Assembly (NCBI GenBank): GCA_000934665.2 | Contig: KZ538062.1 | Span: 62,001-126,000 of the forward strand | DNA: 64,000 bases | Reading direction: 5' to 3' | Origin: Catajapyx aquilonaris | Lineage: Eukaryota | Shown: in pieces, positions 1 to 64,000 of the stretch | Numbering within the stretch: the stretch's first letter is position 1 | How the letters are laid out: each line of letters opens with the position of its first letter | Notes under the pieces: model-generated | Seen by the model: the letters and a program-made list of their open reading frames with translations, nothing else | The model's database searches: none | Told to the model about the DNA's origin: nothing | Made by a program: the position numbers and the translations under genes

Positions 1-60
1 GCTGCCATGTTTAATGTCACCACGTCTTATGCAGTGCAAAATAATCCAGAGAAATGCTCA

Positions 61-1779
61 CCAGATAATAATGGTTGTGTCCGAAGACCATCGAGATGCT
101 GGATGCTGCGATGAAAGACCAATGATCATGTAGTTATTGTAGAGGATGCTTGCTTAGGGCTGTGAAGGTGGCAGCAGCATGGTAATGTAGACCTGTCAGG
201 CCATAATCTCAAGGCTGCACCTGCATAAAAGAAAGCATTTTGTAAAATAACGCATGTCAAACCCCAATTACTCAAGTACAAATTTTGATATATTATATCG
301 TAATTTCATAATTATTATGAATGTCTGCAGAAAACAACTGTCCTACAGTATGTTCAACTCAGCCCATCAGCCAACAATCGATTCAACTTTAATGTCCCCA
401 AACAGACAAATTAGTGCTGTAAAAAGGTACCACTACCATTGCTGGTGATCTAAATTTGAATGGATCCAAGAAACGAACACTATGCATTATAAATAAATAA
501 ATAAATAAATTGGTTGGGTAATGCTTTCACCCTATCAGGGTTTATCGCATGGACCTTTATTTGTTGTACACATTGGAGCCTTTATACGTATCGCCCGGGC
601 CCACGGGCAGGATGACAGGTGGGGATGTGCAAGTGCAGTGCATCTGACGTGTGGTCATTTTTAGTGAGCTCCCCCGGGTGGTTAAGTCTGTGGAAATACC
701 ACCCGAGACGAAGCCAGAGGTGACCGACCTCTGCACGAGATGAAGGGGGTGTCCCCGGGCTGGGATCGAACCCGGTACCTTAACATCCGTGGGCGCGCGC
801 GTTACCGCGGCGCCACTCCGTCTCCCACTATGCATTAAAATATGAAATATTGCTATTTGCAAACAGGGATTTTGAAGGGAATTAAATTTTTGTAAAATAG
901 GGCAATATAGGACTGATTTTCTAAATGGCCAACAATTCAGCTTATCAAAATCTGTACCAACATGTAGCAAATGCCAGGTAACAATGCAAATTTACCAACC
1001 GCCGCCATTATATGTCAGTGATCGTCTTTGGCGTAAAATGGCGTACTTAGTGCCTCAGGAGTAGCACAGCAAGGTCAAAGCAAATTGGGCAATATCGCAA
1101 TTTTCTAGTGGTTTTTCTTTTAATTGCTATTACATTGTGGAGACTAGGCATGATTGAGGTAATTTGACTGATCGGTGCTCTATAGGAAGTCATCTCATTC
1201 GGCATAGTCATGATTGCACTTTTTTAAACATCTTTACATGAACCACTTTAATTCATTTAGTGGCATTTAACAGACCATGATGCAGTGCTGCTATTGAATG
1301 GCGTCCCAGCATTTCAATGAGCCAAGGTCAAGTGTCATTCGTCCAGCCCCATTTTATTACACAAATTAATCCAGTATTTCTAATGGAGCTAGTCGCCAAG
1401 CAATTATTGGTTTTTCTTCCCATTGCAATTGCGTTTTTTGCTTATACTGTTCTTGCTGCATTATGTCTGTTAACTCATTCTTACCCGACCAAATTATTTG
1501 ACAGTTTAGGGCAATGTTTTTCATGCCAATAATACAGATTTTAGTTGGCAAGAATCCGATATTATCTGACCTGGTACAACTGACCCTTAATTGCTGCGTG
1601 ATATAAATCTGTAAATGACGGATTTTGAATCGCTGCTGTACTCACCATTCATGCATTCCAGGCGTCTAGTGCTAGGTGTGCGTGGCTTAACCCGATGTCC
1701 AACTTGACCCCACTTGACGGATGACGAAACATCAAAATTCGGTCCACGAAGTGCTGCATCGCTGGTGCCTCATTATCCC
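61..1779 (-). other. Possible spliced 5' exons of a gene continuing off the left edge (exons ~1779-1646 and ~220-62)
   Basis: Both segments are bounded on the - strand by good acceptors (tttacag; ttttatgcag) and donors (gtgagt; gtgagc). They have stops in all frames except a short terminal ATG frame, so they are probably mostly 5' UTR. No product identifiable. Confidence 0.3.
490..826 (-). mobile_element. tRNA-derived SINE, full length, copy 1
   Basis: - strand reads GGGAGACGGAG-TGGCGCCGCGG (A-box-like) ... GGTTCGATCCC (B box). It has a (TTTA)n tail and a TSD ACTATGCATTA at 479-489 and 827-837. Highly similar to 59251-59593. Confidence 0.93.
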
Positions 1780-3101
1780 CTGTAAACGGAGTTAATTAAA
1801 ATATTGCTTTGCACTTTTAAAAAATTTAATAAGTGTCTGCCTGTATATAACTCGGGCCTTTTTCGTGTCTAAATGAATGAACCTCTGTGCTTTTGTAGTA
1901 TACAGCTTTCGCAAGTAACCCCCACCGAAATGGTGTGCACATACCTGTACTCGTATTGCAGTTGTCTGTAGACCTGGCGAGAATAAGCACGTCCGCCTTC
2001 GTTGGTGATCAAGATCCAAAGAGGGAGCTGCACACAGGGCTGGATGGGGGGTTGTGTGGGATCTACCCCCCACCCACCCTACTCCGGATATGCTTATCTC
2101 TATGGTCAAATGGGTGCACACCTCAGCATGACCTGTTACTATGCAAGGTCAGGCCCATACGTAGAACATTTTCGTGGGGGGTGTTTCGATCTTGGGGGAG
2201 GGAGGATGTTTTACTTTTTACAACACCGCGCTGCCCCCCNTCAACTACAGTAGCTTACAGCTTAGTACAACACCTCCAGACTCACAACTGTCACAAGGAC
2301 TCAACAGCAGAGCAGGCATATCCTATCCGTCAGGCAACCACCAAACCGAACTTGGAATGGGGGAAGCCTGTCTGTCAGGATAAGACCTAGTTCGGACAGC
2401 GGAGGTAACTTGCCATGTGGGGGTAATATGCTATTTGCTTAAAACAATTGAGATATGTTACCATCAAAATAACCCCATAAGCTAATTACTTCCACTGTAC
2501 TCTTCTTTGACGGATGTACTGTAAAGTACAAGGACAAATTGAGCAGTGACAGCTGCAATTTCAGTGCGTATATGAACGTATGAATGAGAGGAAACAGCAC
2601 AGTACAGTGCCATTAGTCTACGCAGCTTACTGTTAAAATTTTTGTGCGTACACTATTGACATACCTGCCAGCTACATCTTATAACCTAGCATTTTGAATT
2701 ACCATGCATATTTTTAAAACATGCTGTATTCATGAGCGTCAGAAGGTGAACACACTGGCCTGCGTGATCGCTTAAAAATTCGCAACAATAACGACACAGC
2801 GTGCGTATGAATATGTATCGAGGCAACAGATAGGGAATGAGCACCTGATGAGCTAATAATAATGTGGAAGGGTGGGCGCGAGCATGGCAAAAAAAAAAGA
2901 AAAGAAAAAAGGACCGGGGAGGCCGAATGCGCTTACGCCGGCGGGTTATTTTTGCCCAGTACGTATGTAACAGCAGTGGTCGGAGAGGCTGCCGACTTGT
3001 GACAGATCGAGCCCAGCAGCAGATAGAAGAGGCTGGCTAGGTGGACCAACCCTTGTCGGAGGATGACTTGGACATGATGCTGCCAGAGTGAGAGAGCCCT
3101 T

Positions 3102-6100
3102 ATGGGAGAGTGGTGTCGGTGGTTGTTGTGTTGCTGTCCCCAGGACGAGGAGGAGCCGTCGGATGCTGCCTTTCGAGGAGAGGAAGAGAGGAGGAGAGGT
3201 GCTGCTGAGGACGGGTACGCCGCCGGTACATACTATCGGTATCCTGGATACCCCGATTACAGTTCGGGGTGAGTGTTTTTTTTAAAATAAATCCCTTCAA
3301 AGCAACGGGATGATGTCAGCCGAAAGAAGTTGTTTACATACAGTTGATTGGGCCAACCTGGAGTGTGGAAAGCACTTCATTTCGACATGAAAATGCCTAT
3401 AAAAAGTGACGTAAGCAAGTGTTTTGGAGAAAAAATTGAAGCAACCTTTTATTGGACGAAAGAAATTAGTTGGGTATCACTATGCCCCCCAGTTCAAGTG
3501 TTGGATATAGCAAGAAAATTAATTGTTTAATCAAGTAATTAGTTAAAAAATCAGCCAACCCGTTGTGACCTTTGAAGCGAATAATCGATTACTTGAATCC
3601 TCCTTGAACTGGAGTCTTGGGCAGTGTACCACCCTGTAGCTCATTTTCACAGCGTTCATGCAGCATACTAAAAACAAGGCCGTAAAAATACTACGCGATT
3701 GCAGGCAGTGATTCATACGCACATTTACCCACAGCCAACTATTCATTCACTCACATTGATATAATCTCCTCCGTTATATGATGCATTAATTAAAATCTGT
3801 TGGGCTCACTTCCAATCGTTCAGTAGCCAAATGAGCCGATAATTGCTATCACCCTTATTAGCTGCATGTTGGCTCAGGCTCTTCTCCGCTTTTCCAATAG
3901 GATCCAGACGTATAGTGATAACTAAGAAGAATGTAAACATGTTTTGAGGCAGGATATGAAGCTAGAAGTGTGGAAGGATAAATAGTGCGCAAGGTTGACG
4001 TGACGTGCCAAGTAAACTCGGGACATGGAAATGCTCCAATGGGATGGTGATTCAGAAAAAAGCGCGACAAACGCGTTAGGTCGATGTGAAGCACGTGCTA
4101 TACGTGCTTTGCATACCGCAGCACTTTGGAAGCGGCCTCGGACAAGTGCTGCAAGTCAAGAGTCATTACACACACTCAATGGCTTTACGTATATACAGGA
4201 GCCACATGGTGTTTAAATAAACCTGTACGTTACGGTTACTTTAAAGTGAAGGCAAAAATTATTTCAACCTGAAATCCAGTGATTTCGACATTTGAGTGTT
4301 TCAAATTGGCGAAAGAAAATTCCTGGGAAACATACCGAACGTAAGATTTTTTTGTTGGAATCAATGGCATCCTAGATTTTTTTACGACAAGCAGGGAAAG
4401 AATGGCAGCCAGATGCCTCTAGGAAATGCTTCTAACTCCAACAATAAATACACTGTGACGCTTCTAATCTTTATTTGGGACGGTTTTTCGTCCCCCTTAG
4501 TTAAGTTTGCAGTACCTGTCAACACCCAGTAATCCCTGGTAACCTATGAGACAAGCTTATGAGAAAATGCTCCAAAGCAGACACATCCTGGATCCTGCTA
4601 GGGAAAAAAAGCACATTGGCATGTTGTGTGCATACTTTCCCAATAAGTTAACAATAATGCTTCAGTTCAACCCAATATTAGTATAAATAAAATATTTGTT
4701 TTCTACAAGCAATTTTTATGTTAAAATTAAACCTCCACACGACATGAAAATTAAGAGATTGACATAATTCATTCGAAAATTAATTAATTGGAGGCGAATC
4801 ATTGGACATGTTTTGAATTTCGAAATTTTGAATAGGTATGCAAGTTTTCATTCCAATTATTCAACTTCTATTCAATTCGTCATTCGCTTTAGCGTTGACG
4901 CTAGTTCAGTTGGAACACCCTGTAAACCTCCAACAGCGGAAACACCCCCAGGGTCTCCCCAGCACCCCCCATCAAAGTAAAAGCAAAACCTGGCTTCCGG
5001 ATCACATTTCCTCAGCACATTCCAGCTCTTCTCCTCCTCCTGCCAACACACATCATACCACGTGCCGGAAGTCACCTCACACCTGCTTACGTTTTTTTAA
5101 ATGTATAACACTTCCATAACATACGCAATTTTTAATTTTGGCAGGGGTCAAACTACACACAGGCACAACCGGCATGGCTCCCCAGTACCAGAACACTACC
5201 GTACCGGTCCTCTGGTACTTCCTGTGTCCGGTAACCCATACTTGGGTCCAAGGAAGCAGCTGTACTGCAGGACCGGGTACAACCTGGCCCTGTACCCGGA
5301 CGGACAGGTCAGAGGAAGCAAGGAGCCGTACAGTTTTTACGGTGGGTTTTGACATGTGTGTTGCAGATGTGCTAGGGGGTGGGCTTGTTATGGTTGGCCT
5401 CCATTTACAAGGCGGGTTGAAAGATGCCGCCTCAGGTTCCCTAACTCACTATATAGTGCAAAAAAAAAAGGGTGTCATGAATTTGTTTTTCTTTTATTTG
5501 CAGCCATTTTGGAGTTCAGCTCTGTGGCCATTGGGGAGGTTCAGATCCGGGGATTGGGATCCGGATTTTATCTGGCGATGAACAGAAAAGGACGACTATA
5601 TGGAGAGGTAAACATGAGCATTTCCGGATGCTGGTTGGAACCTGAGATGTACGATTAATTAATTATCATCTGCGGAATATTTCTGATCTCTTTCAACGTC
5701 TGCAGAGACTGAAGAATTGGGCGTCAGGGCCTTAGTTGAATATTCCGCGACCTTCGGCGACCAGCCAGTTTCAATCTTTTTGCGTCTTTTTTCGTGGCAG
5801 TAACTTCAACACCCCTGCTTATACCGGGCAATAATTCAAAAATGTTTACAGCCGCAATACGTCTCTAAAGCCATATCTTTCAATAAGAGAGAGAGAGCCA
5901 CTTTATGAGCATTTTTAGAACAGGGTGTTCCAAAAAAAAAACCATCTGAATATGTGCGCACTGTTGCTAAACATGCATCTGCACTAACTAGCCTCATACC
6001 TATTCAAGTAGATGTCTCATTGTATAGCCTGTCTACTTTTCAGATATATCCCGAAGAGGAAGGAACAGTGTTCGTGGAGGGTGTGGCCGGACTCTACAAC

Positions 6101-6256
6101 ACTTACCTGTCTCGAAAGTACGCACACCACGGCTGGTACGTGGCCATCAAGAGGTCGGGCAAGGTCAAGGCAGGCAAGAAGACCAACTGGGGACAAAAAT
6201 CAATCCAGTTCGTACCCAGACCAGCTCGACCATCCGGACCACACATCTACGGATAG
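3102..6256 (+). CDS. Fibroblast growth factor (FGF1/2- or FGF9/16/20-like core), no signal peptide
   Basis: Exons 3102-3268, 5145-5341, 5504-5607, 6044-6256, all GT-AG and phase-compatible. Core motifs [62 protein letters not shown]. The 104-nt middle core exon is typical of FGF genes. Exon 1 is less certain than the core. Confidence 0.92.
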
Positions 6257-7906
6257 TGCTTTAAAAAAAAAAATGCATTTAAATACACTGGATCCATCTA
6301 TTTCATTCACACAACCAGATGGATACTATTGCTAGCGCCGGGCATATAATAAAAGGACCACTTGTGCCTGTCGTTGGGACACAGCTATTATGTACGACAG
6401 GAAGTGAGATCGTTTTACGGTGATGTGCTCTTCACTCAAAGCCCATCATCATCTCCAAAGTGTCAGCGATCCTCTGACGAGGTCAATAGAAGGCTCTCCT
6501 ACGGACCAATCACACTGCCAAAAGTTCCTTTAGTCACACACACCACATAGCATTTACTCTACATGTATAACCAACCCGGCTGGAAGTACAAGTAATAATA
6601 AATGAGATTTATCGCCAAACTTTGCTGGGGCCACGTTTCACACTGTGTCTCTGATTAGAGTTTTATTTTCAGCTTCACTCCGCGGTTTGCTTACAAAAAT
6701 ATATAGACGAGGGTTCTGCCTATTGAGGTTAAGGTGCCATATTCCATCATATTTCCGGACTATTTTTGAGGTCGTCCTGCCCATGAGATTATTTTTGGCG
6801 CCTTCTGCAAAGTGTCTGTTCCACGCTCAGATGGCGGGGAAAAAAATGGACGAGAGGCTTTCCATGGTTTGTTAAAAATTTTAGGGTATACGAACAGGAA
6901 GTGTTGCAACAACTATGAAGCAACACTAGGCGAGAGAAATGTTACGGATTGTTGACTCTAGCTGAATATTTTAAAATGTACAGTTCAACCACTGCAGTTT
7001 GTAATTGATTCGGAGAAACAGCGTTGTGAAATCTGATTCCGAGTCATGTACGCAAATGTATGCCCGTCAAGGTTATATAAAACACATTCTAACATTTGAT
7101 CTCGAGTGACGCCCATACTGTTGGCAAAGGCCAGAACTCCAAATGCGTCGGCTTGTTTCAACTCTCTCTAAAAAAACAGTCACAATGTCAACTGCTTTAC
7201 TCCACCCATTAGCCACACCTTAAACCTGGGGGAGGTCAAAGGTTGTAAAAACAGTGATGCAAGAACGCCCTGGTTGAAGGAACGTGCGCGCAGTAAACCA
7301 GAGCAATGTCCTTTTTTATTATTATTTTTAATCTTATTTGCATGACGCAGGTCATTCACTGCCCTCGTGAACACAAACACACCCACGCACAATGGGGAAT
7401 AATGACCCGTATTTTGAGGCGAGTGAAAACCTGTGCAAATATAACGTTATATTTTTAGGTCACATATCAGCTGAGAATGTGCAAATTTTTGGACAAAAAA
7501 TGCGCTTCGTTTCATATTAATTACGCTATTATTATACATTGGTATTGAAAATTGACATGGTCGATATTTCGTAAAGTTATTAATTATTAAATTATCATCA
7601 TCCGTCACAGAATTTCCTAAAATATGATAGGCCATCTGGTGTAGGTCACCCCTGACCTCCCTTTTGACGTGCGTGCAAAACCGCAATTCATTTTCCTGCC
7701 CTTTTCAAACTGAGGCTGATAACACTCGCCTACTGTGACATAACACATCCGTCACTACATTGTCATATGTGCATATATATGTTGAAAAAAAAGAAATCTG
7801 AGAGAAGGTGCCCCTAGGCGCATGGCACGGAAATCCCGTTGGTTTTTTTTAAAGGTTTGGTTCTCTCCGCTGCCTCCAGACGTCGCGAGGGGTCAGTTGG
7901 ATAAAA

Positions 7907-10900
7907 ATGGCCGTTAGAAGTGCAGGTGAGCCTTTTTCCTTCTCTTTCCTTTCTCTTTAGAAGGTTTCAAGTTTTTTTGCTTTTGTTGTGGTTACCATGT
8001 GGATGGCCAACAAAATAAGTGGGATAATATTCGAGTATGGAAAAGCGGGGTCAGAAGACCTTCTCGTTCAATGGGGTGCTTAGGCTAGCTGGATTGTTTA
8101 AAAGGCTGGTGCGGGTTAACCAGAAGAATAATAATGGTGACCTTTTTTTTTTAAAAAAAAAATATTGGATGCATGTCATAAATGTTGCAGGTTCCAAACC
8201 GCTAAGTCTGTTTGTGTTTCAGTGACAGGACCGAGGCAACCCACAAGGCCTGCACCGCCCCCGCCGCTAGTTCGACCGCAGCTCGTTCGACCGCAGAAGA
8301 GTCTACAAAAGGCATCCCATTCACGTTCAATATTTGGGTAAAGCACTGAAAATTCCTGAACATTTGCAGTCCTTACAGGGACAGAACCGTGTTTACTAAC
8401 AAGCTGCCTTGAAAATAGTTTACTCCCACTATCTTGTCATGATAAAATTTGCACTATGATCCTCAAACACTCATACGCATATATTCCGCAATTTATAGAG
8501 TTGCAAATGGGCCCAACAAGGCGCCGCCGCTGTACCCGCGAGCTGGGGGCAACAATGCGGGGAAGCGCAAGGTCCCGCCGCCACGCCCGCCGCCGCCCAA
8601 AGTTCTTCCGAGAAACTTGGTAAGCATGCACAAAGGATGTGGCTTTAGAAGACAAGAGGCTAGGGTAGTCTTGAGCAAATCTGTTATCAGGGAGTGGGGG
8701 CACCAAAAGGAAACAGCATGATTCAAAGTGGGGGCAGATTGCCAGGGAGGAAGTGGAGATAACAGACTGCCTGGAGTTATAATTGGGCTCCCAAAAAGTC
8801 TGGCTTTGGAGGAATATCCCGACAGCTTTGGCTCCACTGTGAAAATGCAAGGAAGACTCAGTGTGCCCAGCACGTTAATGCAAAATTTAAAACGTAAATT
8901 TTGATCCGTATTGCAGTACATTCCTCAAGATATGAATAATTGCATGTTCATAGAATGAATAATTTAACACCTGCAAAGAATTCAACAGCGGCCTTGAGCA
9001 CCTGTTAAGTGCATTTCTTGTCACTATTCCGAGCATGACTTCATTTTGAAAAGTAAGGCAAGTGGTGAATCATCCTTTGAACAATGGTAGATTGTAGCCA
9101 TCAGTTTCATATCCACAGTGGACCAAATGCATACCACGTTCATATTGAATAGGTTTCAATTTGGTAATTTCAAAGTATGTTTCAGCATGCACATTAAGTG
9201 TTGGAAGTACAAGTTTACCTAGGTTTTTGTAGAGTACCCACTTCATATATAGGAAAGAAATGTTTTGCAAAGTGGGGAATTTTACATGGGCTCGTTATAA
9301 TTCTGCTTATAGATGCAGGGCCAGCCACCAAGCTATAGCGAAGTGATGGCTGAGCTGATGCAGCTCCCTGCCCACAATCCCGCCCCCCAGCCCCAACCTC
9401 GCTTTCAGAATAACCGCCCGCTGACACTAAAAATCCAGCCTCCTCCTGCTTACAATGAGCCGTCCCTAATTGATCTGTCCACTCCTCCTGAGTCCCCTTC
9501 CCCAACTCAACAGTCCCTGAGCGATGGCATGAGCCTCAACAGTTATGGAAGCAGTTCGGACAACTCAGTGCTTGCTGCCCATGCGCCTAACTCCTCGTCG
9601 TCCAGTGGTTTTGAAGACGACTTCGACCCGTTCTCATCGCCCCCACCACCTGCTCCTCAACCTGTTAAGACGACCCCAGTGCCTGCCCAACGTACTACAA
9701 CAAAGTTTGTGTCGAAACCAACTGTGATCAGGCCTGCTGCTCCTAAGCCAAGGTACATTACAATCAACAAAAGTATAGGCTTACTGAGAGTGAATGAACG
9801 ATATGCTTTCGATTAGGGTATGATCTGACATGCATGCCTTGATATGAAGTGCTTCAAATATTGAGGTTCATGGAAGTGATTTGTGAGTCATACGGCATGA
9901 AGTGAAGGTGTGGCTTGACCCACATTCACTCCTGTCAGAACATTAGGGTGTTGCCATGCATTAAAATCAATACGTCAAGGGAGTGGGAAATATTGTGTCC
10001 TGCTGCACACGGTTAATTGTTTCATGCTGTCTGGAGAGAACACACTACATTGAACAGTCCATCTGCATGTCAGACACCAATGATTATCTGGGTATCTAAT
10101 TATTTCTCAGACGAGACAGGCCAAGTTTCTTGAAAATTAATCTAATCAGTAGTAGTAACTGGTGGTTAGCTGTCCCCTTTTATCGAGACCACTAATTTCA
10201 AACAAATTTGTGTTAGAAATTAAAATAGTATTTTTAAGCAATATTTATCCAATCAAGAAATCCACCGTGTATCAAAATTAATTTTAGCCTTGTTCTTCCT
10301 GTGCATCTAATGGCATTTAAATGACCTGTTACATTTTCAGGTATGGCCCAGTGAAGGAAACTGCAACTCCGCCAATGCCCAGGGTGCCGCCCCCAGCCCT
10401 ACCACCAGTCACTGCCTACGTGAATGAGGATGACTGCCTTCCAGAATCGCCTCCAGAGTTGCCTCCACGGCCAGGACAGAAAGCGCCAGAAGAAAGCAGG
10501 AGCAGGGAGCAGCCTTATGCAGTGGCCCTCTACGAGTACCAATCAACTGAGCCAACTGACTTGTCATTTCAGGTGGGGTTCAGTCATGTACTATAGCTTC
10601 TCCATGAATGTCAGTACATCATTTGTAAGTAAGATGAAGTGCTGAACGTTACGTGGAATGAGGTTTGTCCGAGACATACCACTTGTTCTTGTTTTCTCTA
10701 ACCCGATATGTGGGTCTATGCATTATCATGGCAACTTACCCACAAATTAGTGCGAAGGAACGAAGAACTGGTGATGTTAAAAATGGAAAATAGTTTTTTC
10801 TCGAGAGCACGTGTAGAACATTTCTTATCTCTCTTGGAAAGCAATTCAAGTACATTCCACCTCATATCATTGTTAGGTTAGTCATCCTGGCCGATATCAG

Positions 10901-11947
10901 TGCATTCACACGACACAATGATTGAGAGACAGCACAAATTGAAATAGAGGAGGCTATTCAAAACTGCTGATTATGTCAGGAGATGTCGCATTGCATAAAG
11001 CCCATATCCAATATCAAATGTCGGGGGTACAAAGCTAGGTTTCAACCCATTGAAAATATAGAACCGACCCCCAAAATTACTCAGAATCCAGGCTTGGACT
11101 GAGGTATGGCCCAACTTTTCTGCCAGGGATTGGATTGTAAGGTAGCTTGTGAATGTGTTGAGGCATTCCTCTGCTCCTGATTAGCCACCAACATTAAAAT
11201 GCAACGTAAACATGGCTGGCATTTTTTGTTCATTCACCTGTTGTGAATTGTTGGTTAGTTTTTGTCAACAATTGATAATAATGAGTGTAGTGATTTGTTT
11301 TCTGGCCTTGGAATCCTCCTGGGCACTATTTATTGGAAAAACTGCAGTATTTGAATAAGTTTGTTTGAAGTTAACGCCAAGTTAATATTCATGGGAGACT
11401 AGGCTATAACTGTATAAGTTTAAGTAATGAGGGCTGTAGCAAGATATAATATGCCCAAAGTTTTTAAGCTTAATTTTCATCATGTCATCTTTTCTCTCTG
11501 AACAGCCTGATGATCATGTTTACCTGGAGAAGCGTCTGAATGAAGAATGGCTGTATGGCAGGTGTGGCACGTCTTCTGGAATGTTTCCAGCCGGCTTTGT
11601 CCAGGTGGTGGTCCCACTACCAGAAGACCAAGCGATTGAAGAAGCTGGAAGCAATGATGGCCTCGTGATTGCCACAGCTGTGTACACATTTGTGGCTACA
11701 GATTCAGGCGACCTAGGATTCCAGGTAAATAAGAGGGCACTTTCTGAGTAACGTCATTTTAAGTATGTTATTTCATGAAGGCTAATTTTGAGCCATGAAA
11801 GAGCTTTGCTAATGAAATTCGCTAATTTTCCAGGAAGGTGACACTATTAAGATCCATCGGCGTGTGGATCAAGACTGGCTCTACGGAGAGTGCAATGGAA
11901 GGATGGGTCACTTCCCATCATCTTTTGTTACAGGCGGCTCGATTTAA
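7907..11947 (+). CDS. Proline-rich adaptor with two C-terminal SH3 domains (SH3D19/Eve-1-like)
   Basis: Exons 7907-7925, 8223-8337, 8499-8619, 9313-9752, 10341-10572, 11506-11724, 11834-11947, phase-compatible. SH3 signatures ALYEYQ..DLSF..EEWLYG..GMFPAGFV and AVYTFV..DLGFQEGD..DWLYG..GHFPSSFV. Many PxxP tracts. SH3D19 assignment is from recalled family similarity. Confidence 0.85.
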
Positions 11948-12613
11948 TAAGAGTAGATTTTGTAAAACGAGTCGTGCTACTTAACTCATTACCCATTGTT
12001 ACGCTCATTATTCCTAATGGTGGGGAAAAAAATTTGGTTTTTGTATAGCGCATGTTACCTAAGTATGAGTCTTGTCATTGTTTTGTAATATGGTCGAAAG
12101 GAGCCAATTTTGGCGCCATTTTTTCTTCCCAAGTATATAAAGTAAGGAGTTGGTCACAAAATATTCTCTCACTGAGAGCCACGTTTTTGCACCTACACTT
12201 TTTTTTTCACAATTATTGTGATCGGACTCATTATCGGTGCTAGTCATGAAAAAGCAAGAGGGCCACAAGGAATTCAGTGATAACGTTAAGATTAATTTAT
12301 TTCCTGGAGGAAAGAAAGTGACAATCAATTTTTTTGTAAATTGCACAAAAGCAAATGCAACTTGAAAAGGCAGTGCTTTAAAGAGTGCCATAATTTATGC
12401 GCTCATGTACACACATATCATATGGTAATAAAAATATATATTGTTCGTTACATGTCTGCTTGTTATTGAATCCATATTTTCAGGAATGACTTTCCAAAGA
12501 CCAAAATCTACGATGACAAAGCAATTTGCCTTGTAAGAAAGAGAACTAGTCCTAAACAAGTTGGCTGAATTAATAATACTGTATTACACAAAGTGCTTCT
12601 AAAATGCACCAAA

Positions 12614-15600
12614 CTACAACCTGTCATCTTCCTGCCCCTTGCGCAGCACGCCATTTCCAACGATGCAGTTGACTGCATGGTTGATTGACACTCGACTTGG
12701 TGCTGTACTTCTAAATCTCTCCTTGCACGGCAGGAAAACAGTGTGATACAAGTGTTGCCTGAAGCGTTGCCCTGTGGCGCAGTACAGGAAGAAGTTGATC
12801 ACAAAGTTCAGCTGGTACAGAGCAAAGCACAATGCACGAAGCCATTTCAGAAGTATTTTCACTTTCATCCTGTAATGTGGGAGATAAAATTGTGTAAATG
12901 TACCGTACACTCTGTCCCAGCAGAACATTGCTTAGAGTGAAATGTAAAAAAAATAAATGTCATTAATGATGGCTATCTATGATGCACTGTAAGTCTGTAA
13001 TCCTAACAGCTGAAATAATTATTACTGTTCAGTAACCATATTCCCATACTCACCACTCGATATACTTCTGCTGGAGGATCCCAGATGGTTGAGGGGCCAT
13101 GCTCCTAGCTCTAGCCCAATAGAGCTCCACACTCTGAATCACTCCAAGCGGCAGAACCAACACCAAGTAGGCTGAGGACACTGCCAGGAGTGTCCTAGTG
13201 GCTGCCTTGCCTGCCAGACCCCCCTTATGGCAGCTCCTCCTCTTCTGAGCTGCCTTGAAGTGTGGCACCTGCTGCATAGCAATCATCTTCCGGCTGCTCC
13301 TGCTGACTTTCTTGAGTCTGGCCACGAGGAGAAGGTTGGCCACTACTATGACTGAGGATGGCACCCATGTGCTCAGTGCAACGTAAAAGAAGATTGCATC
13401 AGCCCAACGCCAACGTTGCGAAGGGCATGCTGGATACTCAAAGGCACTGTCACCTTCAAATCCAGTGACTAAGAGTTTGGTACCAGCAAAGAGGGATATG
13501 ACGACGGATACTGCCACTACCACTCTGACTCCATGCCTTGCAGCATCAGCAATGCTGATTCTCAAGGGAAACCACACAGCAACAAAGCGTTCCACTGTGA
13601 AAGCCACAATGGTCCACACAGACAACAGTTGAAAGAGGTCCACCCATACCCCATGCATTCGGCAGAGCCACTCATGGTCCTGGAAGAAATAAAGAAATGA
13701 GTGTCACTACACTATGTTTTTGATGGAAATATAAATGAAATTGTAAATTGTGCACATATTTTTTTATGAAAATAGGTGCCACATTAAGTACTTTTTTGGG
13801 CTTCTCAGCAGATGACGAGACCAAAAGCAGAAAATGGCAAAGACTATTTGTGGGCATTACCTGATGCCTGCCTGAATTTTAATTCCAGGGAAACAAACAT
13901 CAAAAATAATACCTAATTATCAATTAAATTTCATCATGATTTTTGATGGCAACTGTAATGCCCATGTAACAGAAGCAAATTTTTTCAGAAGCTGCCATGA
14001 TCTTAGTCAGTCTTAAGATTTACCACTAAAATTAGTATGCACGAGGACAGCAGTTGTGTTCCAATCCTTTGGGAATCAGGTCTTCCTCCTAGAACTAGCA
14101 AACTGAAGAATTTTTTCAAGTAAATTACATGTCACCACAAAATAATTTATGCACATAACTTGAGAGGAAATCCTTTGAAAGAGTAATTTCAGAAGGCATA
14201 ACTCAAGCTTCAGTACACAATTCCTGACATGATAGTTGCATATGTATAAGGCTGTATTACGCCACACAGTACACAAATTATGCAAAGTACTTTCTTCTCA
14301 TGCACAATGGCACTCTCATAGCTTGCAACAATGTTACTTTAAAAATTACATAATAATTTGGTAAGTGCTGAGCTGTAATGAGAGAGTGCACTGACTTTTA
14401 TTGGTCTTGATGTACTACATATACTAAATATTCTTGTGGCCACTTTTTTCTCAAAAATACCAGTGAAAGTGGCCGTCATATTTGGCCAGGAGATGACCTG
14501 TACTTTGCAGGAGATGAAATGGTGGCAAAACCCAGGACTCTTTCAACACCGGGCATGCATGTTACCTATCAGGACTGTATCTGGCAAGTAAGCTTACTCA
14601 ACGTCAACACAAACCAAAACCGTTATAAATATTCTCACAGAAATGTTCATGTCAGATGTAATTGAATTCCACTACCTTCTGCTACCTCCTGCCTCCTACT
14701 CTAGCAGCAGTTCCCTTTTTAAATTAGAATGTTCATTCTGATATGTGGATGCCACATAAATTTTTGATTCCAGATCTTCATCTTCCAATTATTTAAGAAA
14801 GGTCCTACTACCAACCATGAATTGCATGTTGACCTGATTGCTCTCAGCCCTGGCCACTCCAACAGCGTAGTTGAAAAGAAGATTCCCAGTGTCGAAGAGT
14901 GCCAGGGCAGCCAAGTAGACATTTGTACTGGACCCACTCAGTGGACGGGAAAGCAGAAGCTTGAAGGACATCCCATTCAGCAAAACCCCTGGAAATAAAA
15001 TCTCATGTCAGAAAGAGAGTCCATTGAATTTTTCGCTCAAAATCTTACCCATGATGACCATGAATATGGTCCCATAGCTGAGGAAGAAGCGGACAACATC
15101 CACCAATGGGTGAATGTGGACCCAATAGGCTCTCAGCTCGCATGGCCACCTCAGAGAGAGCTCGCTTATGTTGAGCTGTTTAACGCTGGCCAGGTCCAAC
15201 ACTTCGGGGCCATAGATGCACTTCTCCTTTTCCCAAGGCCATGATGGCTGTCTGATTTGGTCAATTATGGCTGTCACTTCACTGCTGTTCCTGAAAGTGT
15301 CAAGTATAACTTTAGTGCCTTATACAGGCTGGAATATGAGAGCTATATGTGACATCCTGGATGATAACAGGATGTCTGGAAGATCATGTGAGAATGCCAG
15401 AAGGACATATGCTCATTTGAGTGTACGGTACAATAGGCTCCTGAATAAGTTGATACACCTTCGAATTAAGTGCATGAATAGGTTACATGGCCGCCACCCT
15501 TTCCATATTTACATACTATAATGACATTATATACAGGAACAGGAGTCAAATAAGGGGTACCTTAGGGAAAAAGAGACTGACTGTTAAGGCAATGTTAAGG

Positions 15601-16585
15601 GTAGTTCATTGCTGAACACCACATGCGCAGGAAAATGTCATGATGTTTTATTTTCACTGTGTCACCAAATCCACAGGCTCACACAAGTTGATCATTACAA
15701 ACTGATAAAGTCCGCGGAAGTTTGTCACCCTTTTGGTAACTATCAGNNNNNNNNTGAGACTCCCCCCCCCCCCCCCCCCCCCACTTTCCGTCTGCCTCAT
15801 GAGCTCCAGTAATGTGGGTTGCCATATATCAGGATAATTTTCGTACAGTACCGCCCGCACGTTTTTTGATGGCAAATGACGCACGACTATCGAGACAACG
15901 ATTTATAGCACGGTCTGATTTATAGTTTCATTATCGTGGTATCTAACGACGCAACTTCCAAGGTCTGTGCGACAGTTCACGCTTCAGAGATTTAAAAGAA
16001 TATAGAAAGTGGGACATAAGCTGTAGTATTGCTTCAAAATGTGCTTCCGGCCGGAATGACCTACAGCAGGTTACACAGATCGTCAATTCGAAAATTATAT
16101 ACATGAGTTGTTTGCAAACATCCAATTTGCAGGTTCTTCCACCGGGCTAGACGTCCCGATATCAATATTTACAAACTGGTCGAAATGTGCTTGCCAAGAG
16201 TAATTATATTGCCATCGAGTCTTCTCTAGTGTCAGCACTTGGCATTTCAACCTGCACTATCAGTACACGTATGAAGAACTGTGATGTTTTCATCACCTTT
16301 GAAAGGTCAAATCGACAAAGATCCATATTGCATGACATTCGCATTCCAGGCGCCTATCAGCCTATTCCTATTTGCTTTCGAGTGCGTAGGGTTTTACCCA
16401 CGTGGATAGCTGAGTCACTTATTGTCTCACCACTGACAGGACCTTCAGGGTCAAGGCTAAGGACGTCAATACACAACATCAAAACACACGTCACGTCTAC
16501 TGTAGAAAAAGAGCCGCTTTAACAAAAAAACACTAAAAAATGGTGAGATATGGCTCTACCGTTACCTCCAGATTGGTTCTCCCAT
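12614..16585 (-). CDS. Class A GPCR, FMRFamide/myosuppressin/sex-peptide-receptor-like peptide receptor group
   Basis: Exons 16585-16566 (tentative start MGEPIWR), 15290-15049, 14988-14816, 13679-13054, 12869-12614. Motifs GVLLN (TM1), VYLAALALFD (TM2), AFTVERFVAVWFPL (TM3), LVLPL (TM6), NFVINFFLYCATGQRFR (TM7/H8). Confidence 0.88.
15747..15782. other. Assembly gap (8 N) next to a poly-C run
   Basis: N run at 15747-15754 followed by a long C homopolymer at ~15762-15782. Another single N lies at 2240. Confidence 0.95.
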
Positions 16586-17018
16586 CCAGAAACACGTCCA
16601 CACAAACACCTGTTCACTCTCCCAACACTTCTAACCGGCCAGAAATAACCCAGCACAGGTCCGATCCTGTCCCCAGTCTAATAGACGCGGGCTCCCCTGC
16701 ATTTCTTCCCTGAAGGCACACCTCAACCAATGACATGTCCATCACCCATCCTAAAAATATGCCGAAGAAAAAATATGAATCGTAGTTTAATGGCGCCGCT
16801 CATGTAAGCAGACATGATATGCCTCTATCGGTACATCTGGGCGACACTCGTCAGCTGGAGATACGGACGCGGGCAAGCAGCAGGAGGGGGCTATTCTGGT
16901 GGAGGGCAGCTGAGCAGGGCGTTGAACCTGTCACTTGCTATTAGCATACAAAACGTGGCTGCTTTCAGTGCAAAGTTTCAGTGCTGATTGTGCTGGTTAT
17001 TGATCCTGTAAGTGCAGC
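16586..17018. promoter_or_regulatory. Putative bidirectional promoter between the GPCR and the ACCS-like gene
   Basis: Divergent start codons only ~430 bp apart. YY1-like AATGGCGCCG at ~16789-16798. Confidence 0.45.
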
Positions 17019-19524
17019 ATGGCACTGTCTCCTAGAGGGGAAAAGCTGGCAGAAATGGAGGAGTTCCTGCTCAAGTACAACATGAGCTGCCTGCATGATG
17101 CGTTTCATCCGATTGACAACCCTGGGGTATGATCTTACATGAGTGTGGCACATAACATGTTAGCGGGCTGGTCTTTGCAGGGGTATGTGAACATGGGGAC
17201 TGCGTCTAATGATCTGTGCGGCGACTTGTGGATGGACAGGTTGAATCGTCCTGGAACATTGAAGTTTGAAGCACAGATGCAGCACTACTTCCCAATGAAT
17301 GGGATTGCAAGATTCAGGGAGAGTCTGGCACAGTTGTTCACCCAGCAGCTGGAACTCCCGCAGCCAATGGATCCAAATAATGCAAGTGACTGACCCACAC
17401 TCAATAATTTGGAGCAATATTTTGTCATACTTTGAGTGAACCTGTCAGACGGTTTGAATTTGATGTGCTGCCCTATTCATGGGCTTTTTAAAATATGAAT
17501 TGTCCCAACATATTGATCTATTTTCGTGTTTGTCAATTTATGACAGCTACTCATGAATCATGTTGAACATGTCCCAGCCTTCCCTCCATGAGGGGTGCTG
17601 ATGCCATTGAAATAAGTGTCATCCACTTTATACCTCAGTGTTGTACAGTTTTACAAAATATTATCAAACACGTCAATTAAATATTTTAAAAATATGACTT
17701 GTGTTATGATTGGACTATTATGTAATACCTCATTAATATGCATTTGAACATCATTACCGCGATGGTGCTTCAGTGTCTCAATGTTAGCCAGATTCCATCT
17801 CATCAAAGAAATGAGTGCCTCGTTTATTTTCATTATCATCAAACTCTAGCTTTTGCATGTACAGTCACAATAGGTTTGTCATGTCCGGTCAAATGAGATG
17901 GTATTACATCATCGCTGGCTACCCCATGCTTAGGACAATGCCGTGAAGAAAATGAATGAATGAACGATTGTGGAAATTCATGTACAGTAAATTAACAAAG
18001 TCACAGTTATGTTTACGCTTACAATGCCAATTTCAGGTGACGGCTATAAATGGGGTTGTGGCCAGCCTGGATGCCTGTGCCTTCTGCTTGGGTGCCCCAG
18101 GAGACGTATTTCTCACACCAACACCTGCCTATGCTCGCTTGTTCAACAGCTGCGGTGACAGGGCAGAGGTGGAACTCATAGGAGTGCCTCTACAGTCGCA
18201 TACCGTTCCCTTTGAACTAACAGCCAGCGCACTGGAAGCCGGAGTGAAGAAGCAACTGGCCAAGGGCAAGAGGGTCAGAGCCGTGCTCATCGTTAACCCT
18301 AATAATCCGCTGGGGGAGGTGTATTCTCCAGAAATAATGACAGATATTATCAACATGTGCCACAAGTAATACTTGAAAATTCCAGTCCATAACTCTTGAA
18401 AGTTTAGTGTTATGCAATGGAAATGTGATCTATTTCAATCAATCACATAAAGAAAGTTGCTAAAGTTTGTGTTCAGCACAAATCATCCCGCAGAAGTAAG
18501 AAAAATTAATGCCTTTCAGGTATGATCTGCATCTGTTAGTAGATGAAGTCTATGCCATGTCTGTCTACGAAAAATCAGCACCATTCCATAGTGTCATTAA
18601 ACTGACTCTTCCTAACCCTGAACGTGTCCATATGGTTTGGGGTCTCAGTAAGGACTTTGGCCTTGCCGGACTGCGAATTGGAGTTATATACACACAGAAC
18701 AAGTCATTTTTAAAGGCCTTGCGCAACTACAGCGTCTACCAAGGAGTACCTTCATGCGTACAGGAGATGATGGCTAACGTACTCAACGATTCAGGTTTAG
18801 TGCAACTTCGTTTTCCCCCCTGTAACCCCTGAACAATCTAATGCGCTTCTTTGTATTTTGCAACAGAATGGGTAAATTCCTACCTGAATACGAACAGACA
18901 ACGACTTCTAGAGGCATCTAGGAAGACCAGGGAAGCTTTGGAATCGTTGAATGTGATTTGCAAGCCAGCTCAAGCAGGTCTGTTCCTATGGGCTGACTTT
19001 GGTCAGCACCTTCTCACGCTAGATCAGGATGGTGAACAAGGTCAGTTGCTATTTATTATTTCTGAAATTTGACTCATCACACACAAAAAGTACTTACGAG
19101 TCCTGTTTCATTTCCAGAGATGTTCCAGCGCCTCTACAAGAACAAGCTGTATATTGTTCCTGGTAACCAATTACATTCTCCACTCCCAGGATGGTTTCGA
19201 ATCACATTTGCTGTGCCACCAGAGCAACTGGATCAAGGTAAATTCTCCCAAGTGATGGACTCCAATGTCTATGCCAACCATTTCCTATTTCCTTTGAGCT
19301 GATTTCCGTCCACTCTGTTGATTGAGAGCTTAATTTTTGGCACCAATAATGCTCCTGACATGTGATATACTTATTACTGAAATGTTACATTTAAAGTGGC
19401 TCCATTGCTGCACCATAACTGCCTCCAAAGAAGTAGGTTATATCAGAGTTCTGCTAAATTACATGTATTAATTTCAGGACTGAAAATATTGCAACAAGTC
19501 TTGAAGCCTACAATGAGGAAATAA
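17019..19524 (+). CDS. ACCS: 1-aminocyclopropane-1-carboxylate synthase-like PLP-dependent aminotransferase (class I/II)
   Basis: Exons 17019-17126, 17181-17381, 18037-18365, 18520-18794, 18867-19040, 19118-19237, 19478-19524. Motifs DNPGGYVNMGTASN, PTPAY, NPNNPLG, DEVYA, GLSKDFGLAGLRIG (PLP lysine), AGLFLWAD, PGWFRITF. Confidence 0.93.
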
Positions 19525-21669
19525 GTGGATCCATTGGGGACAGATTACATTACGAGATGGGACATCACTGCCATGGATTTTAGGAACTCGATATTCATAT
19601 ACTGGAGTGATTTGTGTTTCTGTATTTTAAAAAGAATACAAGCAACAAGCAAAAATGCTGATGCATTTGTAACTCTTATGTACTGTCGATATGACATAAT
19701 AAGGTGCCTGGGCTTTACATTTGATATTATAAACTGTTATTTTGAACCACTCATGTAATGTTTCCCTGTAACATTTTTGTACCAACAGTTGACAACCTAC
19801 ATTTCCATTACTGTTTCTGAATTAAAATCAAGCATTACAGTATATCTAGGAAAACTAGTATCTTTCATATTTGCTCCTGAACTCTAAGTACATAATAAGG
19901 TCAATTAAAGTTTCAGGAATGAAGAAATCCTATGTATAGAGTCGCAAAGTGTGACAACAGAGGTTATTTTACCATGCAGGAAGTGCCAGTGGAATCAGGA
20001 GTTCTAGATGGGAAGGAGCACAGGAAAAAAAAGGCAGTCAAAAATATGTTTAGCTCACTTTTATGTCATTCTCTCCACACACGGAGGCTAGAAGACTGGG
20101 AGAAATATTTCAAACACTTCACCACCTTTCTCACTCCTGCAAAGCTCAAGCAAGTTCTTCATGAAATCACACAAAAATCAGTCTGAACTTCACCACTTAA
20201 AAGTGCATGAAATGGCACATTATTTTGCCACAAAAGTTTGAGACATTCTCTCGTAAAGCAAACAAAGGCCTATTGGTGTCGATAAAATCTCAAGTTACCC
20301 TCATACATAAGAAGCACCAAAATAATCACTTTTCAAATAGCATAGCGTTGTAAATCTCCTTCCAAGGCACTTGTTGCGTCCAAAACCACCTATCTTAGCC
20401 TTAGAAAAATCCAAGTACACAAGATAGAATTACAGGATCATACAGGATTGCAAATTCAACAAGTACCACAATGTTAAGTCAACTCACAGACTAGCATCTC
20501 AATAACCCATAAGATAATAATTAAAGTAGGCAAATTCCAACCACCAACAATCTGACATAAAATTATTCAGTTTAAAACGATCACATTGTGCAAAAATAAC
20601 TTGCAGGCCAAGTGATTAAAAATTAAAATAATATGCCGTAAACTTTGTTCACTCGCTACCACACATGAGGTAAGTTTCACAAATATTATTCTGTACTAAA
20701 ATTACAACACAGAAGAACCACAAGTGATTTTGGTCCACCTTTGGCAAGCTCGGGTGCTAATGTGTTTCAGAAAAGTGCACGTGGTCTTTGTGCAGAATAA
20801 CTTTGGTGGTTCACAGCCATGTCTAAGAAGGGTTCATCAGTTTCTCCACCAGTAAAAAGACATCGAAGGTTTTTGACACTGAAGGTCAAGCACTGGAAGG
20901 TACTGTACAAAACTGTCCAGAATTGTCATGCTTGAAAAATGTCATACGTGTAGATAGCCCATGCAAAAATGGTATTGTACCACAATGAAATCACAGAGAT
21001 GTTAATTAGGTTACAAGCACACAGCACATTAGCATAGAAGATTAAGTAACTTGGGGTTGACAAAGGATACAAAGTTCATAGGACATTGCCAATGTTCTAA
21101 GCAGTAGAAAAGAATACTTTCATCATGCACATGTATTAAATAGAAACATCTGGCAGTGTGGATTGGAGAAGAGGCAAGAGACTTATCCCTTATGCTAATG
21201 TGAGTAGAACTCTGGTCCTAATTTTTCTTCCACATCATAGCACCAATATCCACTAGTGCAAAAGGTGAAGCAAAATCCACCCAGGAACTAGAGAGCTCAC
21301 AATGTACCCTTAGTATCTATCACTGCACTGCACTACCACTCACGCAATGCCACATGTGGGTTAATGGTCTGCTAGGTACCCTCCATGGTAACTGTGCTCT
21401 ACAAAGTCAGAAAAGGCCTGCCCCATGCTCTTAACCACATGCAGCAGCATGGCGAGGATGACAGACAGGGAGAGAGAAAAGAACTTTGTGGCACGCACCA
21501 GCTCCATTGCTGCACTTGTCTCCCTGCTGTCTTCCTCTGCCTCCTCAGCCACCTCTTCCTCAATACCCTCCACCGACTCAAGGCTGATACGGCTTTCTCC
21601 ACATTTATTGGCATCCACCTGGTCCTTCTCAGGCTCAGGTGATGGGGGCACATGCAGTTTGGACCCCAA

Positions 21670-24297
21670 TCAAGACACAAGTGAGTCTGAGTCGCCTCCC
21701 ATCAAAGTTGGAGTCACCTCTCCACCAGCCTCAACAGCCCCAAATACCATTTGAACCTTCAGAGAAATGAGAAAAGAAGCTCTAGAGAAAGTCACATGCA
21801 CTTTTCTGTGTGAGTTAGAATTTTGTTCCTGGCAACAAAGGGTAGGAAAACTGTCAAAAATTTCTCATATGAAAAGGAACTTGTGTTCCCAATATCCTCA
21901 CTGTTGTGTGTTAGTTTGAAGCACTTCAGGCATTTGCACACAGTCCATTTCTATATTTTCTGGTCACCATTATGATCTTCTGATTGGGGGGTAAAGAATG
22001 TAGCGCGCACCTGTCTTACATGCAATTATCAGCATGGTACTGGAAGAATGCACAACGAACTGAATTTTCTAACCTCAATGAGACTGCCTTTTACAGATCT
22101 GTGCAGTCCTTCATAAAAAAAGTTACATATTGCAAACAGCTAAATTAAAAATGAAGAACAAAATTACGCTAATTTCAAACTGGCCTGAACAGACTTTGGT
22201 CATATTCAACTGATTCAACATTGAGCAATAACAGACAATATAATTCATCGGTATAAAAATAGTGGAATACAAAGTAAACAACAAAAGCAAGCACACAAAC
22301 CTCTATGCATTAATGACATCATGATTGGCATCTTCCACAACTGAATAACAGGAGGCCAATATAAGGATCCCACACTATAAAAAATCATTAATTGATTTTT
22401 AAACACTTCAACGATTTCCAACCAAACATCTGGATCGCAAAAAAAAAAGTGAATTAATTATGCAACATAATAAAATGAGGCTAGGCAAGAAAAGCTACAC
22501 AAGGCAGATATGACAAAGGCATTTGCTAAAATGATATTTAAAAACTGCAGTCTGCTGCAAAAGGCAGAACTTATAAAAATTACAGTCATGCAGCCTCCCA
22601 TTATTTTGAAATACCTTCCCAACTACTCAGGAGGTAAGTTGCTTTCAAAACCATATCCCAGTAATATACCATCCATCAGTACACAACTTAATTTACTGAT
22701 AGATTTCCACCATTTTCAGGACAATGGTACGTATAACGTACCTTTGGAGATTCCATTTGCACAGTGCGAAACTCCTTCACAAATGTGATAAAGTAACAAA
22801 AGAATAGTATGGACATGATCCACTCGGACACAGTGCTGGCCACATGCAGCTCCCAGCCTCCATCCTTTGGTTGCCACTTGGTTATGTCGTTACCTGTTGA
22901 GAGTAATAGGATAAATAAGTGAATTAGTCACTTTTTCTGGGACGAAAAATAAAAAACAATCTGACATGAAGGTCAAGAAGGCACATGCATGAGAATGATG
23001 CTTAAATTTTTGTTATGTAACAAAAGTGAAAACACATTGCTAAGTAAATGTAGTTTGAAAGAAAACCCTTGCCGTGGTAGAAGAAGTGAGCTCCAATTCC
23101 CGTGGCAAACACGAGAAAGAAGAGGACCCCACAGCAGACACTGATGACAACCCGAATCCTAGCAACTGCAAGGCTGCTCATGATTGGCTGTGTCCTGTAC
23201 GAGATGACGCTCTGCAGCACCAAATAGGCAGTCCCCAGACCAAAACAGAGGAGAGCACCCAACATGTGGACATACAGGACGTTGGTCTCCTGGAAATTTC
23301 CAACCATGGACAAACCAAAGCAGGCTGCCATACCCAAGTTCAGGGACACGCGATTTGGGCGGTCCAAGTCACATCCCAGGGGCTGTTCAAGGGAGAACTC
23401 ACGCACTTGCCGGTACCGAATGTAAAATGTCACTGCCGCTGTAAAGAGCATTGTGATAAATCAGAAACATAACAAATCAGAAACTGTCACCAGTTAGATT
23501 ACCAATGTCCAAGAGTTTCTGCATTTATTCAGTCATTTTCAGGTGACTTGTGCTAGAATGCGTCTCGCAATAGACATAGCCATTTCTTTCCCCCCCCCCC
23601 ATTCCTAATTCTTCTAACAGCAAATTCGATCAATAAAATATTATGCAACTCTCATAATTTCTTCCCAGATTACTCCATGCTCCTGGTATTTTCATAACAT
23701 TGGTCAAACCTCCCCAACTACTCTAGAGCTCCGTCACCTAATTGACTCTCAATTAATTGCATAACATTTGCTAAAAAAATTAGCGCTGCAATTATTACAC
23801 AGATTATACTGCACGATGATGGTGATAACGACAACAACTGAATAATATATTAATGAAATGCCCTTGTGAAAATACTTTGAGACCTATGAATATATAATTC
23901 TTCCATGCACTCTCTTTGATGCAGAGTAAGCAATATAGTGTAGTACATGCGCCTGGGACCCCAAGTTCAGGGACACGCTTCAGGAAAACAGGCTAAGATG
24001 TAAATAAAGATAATCATTGCTATATCCAATAAACTTACACAGCACAGCTCCAATATTCATCATCTGCCCAAATATGCAACTCTCAGGTGACTTCGTCCCG
24101 GTGTCACTGATGTACGGAAAATCTGCCGCAACATGTCCTGTTAAAACCGCAATAGTGTACCTGCCAAACAAAAAAATGATTTATCATTAGATCCACAAGA
24201 ACAGACCACATCACTTGTAAACTCACGTAGTTATGAACGTAGCTGGAAACAGGATCATCATCGCAATAGGAAAATAGTGCAGCTTTTGCCAGGCCAT
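21670..24297 (-). CDS. DRAM: DRAM/TMEM150 (Frag1/DRAM/Sfk1) family multi-pass membrane protein
   Basis: Exons 24297-24227, 24160-24039, 23438-23073 (or 23067), 22893-22742, 21756-21670. Motifs PYISDTG..PESCIFGQ, YIRYRQV, VGNFQET..VHMLGA, SEW. Confidence 0.92.
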
Positions 24298-26711
24298 GTT
24301 GACGTAGATAGTTGTTAGATATGTCTGAAACAAATCTACCCAATTAGCCAGCCCCCACCGATAACCGATAAGACTCTAATCGGTTAATTAAAGTACAGAG
24401 ATAATCCATTCCAGTCCATTCTTATTGCAAGTGAACATTAATTCGCAATGTACAGTACCTCAAATGTTCAGCCGGTACCGGTACCACCCTCAGCATCCGT
24501 ACCTTGGCATCCCACTTCCGACAATCGAGAGCATGGTCATGAACCCCCAATTACTCTCTGTACACTTCAATTATTTGTATGACCAAAGGGTTGGCCCGAC
24601 TTATTCTCTCAGAAGACGGAAGACAAGGGTGCCAACTTCTCAGCGAGGGAAATTCGCGGAAGTGGTGCCAACCGCAAAACTCTTTACCTGACCGGACCAA
24701 TCAGAAGCCAGGGCGCACCTGCTGGCGCTTGATTCAAATTTTGGCCTTCAAAAAAAATAATGTGCACTTACTTGCTGTACTTGCTGGAGTTTGATGTGTG
24801 CTGATGTACACTTCGGGTATGACTGGCGATCACTGCTTATCGGACGGACGAAGCCTCAGGGATTGATTACACATTTCGCACTAACAAACAACTTTTTTGT
24901 TTTTTTTCTTGAGAGCTTACTAAGACTGCTGCTGTCAAGGTCAGTTGTTTTGCGGCTATATCCATGACCTTCAACCTACACAAGAAATGCCAGATGTTAG
25001 TAAGGTGCAGTAATTATCTGCGGGCAGTTTAAAAACTGACTAATTATCGCCCTTTATTTAAAGTCCTTTTATCTGCTTAATGCTTCTGGCCCGGTTCAAG
25101 TGCAGAGTGCAGGCTGATTCATATCCTGTTATGCATTTGTGAATATTGATGCCAATAATAATATCAATAGTCATACTTGTTACGTAATATTGATAAAAAT
25201 TTCGATAAATTGGCCTTCTTGTAATTAACGATCGTGTATCTAAAGTAATGTAGATGGCCGATTGAAGAGTTGAAGTCAATCCTGGACTCTGCTTCAGTTT
25301 AAAAAAATGTATGCTACGATCCAATATGAAGAAATTAAATACTGTAACTAAAATTAGTCAATCTGCCAGTTCATTATAAACTGCAAGTAGGCCCTATATA
25401 CGTGATTTATGTATGTAGTTGTGAGTGTAACGGTTGGTGTGCAGTACATTTTACATTACCATCGCAAAAAACTAACAAAATTATCAATTCCAGTACTGTA
25501 CAGTAGCTCATTCCCCAGGTAATAAAGTCAATAAACGAAGGGTGATTACAAAAAAGGGTTCAATACTTTTAATCATATAAGTACAATATTTCAAATATCT
25601 CCTTTCAAGTGAATATTACAATCACTTCTGTATATACAATATAAATACAAATGAATTGGTCAACTACCAATTTATACTCTGAAACATTTGTAACAAACAT
25701 GTCTTTTTCTGTTTATTATTATGCTGGAATAGTGTCTTTCAAAATATAATATACTGGTACTTCTCTCAGGTTACAGGCTACCGTATTATAACGTGTAGTT
25801 AAATACCACGATATACCAGTCGAGCACACAGAACATCTCATTGTAATTTTTTGAGCACACCGAAACACAGTACTTCGGATTTGCACTCGACACACACACT
25901 GGTATAAAATTACAGCATATTGTACCGTAATTGATAACGTTCTATATATGTGCATTATTGGCACAACATGATTGGAAGACAAAAAGTGCAGTGGCTAGTA
26001 TCGTTATCTACCAGTTTGCAAGCAGTGTTAAAAATCTTCTGTAAATTTCTCGCAATTCTGGAAGGCACATGTTAGAGGTAGTTTGTGTGCCAATACTGTA
26101 TTTTTTTTCTCTACCGCACTTGATATCAAGTCTCTGATTAGGTTACAAACATAGGTATAAAACACCACCACAACTAATTTCCACAGCATGAAAAAGAGGC
26201 TCATAAGTGGACCACCAAGATATGAGTGTCCATTTACATGCAGTGCCTGGCACACACAAGATTCTCAAACATTATGGCAACTCTCGTGTACAAATGTCTT
26301 GAAACGGTAAGCACACAATCACACAACCCCCCTGCCTGTCCTTAGAAAAAAAAAAGTTCAAATTGCTATGCTGGTTCAAGGAATGATTACGAGTTCAAAT
26401 CAGGTACGATTGGGGCGCCCTTTGAACACACTCTTATACGTCCTGTATAAAGATAAACTGGAACTAATCATCTCACCTGTACGAAACGGCACATATGCAA
26501 GAAACATTATGCAGGTATATCACAATAACAGAGTGGAAAGCAACAAAAAAAACACCACTTCACCTAATTCGTACTCCTACATATCAACGAGATCACATGC
26601 ACTCTTTTACTGACCAAAAATACTCTGCTCAACATGCAAAAATTCTGTGCACTGGCCGGCTGGATGAATAACAATAGTCTCTAAGAGCTATCCCAGTGAT
26701 AGTACACTAGT

Positions 26712-29700
26712 TCACAAGGAATGGGCAAAGTTGGGGTTATCTGATCGCCACTCTTTAGCATTGGGACCAAACTTGTAGACCAGTCGCCTGCCCAGAACAG
26801 GTAGAAGAACCTCACTCTTGTAGTAGTATCTGAAAGTAACAACAAGTATTAAAAACTGCTGCCTTCTTCTCTTATATATTGTTGAGACTTACCGCATAGC
26901 CCTGCTGAGCTTCTCGTAGTTCATCCTGGGGTTACCCTTGATTTCACCCCATAGTTGTGCGACCTTCTCGCTATTCATGAACCTAAATGTTCCTGTGTCA
27001 TGGTCCTCCCATCGGACCAAGCTGGGGCAGTGCTTAGGGTTCTTCAGGAGATCTCGAAGAAACTCCCAAAGTCGTCCGCACTTTTTGCCTGGGAAAGACA
27101 TGATCCGTGAATACACCTGAATCGCACGTTCTGCAAAAATGTTATATTAAATGTTATGTTAAATATTACGTTATGTGTTATTATGATACTGACCATTCTT
27201 TTTGGACCTGCCCTCCGGCTTCTTGGGACGTCCGATCCTCTTCTTGTTGTAGCAACCATCAATCCCTTCGCCAGTGACATTGGTCATTTTAGGGCTGGCC
27301 CAACCCAGGTCGTCCTTGTTCTCAACCTCAGAGTCACCCTCTGTAACCAACAAACAAATCAATCCTACAATTCCAGGAAGATCCATCCACTTATCTACAT
27401 TCTGACAGGTGCTTAACTGCACGTTATCTCAGGGGGAGCTATTTATGCATCGAGGACTAATAGTCTGAAGATTAGCAACATGCCAGATTGCAGCGAAAAA
27501 CGTACAGGCATTGAACTTGACAAACTTTTGTATAGGTTAACGTTATGGGGATAATCCCAGCCTTGCGATAATAACGTGATTATTCAGCCTCCCTTGATCA
27601 AGACACGCCTCACTCTAAAAGACCGCAAGTATGTCGGGATTTTTCCGCCCCTTTTAACCCACATCCTTTGAAGTTCATGGCCAATTAATGTGATAAAAAT
27701 TATGACAACTCTCACCTGAACCAGTGGACGAACACTCCGGACTGGAGACCCTCACGTGTGGCACACAATTGTTGAACATAGGTGTTTGGGTCAATCCTCC
27801 GTATTCCTCGTAGCTCCTCAGTTGTACAAAGCTGGGGACTAAACATATAATCGAAGTGTTAGGACACTGCTTATCTTATCACCAAACATATCTATTTTAG
27901 CACGCATTTCGGAGAAAGCTATCACTGTTATAATATGTGATCGTAATATTGTTTTAGTCTAGCAAATAAAGCGCATCTGTGGTTGCTTCCAACGCCTTAT
28001 AAATTGCGAACAATGTCTTAGTCATAATGTCTTAAACCAGACACATCTTTATCTGTGTTACTGATAAATATTAACACTCAAGATACATCGCTATCTCGCT
28101 TCCACTAGCATCAATTAAGTGGTCCCAAGTTTATTTTCTGCATAACCTCTAAAATATATTTTTTTAAAGTTTCAATTGTATATTATGGCTGACCACACAT
28201 TTGTTGTGGCCAAGTAAGTGTATGCCAGAAGGAAATTCCGTCAGAGTGATTCCTGGAAGTTGGGTTGACAGACTGATAACCACTACTTCGGGCGGGGAAT
28301 CCCCACGATTGATGATATTGAACCACGACGCGAACTCCGATTACGAAATGACGTGCCCTTGTGCCCAACACTATTTGCAGCAAGTGAAGATTGAAGATTA
28401 CATATCCTAGTAAAATTAATATCGGCCTTCCTTTTATGTAACGAGGAAACTGACTCGCTCTGTACAAATTCGGATGCACTGTACGGACCAACTATATCAG
28501 CAATTGCATGAAATTACATATTACGTGCATTGATGTCAAGATTAAATTGTAACTATTTCTGTCGTATTCCTAGAAAGAGGGGGAGTTTGTTCAGATAATG
28601 ATTACACGTTTTTTACACAATGGTATATGTTCAGTGTTTCTTTGAAGAGATAACCTGTCTAGCTACAGTTTAGAAGCTATATGCATATGATGTGTGGGTG
28701 GGCAAAAGGCGATAAACCGAGCTGGAGATAAAGGGCAAAGGATATCAACCTGCCCTACGCCACTAATTTGTAGTCATGGTTGATTGACCCAGGCTCATTA
28801 AAATTCAGCCTAATAATTGAGCGATGCAGAGTAACTTTCTGCGCATATGAATATTCCTCCAATCTGCATACCGTCGTGATATCGATCTTAACGCCCCGCC
28901 AATTCGTGTTAGCTGTTAGATATATTCGTCTGCATAATCCAAACCGAGAAGTCAGGTCAATCCCCCTTCCTGCTGCCAACTCGGCGTAAAGTGCTTCCGA
29001 TGCATAATTAATAATTACAACCAGTCGTAACGAAGAGCTATACTAATGCTGATACTTACGAACACTCTCGGACTGGACGCAAGTATTGTTGAACTGTTGT
29101 GACATATTGTAACCATGCTGCTGTGAAAATTGAGATGCAGGCTGTAGTGTGGCCAGCACCGGTTGTTGTTGTTGTTGTTGTGCTTGGGGCTGAGGCTGCT
29201 CCTCGTATGCCATGTGAGGGGGCTGTTGTTGTTGTGATGGCTGCTGATGTTGTGGGTGTCGCTGGAACAAGGACTGTAGTTCCGAGAATAGTATGTGTCC
29301 ATAAGCTGGGTTCAGAGTCCAGAAGTCCCTCTCTGCCATTCGCATCAAGTCCATTCCTAAACAGAACATATAAAATGCCATCATGATCCAGAACTATAAT
29401 AGTTGCCAAAAATTTTAAAATGCCATACCTGTGACAGTGCTAAAATTAGCCATGTTGAGATGTTCGCAGTCGATTTGACGCTCAAGAGAAACGGCTGCCA
29501 ACCAATTTATCACGTCTCGACTGTCCCACTGAATCAACGGCTTCTGTTCCCACTCGCGGCACAAGGTCTGGGGTTCTGTTGGGACACACAGGACATTAGG
29601 ACCCAACAATAACAACATCTGTCAAAATAACAATTGAATTACACTCACGTAGCAAAGACTGCTTGTTGGACACGGACAGGTTGGATATCTCAGCGAGCAT

Positions 29701-30285
29701 CGGGCTGTAGTCTTCTTTAGGGCAAAACTGCAGAGGGTTAATGATGTCGTCCCATCCGGACACGCACCAGTCATTCCGTTCAGCTTCCTGCAGGTCACTC
29801 ATGCTGCATTCGAACTGCCAAGCCACAAGAGAAACCGAGTTATTCCTAGGCAACTATCGGCAGTGTCTATAACTATAGCAAAACCACAATTACGTGGTAT
29901 TTCCACAGATTTAAAAGGAAGAGTGAGACATTGGGTCTGTGTTGCATATAGACGACCCCTTGACGTCAGAGACCTCCATCCTAAACATGTGATAAATGTT
30001 GTTCACCGAAATGCAATTGTCCCATTTGGACCACCTGTCGCGCACCACATGCCATATGGGATGGTTGATTTATAGGCCTCGCCTTAATTCACGGCGGGAA
30101 GAAAAGAGGAGTGACAACCGGCTATTGAAGTGTAGAGAGTGGGCTATTGGATCAAGGTGATTACCGTCCCTATTCACAGTTGCTGTGGATTGGATACGGT
30201 GCAAAAATCACCATACCTGGTCAAAGGGACTTGGCACCATCAGAGGAGGCGTTGGGGTCAGCATCCGTTCCACTCGCTCCAGCAT
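26712..30285 (-). CDS. ETS transcription factor with SAM/PNT domain, ESE type (ELF3/ELF5/EHF-like)
   Basis: Exons 30285-30217, 29814-29649, 29575-29429, 29356-29060, 27838-27716, 27340-27194, 27088-26893, 26829-26712, phase-compatible. PNT-like PLIQWDSRDVINWL..YGHILFSEL and a polyQ tract. ETS domain LWEFLRDLL..WED..FRF..AQLWG..MNYEKLSRAMRYYY..RRLVYKFG. Confidence 0.92.
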
Positions 30286-33200
30286 CACTAGTTACCCAGA
30301 TAGGAGCCTGGAAAAAAAATAAAATTAAACGTTTATTTTCATTAATAGGAGGTGGGGTTGTCACTGCCAACCGCGGAGAGTCAATCACTCTTAAAGTTAG
30401 GACCGGCATTTTATGGGTAGTTGTAAGGAGGCGGCCCGTTTTTCAGGCCATCCTTCACCATCATGGCGGTACGTGTGGAATAAGCATGAGGTGCGTCACT
30501 GCTGGGAAATTAATTGGGCATTCAGAATGGCCTAAGCAGGTACTTCGCCGAGGTCAAGGCTTTCCGAGCCTTTACCGAAGTGAAGTGTAATTTTTGCAGG
30601 TGCTTGTCTTTCATTTTTCATGTTCATTGCTCTTGCAGCAAGCGTAGCGACCATCTTCAAAGTACGGATACAAAATGGTCAAAACTAGTTTATGACAATG
30701 AAAAGCATAAGCGACCTGATTTCATGCTGATCCCAAATGGGTAATCCCATTTATCTGAATGACCTTCCAGTACAGGGTTCAAGAGTTTTATCGAGACAAC
30801 TGCCATCTTGTGGATGGTCACTAGGCTTGTCCAGTAAAATGGCCGCCGGCTACATACAGGCCTGGCTTGTGCTTATGGCATCCATTTACAAACCGGCTCG
30901 GGCTCCCGGTTATGTAAAGGGTTCTTAGCAATTAGTGACAAGATGGACAGATAGCCTTGAAATATATGACGCATTACACTCTATGAGATAATTACATGCA
31001 GATTCTACAGCACGTTTTGTAGTTAGAAATATTCGGCTCCTATTACTATTGTGTTGCAAAAACTTGCTAAACGCCGCGGAAACCATTAAAACATTTATCT
31101 GACCTCAAAGCTCCTATTACTGCATATCGCAAATGCTGAAACTCGACATCAGAGTCCCCCTTCCCATAAGATACGTATGGTAATTTGAACTTTTGCCCGC
31201 AGTCTATAAAACAATGGCAGCAAGGACATAATATTTTGCAGGCCGGGAGCTATTAGATATACAGGTTCTCACGCCCTGAAGCCTCACCTTCTGGATGGTG
31301 TAACACGTCACGGGGTGTTAGTAAACGAGCAGAAAACCGCATGCAATAGTACACCATGAATATACGAAGCACGTGAAATAGTACTGTGTGAATCACTATG
31401 CCAGGGATAGATCTACCAAGCAAGTCTGGACTTATCAGCTGTTTTGATAAGGTGCTAAGGGGCCAATTGAATGCCTCCACCTTCAACGATGTGAGTGGGA
31501 TTGGTTGTTCAATATTGGTAGGTTGATTATGCGAGAGCCAATGCGTGATTGTCATGCGTATCATCGTCTACCTGTCAAGTATGTCTTGCAAAATAGTTTG
31601 ACTAAAGAAAGACATGCCCTTTTGAATTTATAGATAATGGTTGTGCACAATGGCCTCTAATGACATTATCAACCCATGATGGCCTCCTTCTAGACAACGT
31701 CGATATGGACGGCCATCAAAGTGATTAGCAGCTTCCACAAACCAGACAGTTCTACATAATCATTGGGGAATACGTTATAGGTATGACAAGTGAGCTGAAT
31801 TTTGTCGCATCCAGACAAATCGGCTATGTCAAGCAAGGTGTCCATGATTGTCATTAATAAATATTTTCCAGACTAATTCAAATCACCAGACAGACAGGGG
31901 CCTGGGGCCGTCATTGACAGGGCGGAAATAGAAATGACGTTACTTAAAGTGTCTGATGCCCTTTGGATGCATAGGCACCTGCAACCTGGTCAGTAGCTTA
32001 GCCACCAGATCACATATAACTGCCTGGGGCTGGGTTTTCCCATGTATACTTGCGGCCTGGACAATTCCCCATCTAGCAACAGCTATTTTATTAATAGCGG
32101 GGCTTGCCCATAGTTCATCAGTTATACATAGTGGTGCACTGTGGAAGTCCACCAAATTCAAGAGAGAGGCAGAGATATAATTCATGAATCGTCTGTCCCA
32201 GGAACCAGTTGAAAGAGATGCAACCCACTGGAAGCAACTAAGGCCACATTCAAATTTTCGCTTCTACTTGAGCTAGTTATTGAGGGTCTCTATGTGCAAA
32301 TTTCACGGAGCTAGGCCACAAACTGCATTTACATCATTTGTGGTGGTTTCAAGACACTTTGAAAAAGCACTATTTTTTTCTTCAGAGCAAAGACATGCCG
32401 TAATGCCCAAGAAGCCGTTTAAGCTTAATGACTTGTGTAACTTATTACGAGTAATAAAGAAACGGTAGAGAGACCACTGCGGTCATCTCCGAAAGTGACT
32501 GTCCTGGCAAGAGTGCAGCGACAATGCAATTTGCCTACCCAATTTACAGTATAAAAGAGATATGACTGGATTCTCCAAATGACATTCCAGACATATCAAA
32601 GACAGCTCTTATAAGAATAGAGCATGTCACCACACTTTGCATGGCTTCACAGAAAGAAACGTTTCGATTTTTTCCCCCTTCTTTCCAGCACTCACAGCAG
32701 GAAGCGACAGTCGAGAAATTCGGTTTCTGTCGTAGCCGAACAGCAGGAAACATCAATAATTCCAATATAAGCCTCTATACCTTTTACATCCCTACAATGT
32801 ATCAATTCAATAAAAATCTGGAGAAAGTCATTGGCAGATATGGAATTTTCATGTAATCAAATAATGCAACAGTTTTCTTCAACCACCCAATATAATTTTG
32901 TGTAGTGTTCTCCTCAATATGATTGGTTTTCACTCCTGTACAATTGAATTGGAACCTTCTTCTTTTGATAAAAAATTCTCTGTCTCAACTCGTTCAATCA
33001 GGCCATAAACCAATTTTCCCTCGATAAGTGTAACATTTTTACTATCAACCGAGCGATCAACATTGATTTCACCAACAGTTTCCAGCATGTTTTTTCCCCC
33101 TGATTCTCCCATTTCCTCCACTTTAAAAATTAATCATCCCTGCGAGCTTCGATATGAAAAAGAAGACTGTAAAAAGCCGCTGGTAATCATTATTCATTAT

Positions 33201-36200
33201 AATTTTAACTATAAGAATTTAGTTACCAGTTGAACTATATTTACCCAGACATTTCCACTGTACAGAATGAAAAAAAAAGTTCCTAACACAATTAAGATCA
33301 GCTTACATTATTTACTTGTGCACACTAAATGAAGATTTCGCTTCTTGCTTATAATACGGTATACACTTACGCCTGTGGCGTCCTATTAAATCGTTACAAA
33401 GGGCTGGCACTAGACAGTTAGCAATTTTTTGACAGAATCCTCCAAAACCCCTTGGAGCAATGCAGGCGCCGGTGCGAACAGTATCGGAAATGAGCTTAGC
33501 ACCCCACTTTGCGTTACAAATCTGAACCTTTCAAGCAAAGGCGCCAGTGTTTCTTTACTGGTACAGGCAAAGCAAGCAGGTCGAGCCTTCAGGGGGAAGC
33601 TATACACAAAGATAATTTACGCTCGCAGCCGTCGAGCCGAACTAATTGAGCTTTACGGTTCTTGCAAGTTAGCTCAGCCAACGCATCTACCAATGGGTGA
33701 TGGCATACATACAAATCATACAGTACAACCGAATGGAGGCCACCACATTTTCACACATAAGAAAAAAAAGATCATAGGTTCTATAGCGATAGCCACAGGC
33801 TGCATCCATCACATTCCGTGCGAATCTTCAAGGTTGAAATCTAGGCACCTTTTATCCGAGGCTCTTAATGAATGACACGCCTTGCAAAACCTTCACCTTC
33901 GCTTCCGCGGAGGCAGCCTAGCCCATTACATAACGATAGCCGCCCAACCAGCCCAGCTTAACAAACCAAAATAAAATTCCTCAATGCCAAATTCGGACGC
34001 CCCTTTCTCTCTAGCTACCCCGTTTGCTTTTTGCAAGGCCAAAGATGCCTCGAGTCTTGTCGCGACATATTCCGATGCATGCATCCGTGGAATCCAATAT
34101 TGAACACCTTAAGGAGAAGGCAGCTCGATACTTGCGGCGCATGCACTTTACACCATGTACTAAAAAACACTCAAGTACTTACTGTTTACCTAAAAAATGT
34201 ACGTTGTACTGTACCAACCAGTAAGGACTGACTGACTGAGACTATATGGTTGGCGGGGGTGGAAGGGAAAGAGCATGAGGACGCATGCCCCAGGATATGT
34301 TTACCTGTGGGTCCCACATCTCAGTTGTGCGATATTTGCATTGCACATGGATGGGCCCTGCTCGCTTGGGGGACCCCGGAGCTCGTTGCCCTCGGGGCGT
34401 AGCTAGTTTTTCACATGTAGCGTAGTAACAATCTAACGCCATATGGTTCTTGGAAGATGAGTCGTTGGCATTGCGATAAAATAGTGGGCTTCCCATATTT
34501 TCAGGTGCGCCATACCGCGCACAATGTATCCCATGGCGACGTTCAGTTTTGCCTACACATATGGTGTTGATGTCACGTGGTTTCTGCCAATGTCCTGACT
34601 ACAGAATAGGAAGGTTCGCGCACCCGTTGCAAAAATAGACCCGTGTGTATATAGGGTTCGCGGAATTTTCAATCGGACAGATGTGTCCGTGGCAGCAGTA
34701 CCAAGAGGGGGTCGGGTCGCCATAAACAGGAGGCCCGGCAATAACAAGGTGCATTGAAGTACGACAGTTATGGCCCGAGAAACAGCTGCAACATCGACAT
34801 GAATAGCTCCCGTAACATCCGACGTAGAGAGACTATCAATCAGCCAAGTTGCGAATTGGATGCTGCGGAAAAATTGCTTGTAAATCACAACTCACAAAAC
34901 GTATATACAGACGGTCCATCTCTTAACAGCCAAATCTGATGGTGATGAAGGTTACAATTGAGCGTGTTGTGCCACAACAACATCGCGTGATCCTAATTCC
35001 TAGTGCTGAACAAGTGAAGAGGGGGTGAAGGAGGGGGACCCCACCGAATTCCCTCAGGGGTGAGTTAGTTGGTTTCCTCCACAACTACAGCCTCCTTGAC
35101 CAAACCCAGCATCCCCAAAGAAACAGCTCTCCAAGGCAACTATTCTACTGCCAAGGACGGGGGCAGCTCCTCAATGGCACTTCCCACGCCATCACCAAGG
35201 TTATACAGCTTCAGTTATAAACTGCATCATCTGCACCACTTCCCAATGCAGCAGCGCGCTCTCTCTCTCAAGAAGCCGTTATTTATTGTACCTTTTTTCC
35301 TGAATAAAAATGTTGCAAATTTCATTTCCGCACTTGAATCGCATCAAAACAAGTCAACCTACTTTATAAAAAAATAAATTCTGTCTGCTTCATTACCTAT
35401 TGGATTTTCCTTTTGCGTCACGTTTTCTGTACATTCCGTCAAATTATTAGTTACATCACGTCCCGATTTGTAGCCTACAAGATTGTGCACCTATCCAAAA
35501 TAGCCAACGGTGTTATTTTAAATCGCCGTTACATAAACTATCAAGTAACATTATTCTTAAAGTTTTTCAGCAGAAAAAAATATCCATGTTCACTATACAA
35601 TGCACCGGACACCGGTTTACCGACTTCCGGTCATAAACTTAGCCTTGCATTACGAATAAGTCACAATCTAGACGGAGTATTATAAGTAAAGATGGTGTTT
35701 CTGTTAGCAAAAAATATCACGATTCAATCTCTGACCTCTTGCCAATTTCCAATGTCGCATTAAGGGTCTATATAGAGTAGGTCAAGTTCAATGAATCGTG
35801 CATGGCGGAACTGGTCTCTCCGAAAGTTCCGTTCGGTTGCAGTAGACTTGGCAACAACGCCACATGTCAATTTCTTTTCTTGACAACAGCCTTTCTTAGC
35901 GCCCACTAATTACCTTTTTTTTCTGTTTTAGAAGGCCCCCGAAGATTACATCACAGTGACGTGTGGTGCAAACCATCACATTTTTGCAAACCTCACGTTT
36001 TTTACCATCTCGCTATGTAACACATTTTTTAAAATAACCTGATCCAGTCTTTACCGCACAAAATGTGTCGACTGCACTGACCTCCTTTGTTTGCTCATTG
36101 TAAACATACTGGCCATTACCACATTCTACAGCCCGGACAAGAAGAATTTAAAGAAGAAAAAATCTTCCGCACCCTTGAAAAAGCATCAAGGGCAACAAAG

Positions 36201-39200
36201 TAAAGGATGAGTGAGGGCATATCGATGGGGTTGGGACGAAAACAAACTGGTTCCCGATCATCCTGAAGGAAACTTCCACAGAGCTGTAATTACAGGCGGC
36301 AAGGGCGGAAGAATCTGGGCCACAAACAGCATGCGATTCACGATGGGATTATAACACTTAAAACGCGATCATGGCCATTCCCTTATATATATTTTTTGTG
36401 TATCTGATTCTTCAGGTGACTCTGTTACAACTGGAGTTAAAAGCCATCTTGAAAATAACCGAGAAGAAGGCTTCAGCACGTAAGTGCCGTCTTCCAAAAG
36501 CTATTAAAAAATCGCCAATAATTAGCTTAAGACTTCAGGGTTGTAAATCAAGAGCTTTTACTACCTGTCAAGGAGTGGTGTATAGGGTACAACCTCCTCC
36601 CTATGGCCAAATGACGTATATAGTACTTAGGTCAAAGGAGGCCTTTGAATGCAAACGTCGTCCCCCAACTTGGTACACGTGAGGTGTTTGCGTAAGGAGA
36701 TGCACCTGCATGGCCTCGATGACAAAATGAGCCACAGGTCTGGCCAATTTTTTGGGGGATGATGGAAGTGGGTGTCGTGGCTTACAAAATGTGACATAAA
36801 CATGCCACCGTATAATTGGAAAGTCGTTTCACCCTTTTTTGTGACACTTTTGCGTATTTTATTATAATGTATCAGCTTTTTTTGCAAACAACTAATTACC
36901 CATTTTTTATTTAAAAAGTCAGCCATTTTTTGAATCTTAAAAATATGACATCCCTTTTTATTCGTGGCTTTAATATCGAATTATCGCTCGGGATTTGGAG
37001 GGGATAATTTGATGAGGGAGGTCCCTCAGCTTGTTTGAAAACAGCTCTTATCAAGATTACATTTGTGTCTCGCGAATTACCTTTGCGCTGACTAGCCCAA
37101 ATGGCGACTATTCTCACATTTCCTTTTCCCGAGAACGCCTATGAAAACGCGTTACAAAACGGCCGGAAGGACTCAAACGGCTTTTCTCATTGCACTTACA
37201 CACGCCCGTAAACCCCCCTTTTTTTGCTGGCATCTGGAATGACAATAAAGCAACAATGCCCTCCATTTGACCCTACTATTTCGCAAAAAAAGTGCTACAT
37301 GCGTATTGCGAAAATTGCCAATTGCAACGTCCTTGGTACAGCACCTGCCTTCTGGCCAAGATTTCTCTGGACGTAAGAGTCAGAGTGCAACAAAAACTAA
37401 TGACATAATCGCAAGTTCGTTCTTAAAATTGTTTTAAAGTTTTGGTCAGCTGCACATACAGTGCATCATGTGACAGACAGCAACAGAAGAGGTGTAAGGA
37501 TTAGGAAGAAGGAAGGAAGGAAGAGGAGGAGGGCAAGAAACGCCTGTTGGCCATCTCCTTCCGCAAACACGCTCGGCCTTGAGTTGGCAAGGTCTTTCCC
37601 CAAATGGCCAAGACGCATCTAATACTATACGTATATTACATGGAGTACCTCACCGGATATGCCTCCCCGAATAGATCACGCCGTAATTTTTCCCACACGT
37701 AATATGTGGCGAAAAATTAAACGGCCGGCCTCCTACGTTCATTATGCATATTTTGGGAAATGAAAAGAAAAATGAAATGGGCGCCTTCTCATCTCAAAGG
37801 ATCGATGTATTATTATTCACTGTAGCACTCTGCTACGATTAGTACACTTGGTTGTTATAATACACAACTTGCATAACATTCTCGTTCGATCCGAATTGCT
37901 ACATTCCGACATTTGGCACAACAATATTCCACGTGAATTGGGGGGGGGGGGGGTCTGCATAGCGGATACAGTAGAAAGAGATATGTTTCCAAGTGTTTCA
38001 GGTATCCATTTTCAATGATATGCGAATGGAATTATTGCTATGTTTCATTCAGCGTGTTATGCAGCTATACACCGTAACGGAAGTTTGCATGTGCAGAGGT
38101 AGATTTCCATTTGTTTTTAACGTATTGGCTGAAATATTTTGCATTACAGCGACTATTTTAGTTTTAATGGAGCAATACAGCCACAGTTTACAGAACCATA
38201 GATTTGTCAATGTGCTGAAAAGTGGTTGGAAACTTGTTAAAATCTAATTGCTGTAACAGTTGGGAAAGAAAACGAATAACTCATACAGTATTATAATTAC
38301 TGTATGTTGATTTCTTCACTCTTGCAAACGCGCATAATTGTCCTCTTTTTCTCTCGTTGGTATAATACACGACATTTTAGCTGATGCTCCAGAATTTTCA
38401 CAAATGGTTCAACTTCAGCCTCGACTTCCAATATTTACTACCTAAGAAGAACGGTCAAGAAAGTAACCAGATATTTCATTTTTCTCTCTCGAGCCGGACA
38501 ATGAAAATTATGCTACGCAGCAGAACATTTCTGGGTATCTGTCGTGGTTGTTGTATTTTAACTGCTTTGAATGTCATCTACTAGCGTATATAATTTTATT
38601 TAGAAAACTTTTGCATCATCTGCTTCATCACTGATTCTAAGGCTACCACTTCCATGTCGTGAAGGTCACAATGATGATCTTCATTAGTTGTGGAACCAGG
38701 CTTGGAACATTCGTAGAATTGCGACAATATGGAAAAGTCTAACATTTATTAACCATGACCTCTGTCTGTAATATTCTAAAAAGTTACATCATACAAAGTT
38801 ACTGACTTGGCCTCTGAGTAGAAAAATTGCCAAAACATGTTCTTGCTCTGGAGAGAAGCTCCCAGTAAATATCAATCTTTATTAATAAGAATGGCTTTGT
38901 ACGATATACCGTATAAATACCTTATATACTGTCATATTTTCTTCAACACTGAAACAACACTCGATGAATGCAGCTTAAAATATTTAAAAATGCCAACCTC
39001 TCCTCTTCAACGTGTATAAAGTATCATTTTAAATAATTTCATAAGGAATCATATGAAGCCTACAAAGTAATATTATTGTGATTACACGAAGTCCAGTGTC
39101 CTTAAAAAGGAATCCGTGTTTGTGTGAGAAGACAAATGAATAATTTATTGGACCGCTTGTCCGGGTTGACATTAAATGACGCGACACTTCGATCCCTTAT

Positions 39201-39377
39201 AATGTAGGGAAATATACTTTCCAGGGGCATTGTTAAGCACTTGACGGAGGTGATATGATGTACAGTAGTCAGTAGCCTACATGTCCGTTTACAAAAAGTC
39301 ACAAGCACACCTCGTGTATATCCTGATTTCATTTCAGTCTTATCCCTATAGGCATTTAGGCTAAGTTGTGTGAATGA

Positions 39378-39538
39378 AAATTAAGGAGAATATCTATGAT
39401 GATGTAGGGTTAGGTATTGTGAATACATGACACTGCGGCCGTAAAGTCCGAATGTATGAAAGAAAATTTGGAAAAAAATCTAAGATTACGTATTCACAAT
39501 ACACAATCCTACATAATCAACCATTATCCTCTTAATTT
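39378..39538. repeat. Degenerate inverted repeat (~49-bp arms), probable MITE relic
   Basis: 39378-39426 (aaattaaggagaata..atgtagggttaggtattgtgaatac) matches the reverse complement of 39490-39538, including a perfect 13-bp gtattgtgaatac/gtattcacaatac. Confidence 0.65.
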
Positions 39539-42500
39539 GAGTTGATCAACTGTCTGTTAAATCATTTCCTTCATGTGAATATTTCCCTACTTCATTGTGT
39601 TCTTCAACCTCAACAGATGTTTCGTTCCGACTTTTCCAAATAGGGAGAAAAAATAAACAACTCTATAAAATAGCGTTAATTACCGTATTACTAATAAACG
39701 CAATTCGATGCCGGTACTTAAAGTAGTTATTTGAATATGACTAGTTATTGACGAAAACAATCGTTTACTGTAATATTTCTTAAGTTAAGTAGCAGTTAAG
39801 ACACATTAATGCCAACAAGCCAGTTTGAGAAACTTGTTTAATAGCAATTAAGCATTCATGTTATTACTTAGCTATTACAAATCGCTGAAACTAGTCGCAA
39901 TCGATGGAGGTAAAACGTAAATTAGAATATTAATTGTAAGTAAATTCCGAAGGGGTAACAACTACGTAAATCAGTAAAAATGTGTTTAGCCATCAATTGT
40001 AAAAAAATCTCATAAATCCCTGCACAATTCGCTATGTAAATCCTTGCAGAAGTCACATAAATCCGGTGTACACTTAAATGGGCAGTTGTTATTCCCTTTA
40101 TTAATTCCCATAAATTGGCTATACATTTCAAAGCAATGTGTCGCATAATAATATACTATTGCAGTGTAAGTTATATGTGCTGGAAACCAGTGATGGTACA
40201 GGTCTCACTTATAAAAATTATAAATAGCAAACGCTATGAGAATATTATCCACAAGTAAAGTTATGTTGTCATATTAATGGTTCTATAAATTGCAAAAAGG
40301 CAAGTGCAGTTATAGATCGGAAATCTATTCTCAAACGTACAGTACTTCGCATTTTTTGTGCACTGTATTTATTCTCCGCAATTTATACTAACTGCTGTAC
40401 ATGATATTTTTTCAAAAAAATCTCACGAACTGAAATCATATGTAACATCCGTAACAACATCATGAGGTAAAATAATTTACGACGTGAAGTGCCCAAAAAG
40501 AAATATAATTCGCCACACAAAATAGTCTAAGTGTGACCATAGAAATTTGTATTGGTCTACACGACTAATCAGTAACATTTTATAAGACGCATCTTCACCT
40601 ATTATCAGCACCAAATCAAACAAATCGTTTCATTTTGTTAGGAAATTCGTTTGCGTTGTAAAATATCGCACAAAAAATGGTTCCGACTCCATTTTTCAGT
40701 TATCGCTCGGGCGTCAGTAGATATCGATAGACGCCACTTAAGATTACGAAATCACAAGTTCTATTGGCCACAACCGACATGCATGGGCGCCAATACTACC
40801 CATCCAGATGAAAACGTCAGGAAGTATAATAATTGAAGAGCCTTGCTGCCAGCGTGCGACCATCTCTTTTTGTTTACGTAACTATCGCACTTTCAGCCCT
40901 GGCGGTTATCTGAACTTACCACTTGATTAATCACTAGCATTAAGTACCACTTCTTTTTTGCGCTCATCTTGCACGTACGTAATTTAACGGCCATGTCGTC
41001 GTTTTTTGCCCTCCAGTTTTATGGAGAAAAAGGACCGCATACTGTACACCCTGCATTCTTGATCAGGAGCAAATAACCGCGGTTTTTATTCAACCAGCAG
41101 ATGCCACTTAAACTATATCCATTGTCGGAGGCCATCGTGCAAAAAAACCAGGGCCTCGTATGTGAGGCATGAGATTTGCATGGCAAGACTGTCTTGGCCA
41201 GCACCAAGGTCATGGCTTGCTTCTTTTGCCATCGAGTATACTACCAATGAGGCTCGAGCCTCCAGAAGGTCAATTGTCACCTGGGATGTGCAGTGTCCGT
41301 GATGTATGCACATGTTGCTCGTAAAAGGTGTTACTAAACCTACTGCTATTCCATGAGTGTAAAAATACCACTGGTATTGCTAATTTCTGGTTGCAACCAA
41401 GTGCGTGTGTATAGGTCGATTGTAGTGCAAAAGCGACATATTTTTAATGGAAAGCTAGTTTCGTTTTCGTCCGGCGACAGCATGTCGCCTGATTCTTGCA
41501 AATTGTCACATTTGCAAATATAATCGAACCCATACTCGGTACAACGACTCAGGTGCGACGAATAAAAATAAGGCTAATATGCATTGCTTCTAAAGTGTGG
41601 CAGGTGACTATGCATTGTTGATGGTTAAAAATTTTCTTTTGGTCGCGAAATGGCAGCAGCTAATTTGCCTGTCAATGAGCAGGCTGTCCCAACACTAAAC
41701 ATAAACAAATATGCAGGTCCAAGGATTCGCTTGAGCACACAAGACAAATGCAGGACATGTCCCATTCACTTTTATAAGCCGCATCATCTTGAGCCTCTAC
41801 GCCCTTCATTTTTGGTTTTTACAAAAAAAAAAATATTCCAATCTTTTAAATCTTCAGATGATGTCACCATTGTTGTTGACGGCAACAATGGTGACATCAG
41901 CAATGTTTACCGGAGTACACTTTTGTATTATGCTGTATTGGAATAGTTACACTGATAGCATGCCTGCCCATGTCAAATTGCAGTACAGCAATCCCATCCC
42001 CAACCAAAGACCAACAATCAACTGAACTCACCCCAGTGTCGTCGACCAGACCAGTGATCCCCCGCTGTCACCAAATAAACCACCTTGCGTCTGTCACCAA
42101 TCTTACGTACGATGGAATGGATCTTGCTCTTGCATGAACCGCGCTACTACAGCAACTGAGCTTTAGCGCCAACTCTGGAGCTGTATTTGAGCCGCCAATC
42201 CCTTCCCGGAATCCTCCCCCTTCCCCCTACTCCCTAACCCCCCTCCAGACCTCCACCCCCCATCTGTACTTCAAGATAACCTCGGCCACCACCAAGGCGC
42301 TTCGATCAAGCCTAGTTGCAAAAGGGATCATACACTTGCTGTTTGTACACAGTAATGTGCCCTTGTTGCTCCTGTAAAGTTCAGGAGAGGGAAACCCCCT
42401 CAAGTATGATCGGTCCTGCTGGAGTCATTTGTCCCATCAATTTGCGTCATTGCAGGTGTAATGTACTGCGGATACATAATGCAAAATAATGTACCGAAAA

Positions 42501-45500
42501 TTACAATACACCAATTTTAATTTGCTTTCATACCTAGATGGCCAGTGCTGCAAATTAATTAAAATCGGAATGTCTCATAATTGATTGAACTAATGAGATC
42601 AGATAAGTTGAATACATTATGTAGCCAATCCGGTGAGTACTGTCCATAAATCGAACATAAATTAATTTATATATTATAACTGGGGTGTTATCACGATGAT
42701 TGATTTGGGAGCGGGCGACTATCGCCTTCCGCAATTCCCTTAGTGTTGATATCAGCAATATCGGAGTCGAGCCTACTCGAGATGTTTGTAACGGCTGCCT
42801 GTCGGAATGTTTTGACGCACATGGCGTGACAAAAAAGGGAAAATATTGTGAAATATTGGATAACACTTGGCTGGCAATGACCTTCACTCTTAAGGGAGTG
42901 TTATAATTAGGAATGTCAGTACGGTCCCGTTAATTGTTATTGAACATGATAATTGTTTTATCAGAAATGTCATATAATAGCAACTGGCAGTCAATTTTTT
43001 AACTGCATTTCACAACTGCTCTGATATGCTTACTTTTAATTGCCATTAGTTAGCATTAACTTATGTGCATTAACTAATAAATTCTCAATAATTATAACTA
43101 CAGCTTCACATATGCAAGCATGTACTGACCTTGCCAATTTTTGACAAGGAAAAAGTCTCTACTATCAATATTACTGCCAAAATTAGACCATATCAACACT
43201 ATGCTAGGAATACTATCTTTCTCATCTGGCAATGCCGTCCTACTATTGCATGAGCCATTTGCATATACTTGTGCCTGTAAAATTGCGAAATACAACGGGA
43301 TAAAAGAAACACACTGGACCACACAGTATATATGCTACATACTCCCAACTCTGCAGCACGTGGCTATAGTATAGCACCACTTCCGAGAACTTCTATTGCC
43401 GTAATGTATATGCAATAAGGTTCGGTTATTATGCAATGTTGAAAAGCGGCAACCATTAGGTTTTCGAAAATATTATATACGTATAGGAATAATATCCCTG
43501 TATTATGAAGTGATATATTTACTTTCAGAATATAGGCCTACCTGAATAACGACAAAAATGTGAATTTCAATACAGATTTTTAAAAATACCTGTGGGTTTT
43601 TACTTGTATAAGTATATAATTATGCACTGGGAGAATATAAGATTCTAGGAAGGCTCCTATACTAAATAATTATTTTTTTCCTCCACCTGCATTCTACAAT
43701 ATATCTAAGAAAAATCGCGTCCATAAGTTACAACAGGTTTAGAAGCTGCCTCAGCAACACTCGCAAAATATGGGAATTGGGCATGACTTGTCACCTCGCA
43801 TAATTTTTGCGGAATGGTATTATATGATGGTAGGCAACAATCATCGCTCCCAGGTGGTTGCCTTGCGTTGTTTTGTGTAAACCTCTTCTTATTTTAGTCT
43901 GCATGTTGATTTAGATATGACTTCCGGGGTGTATATATGATGACCCGGAATCGGTGATCGTAACATCGCGACGCTTTATTTCAGTACCGGTTGCCATGGA
44001 CGCGAGGACGCAGGAGCAAAGGCAAACACTACACGTTCGCGCCTGGAATATACCCATCCTTATATCTTTGGTATCTCCAACCGATAAGCTCATATCCTGC
44101 CACTCTAACTACTCATAACAGTTATATCTACACAACGCAGCAAATAGTCCGTTCATTCATCTTGCCAATCTGCACAATGGATATCGCTTCTATATTTTAT
44201 ATAAGTAATCGCACCCACGCAAACTACCCGTGCTCATGAATGAACTCGATTTATCACTATAATTCGTTCAAAACAAGTGCATACATATGATAACAATGCA
44301 CAATACACGGCTATACAGCAAAGGTACAGAAATAATTACCTGTAATCTAACCTATATTAGCATCAGTATACATGTTGCTGTCAATCATAATTGAGAAATA
44401 TTTCAGCTTCCGGATTTCTTGTTATGTGAGGTTCATGACAAGTCGTGGGAAGAAAGTTCTCTGGATGCTGAATGTGCGTCACCTCCATCTCGGCTGTTTT
44501 ATTTTTATTCTTTTGCTAAATGGGTTGGCTTTGGCGTAAAGCACAGAGCACACAAAGATTACAAGCATGTAAACGCTGACACGGTAGGCATTTGAATGGA
44601 TCATTTGTGTCACATATTGTGTCTTGGAGCATTGGTTTGTGTGCAATAAAAATCACAGTATGTGGTGCGTGGAAAACTGGCAACAACTTTCAGCAAATGC
44701 TAAAAATTAGCAACCTGCATTGTTCACATGAAAAAAGTGGCTTATTTAGCTGATAAGTATACAGATATTTAATCCAAAGTCTGATCACGTGGAAATAATT
44801 GATTCAGTTCTAAATATATTTCATCTTGTCTTCTGCTGCCAGAAATAATAAACGACTTCTTTTTATTTACCAAAACATGAGATATCGTGACTCATATTGA
44901 AGGTCTCCCTGGCATATTTGACGTTGCTCTCCGTGGTAATTAATTCTTGGTCACAGCGCCGTCAAGCCTGACAAAACAAACAACTGCGAGCAACAACAGT
45001 TTCACGTGTACACTATTCACTGTCTAAAGTATAGTTTCCCCACTATAGCCCCCTAGTTTGAATAGTGCAGGTGGGGTAGACTTAACTGCCCACATCCTTT
45101 TGATTACAATACAGAGATAGGTCGTGACAGAGCCCTTTACCCATACCCTTCTGCTTGAGCCACTCGACGTATTTTCTGTTTGCAAACATCGATGTTGGTA
45201 TATATGCCTTGTGTGGGCCAGTGTACCTTAGTTATCTCATGCCACGTGTACTCTGGACCCCCTGCTATTTGTACCTATTTAGTTTTTGTGGGCGGAGATT
45301 TACGTCACCTTTGCGTCATCGTGTCCTCCTGGTTTATTCTTCTGCGTACTATCTCTCGGCTTGCAAATAGGATTCTCGCAAATTATGTGGACCATGCTTC
45401 GAACCCCCTTAACTTTCACTCTCTGCTTCGACTCTGTATCAAAAAATCTGCACTCGAATGTATACTGTACGTATACATCTACATGATAATATTATGCTTC

Positions 45501-48500
45501 ACAATGCTTGTTAATATGGTAATAATTACTGTGCATGAGGCGACCTCACAGTAATTATTGTCACCTTTATCATACTTTTACCCTGTTATTACCTATAGGC
45601 AACCACTACAGTCATGTTCACAGCATATTCCGCCTGTGCCTTTATCTGCATCGTGGGTCTTCGGTGTCGACGGGAACACAAATGTGTCTGGTCGTCTAGT
45701 CGTTACAGATTGGTCCCTCAAAACTTCTCACCATATAGTCTACGCCTACAATAAAAAGCCAGTGGCTTTTCAAAAAAAAAATCATTTCCATATCACACGA
45801 GATAAAGTAGTTATTATCGACGGTTGTCCTTTAAGTTATGCCGTTGAGCACAGCCGGTTTCAAAATAAATTAGACGCCGAACTGCTCAACACACTGCTCG
45901 TGTATTCATCAATAAAAGTGTCACTGTATGAAGCAAATGAGACACATTGCCCAATACTGTACATCGTATACTGTATACCTCTTCCCATAATTAAAGGTAA
46001 AGTCCATGGTGGCTGATGGGGAGGAATGTTCTTTTATAGCTATCTAATCACTCGACTAATTCACAGCGAAGCTGCACAACATTTCAGTGTGCAAATCACA
46101 AACAGAGGTTCTTATTCATTAATCTCATGTACTACGGTGCAGGGGGCATTCAAGGAAGTCACAAGGTTCCTTGCATGTTTATAAGCCCCGTCTCTCTTTC
46201 AGTTAGCTCTTGAAATATTGCACTTCTGAAGCAATTGATTGCTTTCGACATCATTCTGAATTTAGTTATTGAGATGCTTCATGCCGCACGGAACTTAGTT
46301 AGTCACAAAATGCAGGACGTAATTTTGTACAGATGTCAAGTCAATATTATTTCATGTTATTGAGTCTACAACATTGCGATGTAATTTATTGTTTGCAGCG
46401 AACTATAGTTAGGCACTTGCCTGTCTAAGCCATAACTGCTGATTGCCATAATTCGACGACAACCACATTTAGAAAAGTACAGTGTGCTGTGAACAATATT
46501 ACTGCAACACCTATCATTTCCGACGTTTATGAGTTTGTTTATTTGTCATAATATAAAACACTCGAAGCGTGATGCACATCTTCTCAGAAAGGTAAATTTT
46601 ACTTTACTGTGAGTAAAACTTCAACCTTGAAATGTTACATTTATAATATGTACTGTACGTACCTGTACGTACACCGGTAAAAATATTTAACTGAAAAAAT
46701 AACTCATTTGGTCAAATTATAAAAACAGGTAGCATAGCTTCCTATTGGGCTGACAATTATTGCTGATATTGCCAATGACTCATCGCAGCAAGTTATGGCG
46801 GAATACTCATAAAACATACTTCATAGGAATTAATCGAAATTAAACCACAAATAATTAATAAAACCCACAAGCATTGTGATGAGTTAATCTAGTGTTTTGT
46901 AACGCTGAAGGTAATAAAATAATCAAATTGGCACATAAAATAATGTCCAGGTGATCATATCATATTGAAGATCCAGTCATGATCTATAAAATTTTACTAT
47001 CTTCATTAATTTATGCTAGATTGGTACAAATCCTGTTGCACAGTCATATTACTCGAGAGTCCCAATAACGTCGAGCAACTTTATTTTTCGCACTTCATAA
47101 ACCTAATATGAACTTATGAAATTAATATTGTTCTTCTGCAACACACTGAGTATTGTGAACCTCATCAATTTTACCGATTGCTACATCACTACATCCGAAC
47201 AATAGTGTCAAAGCTCATCATTACGTCTCCTGTTGACATTGCGCATTTAGGAGAGATTTGTTTGACTGCGATTAGTTAAGGGCTTCCTGTCCATTTTTTA
47301 ACGTACTAATATAGTTTGCCCTTTGGTACATCAGATTTGAGAGTTTAAGCTATGTGCGCAGTATTATTTGATAGGGCAATGATCGTACATCCTCTCGTTG
47401 ATAGGAATACTGGAGTAGTTCACTCCTTTGGACAAACAAGAGAAGAACAAAGTCTTCTTTCATTCATACTTTTAGAGAGATATCACACAATGAGTTTGCT
47501 CCTTTTATCACAGACTGGCTTTTCACGAGATGCTTCTTCCTGTTATGCCATTTACTCAAGTTCATAACTATAGTAATAATTGGTGGAAAAGAGAGAGCGT
47601 GCCCAACTATGAATTCAAATACACATTGTTGGGACAGTTGAATATTAATTGCCTTTTTTATTTTAAGAAGCATTTTGCTTACTCTTTAAAGTTACTCATT
47701 CAACAAAGATATTTCTTCTCCTGTATGTGACTGAAAACTCCAAATTTACACATTACTGATTTAGCCGTCATGAGTATAGATAATTGCGTTGTTTACGACA
47801 TTAATACTTAACTACAGTGATCCGACCATGGCCAAGTTTCAACACGCAAATAATGTATAAAAAATAGGTTAAACATTCTGTGGATATAAGCTATTTGTGA
47901 ACGTCCTTATGATCCAAGAATTGCACCGGGAAAACTGTAAATTACAGAAATAGTGAGAACAAAACACAAATGAGATTGAAATCGTGTGCTGCTGATGGGA
48001 ACTTTTTGCCGAGTTTTCCGTTACATTTAATAGATCACTATTTTTGCCGAAAGTTGCCAATCTAGTCCTCCATGTCAGCCTGTATAGTCATTAGTCAAAA
48101 ATACAACAACATTATACAAATCACGCAACTTAATTGTGTTACTATCGTTATCGCATTGCAAGTATTCTACACAGTAAATGCTCTGTAATGAGTGCAATTA
48201 CAATGACACATTAGCTATACTTAACCCCACCTTAAGTTCAGGGTTTCAGTAATCTAAAGCTCGTTAGCAGTCAAGTCGATACTTATAGTTTTTTATATAA
48301 AAAAACTGTAACCTAGCAGATTTTGACATTCACAAAGGTCACGTGATAACCTTTAAGCATTGTAAGTGAAAATGTAATATCTAGGATTGTAGCGATAGTG
48401 ATTTGCACTATAGGAGTCACTTGCACGAACGAATCCATTCCTCGTTCGAACCAAGGACAGGTGAAGCGGTTGTACATTCGACACGCCATCCGAAGATAAT

Positions 48501-49520
48501 TCTCTCGAGGTCATTCAAAGAGGTTGAAATTAGCATTACATATTAACATCTGCCACACTGGCCCAATCTTTTTGCTATAGGTCTGAAGACTCGACATATC
48601 TCGTCTGCTACAGATCAGAAGGTGTCTTCTAAAAGAAAGTCTAAACTTGACATATGCATGGGGTGTAAAATCAGATATGCATTCAAAAATCCTTGAAATA
48701 ATCACGTAACCATATCGTATATGATATGAGACACATACACCTGGGATACTATTTTCTGTCTACTTGATAGCAGCCCTTTTATGAATGAGGGCACTGTTGA
48801 TAATGCCTTGCCCCAGCACTCAAGAGTCAATGGGTTCTCTGTCACATTATCAATGAATGGACCTTATCCGAAAGTCGGGATCATATCTTGTTACACCTAC
48901 GAAGGACACATTCGCTTCAGGTTTCATTAATAAAACGCCACGGCTTATCTTTATCATTGCATAACTTTTCATGCGCCGTTAAATTAACAACCAAATAATT
49001 TTTCAGTATTGCTATTACCATTTTGCATAATGCATTTGCCGTCCAGATGTCATGATGCAAAAAACAAAAAAAAACAAAAAAAACAAAAAAACGTAGGGCT
49101 GTAGTCAGAGGACACAGGAAACGGAAATATACGACCATTTCCTTACAACGTCAAAAGTTGATAAGTGATCCATCCACCCCTATCCTCACGTAACCAATGA
49201 AGACGACGATATCGGAAACTCAAGTATGCACACCACATCCTCTGACGCTTACTCTTTTTTCCCCGCTCTCCGCCGGATAGCGGTCTTCATCTACTCTTGA
49301 TACTACATATACTATGTGTATGAATTTTTCCTCTTAAAACCATTAATGACTCAACTTCAGGAATCTATCTCAACATAGACTCTACGTCTAGGAATTGCAG
49401 CTAGGGTTCACTGAAAGCAACAGGAAAATAATTTCCAGCTTTATTTTGCTCTGCTTCCAAGTAAAAGGTTATCTCCCTCTGGTATATATTTCTGTATAAC
49501 TCAATATAATCGCGCGTTTC

Positions 49521-49606
<86 letters not shown>
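49521..49606. repeat. (TAA)n microsatellite
   Basis: About 28 uninterrupted ATA/TAA units. This is the source of the spurious poly-Tyr ORF 49401-49673. Confidence 0.98.
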
Positions 49607-49607
<1 letters not shown>

Positions 49608-52600
49608 TAATAAGTAATTCGTTTTTAAATAAATGTCGCCTACACACAGAGACTGCTCTAATTTGAAGAACAATTATTTACAGGGTCATCTTTCTTTCTG
49701 GGTCCAAAGGACTTCCCCATGATAACAGAGGTCAATTATTTTCATTATTTTCACCTGTAATTTTAAACCTCCGGAATCCTGTGTTCCAATCCAACGTCTC
49801 AAACTGCACCCTGAACTTATGGCATATATGTTATTCCCCGGACGAAATCTGACGAACCATATGACGCAAACAAAACCTGTTGGTTTGCCCGTGGGTGCAG
49901 CTTTAACCCATTCTTTTGACTCCCCACCGCTCTTTCTCTTCAATCACACACGTATGCCAACCCGGATTCCTTAGAAGTTGGGACTTTTTTGCGCAGAAAT
50001 ACACTTTCGTCTCTATAAAAAGCACTTTAAATGTGACCACAATCCATTTCCGGTCGACGACTCGGGTAATATTCCCATATAAACATCGACGCACGTCACC
50101 GTGTCGATTCTCGTAAATTTCTCAACTCTCATTTTCTTTTCTGTGATATATAGCAGCCTACATGCCTCAAGGCCCTGACCGCCTAGTTACTCACATGCCA
50201 AATGTTGAGGCTGGCCAAGTGTATACGTACTCACATATTACCCTTGGCGTCATCTGAGGCACGTCAGGGGTGTATTATCTGAAAAGGAAAGCGAAAAATG
50301 TTCAGTCGAGCTTTACAGATTCAAGTAATATTATTATCGCAGGTCATGTTTCGTAAATGAGCTACGTTTTCTTTAAAAAAATCTCCTACGGATCTTCAAT
50401 TGTATGAATAGTTGCTGTCTCCTTGAAGTTATCCCTTCCGTGCTTTAAAACAGGTTCTCCTCACGTTACATCACACGTTATTTCAGTGATAATCTAGAGG
50501 TGAGAAGTGACACATTCAGGATGAGATCAGATGGTTCAATAATAATTGTACGTTGTTTATTTACAATAAATTTTATAATGCGTCATGGCTTTAAATAAAT
50601 TAGAGGATAATATGAAGAGGTGGACTAATTACTTGCACAATTAAACTGTCATGATCATATTTGTACTGTGTGGGTCAGCAGTTCATCATAAACTATTCAG
50701 GACACTCCTGAGATATACCTGACACTCCAGCTAGAGATTGGCATAGCTATAGTTAAGATAGGTGCAGGTATGCAGGAAATGCCCACTTAATCCACTGGAT
50801 GGATAATTAATAAGGAAATTGATATTTTGCCATTTGTCGAGCAGGTGATAAGATTAATTTAAGTACATATATGTCTTTAATGCGCCGTTATTTTAAAGGC
50901 ATTTGCACCATTGAATTCAGAGGGAATTCCCCTGACACGCAAGACCATGAAGCGATATTCACCTCATTTGCGATTATTTGCGTCACTGGTGACCACAATT
51001 CCAACGGATTCTGGGTGTGTCGTTACACCCATTTGATTAGTAATCAGATTCAGTACCACCCCCATTTGAACGCCTTGCACAATGATAAGCCTAAGCTCAA
51101 ATTAAAACCACGTGCAAAATAAACCAAGTTATTCAAGTATAAAATGAAAATGTCGCAAGTCCAATACATATGCAGCGACCAGTAGTGTACGGTGATTAAT
51201 GTATCAGTTGTCTAGAGTGCAGAAGGTCACTCGGTTGTGTTTTTTTTGTCGCCAGAATCGTGTCCCAGCAGTATAAAAAGGGGGACAAAAAGAGTGGCAA
51301 TGTCACCTGCAACTTGGAAATGAGCTTCCTGACACATCGTCGGGTTCCCACACGTGCCTGGCATAGCGACACGTCAATCAAAAATTCCCTATTCTTTTGA
51401 GATCTTCCGAAACACCACCCCCACCTTCACCTACTGTGCATCCACACCCCTATACCTATCAATATGTAGGACACGTAAGGGCTGTCCAAATCTAGGTAGT
51501 ACAAGAGTTACACAAAAAATACAAGTAAAAAAATCTGGCAGTAATGCAACATCCGGCCACAAAATCAAACTGTCAAGAGAGTTTCAACCATGGTTTCAAC
51601 ATTTATGCAAAAAAAGAAATAAATAAATTGCACCTTTTTTTTTGAAAACTACATGAGTGACACATTTTGCCTTTTGCGCCTGTATGTAATATTATTGCGA
51701 AAATTTACATATTATTTACAGTATCGTAATGCGTTGTTTTTAGTTACTTAGCAAACATAGATCGTATATCTACTACTTGTACACTTTTATATATTTTTTT
51801 AAACCGGACATCCCTGCATGTTAGACTTGATTAACCTTGACCCTAAAATTACCCCGATTCAGCATGGGAATCATGCAAGCGTGAGATGCCGCATTTACAT
51901 ATCAGGCACCTAGACGTAACTCGACCTGATAGATGAGTCTACCAGCTGACGGAAACCGCCTCTTTCCACCTTCTACCATCTACCTTTTAAAAAATTGGAG
52001 AGAAAAAAAACGTGGACTATACGTGAATCCCTGGATTTGCCCCTTAATCACGACATTGGAATTTTCTATTATAATTATTAATCTGTAAAGGGGATATTCT
52101 CTTCCCCACCAACATCATCCCCAACTATCTGATTGGTGTGATTGGCACTTGCCCCTCCTTCATTTCGTGTTCAAGTGTTCAACAATTTGCGCAAACGGTT
52201 TACGTAAAACTAATGTGGTTGCATGATAATATTGGCACTGAAGTTAAGCAAGTCACACGTCAAGACATCATTAGGTTTGTCATCTTAACCACATCCTCCG
52301 TCTCGGTGCTCTAATTAGTGCAAAAGCCACAGCATAATTGCGTCAAAATATGTGTCAAATCTTTGTGAGTCATAGTTGCCGTGGGATATTGTTCAGATCA
52401 TGTTTTCTATTGTTATATTAATTACTGAGTCGACAATAATTAAAATATTAATATTTTACCAGGGATTTCAATTATTACCCAAAGACAACATACTCAATCA
52501 GGAAAATATTGCAGAGAGACAGATCTTGTCAAAGTTGAATAGTTGCAAATAAATAATGCTATCTGTTGCATTGTCCTTATAATCAGGCAGTTTCTGGCAC

Positions 52601-54184
52601 TTGGTTCTAACGGCATTAATCTAGTCCTAACTGCAACCGGGTGCTCTCGATAAAATAAGACAGGCAGCCACAGACGATGGATAAAACTCGCAAATGAAAA
52701 ATCGGTGAGTCAACAATCTAACTACTGTAGAAAAACGGTAGCTAATTATAATTTACTAGTTTAAAGCAAGAAACCAATTCTGCATAATGATAATGTTCCA
52801 TTACTAAAAATTGGTGTCTCACTAAGCTTCACAAGAATATACAGATAGCATCTATGTTTTGGATATATCCGTATACAGTATACTGTGCTGCTGACTTGTT
52901 CTACAGGGTGGAGCATAGCCCAAGGCACAAAACAGAGACGGTCACTGGATTATTATCGCATATAAACAGGTCAGATCTCACCTTGACCATGACATTACCC
53001 ACAGAGGACATTTCCAAAGCCGATGACGCTCACAAACAAGTCCATGTATACGTATATATACAATACCGGTAATATTACCAGACCAGCTTACAAGCACCAA
53101 ACATTGCACAAGTTACGTAACCCTTAATATTTACGTCACTATGTCAATCAACGCCAGAGCTTGTATTATAAAACTATACAACGCCACATGTTGTAAAGAA
53201 AAATGCGCATTGCAAAATAGTAACTTTTAATGAACGCGGATTAGCCAGATTATGAATACAGTTTTATTATGAAATTCCATATTTTTTTATTTCTCTGTAC
53301 TCAACCTTCAGTCTTGAGTCAAAACCCGCTGGTCATCACGTGCAACATAGGGCACGGTCGTAAAAATCAAACCTTGATTCAAACTTCCTACAAGCCACGA
53401 GTCGATCAGTTCCGGCACGAGGACAGACCTGAACGACACAAGGGTGAGGTGGTGGGGGTGACGAGAAAAAAAAAAAGTCATTTTGAGAGTGTGTGGAAGG
53501 GGGAGGTAGAACACAATAAATCACCTGTCTCTCCATACAATATGCATTAAGGCATCGCGTTGCATCAACCAAAGCATCGGCTATAAAAATCTTATAAAAT
53601 AAATCACTCCTCTTACGTAAATGTCTGAAGCAGTGGCATTGGAAGTTGAGGAGGTGGAGGTGGTGTTGAAGAAGGAGGTGGGAGGGTTTGAAATATACGT
53701 CACTAGCTTACCTTGCCTCTCAAAGTGGTTCCAATCAGCTATACAGGTACATTTTTTTTATGTTGGTCTACTGTCTGCGTGATATCTTCCTGTTCAACCT
53801 CCCGAATTATTATGCAAACTTTGGGGTGTTGTATACATAATTTTTAAATTTGTTATTTTTTGTATTCACCTCGAGCTTGAAAATACTGTAATTTTTAAAT
53901 AGAAGATGACATGCCATGTTTTTTTTGTCACGACCATGCTTTGCTTGGTCACTGTTGCGTTAATGTGTGTATTAATTTGAATTGTGATTAATTGCAAAAT
54001 GTAGAGTTCTGGCATGGGAAAATAAACAGCTGATTTTATTTACTGCTCTTGCAAATACAACGTTGTGAAATGTTGCCAGAGAAGCTGCGTGGTATTCAGT
54101 TATTAATTATTTACCCAGTAACTATTAAACATTTCCTTCTCCAGGTCTTTAAAAGCTTATTGTTGGCATATACTAGTCACAATG

Positions 54185-54279
54185 GGTGAAATTTTCGTCC
54201 CATTGCTAGTTATACCCGCAATATTGCGGATGGTTACTACTAAGTTAGCAGTAACTAGCAGTGCGACAAAAATTCCACC
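54185..54279. repeat. Inverted repeat (28-bp arms, 24/28 matched) enclosing the palindrome CCGCAATATTGCGG
   Basis: ggtgaaattttcgtcccattgctagtta (54185-54212) versus taactagcagtgcgacaaaaattccacc (54252-54279). Confidence 0.7.
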
Positions 54280-57200
54280 AAATTTTTCTAAAGTAGATAA
54301 CATGGTGTCTCACATATGCTCAGTAAGAAATGATACAAAAGTTGGTTGAAAATCAACTCATTATCTTCACAGAATTGAATTACTGATTGAATGACTGGAC
54401 CTGTTTCTTCGATTTGGATCAAACAGGAATGGAGCCCCACTTTTATCTCCGAATTTGCACAAATACCTCACGGTCCTAAAATTTATTTGTTATCGACACA
54501 AAATGCCCATGAAATTGATTGAAGCGTATGAAACACGTCCCTGTGTCCGTTGTCCAGAAGGAAGCATGCGTGATACTCAATCACGCACATTATTCTGAGC
54601 TAGCCATTTAAATCGGTCTGAGTCACGTGCTTAATATTTTGAAGTACAAAAAAAAACAACATATATCTCACCCCTCCCAGTCACCTTGGCAGCCATATAA
54701 CTCGACCTTCCCTTTGCCTGCAATTCATTCACTCATTTTTGCCTCCTGTTCTAAGAAGAGGGGCAAAAAAGAGTATCTCCTTGGGTCTATTTGTTGATCT
54801 ATATGCACGCGAATTTTTTGGTCCGATAGGAATCGGCGTTCTCATGTAGACATCAGATACAGAAATGTGGCAATCGCTAATTGCAATCGCTAATTGCAAT
54901 CCAAAATGAGGACATGTTTACACGTGCCTGTTGTTCATTTAACACTGTGGACGTAACAGCTTCAACCAATGCCACTCTCGTCAAATTTTTTTCTTCTTCA
55001 ACTCTTTTCTTATCCGTCAAGTGCGTGTCTTTGAGGCGACCTTCAGGTTGAGTTAATGTTGGGGGGTCTGTTTTAAAAATGGCACACGTGTCTCCGAACT
55101 TTCTACAGTGTTTTGAGACTATATATTTTTTGGAGCCTGGGGATCTTACGTTAGTCACATATGGACAGAGCAATTATGAGTCATGCCTGCAGGATATGGC
55201 GTTTGTACTATCCTCTCAGCAAGTGCAATAAAATTGAGTCTCTTAACAGGTTGCAAACTGTTAAAAATCTGCGCCTTGCCATATGGTCCAGGTCGACAAA
55301 AAAAAAGTTTGCGGAAACCACAGGCCAACATAGTTTATTGCCATTTGAAATCAGGTGTTGTCACACTTCATAATTCATTCAGATTTATTAATATCGTCCA
55401 CCCCTTTATGTCTTCGGATGATATGCATATTAATAATGTGAATATATATGTAAATTTTTGGTACTATATCCGGGCATAGTGTGCAATATTACTGATCGAA
55501 ATATAGGAAACTGGCGTTTGGTACGTTCACCCTAGCAACAATGTAATTCCACATAATTTATCGCAACCAGAAAAGATGATAAACACGATACTTGACCACG
55601 GAAATGAATCGCTATTTCCATGTCGTTCCTTAGGTCACTCGTAGCTCATAATGAGCATTCATTTTGTCTGAAATTTGCTTTTGGCCTCGGGGCAGTCAAA
55701 AAAAACCAAATTCCTCAAAATATATGGGTCATTCCTAATAAAGTATGCCTAAATTGTGCTAGAACATCCCGGATTATGCAGAATAAAATCACAGCTGTAT
55801 ACACACATATAGCATGCCATGACGCTTCATAAAAATTTCAGCCATATTGCGCAATACTGTAGGGAGGGAAAAATCTCGATAATTTGAACAGTGCTGAGGC
55901 CTTTTTTTTGGATAATTTTTTCGGTTACTGGAAGTGGTTAAAACCCAACACTGATCAAATGAAAGAAAAACTAGAGGACTATGCGACTGTGGAATTAATG
56001 TTCTTCTAAAATGCAACCAGAAAGACCTGAGTGGCATTCATTCGGTCACATGACCAAGAATTTGGGTCCTTCAAAATTAATGGTATATTTGCAAAACTTG
56101 TCTATTATTTTCTCACGAGCCATGCATGAACCAGGCTTCAAACGAATCATATTAAAACCTTGTATTGGTCACAACTCCTGTCATCAAATATGAATGATGT
56201 CACGCAAATGCATCACTACCGTTTTGCTTTTTACCACATGTGTATATGTTGTGCTTGTGGTCTTATTACCAGCAGGATGTACGAGGAATACTGTTGTAAC
56301 GATAATAATTGTTATGAAGCAATGCATTTTGAAAGTGAATGTTACAGGACTGTGACGGTCTTTAGGCCTATATACTTTGCGTTTCGACATATATCAGCTC
56401 AGCTTAAAACTATCGTAGAAAGAACTGCGAACACAAGAAATATTTCAAAATAATAATAATAATGTAGTTCCAAACTTGGGCACCGGGGACGAATTGGTAT
56501 CTTTGATAGTAATAAATAAATCAGTTTGTGAATTATTTCAGAAACGTCTAATGTCTTCTATACATAACTTATACTCTTTATTAAACCTTGTTTGGTCCAA
56601 GTTTGGATCAGTTCTTGGCTGTTGCCGTGGTAAATTACGAACCTTCCCTCGTGATTCGTTAAAATGGCCAGATGGTATACCATGCCAACTGCCAAACAAC
56701 CCATTACGGTACAAGTTGGCCTTAGAGAAGGCGTACGAATCAGTCAAGATTAGGATGAATAATGCATTGTGAAGTTTGGAAATAGTTACCTCCTATTATT
56801 GCAATCCGTAGCCCACAAAACTGGTTATAGTATTAGATTAAAATGGGCTGATAACTTTATTATTGCAGCAATAAACGCATTTATTTTCTCATCACTCTTA
56901 GAAATTGCGCTACTATTCCCGAACTATTTCCTAATAAGACGATATCTGAGCCATGTAGTTTTATACAACTCGTCCTGATTTCGAAATTTGATGGTCATTC
57001 CATTCTTGGTAGTTTGAATGCAAAATTACGCCCATTATAAGCTCACTTGTAAATGATGGCCGTACTTACAACCATCGCTATTAGTCTCAGATAACAGATA
57101 AAAATCCAAGGCAGTAATTCTTGCCTGTCCCAATTAGTTTGAATTCCGGCATTTCCAGTTCACATTTCCTGATATTTCCTAATTGGTGAATATCTTATGG

Positions 57201-57895
57201 TATTTATTCTCAAGGTGCATTTTTATTGGGTGTATGTCGCAGGTATATGTCGTTAAGAGTAATATTTTCGGGCTATAGGATGGAAGACTTGATAATGTCC
57301 ACCTTTTTCCTTATAGACCTTCGTTAAAATGGGTGACAATGTAAGCAAATAATCGCTTCAGCATTATGCCAAATCTCAGGAATATATATTTTTCACCCAT
57401 TAAGCGCTTAAGTGAGGCGCGGCAGTATATTCTTAGTACAGCCTATATAGAGTACGTTAATTGGATCGGCCTTGTTGAAGCCTATTCGTCACGTAAATAT
57501 CTCCAAACTACTCCAGCATCAGTATATTTTCTGTGGACAATAAGCTTCTGTGCATGTCCCACATTCACCTGAAGAAAAGGCTATACGACAAATCCCCTTT
57601 ATAATGTATATCACGTAACTCATGAGAACCTGCTCTTCTATATAATAATGACGCTCAACTTTTCTTCCATCATATTCTAGTTCTAAGAAAATCAATTTTA
57701 AAAATCAGGCTTATGAGTGCACCCCCCCCCCCCTATATCTAGCATACGGTATATATTTATGCATGTGCCCTTGCACATCACAGCATAACCAAAAGTGCGA
57801 CAAGCTGGCCCATTAGCTTCAAACATGCTTACGTAAAAAGATGCATAGCAGAAAATGTTGTAGTATGAACGACGTATATATAGCTCAGGCACTTT

Positions 57896-57974
57896 TGTTT
57901 GTCATTAAGATTGTGATGGACATGTTTATCATTAATCTTGTGATGGACATGTTTATCATTAATCTTGTGATGGA
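57896..57974. repeat. 27-bp tandem repeat, ~3 copies
   Basis: Unit tgtttatcattaatcttgtgatggaca. Confidence 0.9.
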
Positions 57975-58468
57975 TATATATTTTTCGCGGGGCATTTGAA
58001 TTATTTTTCTTGCACTGACCCTTATTATTTTTTACTGCATATTTTGTCATTGTCCGTATAATGGAAAATGCTAATAATAAGAATGTGCACAGTGAATCCT
58101 ATCCACAACCTATCCCTTCCGCAAAAATATGATCTGTTCCGGGGTTTATATTGCTTCATATCCAAAATAAACTTTAGTGGAAGGTGTATCTATCTAATAA
58201 TTTTAGAGATGAAAAGCGAATAACACAGTATTGTAAATAGCTGTTCTCTTGAATTCACAATAGCGTTTCCATTTATTGCCGTTTTTTAAAAGTGGCCACA
58301 GAAAGAGCTAGGAATTTTTCAGATTTTATTTTTATATTTAGAGTCCCATATTCCTCACAAAACCACAACTTTGATGAAATTGGTATGTGGGTATCCATTT
58401 ATCCATTGTACGACGTATTTGCAGGTATTTGTATCATCCAGTTTCTTGGGTTGCAGCATGTTACAGCC

Positions 58469-58652
58469 CAAGGGGGTAATCACTCGACTGAAAAGTGTAC
58501 ACTGGAGTACCAAATTAAAGGAGTACCACGGAGTAATAAAGAGTGAGGTGCCTGAGGAGTACCACGGAGTAATAAAGAGTGAGGTGCCTGAGGAGTACCA
58601 GGGAGTACCACTCCCAGGTGTACACCGGAGTGCCGAAGTGATTACCCCCTTG
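58469..58652. mobile_element. 184-bp MITE (hAT- or P-type by 8-bp TSD)
   Basis: Perfect 16-bp TIRs CAAGGGGGTAATCACT / AGTGATTACCCCCTTG. TSD TTACAGCC at 58461-58468 and 58653-58660. Internal 36-bp tandem repeat at 58519-58600. Confidence 0.9.
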
Positions 58653-59250
58653 TTACAGCCAGTCTTTCGTATTGAATATTATTTCGTAAATGTCAGGTTT
58701 ACTAAACCGATGCATGTTCGTGCACAATTATTACAAGACTTTGAGCAAATGGAGAAAAAAAACCTCTAAAGCTGGTATTCCATTTTGCTCTGATGCAATT
58801 TACTGAAACGATTTCTGACCATATGTATCAAATGTAAGAGCTATAAAAATGAGGCCTACAATAAGTCACATCATGCAAAATCCAAAAACAGTAGGCTCTG
58901 CACACATTTCGCATGTAATTTCCTTTTTTTTCTTACTCTACGTACTATATATGAAAGTGATGTTCAATAATAATAAAACAATAAGCACTATACAATTACG
59001 GCACATGGCTGTGATATCATCTGAATCTTATCCCTTAGTTTAGTATATTAAGGCCATGTAACTGGGAAAGTCCTCCGGGCACATGCCAACTACCAATTAA
59101 AAGCCGTGCAACTAATGTCTCATCCCAGTCTCCTCATACTCCAAACAGGACTCAATCTCTGCTTATTATCGTAGTTCCTCGAAGTTATGAAGATCTACTC
59201 TTGAGGCTGCGGTGGTCCTACCTGAGCCCAATATCAGGTCAGGTTGGAAG

Positions 59251-59593
59251 AGGGAGGCGGAGTGGTGCTGCGGTAATGTATGTGCCCACGGATGTTAAGG
59301 TCCCGGGTTCGATCCCAACCCGGGGACACCCCCCTCATCTCGTGCAGAGTTCATTGGGTCACCTCTGGCTTCGTCTCGGGTGGTATTTCCTACAGACTAA
59401 ACCACCCGGGGGAGTGACTCACTAAAATTGGCCACAGCGTCAGATGCACTGCACCTTGCACATCCCCTCCTGTCATCCTGCCCGTGGGCCCGGGCGCTTC
59501 AAAATCATTGGCTCCATGTATATAATGGTTCAATAAAGGTTCCGTGTGATATACCCCCCACCGGGGGTGAAAGCACTTACCCAGGATTATTAT
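59251..59593 (+). mobile_element. tRNA-derived SINE, full length, copy 2
   Basis: A-box-like TGGTGCTGCGG, B box GGTTCGATCCC, short (TTA)n tail. 21-bp TSD AATATCAGGTCAGGTTGGAAG at 59230-59250 and 59594-59614. Confidence 0.93.
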
Positions 59594-59899
59594 AATATCA
59601 GGTCAGGTTGGAAGTCGAATCTCGCCGGGCAGGACTTGCAGATAAGACCAACCGAGATGTCAGCACCAGTCGGTGCCTTGAATAAGTAAAAGCGCCGAAA
59701 AGTCAACGCGGCGGAATAGAAAAGCTCAATGTCGAATTCACATTTTTTTTTGTTATGCACATTTAAATAAACTGTAAAAGTATACTTATTATCCACAAAA
59801 TGCGTGGGTACCTGTTGATGTGGAATAAATGCAATGGTTTTCATTTGAAATGGGTTTAAACTAATTTCATCTCCGGCCTTTCCAAGCGGCGTGTGTTGG

Positions 59900-60000
59900 C
59901 ACCCCTTCCGCCCGTTCCCTCCTCCCCTCGTGTCTCTTCTAGAAGCTTTTGTTCCAGACCACGCTCTTTCCCCTTGTCCCCGACTCCAAACCGGATCAAC
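59900..60000 (+). promoter_or_regulatory. Pyrimidine-rich TCT/5'TOP-like start region of CCT2
   Basis: CTCTTTCCCCTT at 59964-59975 and further pyrimidine tracts just upstream of the ATG, as is typical of translation-related snoRNA host genes. Confidence 0.45.
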
Positions 60001-63000
60001 ATGGTAAGAACACTCTCCGGGGGCCGCCCCTGGGCCGACCCGGGACTAGTATTAGCCAGAAAGTAACATGGTTATGGTTGAGAAAGAAAAGGTTGAGTCA
60101 TCTTTCTTCCGGAATGGTCCGCCGGGCGTGGTCCGCACTCCCCAATTTGGTCATGTTCTACGCTCGATTATTAACATGGGGGGAGAAAAGAAAAACCTTC
60201 CTGCACAAACCAGAACCTCGCCTGACTCCGAGCTTCTTGGCCCTGCTTAGGTGGGGCCAGGGGCAGGAGGTTGAAGGCGCAGGTAGTGCCTCAAAAGGGA
60301 AGGAGATTAATGCCTTCCATTTTTAATGGAAGGCTCCGGTGTTCTTTGTGGGCCCCTGCGGTAGACCTCTATCTTTATGTCTGGTTGCAGTCGGCCTGGG
60401 GAACGCCGAACAATGATTTAAGTGCAATCAGTATAATTACCGTTAATCTATAGCGTATTTTCATAGTCACAAGCTAATAATTACAATAAACACCAATAGT
60501 TATAGTATATTAATAATAGTTACAATATATCACATTGTAATCAGAACTAATATATAATAGTTATAATTATTTTAGTATTTATTATTTTTATTTATTATTT
60601 TTACTAGCAGGTTACCCGGTGTTGCCCGGGTATGTTGGGGTGCTGGTAAAGATAGGGGTACATATCTGTGATAGATTACCTGCTTGTCTTAGAGCGTACA
60701 GTCGACACGGATATTCTGATTGGATGTGTAAAAGGCGGAATGCGGATGGAGTTGGCCCAGGAAAAGACTGCACAGCCATGTGTTTTTCCCCTGCATTTTT
60801 GACCCCTTGACCCTCCCCTCCCCCCCAACCCCACTTCACACCCCCACCTCGTTCTATATGTTTGCTCTGGATAACTTTAGAAATGTACGCACAGATGTAT
60901 TATGGGAAATTTTGTTTTCAACACGGAGTAATATAAAGTGGTGCTGCGGGAACGTCGGGTTCGATGCCAGCCCGGGGTTCCCTCCTTCATGCCGTGCAGA
61001 GTTGGGTCGTCTCTGGCTTCGTTTCGGGTGGAATCTCTTCAGACTAATCCACCTGGTGGAGTTCACAAAATACACCGCTTGAGAATTGCACTTGCACCTT
61101 GCACATCCCCTCCCAGTCACCCTGCCCGTGGGCCCGGGCGCTACGTCAAAAAGGTTCCATCGAGACAAAATAAAGGTTCCCTCCCTGCGGTACGATGCAG
61201 GGAGGTAAATAGCTAAAAAAAGATAGGCATGTCCATGGGAATGCAAATTGATTTATTGCTATTGATGTAAGCTAATTGTTGAGGCAGGAATATGCGTGTT
61301 GTGGGAGTTAGGTACATTTTTGGAAGCTGAAACATGCGGCGTTAGATTCCTTGGAAAAAGTAACCCCCGATATGCTAATTTAAGGCGGTGTAAGGGCCTT
61401 CCCCTGGATTTCTATAAGGGACAAACATCCAAACTTCCTTATTTATAGATATAGAGATTATTTATTTTTATTATATTTTAATATATTTATTATTATATTA
61501 TTTTTGTTTCTGAGGTGAGCAGGGGTGGGGGGTGGGACGGGTTGATTTTAGGTTTATACTCACATGAGTTTTATTAGTTCATATGTTGGGGTAGCTTGCG
61601 TCTCCCTTCATCGCTGACTACCCCTCATAGGGAAATGTCATGATGACGTTGTTGTTGTTGTATAATTATTACTATGTAATAGTTATATAATATGAATAAA
61701 ATAATTTGACTGTATTTACAGGTATCCCTAAACCCAGTGCGTGTTTTAAAGCAAGAGGCGGAGGAGGAGAAGGCGGAGATAGCTCGCCTGTCGTCCTTTG
61801 TGGGCGCAATTGCTATAGGGGACCTGGTAAAGAGCACTCTTGGCCCCAAGGGGATGGATAAGATCCTTGTGGGTTTGGGTCGGCATAACCAGGGTGAGGT
61901 GGAGGTGACCAACGATGGGGCCACTATCCTGAAGGCTATTGGGGTGGACAACCCGGCAGCTAAGGTTCTGGTGGATATGAGTCGGGTGCAGGATGATGAG
62001 GTTGGGGATGGGACCACCTCGGTTACGGTGCTGGCTTCTGAGCTGCTCAGAGAGGCGGAGAAGCTCATCGACATGAAGCTCCATCCTCAGACTATTATTG
62101 CTGGGTGGAGGAAGTCCACTGACGTTGCCAGGCAGGCCTTGGAGGATGCATCTAAGGATAACAGGTATGTGAAGCCAGCAAGTACCACAGTGAGACATGA
62201 AAAGATGCTAATCATTGACTTGTATACAATCTTGGCAGTTCTGATGATGCAAAGTTCCGTGAAGATCTTCTGAACATTGCCCGCACGACCCTGTCCTCGA
62301 AGATCCTTTCTCAGCACAAGGATCATTTCTCGACTCTGGCAGTGGAGGCAGTTTTGCGGTTGAAAGGCTGCTTCAATTTGGATGCGATTCAAATCCTGAA
62401 GCAACGTGGGGGCACCCTGGATGACTCCTACTTGGACGCTGGTTTTCTCTTGCCCAAGAGCATTGGCGTTAATCAACCAAAGAGGGTAGAGAAGGCCAAG
62501 ATCCTCATTGCCAACACGCCAATGGACACAGACAAGATCAAGGTGTTTGGATCCCGTGTCCGGGCCGAGTCCACTGCGCAGGTGGCTCAGCTGGAGATTG
62601 CTGAAAAGGAGAAGATGAAACAGAAGGTTCAGAAGATACTCAAGCATGGTTGCACCGTCTTCATCAACAGGTGAGAGCACAGCATTGCTGACAATTTCAA
62701 CCTTCCCGCACAACCAGAATCCCACAGGACTCCTTGTTCCCTGGTTTCGTGACTTGCTTTTTCAAAGTGGGTCTGAAGCCAGGTGCGGGAGGGTGACAGT
62801 GTGGATAGTGCGTCAAAGGAAGGAGATTATTGTGCTTTTAAAGTGCGCTAGTGCTCCTCTATGGGCCCCCATGGTGGACCTCTATCTTTATGTCCGGTTG
62901 TGGAAGGCCTCGAGAGCGCTGGACAGTTGCTTCGTATAATAATTGCTGTTGATTAAAATAACCCAATGCAACATCGCTAATTTTGTCAAACATTCAACAG

Positions 63001-64000
63001 ACAACTGATCTACAACTACCCAGAGCAGCTGTTTGCCGATGCAGGTGTGATGGCTATTGAGCATGCGGACTTTGATGGCATTGAGCGTCTTGCACTGGTG
63101 ACTGGTGGTGAAATTGTGTCTACCTTCGACAATCCTGACCATGTTAAGCTGGGGCAATGTGATGTAATTGAGGAGGTACTGTCATTTAAATTCTTGTACA
63201 TGTTTTGGGCCTAGGTGATGATGATGGTGTTTGTTAATTTGTACTGACTTTCAGGTGATGATTGGAGAAGACAAGCTGATCAAGTTCAGTGGGGTGGCCA
63301 TGGGAGAAGCCTGCTCCATAGTTATTCGAGGTGCAACACAGCAAATCCTGGATGAAGCAGAAAGATCTCTTCATGACGCCTTGTGTGTGCTGGCATCAAC
63401 TGTCAAGGAGACGCGAATTGTGTATGGCGGAGGTCAGTATTTCCTCTAGGTATATTTGTTGCGATGACTTAATTGCTCATTGTTAAACTTTGCAGGTTGC
63501 AGTGAAATGCTGATGGCAAATGCAGTGACCAAGGCTGCCTTGGAGACTCCTGGTAAGGAAGCTGTGGCCATGGAGGCGTTTGCGAAGGCTCTTCAGATGC
63601 TGCCAAGGATCATTGCGGACAATGCAGGATATGACTCGGCACAACTGGTGGCTGAGCTTAGAGCGGTGCACAACAAGGGAGATTGCACCATGGGGCTAAG
63701 TGAGTTTGATTTCATTTCTTCACGGCCTCACAAGCCTTGGAAGCCAACTTGATTCTCAAAAAAATCTATGAATTGTGAATAGCCTGAGTGTGATGATGGA
63801 ACATCCCAAAACATTCATACAAGTATTATTCCACAATCTCTTGACATATTTCAGACATGGATGAGGGTAAGGTGGACTGCATGTCTAAGCTGGGAGTGAC
63901 TGAGTCTTATGCTGTGAAGCGCCAAGTGCTGGTCTCAGCTTCCGAGGCTGCAGAAATGATTCTCCGTGTGGACAGCATCATCAAGAGTGCTCCACGCAGG
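60001..64000 (+). CDS. CCT2: T-complex protein 1 subunit beta (chaperonin CCT2), 3'-truncated by the window
   Basis: Exons 60001-60003 (ATG only), 61722-62164, 62239-62670, 63001-63175, 63255-63432, 63496-63699, 63855->64000. Motifs [47 protein letters not shown]. Confidence 0.98.
60195..60415 (+). ncRNA. Intronic box H/ACA-type RNA, copy 1 (CCT2 intron 1)
   Basis: CCTTCC/GGAAGG basal stem, H box AGATTA 60304-60309, internal hairpin GCCTTCCAT/ATGGAAGGC, 3' hairpin CGGTGTTC/GAACGCCG, ACA 60410-60412 plus 3 nt. Paralog at 62700-62928. Confidence 0.8.
60604..61457 (-). mobile_element. Non-autonomous Helitron (854 bp) in CCT2 intron 1
   Basis: - strand begins A|TCTCTATATCTATAAATAAGG and ends with a hairpin (ACCCGG/CCGGGT, 60614-60631) then CTAG|T. 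Inserted at AT in AT-rich DNA with no TSD. Confidence 0.8.
60923..61220 (+). mobile_element. tRNA-derived SINE, diverged copy 3, nested in the Helitron
   Basis: Shares GGGTTCGAT, CTCTGGCTTCGT.TCGGGTGG, TTGCACATCCCCTCC and CCTGCCCGTGGGCCCGGGCG with the other two copies. It has a deletion in the tRNA head and a different 3' tail, and no TSD is visible. Confidence 0.85.
62700..62928 (+). ncRNA. Intronic box H/ACA-type RNA, copy 2 (CCT2 intron 3)
   Basis: CCTTCC/GGAAGG basal stem, H box AGATTA 62824-62829, internal hairpin TGTGCTTT/AAAGTGCG, 3' hairpin CTAGTGCTC/GAGCGCTGG, ACA 62923-62925 plus 3 nt. Ends ~72 nt before the 3' splice site. Confidence 0.82.

Follow-up and report, generated by a model that had tools for sequence, protein, structure and literature searches.

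The locus raises two questions: to which snoRNA family do a pair of unusually long, predicted box H/ACA-type RNAs in the introns of a single gene belong, and by what means would they act on a target? The two RNAs, copies A and B, lie in the window, which here means the whole 64,000-nucleotide stretch of Catajapyx aquilonaris DNA that was analysed. Their host gene is CCT2:

60001..64000, + strand: host gene CCT2, 5' part, with spliced exons at 60001-60003 (ATG), 61722-62164, 62239-62670, 63001-63175 and 63255 onward
60195..60415, + strand: copy A, predicted mature H/ACA RNA of ~221 nt, in CCT2 intron 1 (60004-61721)
62700..62928, + strand: copy B, predicted mature H/ACA RNA of ~229 nt, in CCT2 intron 3 (62671-63000)

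The reading favoured here, with a probability of about 0.7, is that A and B are paralogues, two intron-encoded genes for box H/ACA snoRNAs of the SNORA81 lineage, and that their products form functional rRNA-directed particles that use single-stranded elements and a loop. The identity of the host is clear: the joined exons translate as T-complex protein 1 beta, the exon tested shares ~80% identity with CCT2 of mammals, and each of the four introns is of the GT..AG type. The 3' splice site lies 75 nt downstream of the ACA box of copy B. Further repeats occur in intron 1, as does a 12-nt stretch complementary to the apical loop described below. Weak C/D-type Rfam matches at 63211-63281 span the border of intron 4 and exon 5 and were taken as chance. 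A literature search on snoRNAs in CCT2 introns returned, among the matches listed, no paper naming CCT2.

Both copies have the layout of the class, namely a hairpin, an H box (ANANNA), a second hairpin and an ACA box followed by three nucleotides, with 3' ends that are predicted. The first-pass annotation had described them as two intronic copies of one layout, and their coordinates, plus-strand orientation, boxes and stems are as it gave them. It had also called them atypical in length and in carrying an extra hairpin in the hinge, which agrees with the three-hairpin fold obtained for the ~221- and ~229-nt RNAs. The boxes and the two downstream hairpins are as follows:

60304..60309, + strand: copy A, H box AGAUUA, which fits ANANNA
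62824..62829, + strand: copy B, H box AGAUUA, position checked in the sequence
60312..60334, + strand: copy A, hinge hairpin with a 10-bp stem, GCCUUCCAUU / AAUGGAAGGC, from fold and consensus
62831..62847, + strand: copy B, hinge hairpin with a 7-bp stem, its sequence unlike that of copy A
60337..60408, + strand: copy A, 3' hairpin, from fold and a local match to SNORA81 model positions 123-148; its apical loop is CUCUAUCUUUAU, 60367-60378
62849..62922, + strand: copy B, 3' hairpin with apical loop at 62880-62891, from fold and a local SNORA81 match
60410..60412, + strand: copy A, ACA box, 3 nt before the predicted end at 60415
62923..62925, + strand: copy B, ACA box, with the predicted RNA end at 62928

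The middle hairpin, said at first reading to be wholly different in sequence between the copies, is present in the consensus fold with its pairs kept, and four of the seven pairs in copy B have changed on both sides. It is missing from SNORA81 and from L017, a related locus introduced below. The apical loop of the 3' hairpin, CTCTATCTTTAT, is identical in A (60367-60378) and B (62880-62891), as had been reported, and the internal loop of the same hairpin is unlike between them (UUUGUG/GGG vs CUCUAUG/CGA). UGAG, the CAB box (ugAG) of scaRNAs, is absent from both copies, and the sole AGAG in copy B belongs to the basal stem of the 3' hairpin, not to its apical loop.

Comparison of the two copies points to selection on an RNA structure. 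Their likeness ends at the predicted RNA ends, three nucleotides after the ACA box, and the flanks are unalignable. Each copy folds better than 200 of 200 of its own shuffles, with -105.9 kcal/mol (z -5.5) for A and -91.8 kcal/mol (z -3.4) for B. For the two together RNAalifold predicts 62 pairs, of which 38 are unchanged, 10 are changed on one side and 14 on both sides, and none is broken; every compensated stem singled out by the first-pass annotation is among the changed pairs. As 24 of the 62 pairs differ between the copies and all of them are kept, at a mean column identity of 79% in the pairwise alignment, its view of them as selected and duplicated H/ACA-type RNAs is well founded. The exact 14-mer of the apical loop and the exact string GGAAGGAGATTA each occur twice in the 64-kb window, both times within the two copies, and a covariance model of A and B, which by construction scores copy A at 265.7 bits, finds only these two. 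The earlier concern about dispersed copies can thus be set aside for these 64 kb, since a sequence with two copies only in the window is not a dispersed repeat there.

That no RNA gene exists here, and that the pair is instead a palindromic repeat lying in introns, what is left of a transposon, or a structure for the regulation of splicing that was copied from one intron to another, is highly improbable. The other repeats and the loop complement in intron 1 would suit such an origin, but the restriction to two copies in 64 kb, the exact coincidence of the likeness with the H/ACA ends, the canonical placement of the boxes and the 24 pairs that vary unbroken would not, nor would the occurrence of relatives on unrelated contigs, one of which is a recognised snoRNA.

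The family to which the copies are nearest is SNORA81, or HBI-61, a vertebrate box H/ACA snoRNA located in an EIF4A2 intron. When each copy was scanned alone against 4227 Rfam families, with reporting at E<=10, the best match of both was the apical stem-loop of SNORA81 (RF01241, gathering score 45 bits), and this was the only snoRNA match for either. The matches are local, covering model positions 123-148 of 179, and below threshold, at 12.8 bits (E 4) for A and 16.1 bits (E 0.76) for B; no family reaches its Rfam gathering score with the window RNAs. The Rfam comparison advised earlier therefore names SNORA81 as the best match at scores that are not significant, and because these are far below the gathering score, the window RNAs are taken as distant relatives and not as members of SNORA81 in the Rfam sense. 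The matched segment is the most conserved feature of the family. The SNORA81 consensus of the apical loop, CCUCUUUCUUAAUG, and the version of the window copies, CCUCUAUCUUUAUG, are identical at 12 of 14 bases, and the loop has the same GGAC/GUCC closing stem and lies ~30 nt from the 3' end in both. The 5' ends agree as well, with ACCUUCUU in the SNORA81 consensus and ACCUUCC in the window copies.

Two loci that were fished with the loop pattern extend this comparison. L019 is a bona fide SNORA81 (189.9 bits in Rfam) and sits between eIF4A-like exons. L017 matches Rfam SNORA81 over its full length (25.7 bits, E 0.005), and its 265-nt, apparently non-coding flank contains no exon. A model built from the two window copies alone (R1) aligns at full length with L019 (27.4 bits, E 2e-8) and with L017 (44.8 bits), a part of both scores being present by construction as a result of the fishing. 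Of the 17 pattern-fished loci searched with R1 (12 viral, 5 metagenome), three others scored at all, with local loop matches of 12-16 bits only. A second model, R2, consists of the 5' arm only and leaves out the loop used for fishing. It finds L017 at 29.8 bits (E 1e-5); its match to L019 is placed exactly on the SNORA81 5' hairpin and, at 11.9 bits (E 0.29), is not significant, ranking second of the 13 matches listed over 27 loci with a noise match at 11.2 bits alongside. The search with a model of both copies that the first-pass annotation had proposed thus yields full-length relatives, without a significant match of the 5' arm to L019. When L017 and L019 are added to A and B, 97.8% of cells pair in an alignment that is fitted to the model, as compared with 42-47% in slid controls; in this model-fitted alignment 38 of the 62 pairs show changes on both sides, which is matched by none of 500 shuffles.

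The earlier statement that the pair belongs to no known family is not supported, as the loop that it singled out is the best conserved part of SNORA81 and as R1, R2 and the intermediate L017 link the copies to that family. We read the window pair, from sequence comparison, as probable divergent paralogues of the SNORA81 lineage that reside in a host gene new to it, have gained a hinge hairpin, and possess a larger 5' arm that bears a K-turn-like motif. A literature search found no paper that names both SNORA81 and invertebrates, and the main texts of a Xenopus snoRNA paper and of the human snoRNAome paper, whose supplements may list it, do not mention SNORA81.

A new orphan H/ACA family, unrelated to those described and resembling the SNORA81 loop by convergence or chance, is an improbable alternative. 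It would account for the lack of any Rfam family at gathering score, for the non-significant match of the 5'-arm-only model to a true SNORA81 (E 0.29), and for the differences from SNORA81 in host gene and number of hairpins. It sits poorly with 12/14 loop identity at the same closing stem and 3' distance, for which we estimate a chance of ~0.005 over the Rfam H/ACA hairpin loops, and with a 5' terminus common to SNORA81 and the window copies. It is also at odds with L017, which joins a 5' arm of the window type to a loop identical to that of SNORA81.

How the RNAs would act depends largely on the 5' arm, whose elements are as follows:

60196..60303, + strand: copy A, 5' arm, with basal stem CCUUCC (60196-60201) / GGAAGG (60298-60303)
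60203-60206 / 60286-60289, + strand: copy A, second stem of the 5' arm, GCAC / GUGC
60208-60215 and 60291-60295, + strand: copy A, unpaired elements of the 5' arm, AACCAGAA and UCAAA
60224-60225 and 60226-60229, + strand: copy A, 5' strand of a K-turn-like loop, GA and CUCC, read from the sequence
60266-60269, 60270-60272 and 60273-60274, + strand: copy A, 3' strand of the K-turn-like loop, GGAG, bulge GUU and GA
62701..62823, + strand: copy B, 5' arm, with basal stem CCUUCC (62701-62706) / GGAAGG (62818-62823)
62707-62711 / 62808-62812, + strand: copy B, second stem of the 5' arm, CGCAC / GUGCG
62712-62719 and 62813-62817, + strand: copy B, unpaired elements of the 5' arm, AACCAGAA and UCAAA
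62728-62729 and 62730-62733, + strand: copy B, 5' strand of a K-turn-like loop, GA and CUCC, read from the sequence
62788-62791, 62792-62794 and 62795-62796, + strand: copy B, 3' strand of the K-turn-like loop, GGAG, bulge GGU and GA

The pair that flanks the K-turn-like loop covaries, being U-A in copy A and G-C in copy B (alignment columns 31/101). Next to GCAC/GUGC, copy B has a C-G pair and L017 a U-A pair, where copy A shows a U/C mismatch. No bipartite pocket 14-16 nt from the H or the ACA box is conserved among A, B and L017, in line with the earlier remark that none is common to the two copies at this distance from either box. A pocket of the SNORA81 type (7 nt + 5 nt, 11-13 nt from the H box in our own reading of the consensus) is not visible in the window copies either. 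In opened forms of the 5' pocket region the top of the pocket lies 13-20 nt from the H box. Canonical pockets were sought by eye in the 3' hairpin and in the 5' arm, the upper stem of which was taken in turn as the long stem, as GCAC/GUGC and as CA/UG; these readings were rejected, as they gave no guide strands common to A, B and L017.

SNORA81 guides pseudouridine 4606/4636 of 28S rRNA in helix 96, its single known target, with experimental support for the guide role, and current work asks how this pseudouridine affects translation in ovarian cancer. That A and B are canonical SNORA81 orthologues, the 5' arm of which guides the helix-96 uridine (or another in rRNA or snRNA) once GCAC/GUGC melts, is possible but on the whole unlikely. 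A and B hardly differ in the 14+14 nt that separate the basal stem from the next long stem, as is usual for guide strands; with CA/UG as the top pair, we count 15 nt in A and 13 nt in B from the top of the pocket to the H box; and the guide role of SNORA81 itself is supported experimentally. On the other hand, with the long stem as upper stem this distance becomes 19-20 nt, and the strands that could serve as 3' guides (CCUCAAAAG, CGUCAAAG and CAAAG) vary among A, B and L017 in length and in the junction-proximal base. Because this base changes together with its GCAC/GUGC partner, an internal stem is indicated.

When DNA contigs of the organism itself were aligned to the 3' part of a eukaryotic LSU rRNA at 80% similarity, a single 82-nt piece matched, downstream of helix 96, and none reached the helix. 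Complementarity to helix 96 was assessed with stand-in LSU rRNA, which comprised at least 39 eukaryote-like fragments from bacterial assemblies (among the matches listed, 33 include helices 95-97, in 22 distinct versions) and a further 380-nt fragment on a viral contig. The 5' arm has no canonical helix-96 match in these stand-in fragments; its absence from L025, the one animal-like fragment in this set, also speaks against a canonical guide. At least seven contiguous pairs between AACCAGAA and the helix-96 window are seen in only one of the 22 distinct segments among the matches listed; this is chance level, and 32% of 2000 random 8-mers reach the same or a better result. Nor are the duplex energies between the conserved elements and the stand-in fragments specific: in L025 the helix-96 site ranks first (-13.8 kcal/mol), and other fragments have equal or better sites elsewhere. 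The loop has only weak complementary matches in these fragments, at about -12 kcal/mol.

For paralogues of the SNORA81 lineage, the following mechanism may be envisaged. Established H/ACA biology suggests that the dyskerin complex would bind each RNA co-transcriptionally at the H and ACA boxes, and that the RNA would then be freed by splicing and trimmed, on one side to the base of its first stem and on the other to ACA+3. The hallmark module of the family is the 3' hairpin, topped by a 14-nt loop that is nearly invariant, and because A, B, L017 and the SNORA81 consensus have no usable pocket there, this hairpin probably serves, through its loop, for the docking of a protein or RNA partner and does not guide. 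In vertebrate SNORA81 the working arm is the 5' arm, guiding one helix-96 pseudouridine in 28S rRNA. In the CCT2-hosted lineage this arm is enlarged and its pocket region is shut by the short GCAC/GUGC helix; the closed arm leaves two staggered conserved single-stranded elements, AACCAGAA and UCAAA, together with a K-turn-like kink. No canonical 14-16-nt pocket would then be involved, and the partner would be recognised by these two elements together with the loop. Both the hinge hairpin and the location in CCT2 would be changes specific to this lineage. Given that the family assignment is correct, a non-canonical or non-modifying action has somewhat less than an even chance, a canonical guide with a pocket that opens on substrate binding about one chance in three, and other modes of action take what is left. 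It is conceivable, at rather long odds, that the loop is an ancient pocket-independent element of SNORA81 and that the pocket-closed paralogues are a non-modifying factor, e.g., an assembly chaperone that docks near helix 96 of the large-subunit rRNA, which acts via the loop, AACCAGAA, UCAAA and a K-turn that recruits a protein of the L7Ae family.

If the link to SNORA81 holds, the family is far older than its vertebrate-based Rfam model suggests, and its history would include a host switch from eIF4A to CCT2 or the reverse, the gain of a hinge hairpin and the remodelling of a guide arm, with one loop left almost unchanged. Persistence of the loop beyond the pocket would suggest that SNORA81 has a second function, so far unstudied. 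Should the non-modifying reading be true, these RNAs would be a large-subunit counterpart of U17/snR30, with a loop conserved from a non-vertebrate animal to mammals. A practical lesson of the case is that distant H/ACA relatives can fall below the Rfam gathering score and still be recovered by a search anchored on the loop.

U17/snR30 (SNORA73) is a long H/ACA RNA that is needed for 18S processing and has no known pseudouridylation target. It has an internal hairpin in its yeast form, occurs in multiple copies in the introns of one host, and is defined by m1 and m2 on opposite strands of the internal loop of the 3' hairpin. The length of ~225 nt, the three hairpins and the duplication within one host gene resemble it, but a processing snoRNA of this type is already disfavoured and very improbable. 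SNORA73/snR30 gives no match at E<=10 in three Rfam scans, m1 (with up to one mismatch allowed) is absent from both copies, and an m2-like 7-mer with one mismatch to the motif occurs in copy A only, in the 5' arm and not in the internal loop of the 3' hairpin, the sequence of which is not conserved between A and B. The first-pass annotation was thus right to set this family aside.

Archaeal H/ACA sRNAs have a K-turn or K-loop bound by L7Ae in the upper stem, and a similar, consensus-like putative K-turn can be read from the sequence here, in the upper guide arm. It comprises a C-stem, a 3-nt bulge and tandem GA/GA, and is absent from L017 and SNORA81. Eukaryotic H/ACA RNAs are not known to require a K-turn, since Nhp2 binds without K-turn specificity.

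The closest resemblance remains that to SNORA81. Both have the box H/ACA layout, an unusual length (the SNORA81 model has 179 nt), a 5' start of ACCUUC, a long 5' hairpin with a 3-nt bulge on the 3' strand, and a long irregular 3' hairpin without obvious pocket that has the same closing stem and a 14-nt loop. Unlike SNORA81, the window copies reside in CCT2 and not eIF4A introns, and a further hairpin separates their H box from their 3' hairpin. SnoRNA host genes are known to change, and so the mismatch between CCT2 and EIF4A2 weighs little. The 5' arm of the window copies is ~30 nt longer, with its pocket region shut by GCAC/GUGC and a GA/GA K-turn-like loop in place of CA/UGUAA; two bases of the apical loop differ, and the ACA box reads ACA as against AUA in the Rfam consensus. 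L017, of ~190 nt and on a metagenome contig, has two hairpins, with neither a hinge hairpin nor the GA/GA motif, and combines a 5' arm of the window type (UGCAC, CCAG, GUGC, AAA, GGAAGG and the H box AGAGUA) with the SNORA81 version of the loop, not the window version.

The two elements that the first-pass annotation placed in CCT2 introns, copy A (60195-60415, +) and copy B (62700-62928, +), proved real on a sequence check. When aligned they are 79% identical, and the similarity starts at the first stem (AACCUUCC) and ends just past the ACA, with no alignment of the intron flanks. Both share a three-hairpin shape, which in each copy beats all 200 of its own dinucleotide shuffles (z-scores of -5.5 for copy A and -3.4 for copy B). 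Of the 62 pairs that RNAalifold gives for the two sequences, 38 are identical, 10 differ at one base, 14 differ at both bases and none is broken, and among these are all the compensated stems and the wholly different middle hairpin described before; the H box AGAUUA, the ACA+3, the 12-nt loop, AACCAGAA and UCAAA had also been located correctly. Exact searches of the 64 kb window for the loop and the element, and a covariance model, returned no third copy. Copies A and B are a real, selected pair of predicted H/ACA RNA genes.

The host gene is CCT2, with T-complex protein 1 beta read across the spliced exons, GT..AG borders in all four introns and about 80% identity to mammalian CCT2 in the exon tested. 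Set against the identity levels seen among vertebrates, that figure suggests a non-vertebrate animal. Copy A sits 190 nt into the first intron (1718 nt) and copy B ends 75 nt before the 3' splice site of its own. A pyrimidine-rich tract, CTCTTTCCCCTTGTCCCC (59964-59981), about 20 nt upstream of the start codon, resembles the 5' terminal oligopyrimidine tracts that many genes hosting snoRNAs have. Intron 1 also contains, some 230 nt 3' of copy A, UAAAGAUAGGGG (60647-60658, +), a 12-nt complement of the invariant loop CCUCUAUCUUUA with 11 Watson-Crick pairs and one G-U. The estimated chance of such a match is ~0.015 in ~4 kb of pre-mRNA and ~0.5 for the whole window on both strands, and the complement may be fortuitous, derive from a decayed inverted copy, or serve as a partner for pairing in the precursor. 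GC-rich blocks, bordered by low-complexity AT-rich tracts in which short direct repeats occur, occupy 60420-61720 and are probably transposon remnants; near 60950-60975 one of the blocks contains a word resembling a tRNA B box, ARAGORN finds no tRNA in this segment, and a 10-bp perfect hairpin lies near 61180-61210. At 63211-63281 (+), UGAUGA repeats and CUGA cause weak hits to two archaeal C/D families, sR1 (E 0.05) and sR3 (E 2.9); since the stretch straddles the junction of intron 4 (79 nt) with exon 5, a C/D RNA there was dismissed as chance.

The first-pass annotation assigned the RNAs to no known family, and at Rfam gathering thresholds there is indeed no match anywhere in the window; that view gives way, however, to a probable distant kinship with the vertebrate box H/ACA snoRNA SNORA81 (RF01241), indicated by the loop, by a model of the two copies (R1) and by one metagenome locus (L017). 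Scanned singly, each copy has one snoRNA match, to SNORA81 at model positions 123-148 of 179, covering the closing stem and 14-nt apical loop of the 3' hairpin (gGuGgaCCUCUUUCUUAAUGucCagu in the consensus versus GGUGGACCUCUAUCUUUAUGUCCGGU in copy B). The scores, 12.8 and 16.1 bits (E 4 and 0.76), are not significant alone. The distance to the 3' end is equal in the Rfam model and the window RNAs, and the 5' end of the consensus, ACCUUCUU, agrees with their ACCUUCC. U17/snR30, already rejected for want of its m1/m2 motifs, is very unlikely: it has no Rfam match at E<=10, m1 is absent and an m2-like word occurs only in the 5' arm of copy A. Neither copy has a CAB box.

Public contigs were searched with the loop sequence, any base being allowed at its two variable positions, and R1 was made from the two window copies alone. 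R1 reported two of the 12 viral matches, local to the loop at 12-16 bits. Among the seven metagenome matches it aligned at full length to two, L017 (44.8 bits, E 7e-14) and L019 (27.4 bits, E 2e-8), matched only the loop of L020 and found nothing in the other four. L019 is a genuine SNORA81, at 189.9 bits in Rfam, and is flanked by exons reading as eIF4A, the host expected for a vertebrate SNORA81 gene. L017 (7-199, -) aligns end to end with SNORA81 at 25.7 bits (E 0.005), under the Rfam threshold. Because the loci had been picked by their loop, a second model (R2) was confined to the 5' arm with its H box and run on 27 loci with filters off. L017 scored 29.8 bits (E 1e-5); the second-best, L019 (11.9 bits, E 0.29), lies exactly on the SNORA81 5' hairpin and is not significant, beside noise at 11.2 bits. 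L017 has the 5' arm of the window type (UGCAC, CCAG, GUGC, AAA, GGAAGG, AGAGUA) and the exact SNORA81 loop; these alignments therefore show it to join the two, and it is a predicted two-hairpin H/ACA RNA of ~190 nt, intermediate between the window copies and SNORA81. For A, B, L017 and L019 together, standard pairs fill 97.8% of pair cells and both sides change in 38 of the 62 pairs, with none of 500 shuffles as good and slid controls at 42-47%, in an alignment fitted to the model and thus biased towards structure. The window RNAs are probably distant relatives of SNORA81 outside the family by Rfam's criterion, and we put at roughly 70% the reading that they form a divergent, remodelled SNORA81 branch and no new family. 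The more interesting question raised is the role of the deeply conserved loop.

SNORA81 guides a single pseudouridine, 28S U4606/U4636 in helix 96, with no second target known. As we read the Rfam consensus, its guide would be the 5' hairpin, with 7-nt aUAAGCA and 5-nt UAcAC beside the basal stem; aUAAGCA is complementary to UGCUUGG, which lies in the helix-96 5' strand of an animal-like LSU rRNA fragment (L025). The first-pass annotation saw no conserved bipartite pocket 14-16 nt from either box, and copies A and B show no SNORA81-type pocket; the pocket region of the 5' arm is closed, and in the 3' hairpin the two copies differ in their internal loop. The 14+14 nt from the basal stem to the next long stem are nearly invariant, yet GCAC pairs with GUGC there. 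Next to this helix B has C-G, L017 has U-A and A is mismatched, so that the region looks like an internal helix rather than guide bases. Were GCAC/GUGC to open, the choice of closing pair would put the top of the pocket at 13-20 nt from the H box, and A, B and L017 would have 3' strands of unequal length. Stand-in LSU fragments, which are not the organism's own rRNA, gave nothing beyond chance for a helix-96 interaction. Given the SNORA81 assignment, a canonical guide is the less likely reading, set back by the invisible SNORA81-type pocket, the paired GCAC/GUGC and the differing 3' strands. The closed or variable pocket favours recognition of a partner through the apical loop and two staggered single-stranded elements, a mode of action that we rate a little short of even odds under the same assignment.

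At least 39 contigs filed as prokaryote genomes (L024-L062, bacterial or archaeal) bear eukaryote-type LSU rRNA 3' ends, most likely contamination. Viral contig L013/L016 has a 380-nt eukaryotic LSU fragment, and viral contigs L014 and L015 have just a 21-nt motif in AT-rich surroundings.

L017 and SNORA81 have two hairpins, whereas the window copies have a further one after the H box, ahead of the 3' hairpin; its sequence in A (10-bp stem) is unrelated to that in B (7-bp stem). The hinge hairpin of copy A (60312-60334) repeats the basal-stem words CCUUCC/GGAAGG (60196-60201, 60298-60303), and an alternative pairing GGAAGG-AGAUUAAUG-CCUUCC could therefore mask the H box; in copy B the words do not recur in this way. 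The 5' arm of the window copies is also longer than in L017 and SNORA81, and contains a feature that the first-pass annotation did not mention, read from the sequence:

60224-60274 (+), K-turn-like internal loop in the 5' arm of copy A
62728-62796 (+), K-turn-like internal loop in the 5' arm of copy B

In both copies the non-bulged strand is GA-CUCC and the bulged strand is GGAG, a 3-nt bulge (GUU in A, GGU in B) and GA, a pattern that fits the K-turn consensus; the pair beside it covaries (U-A in copy A, G-C in copy B). The motif is absent from L017 and SNORA81; in SNORA81 a loop of the same geometry, 2 nt facing 5 nt, is made up of different bases, CA on one strand and UGUAA on the other.
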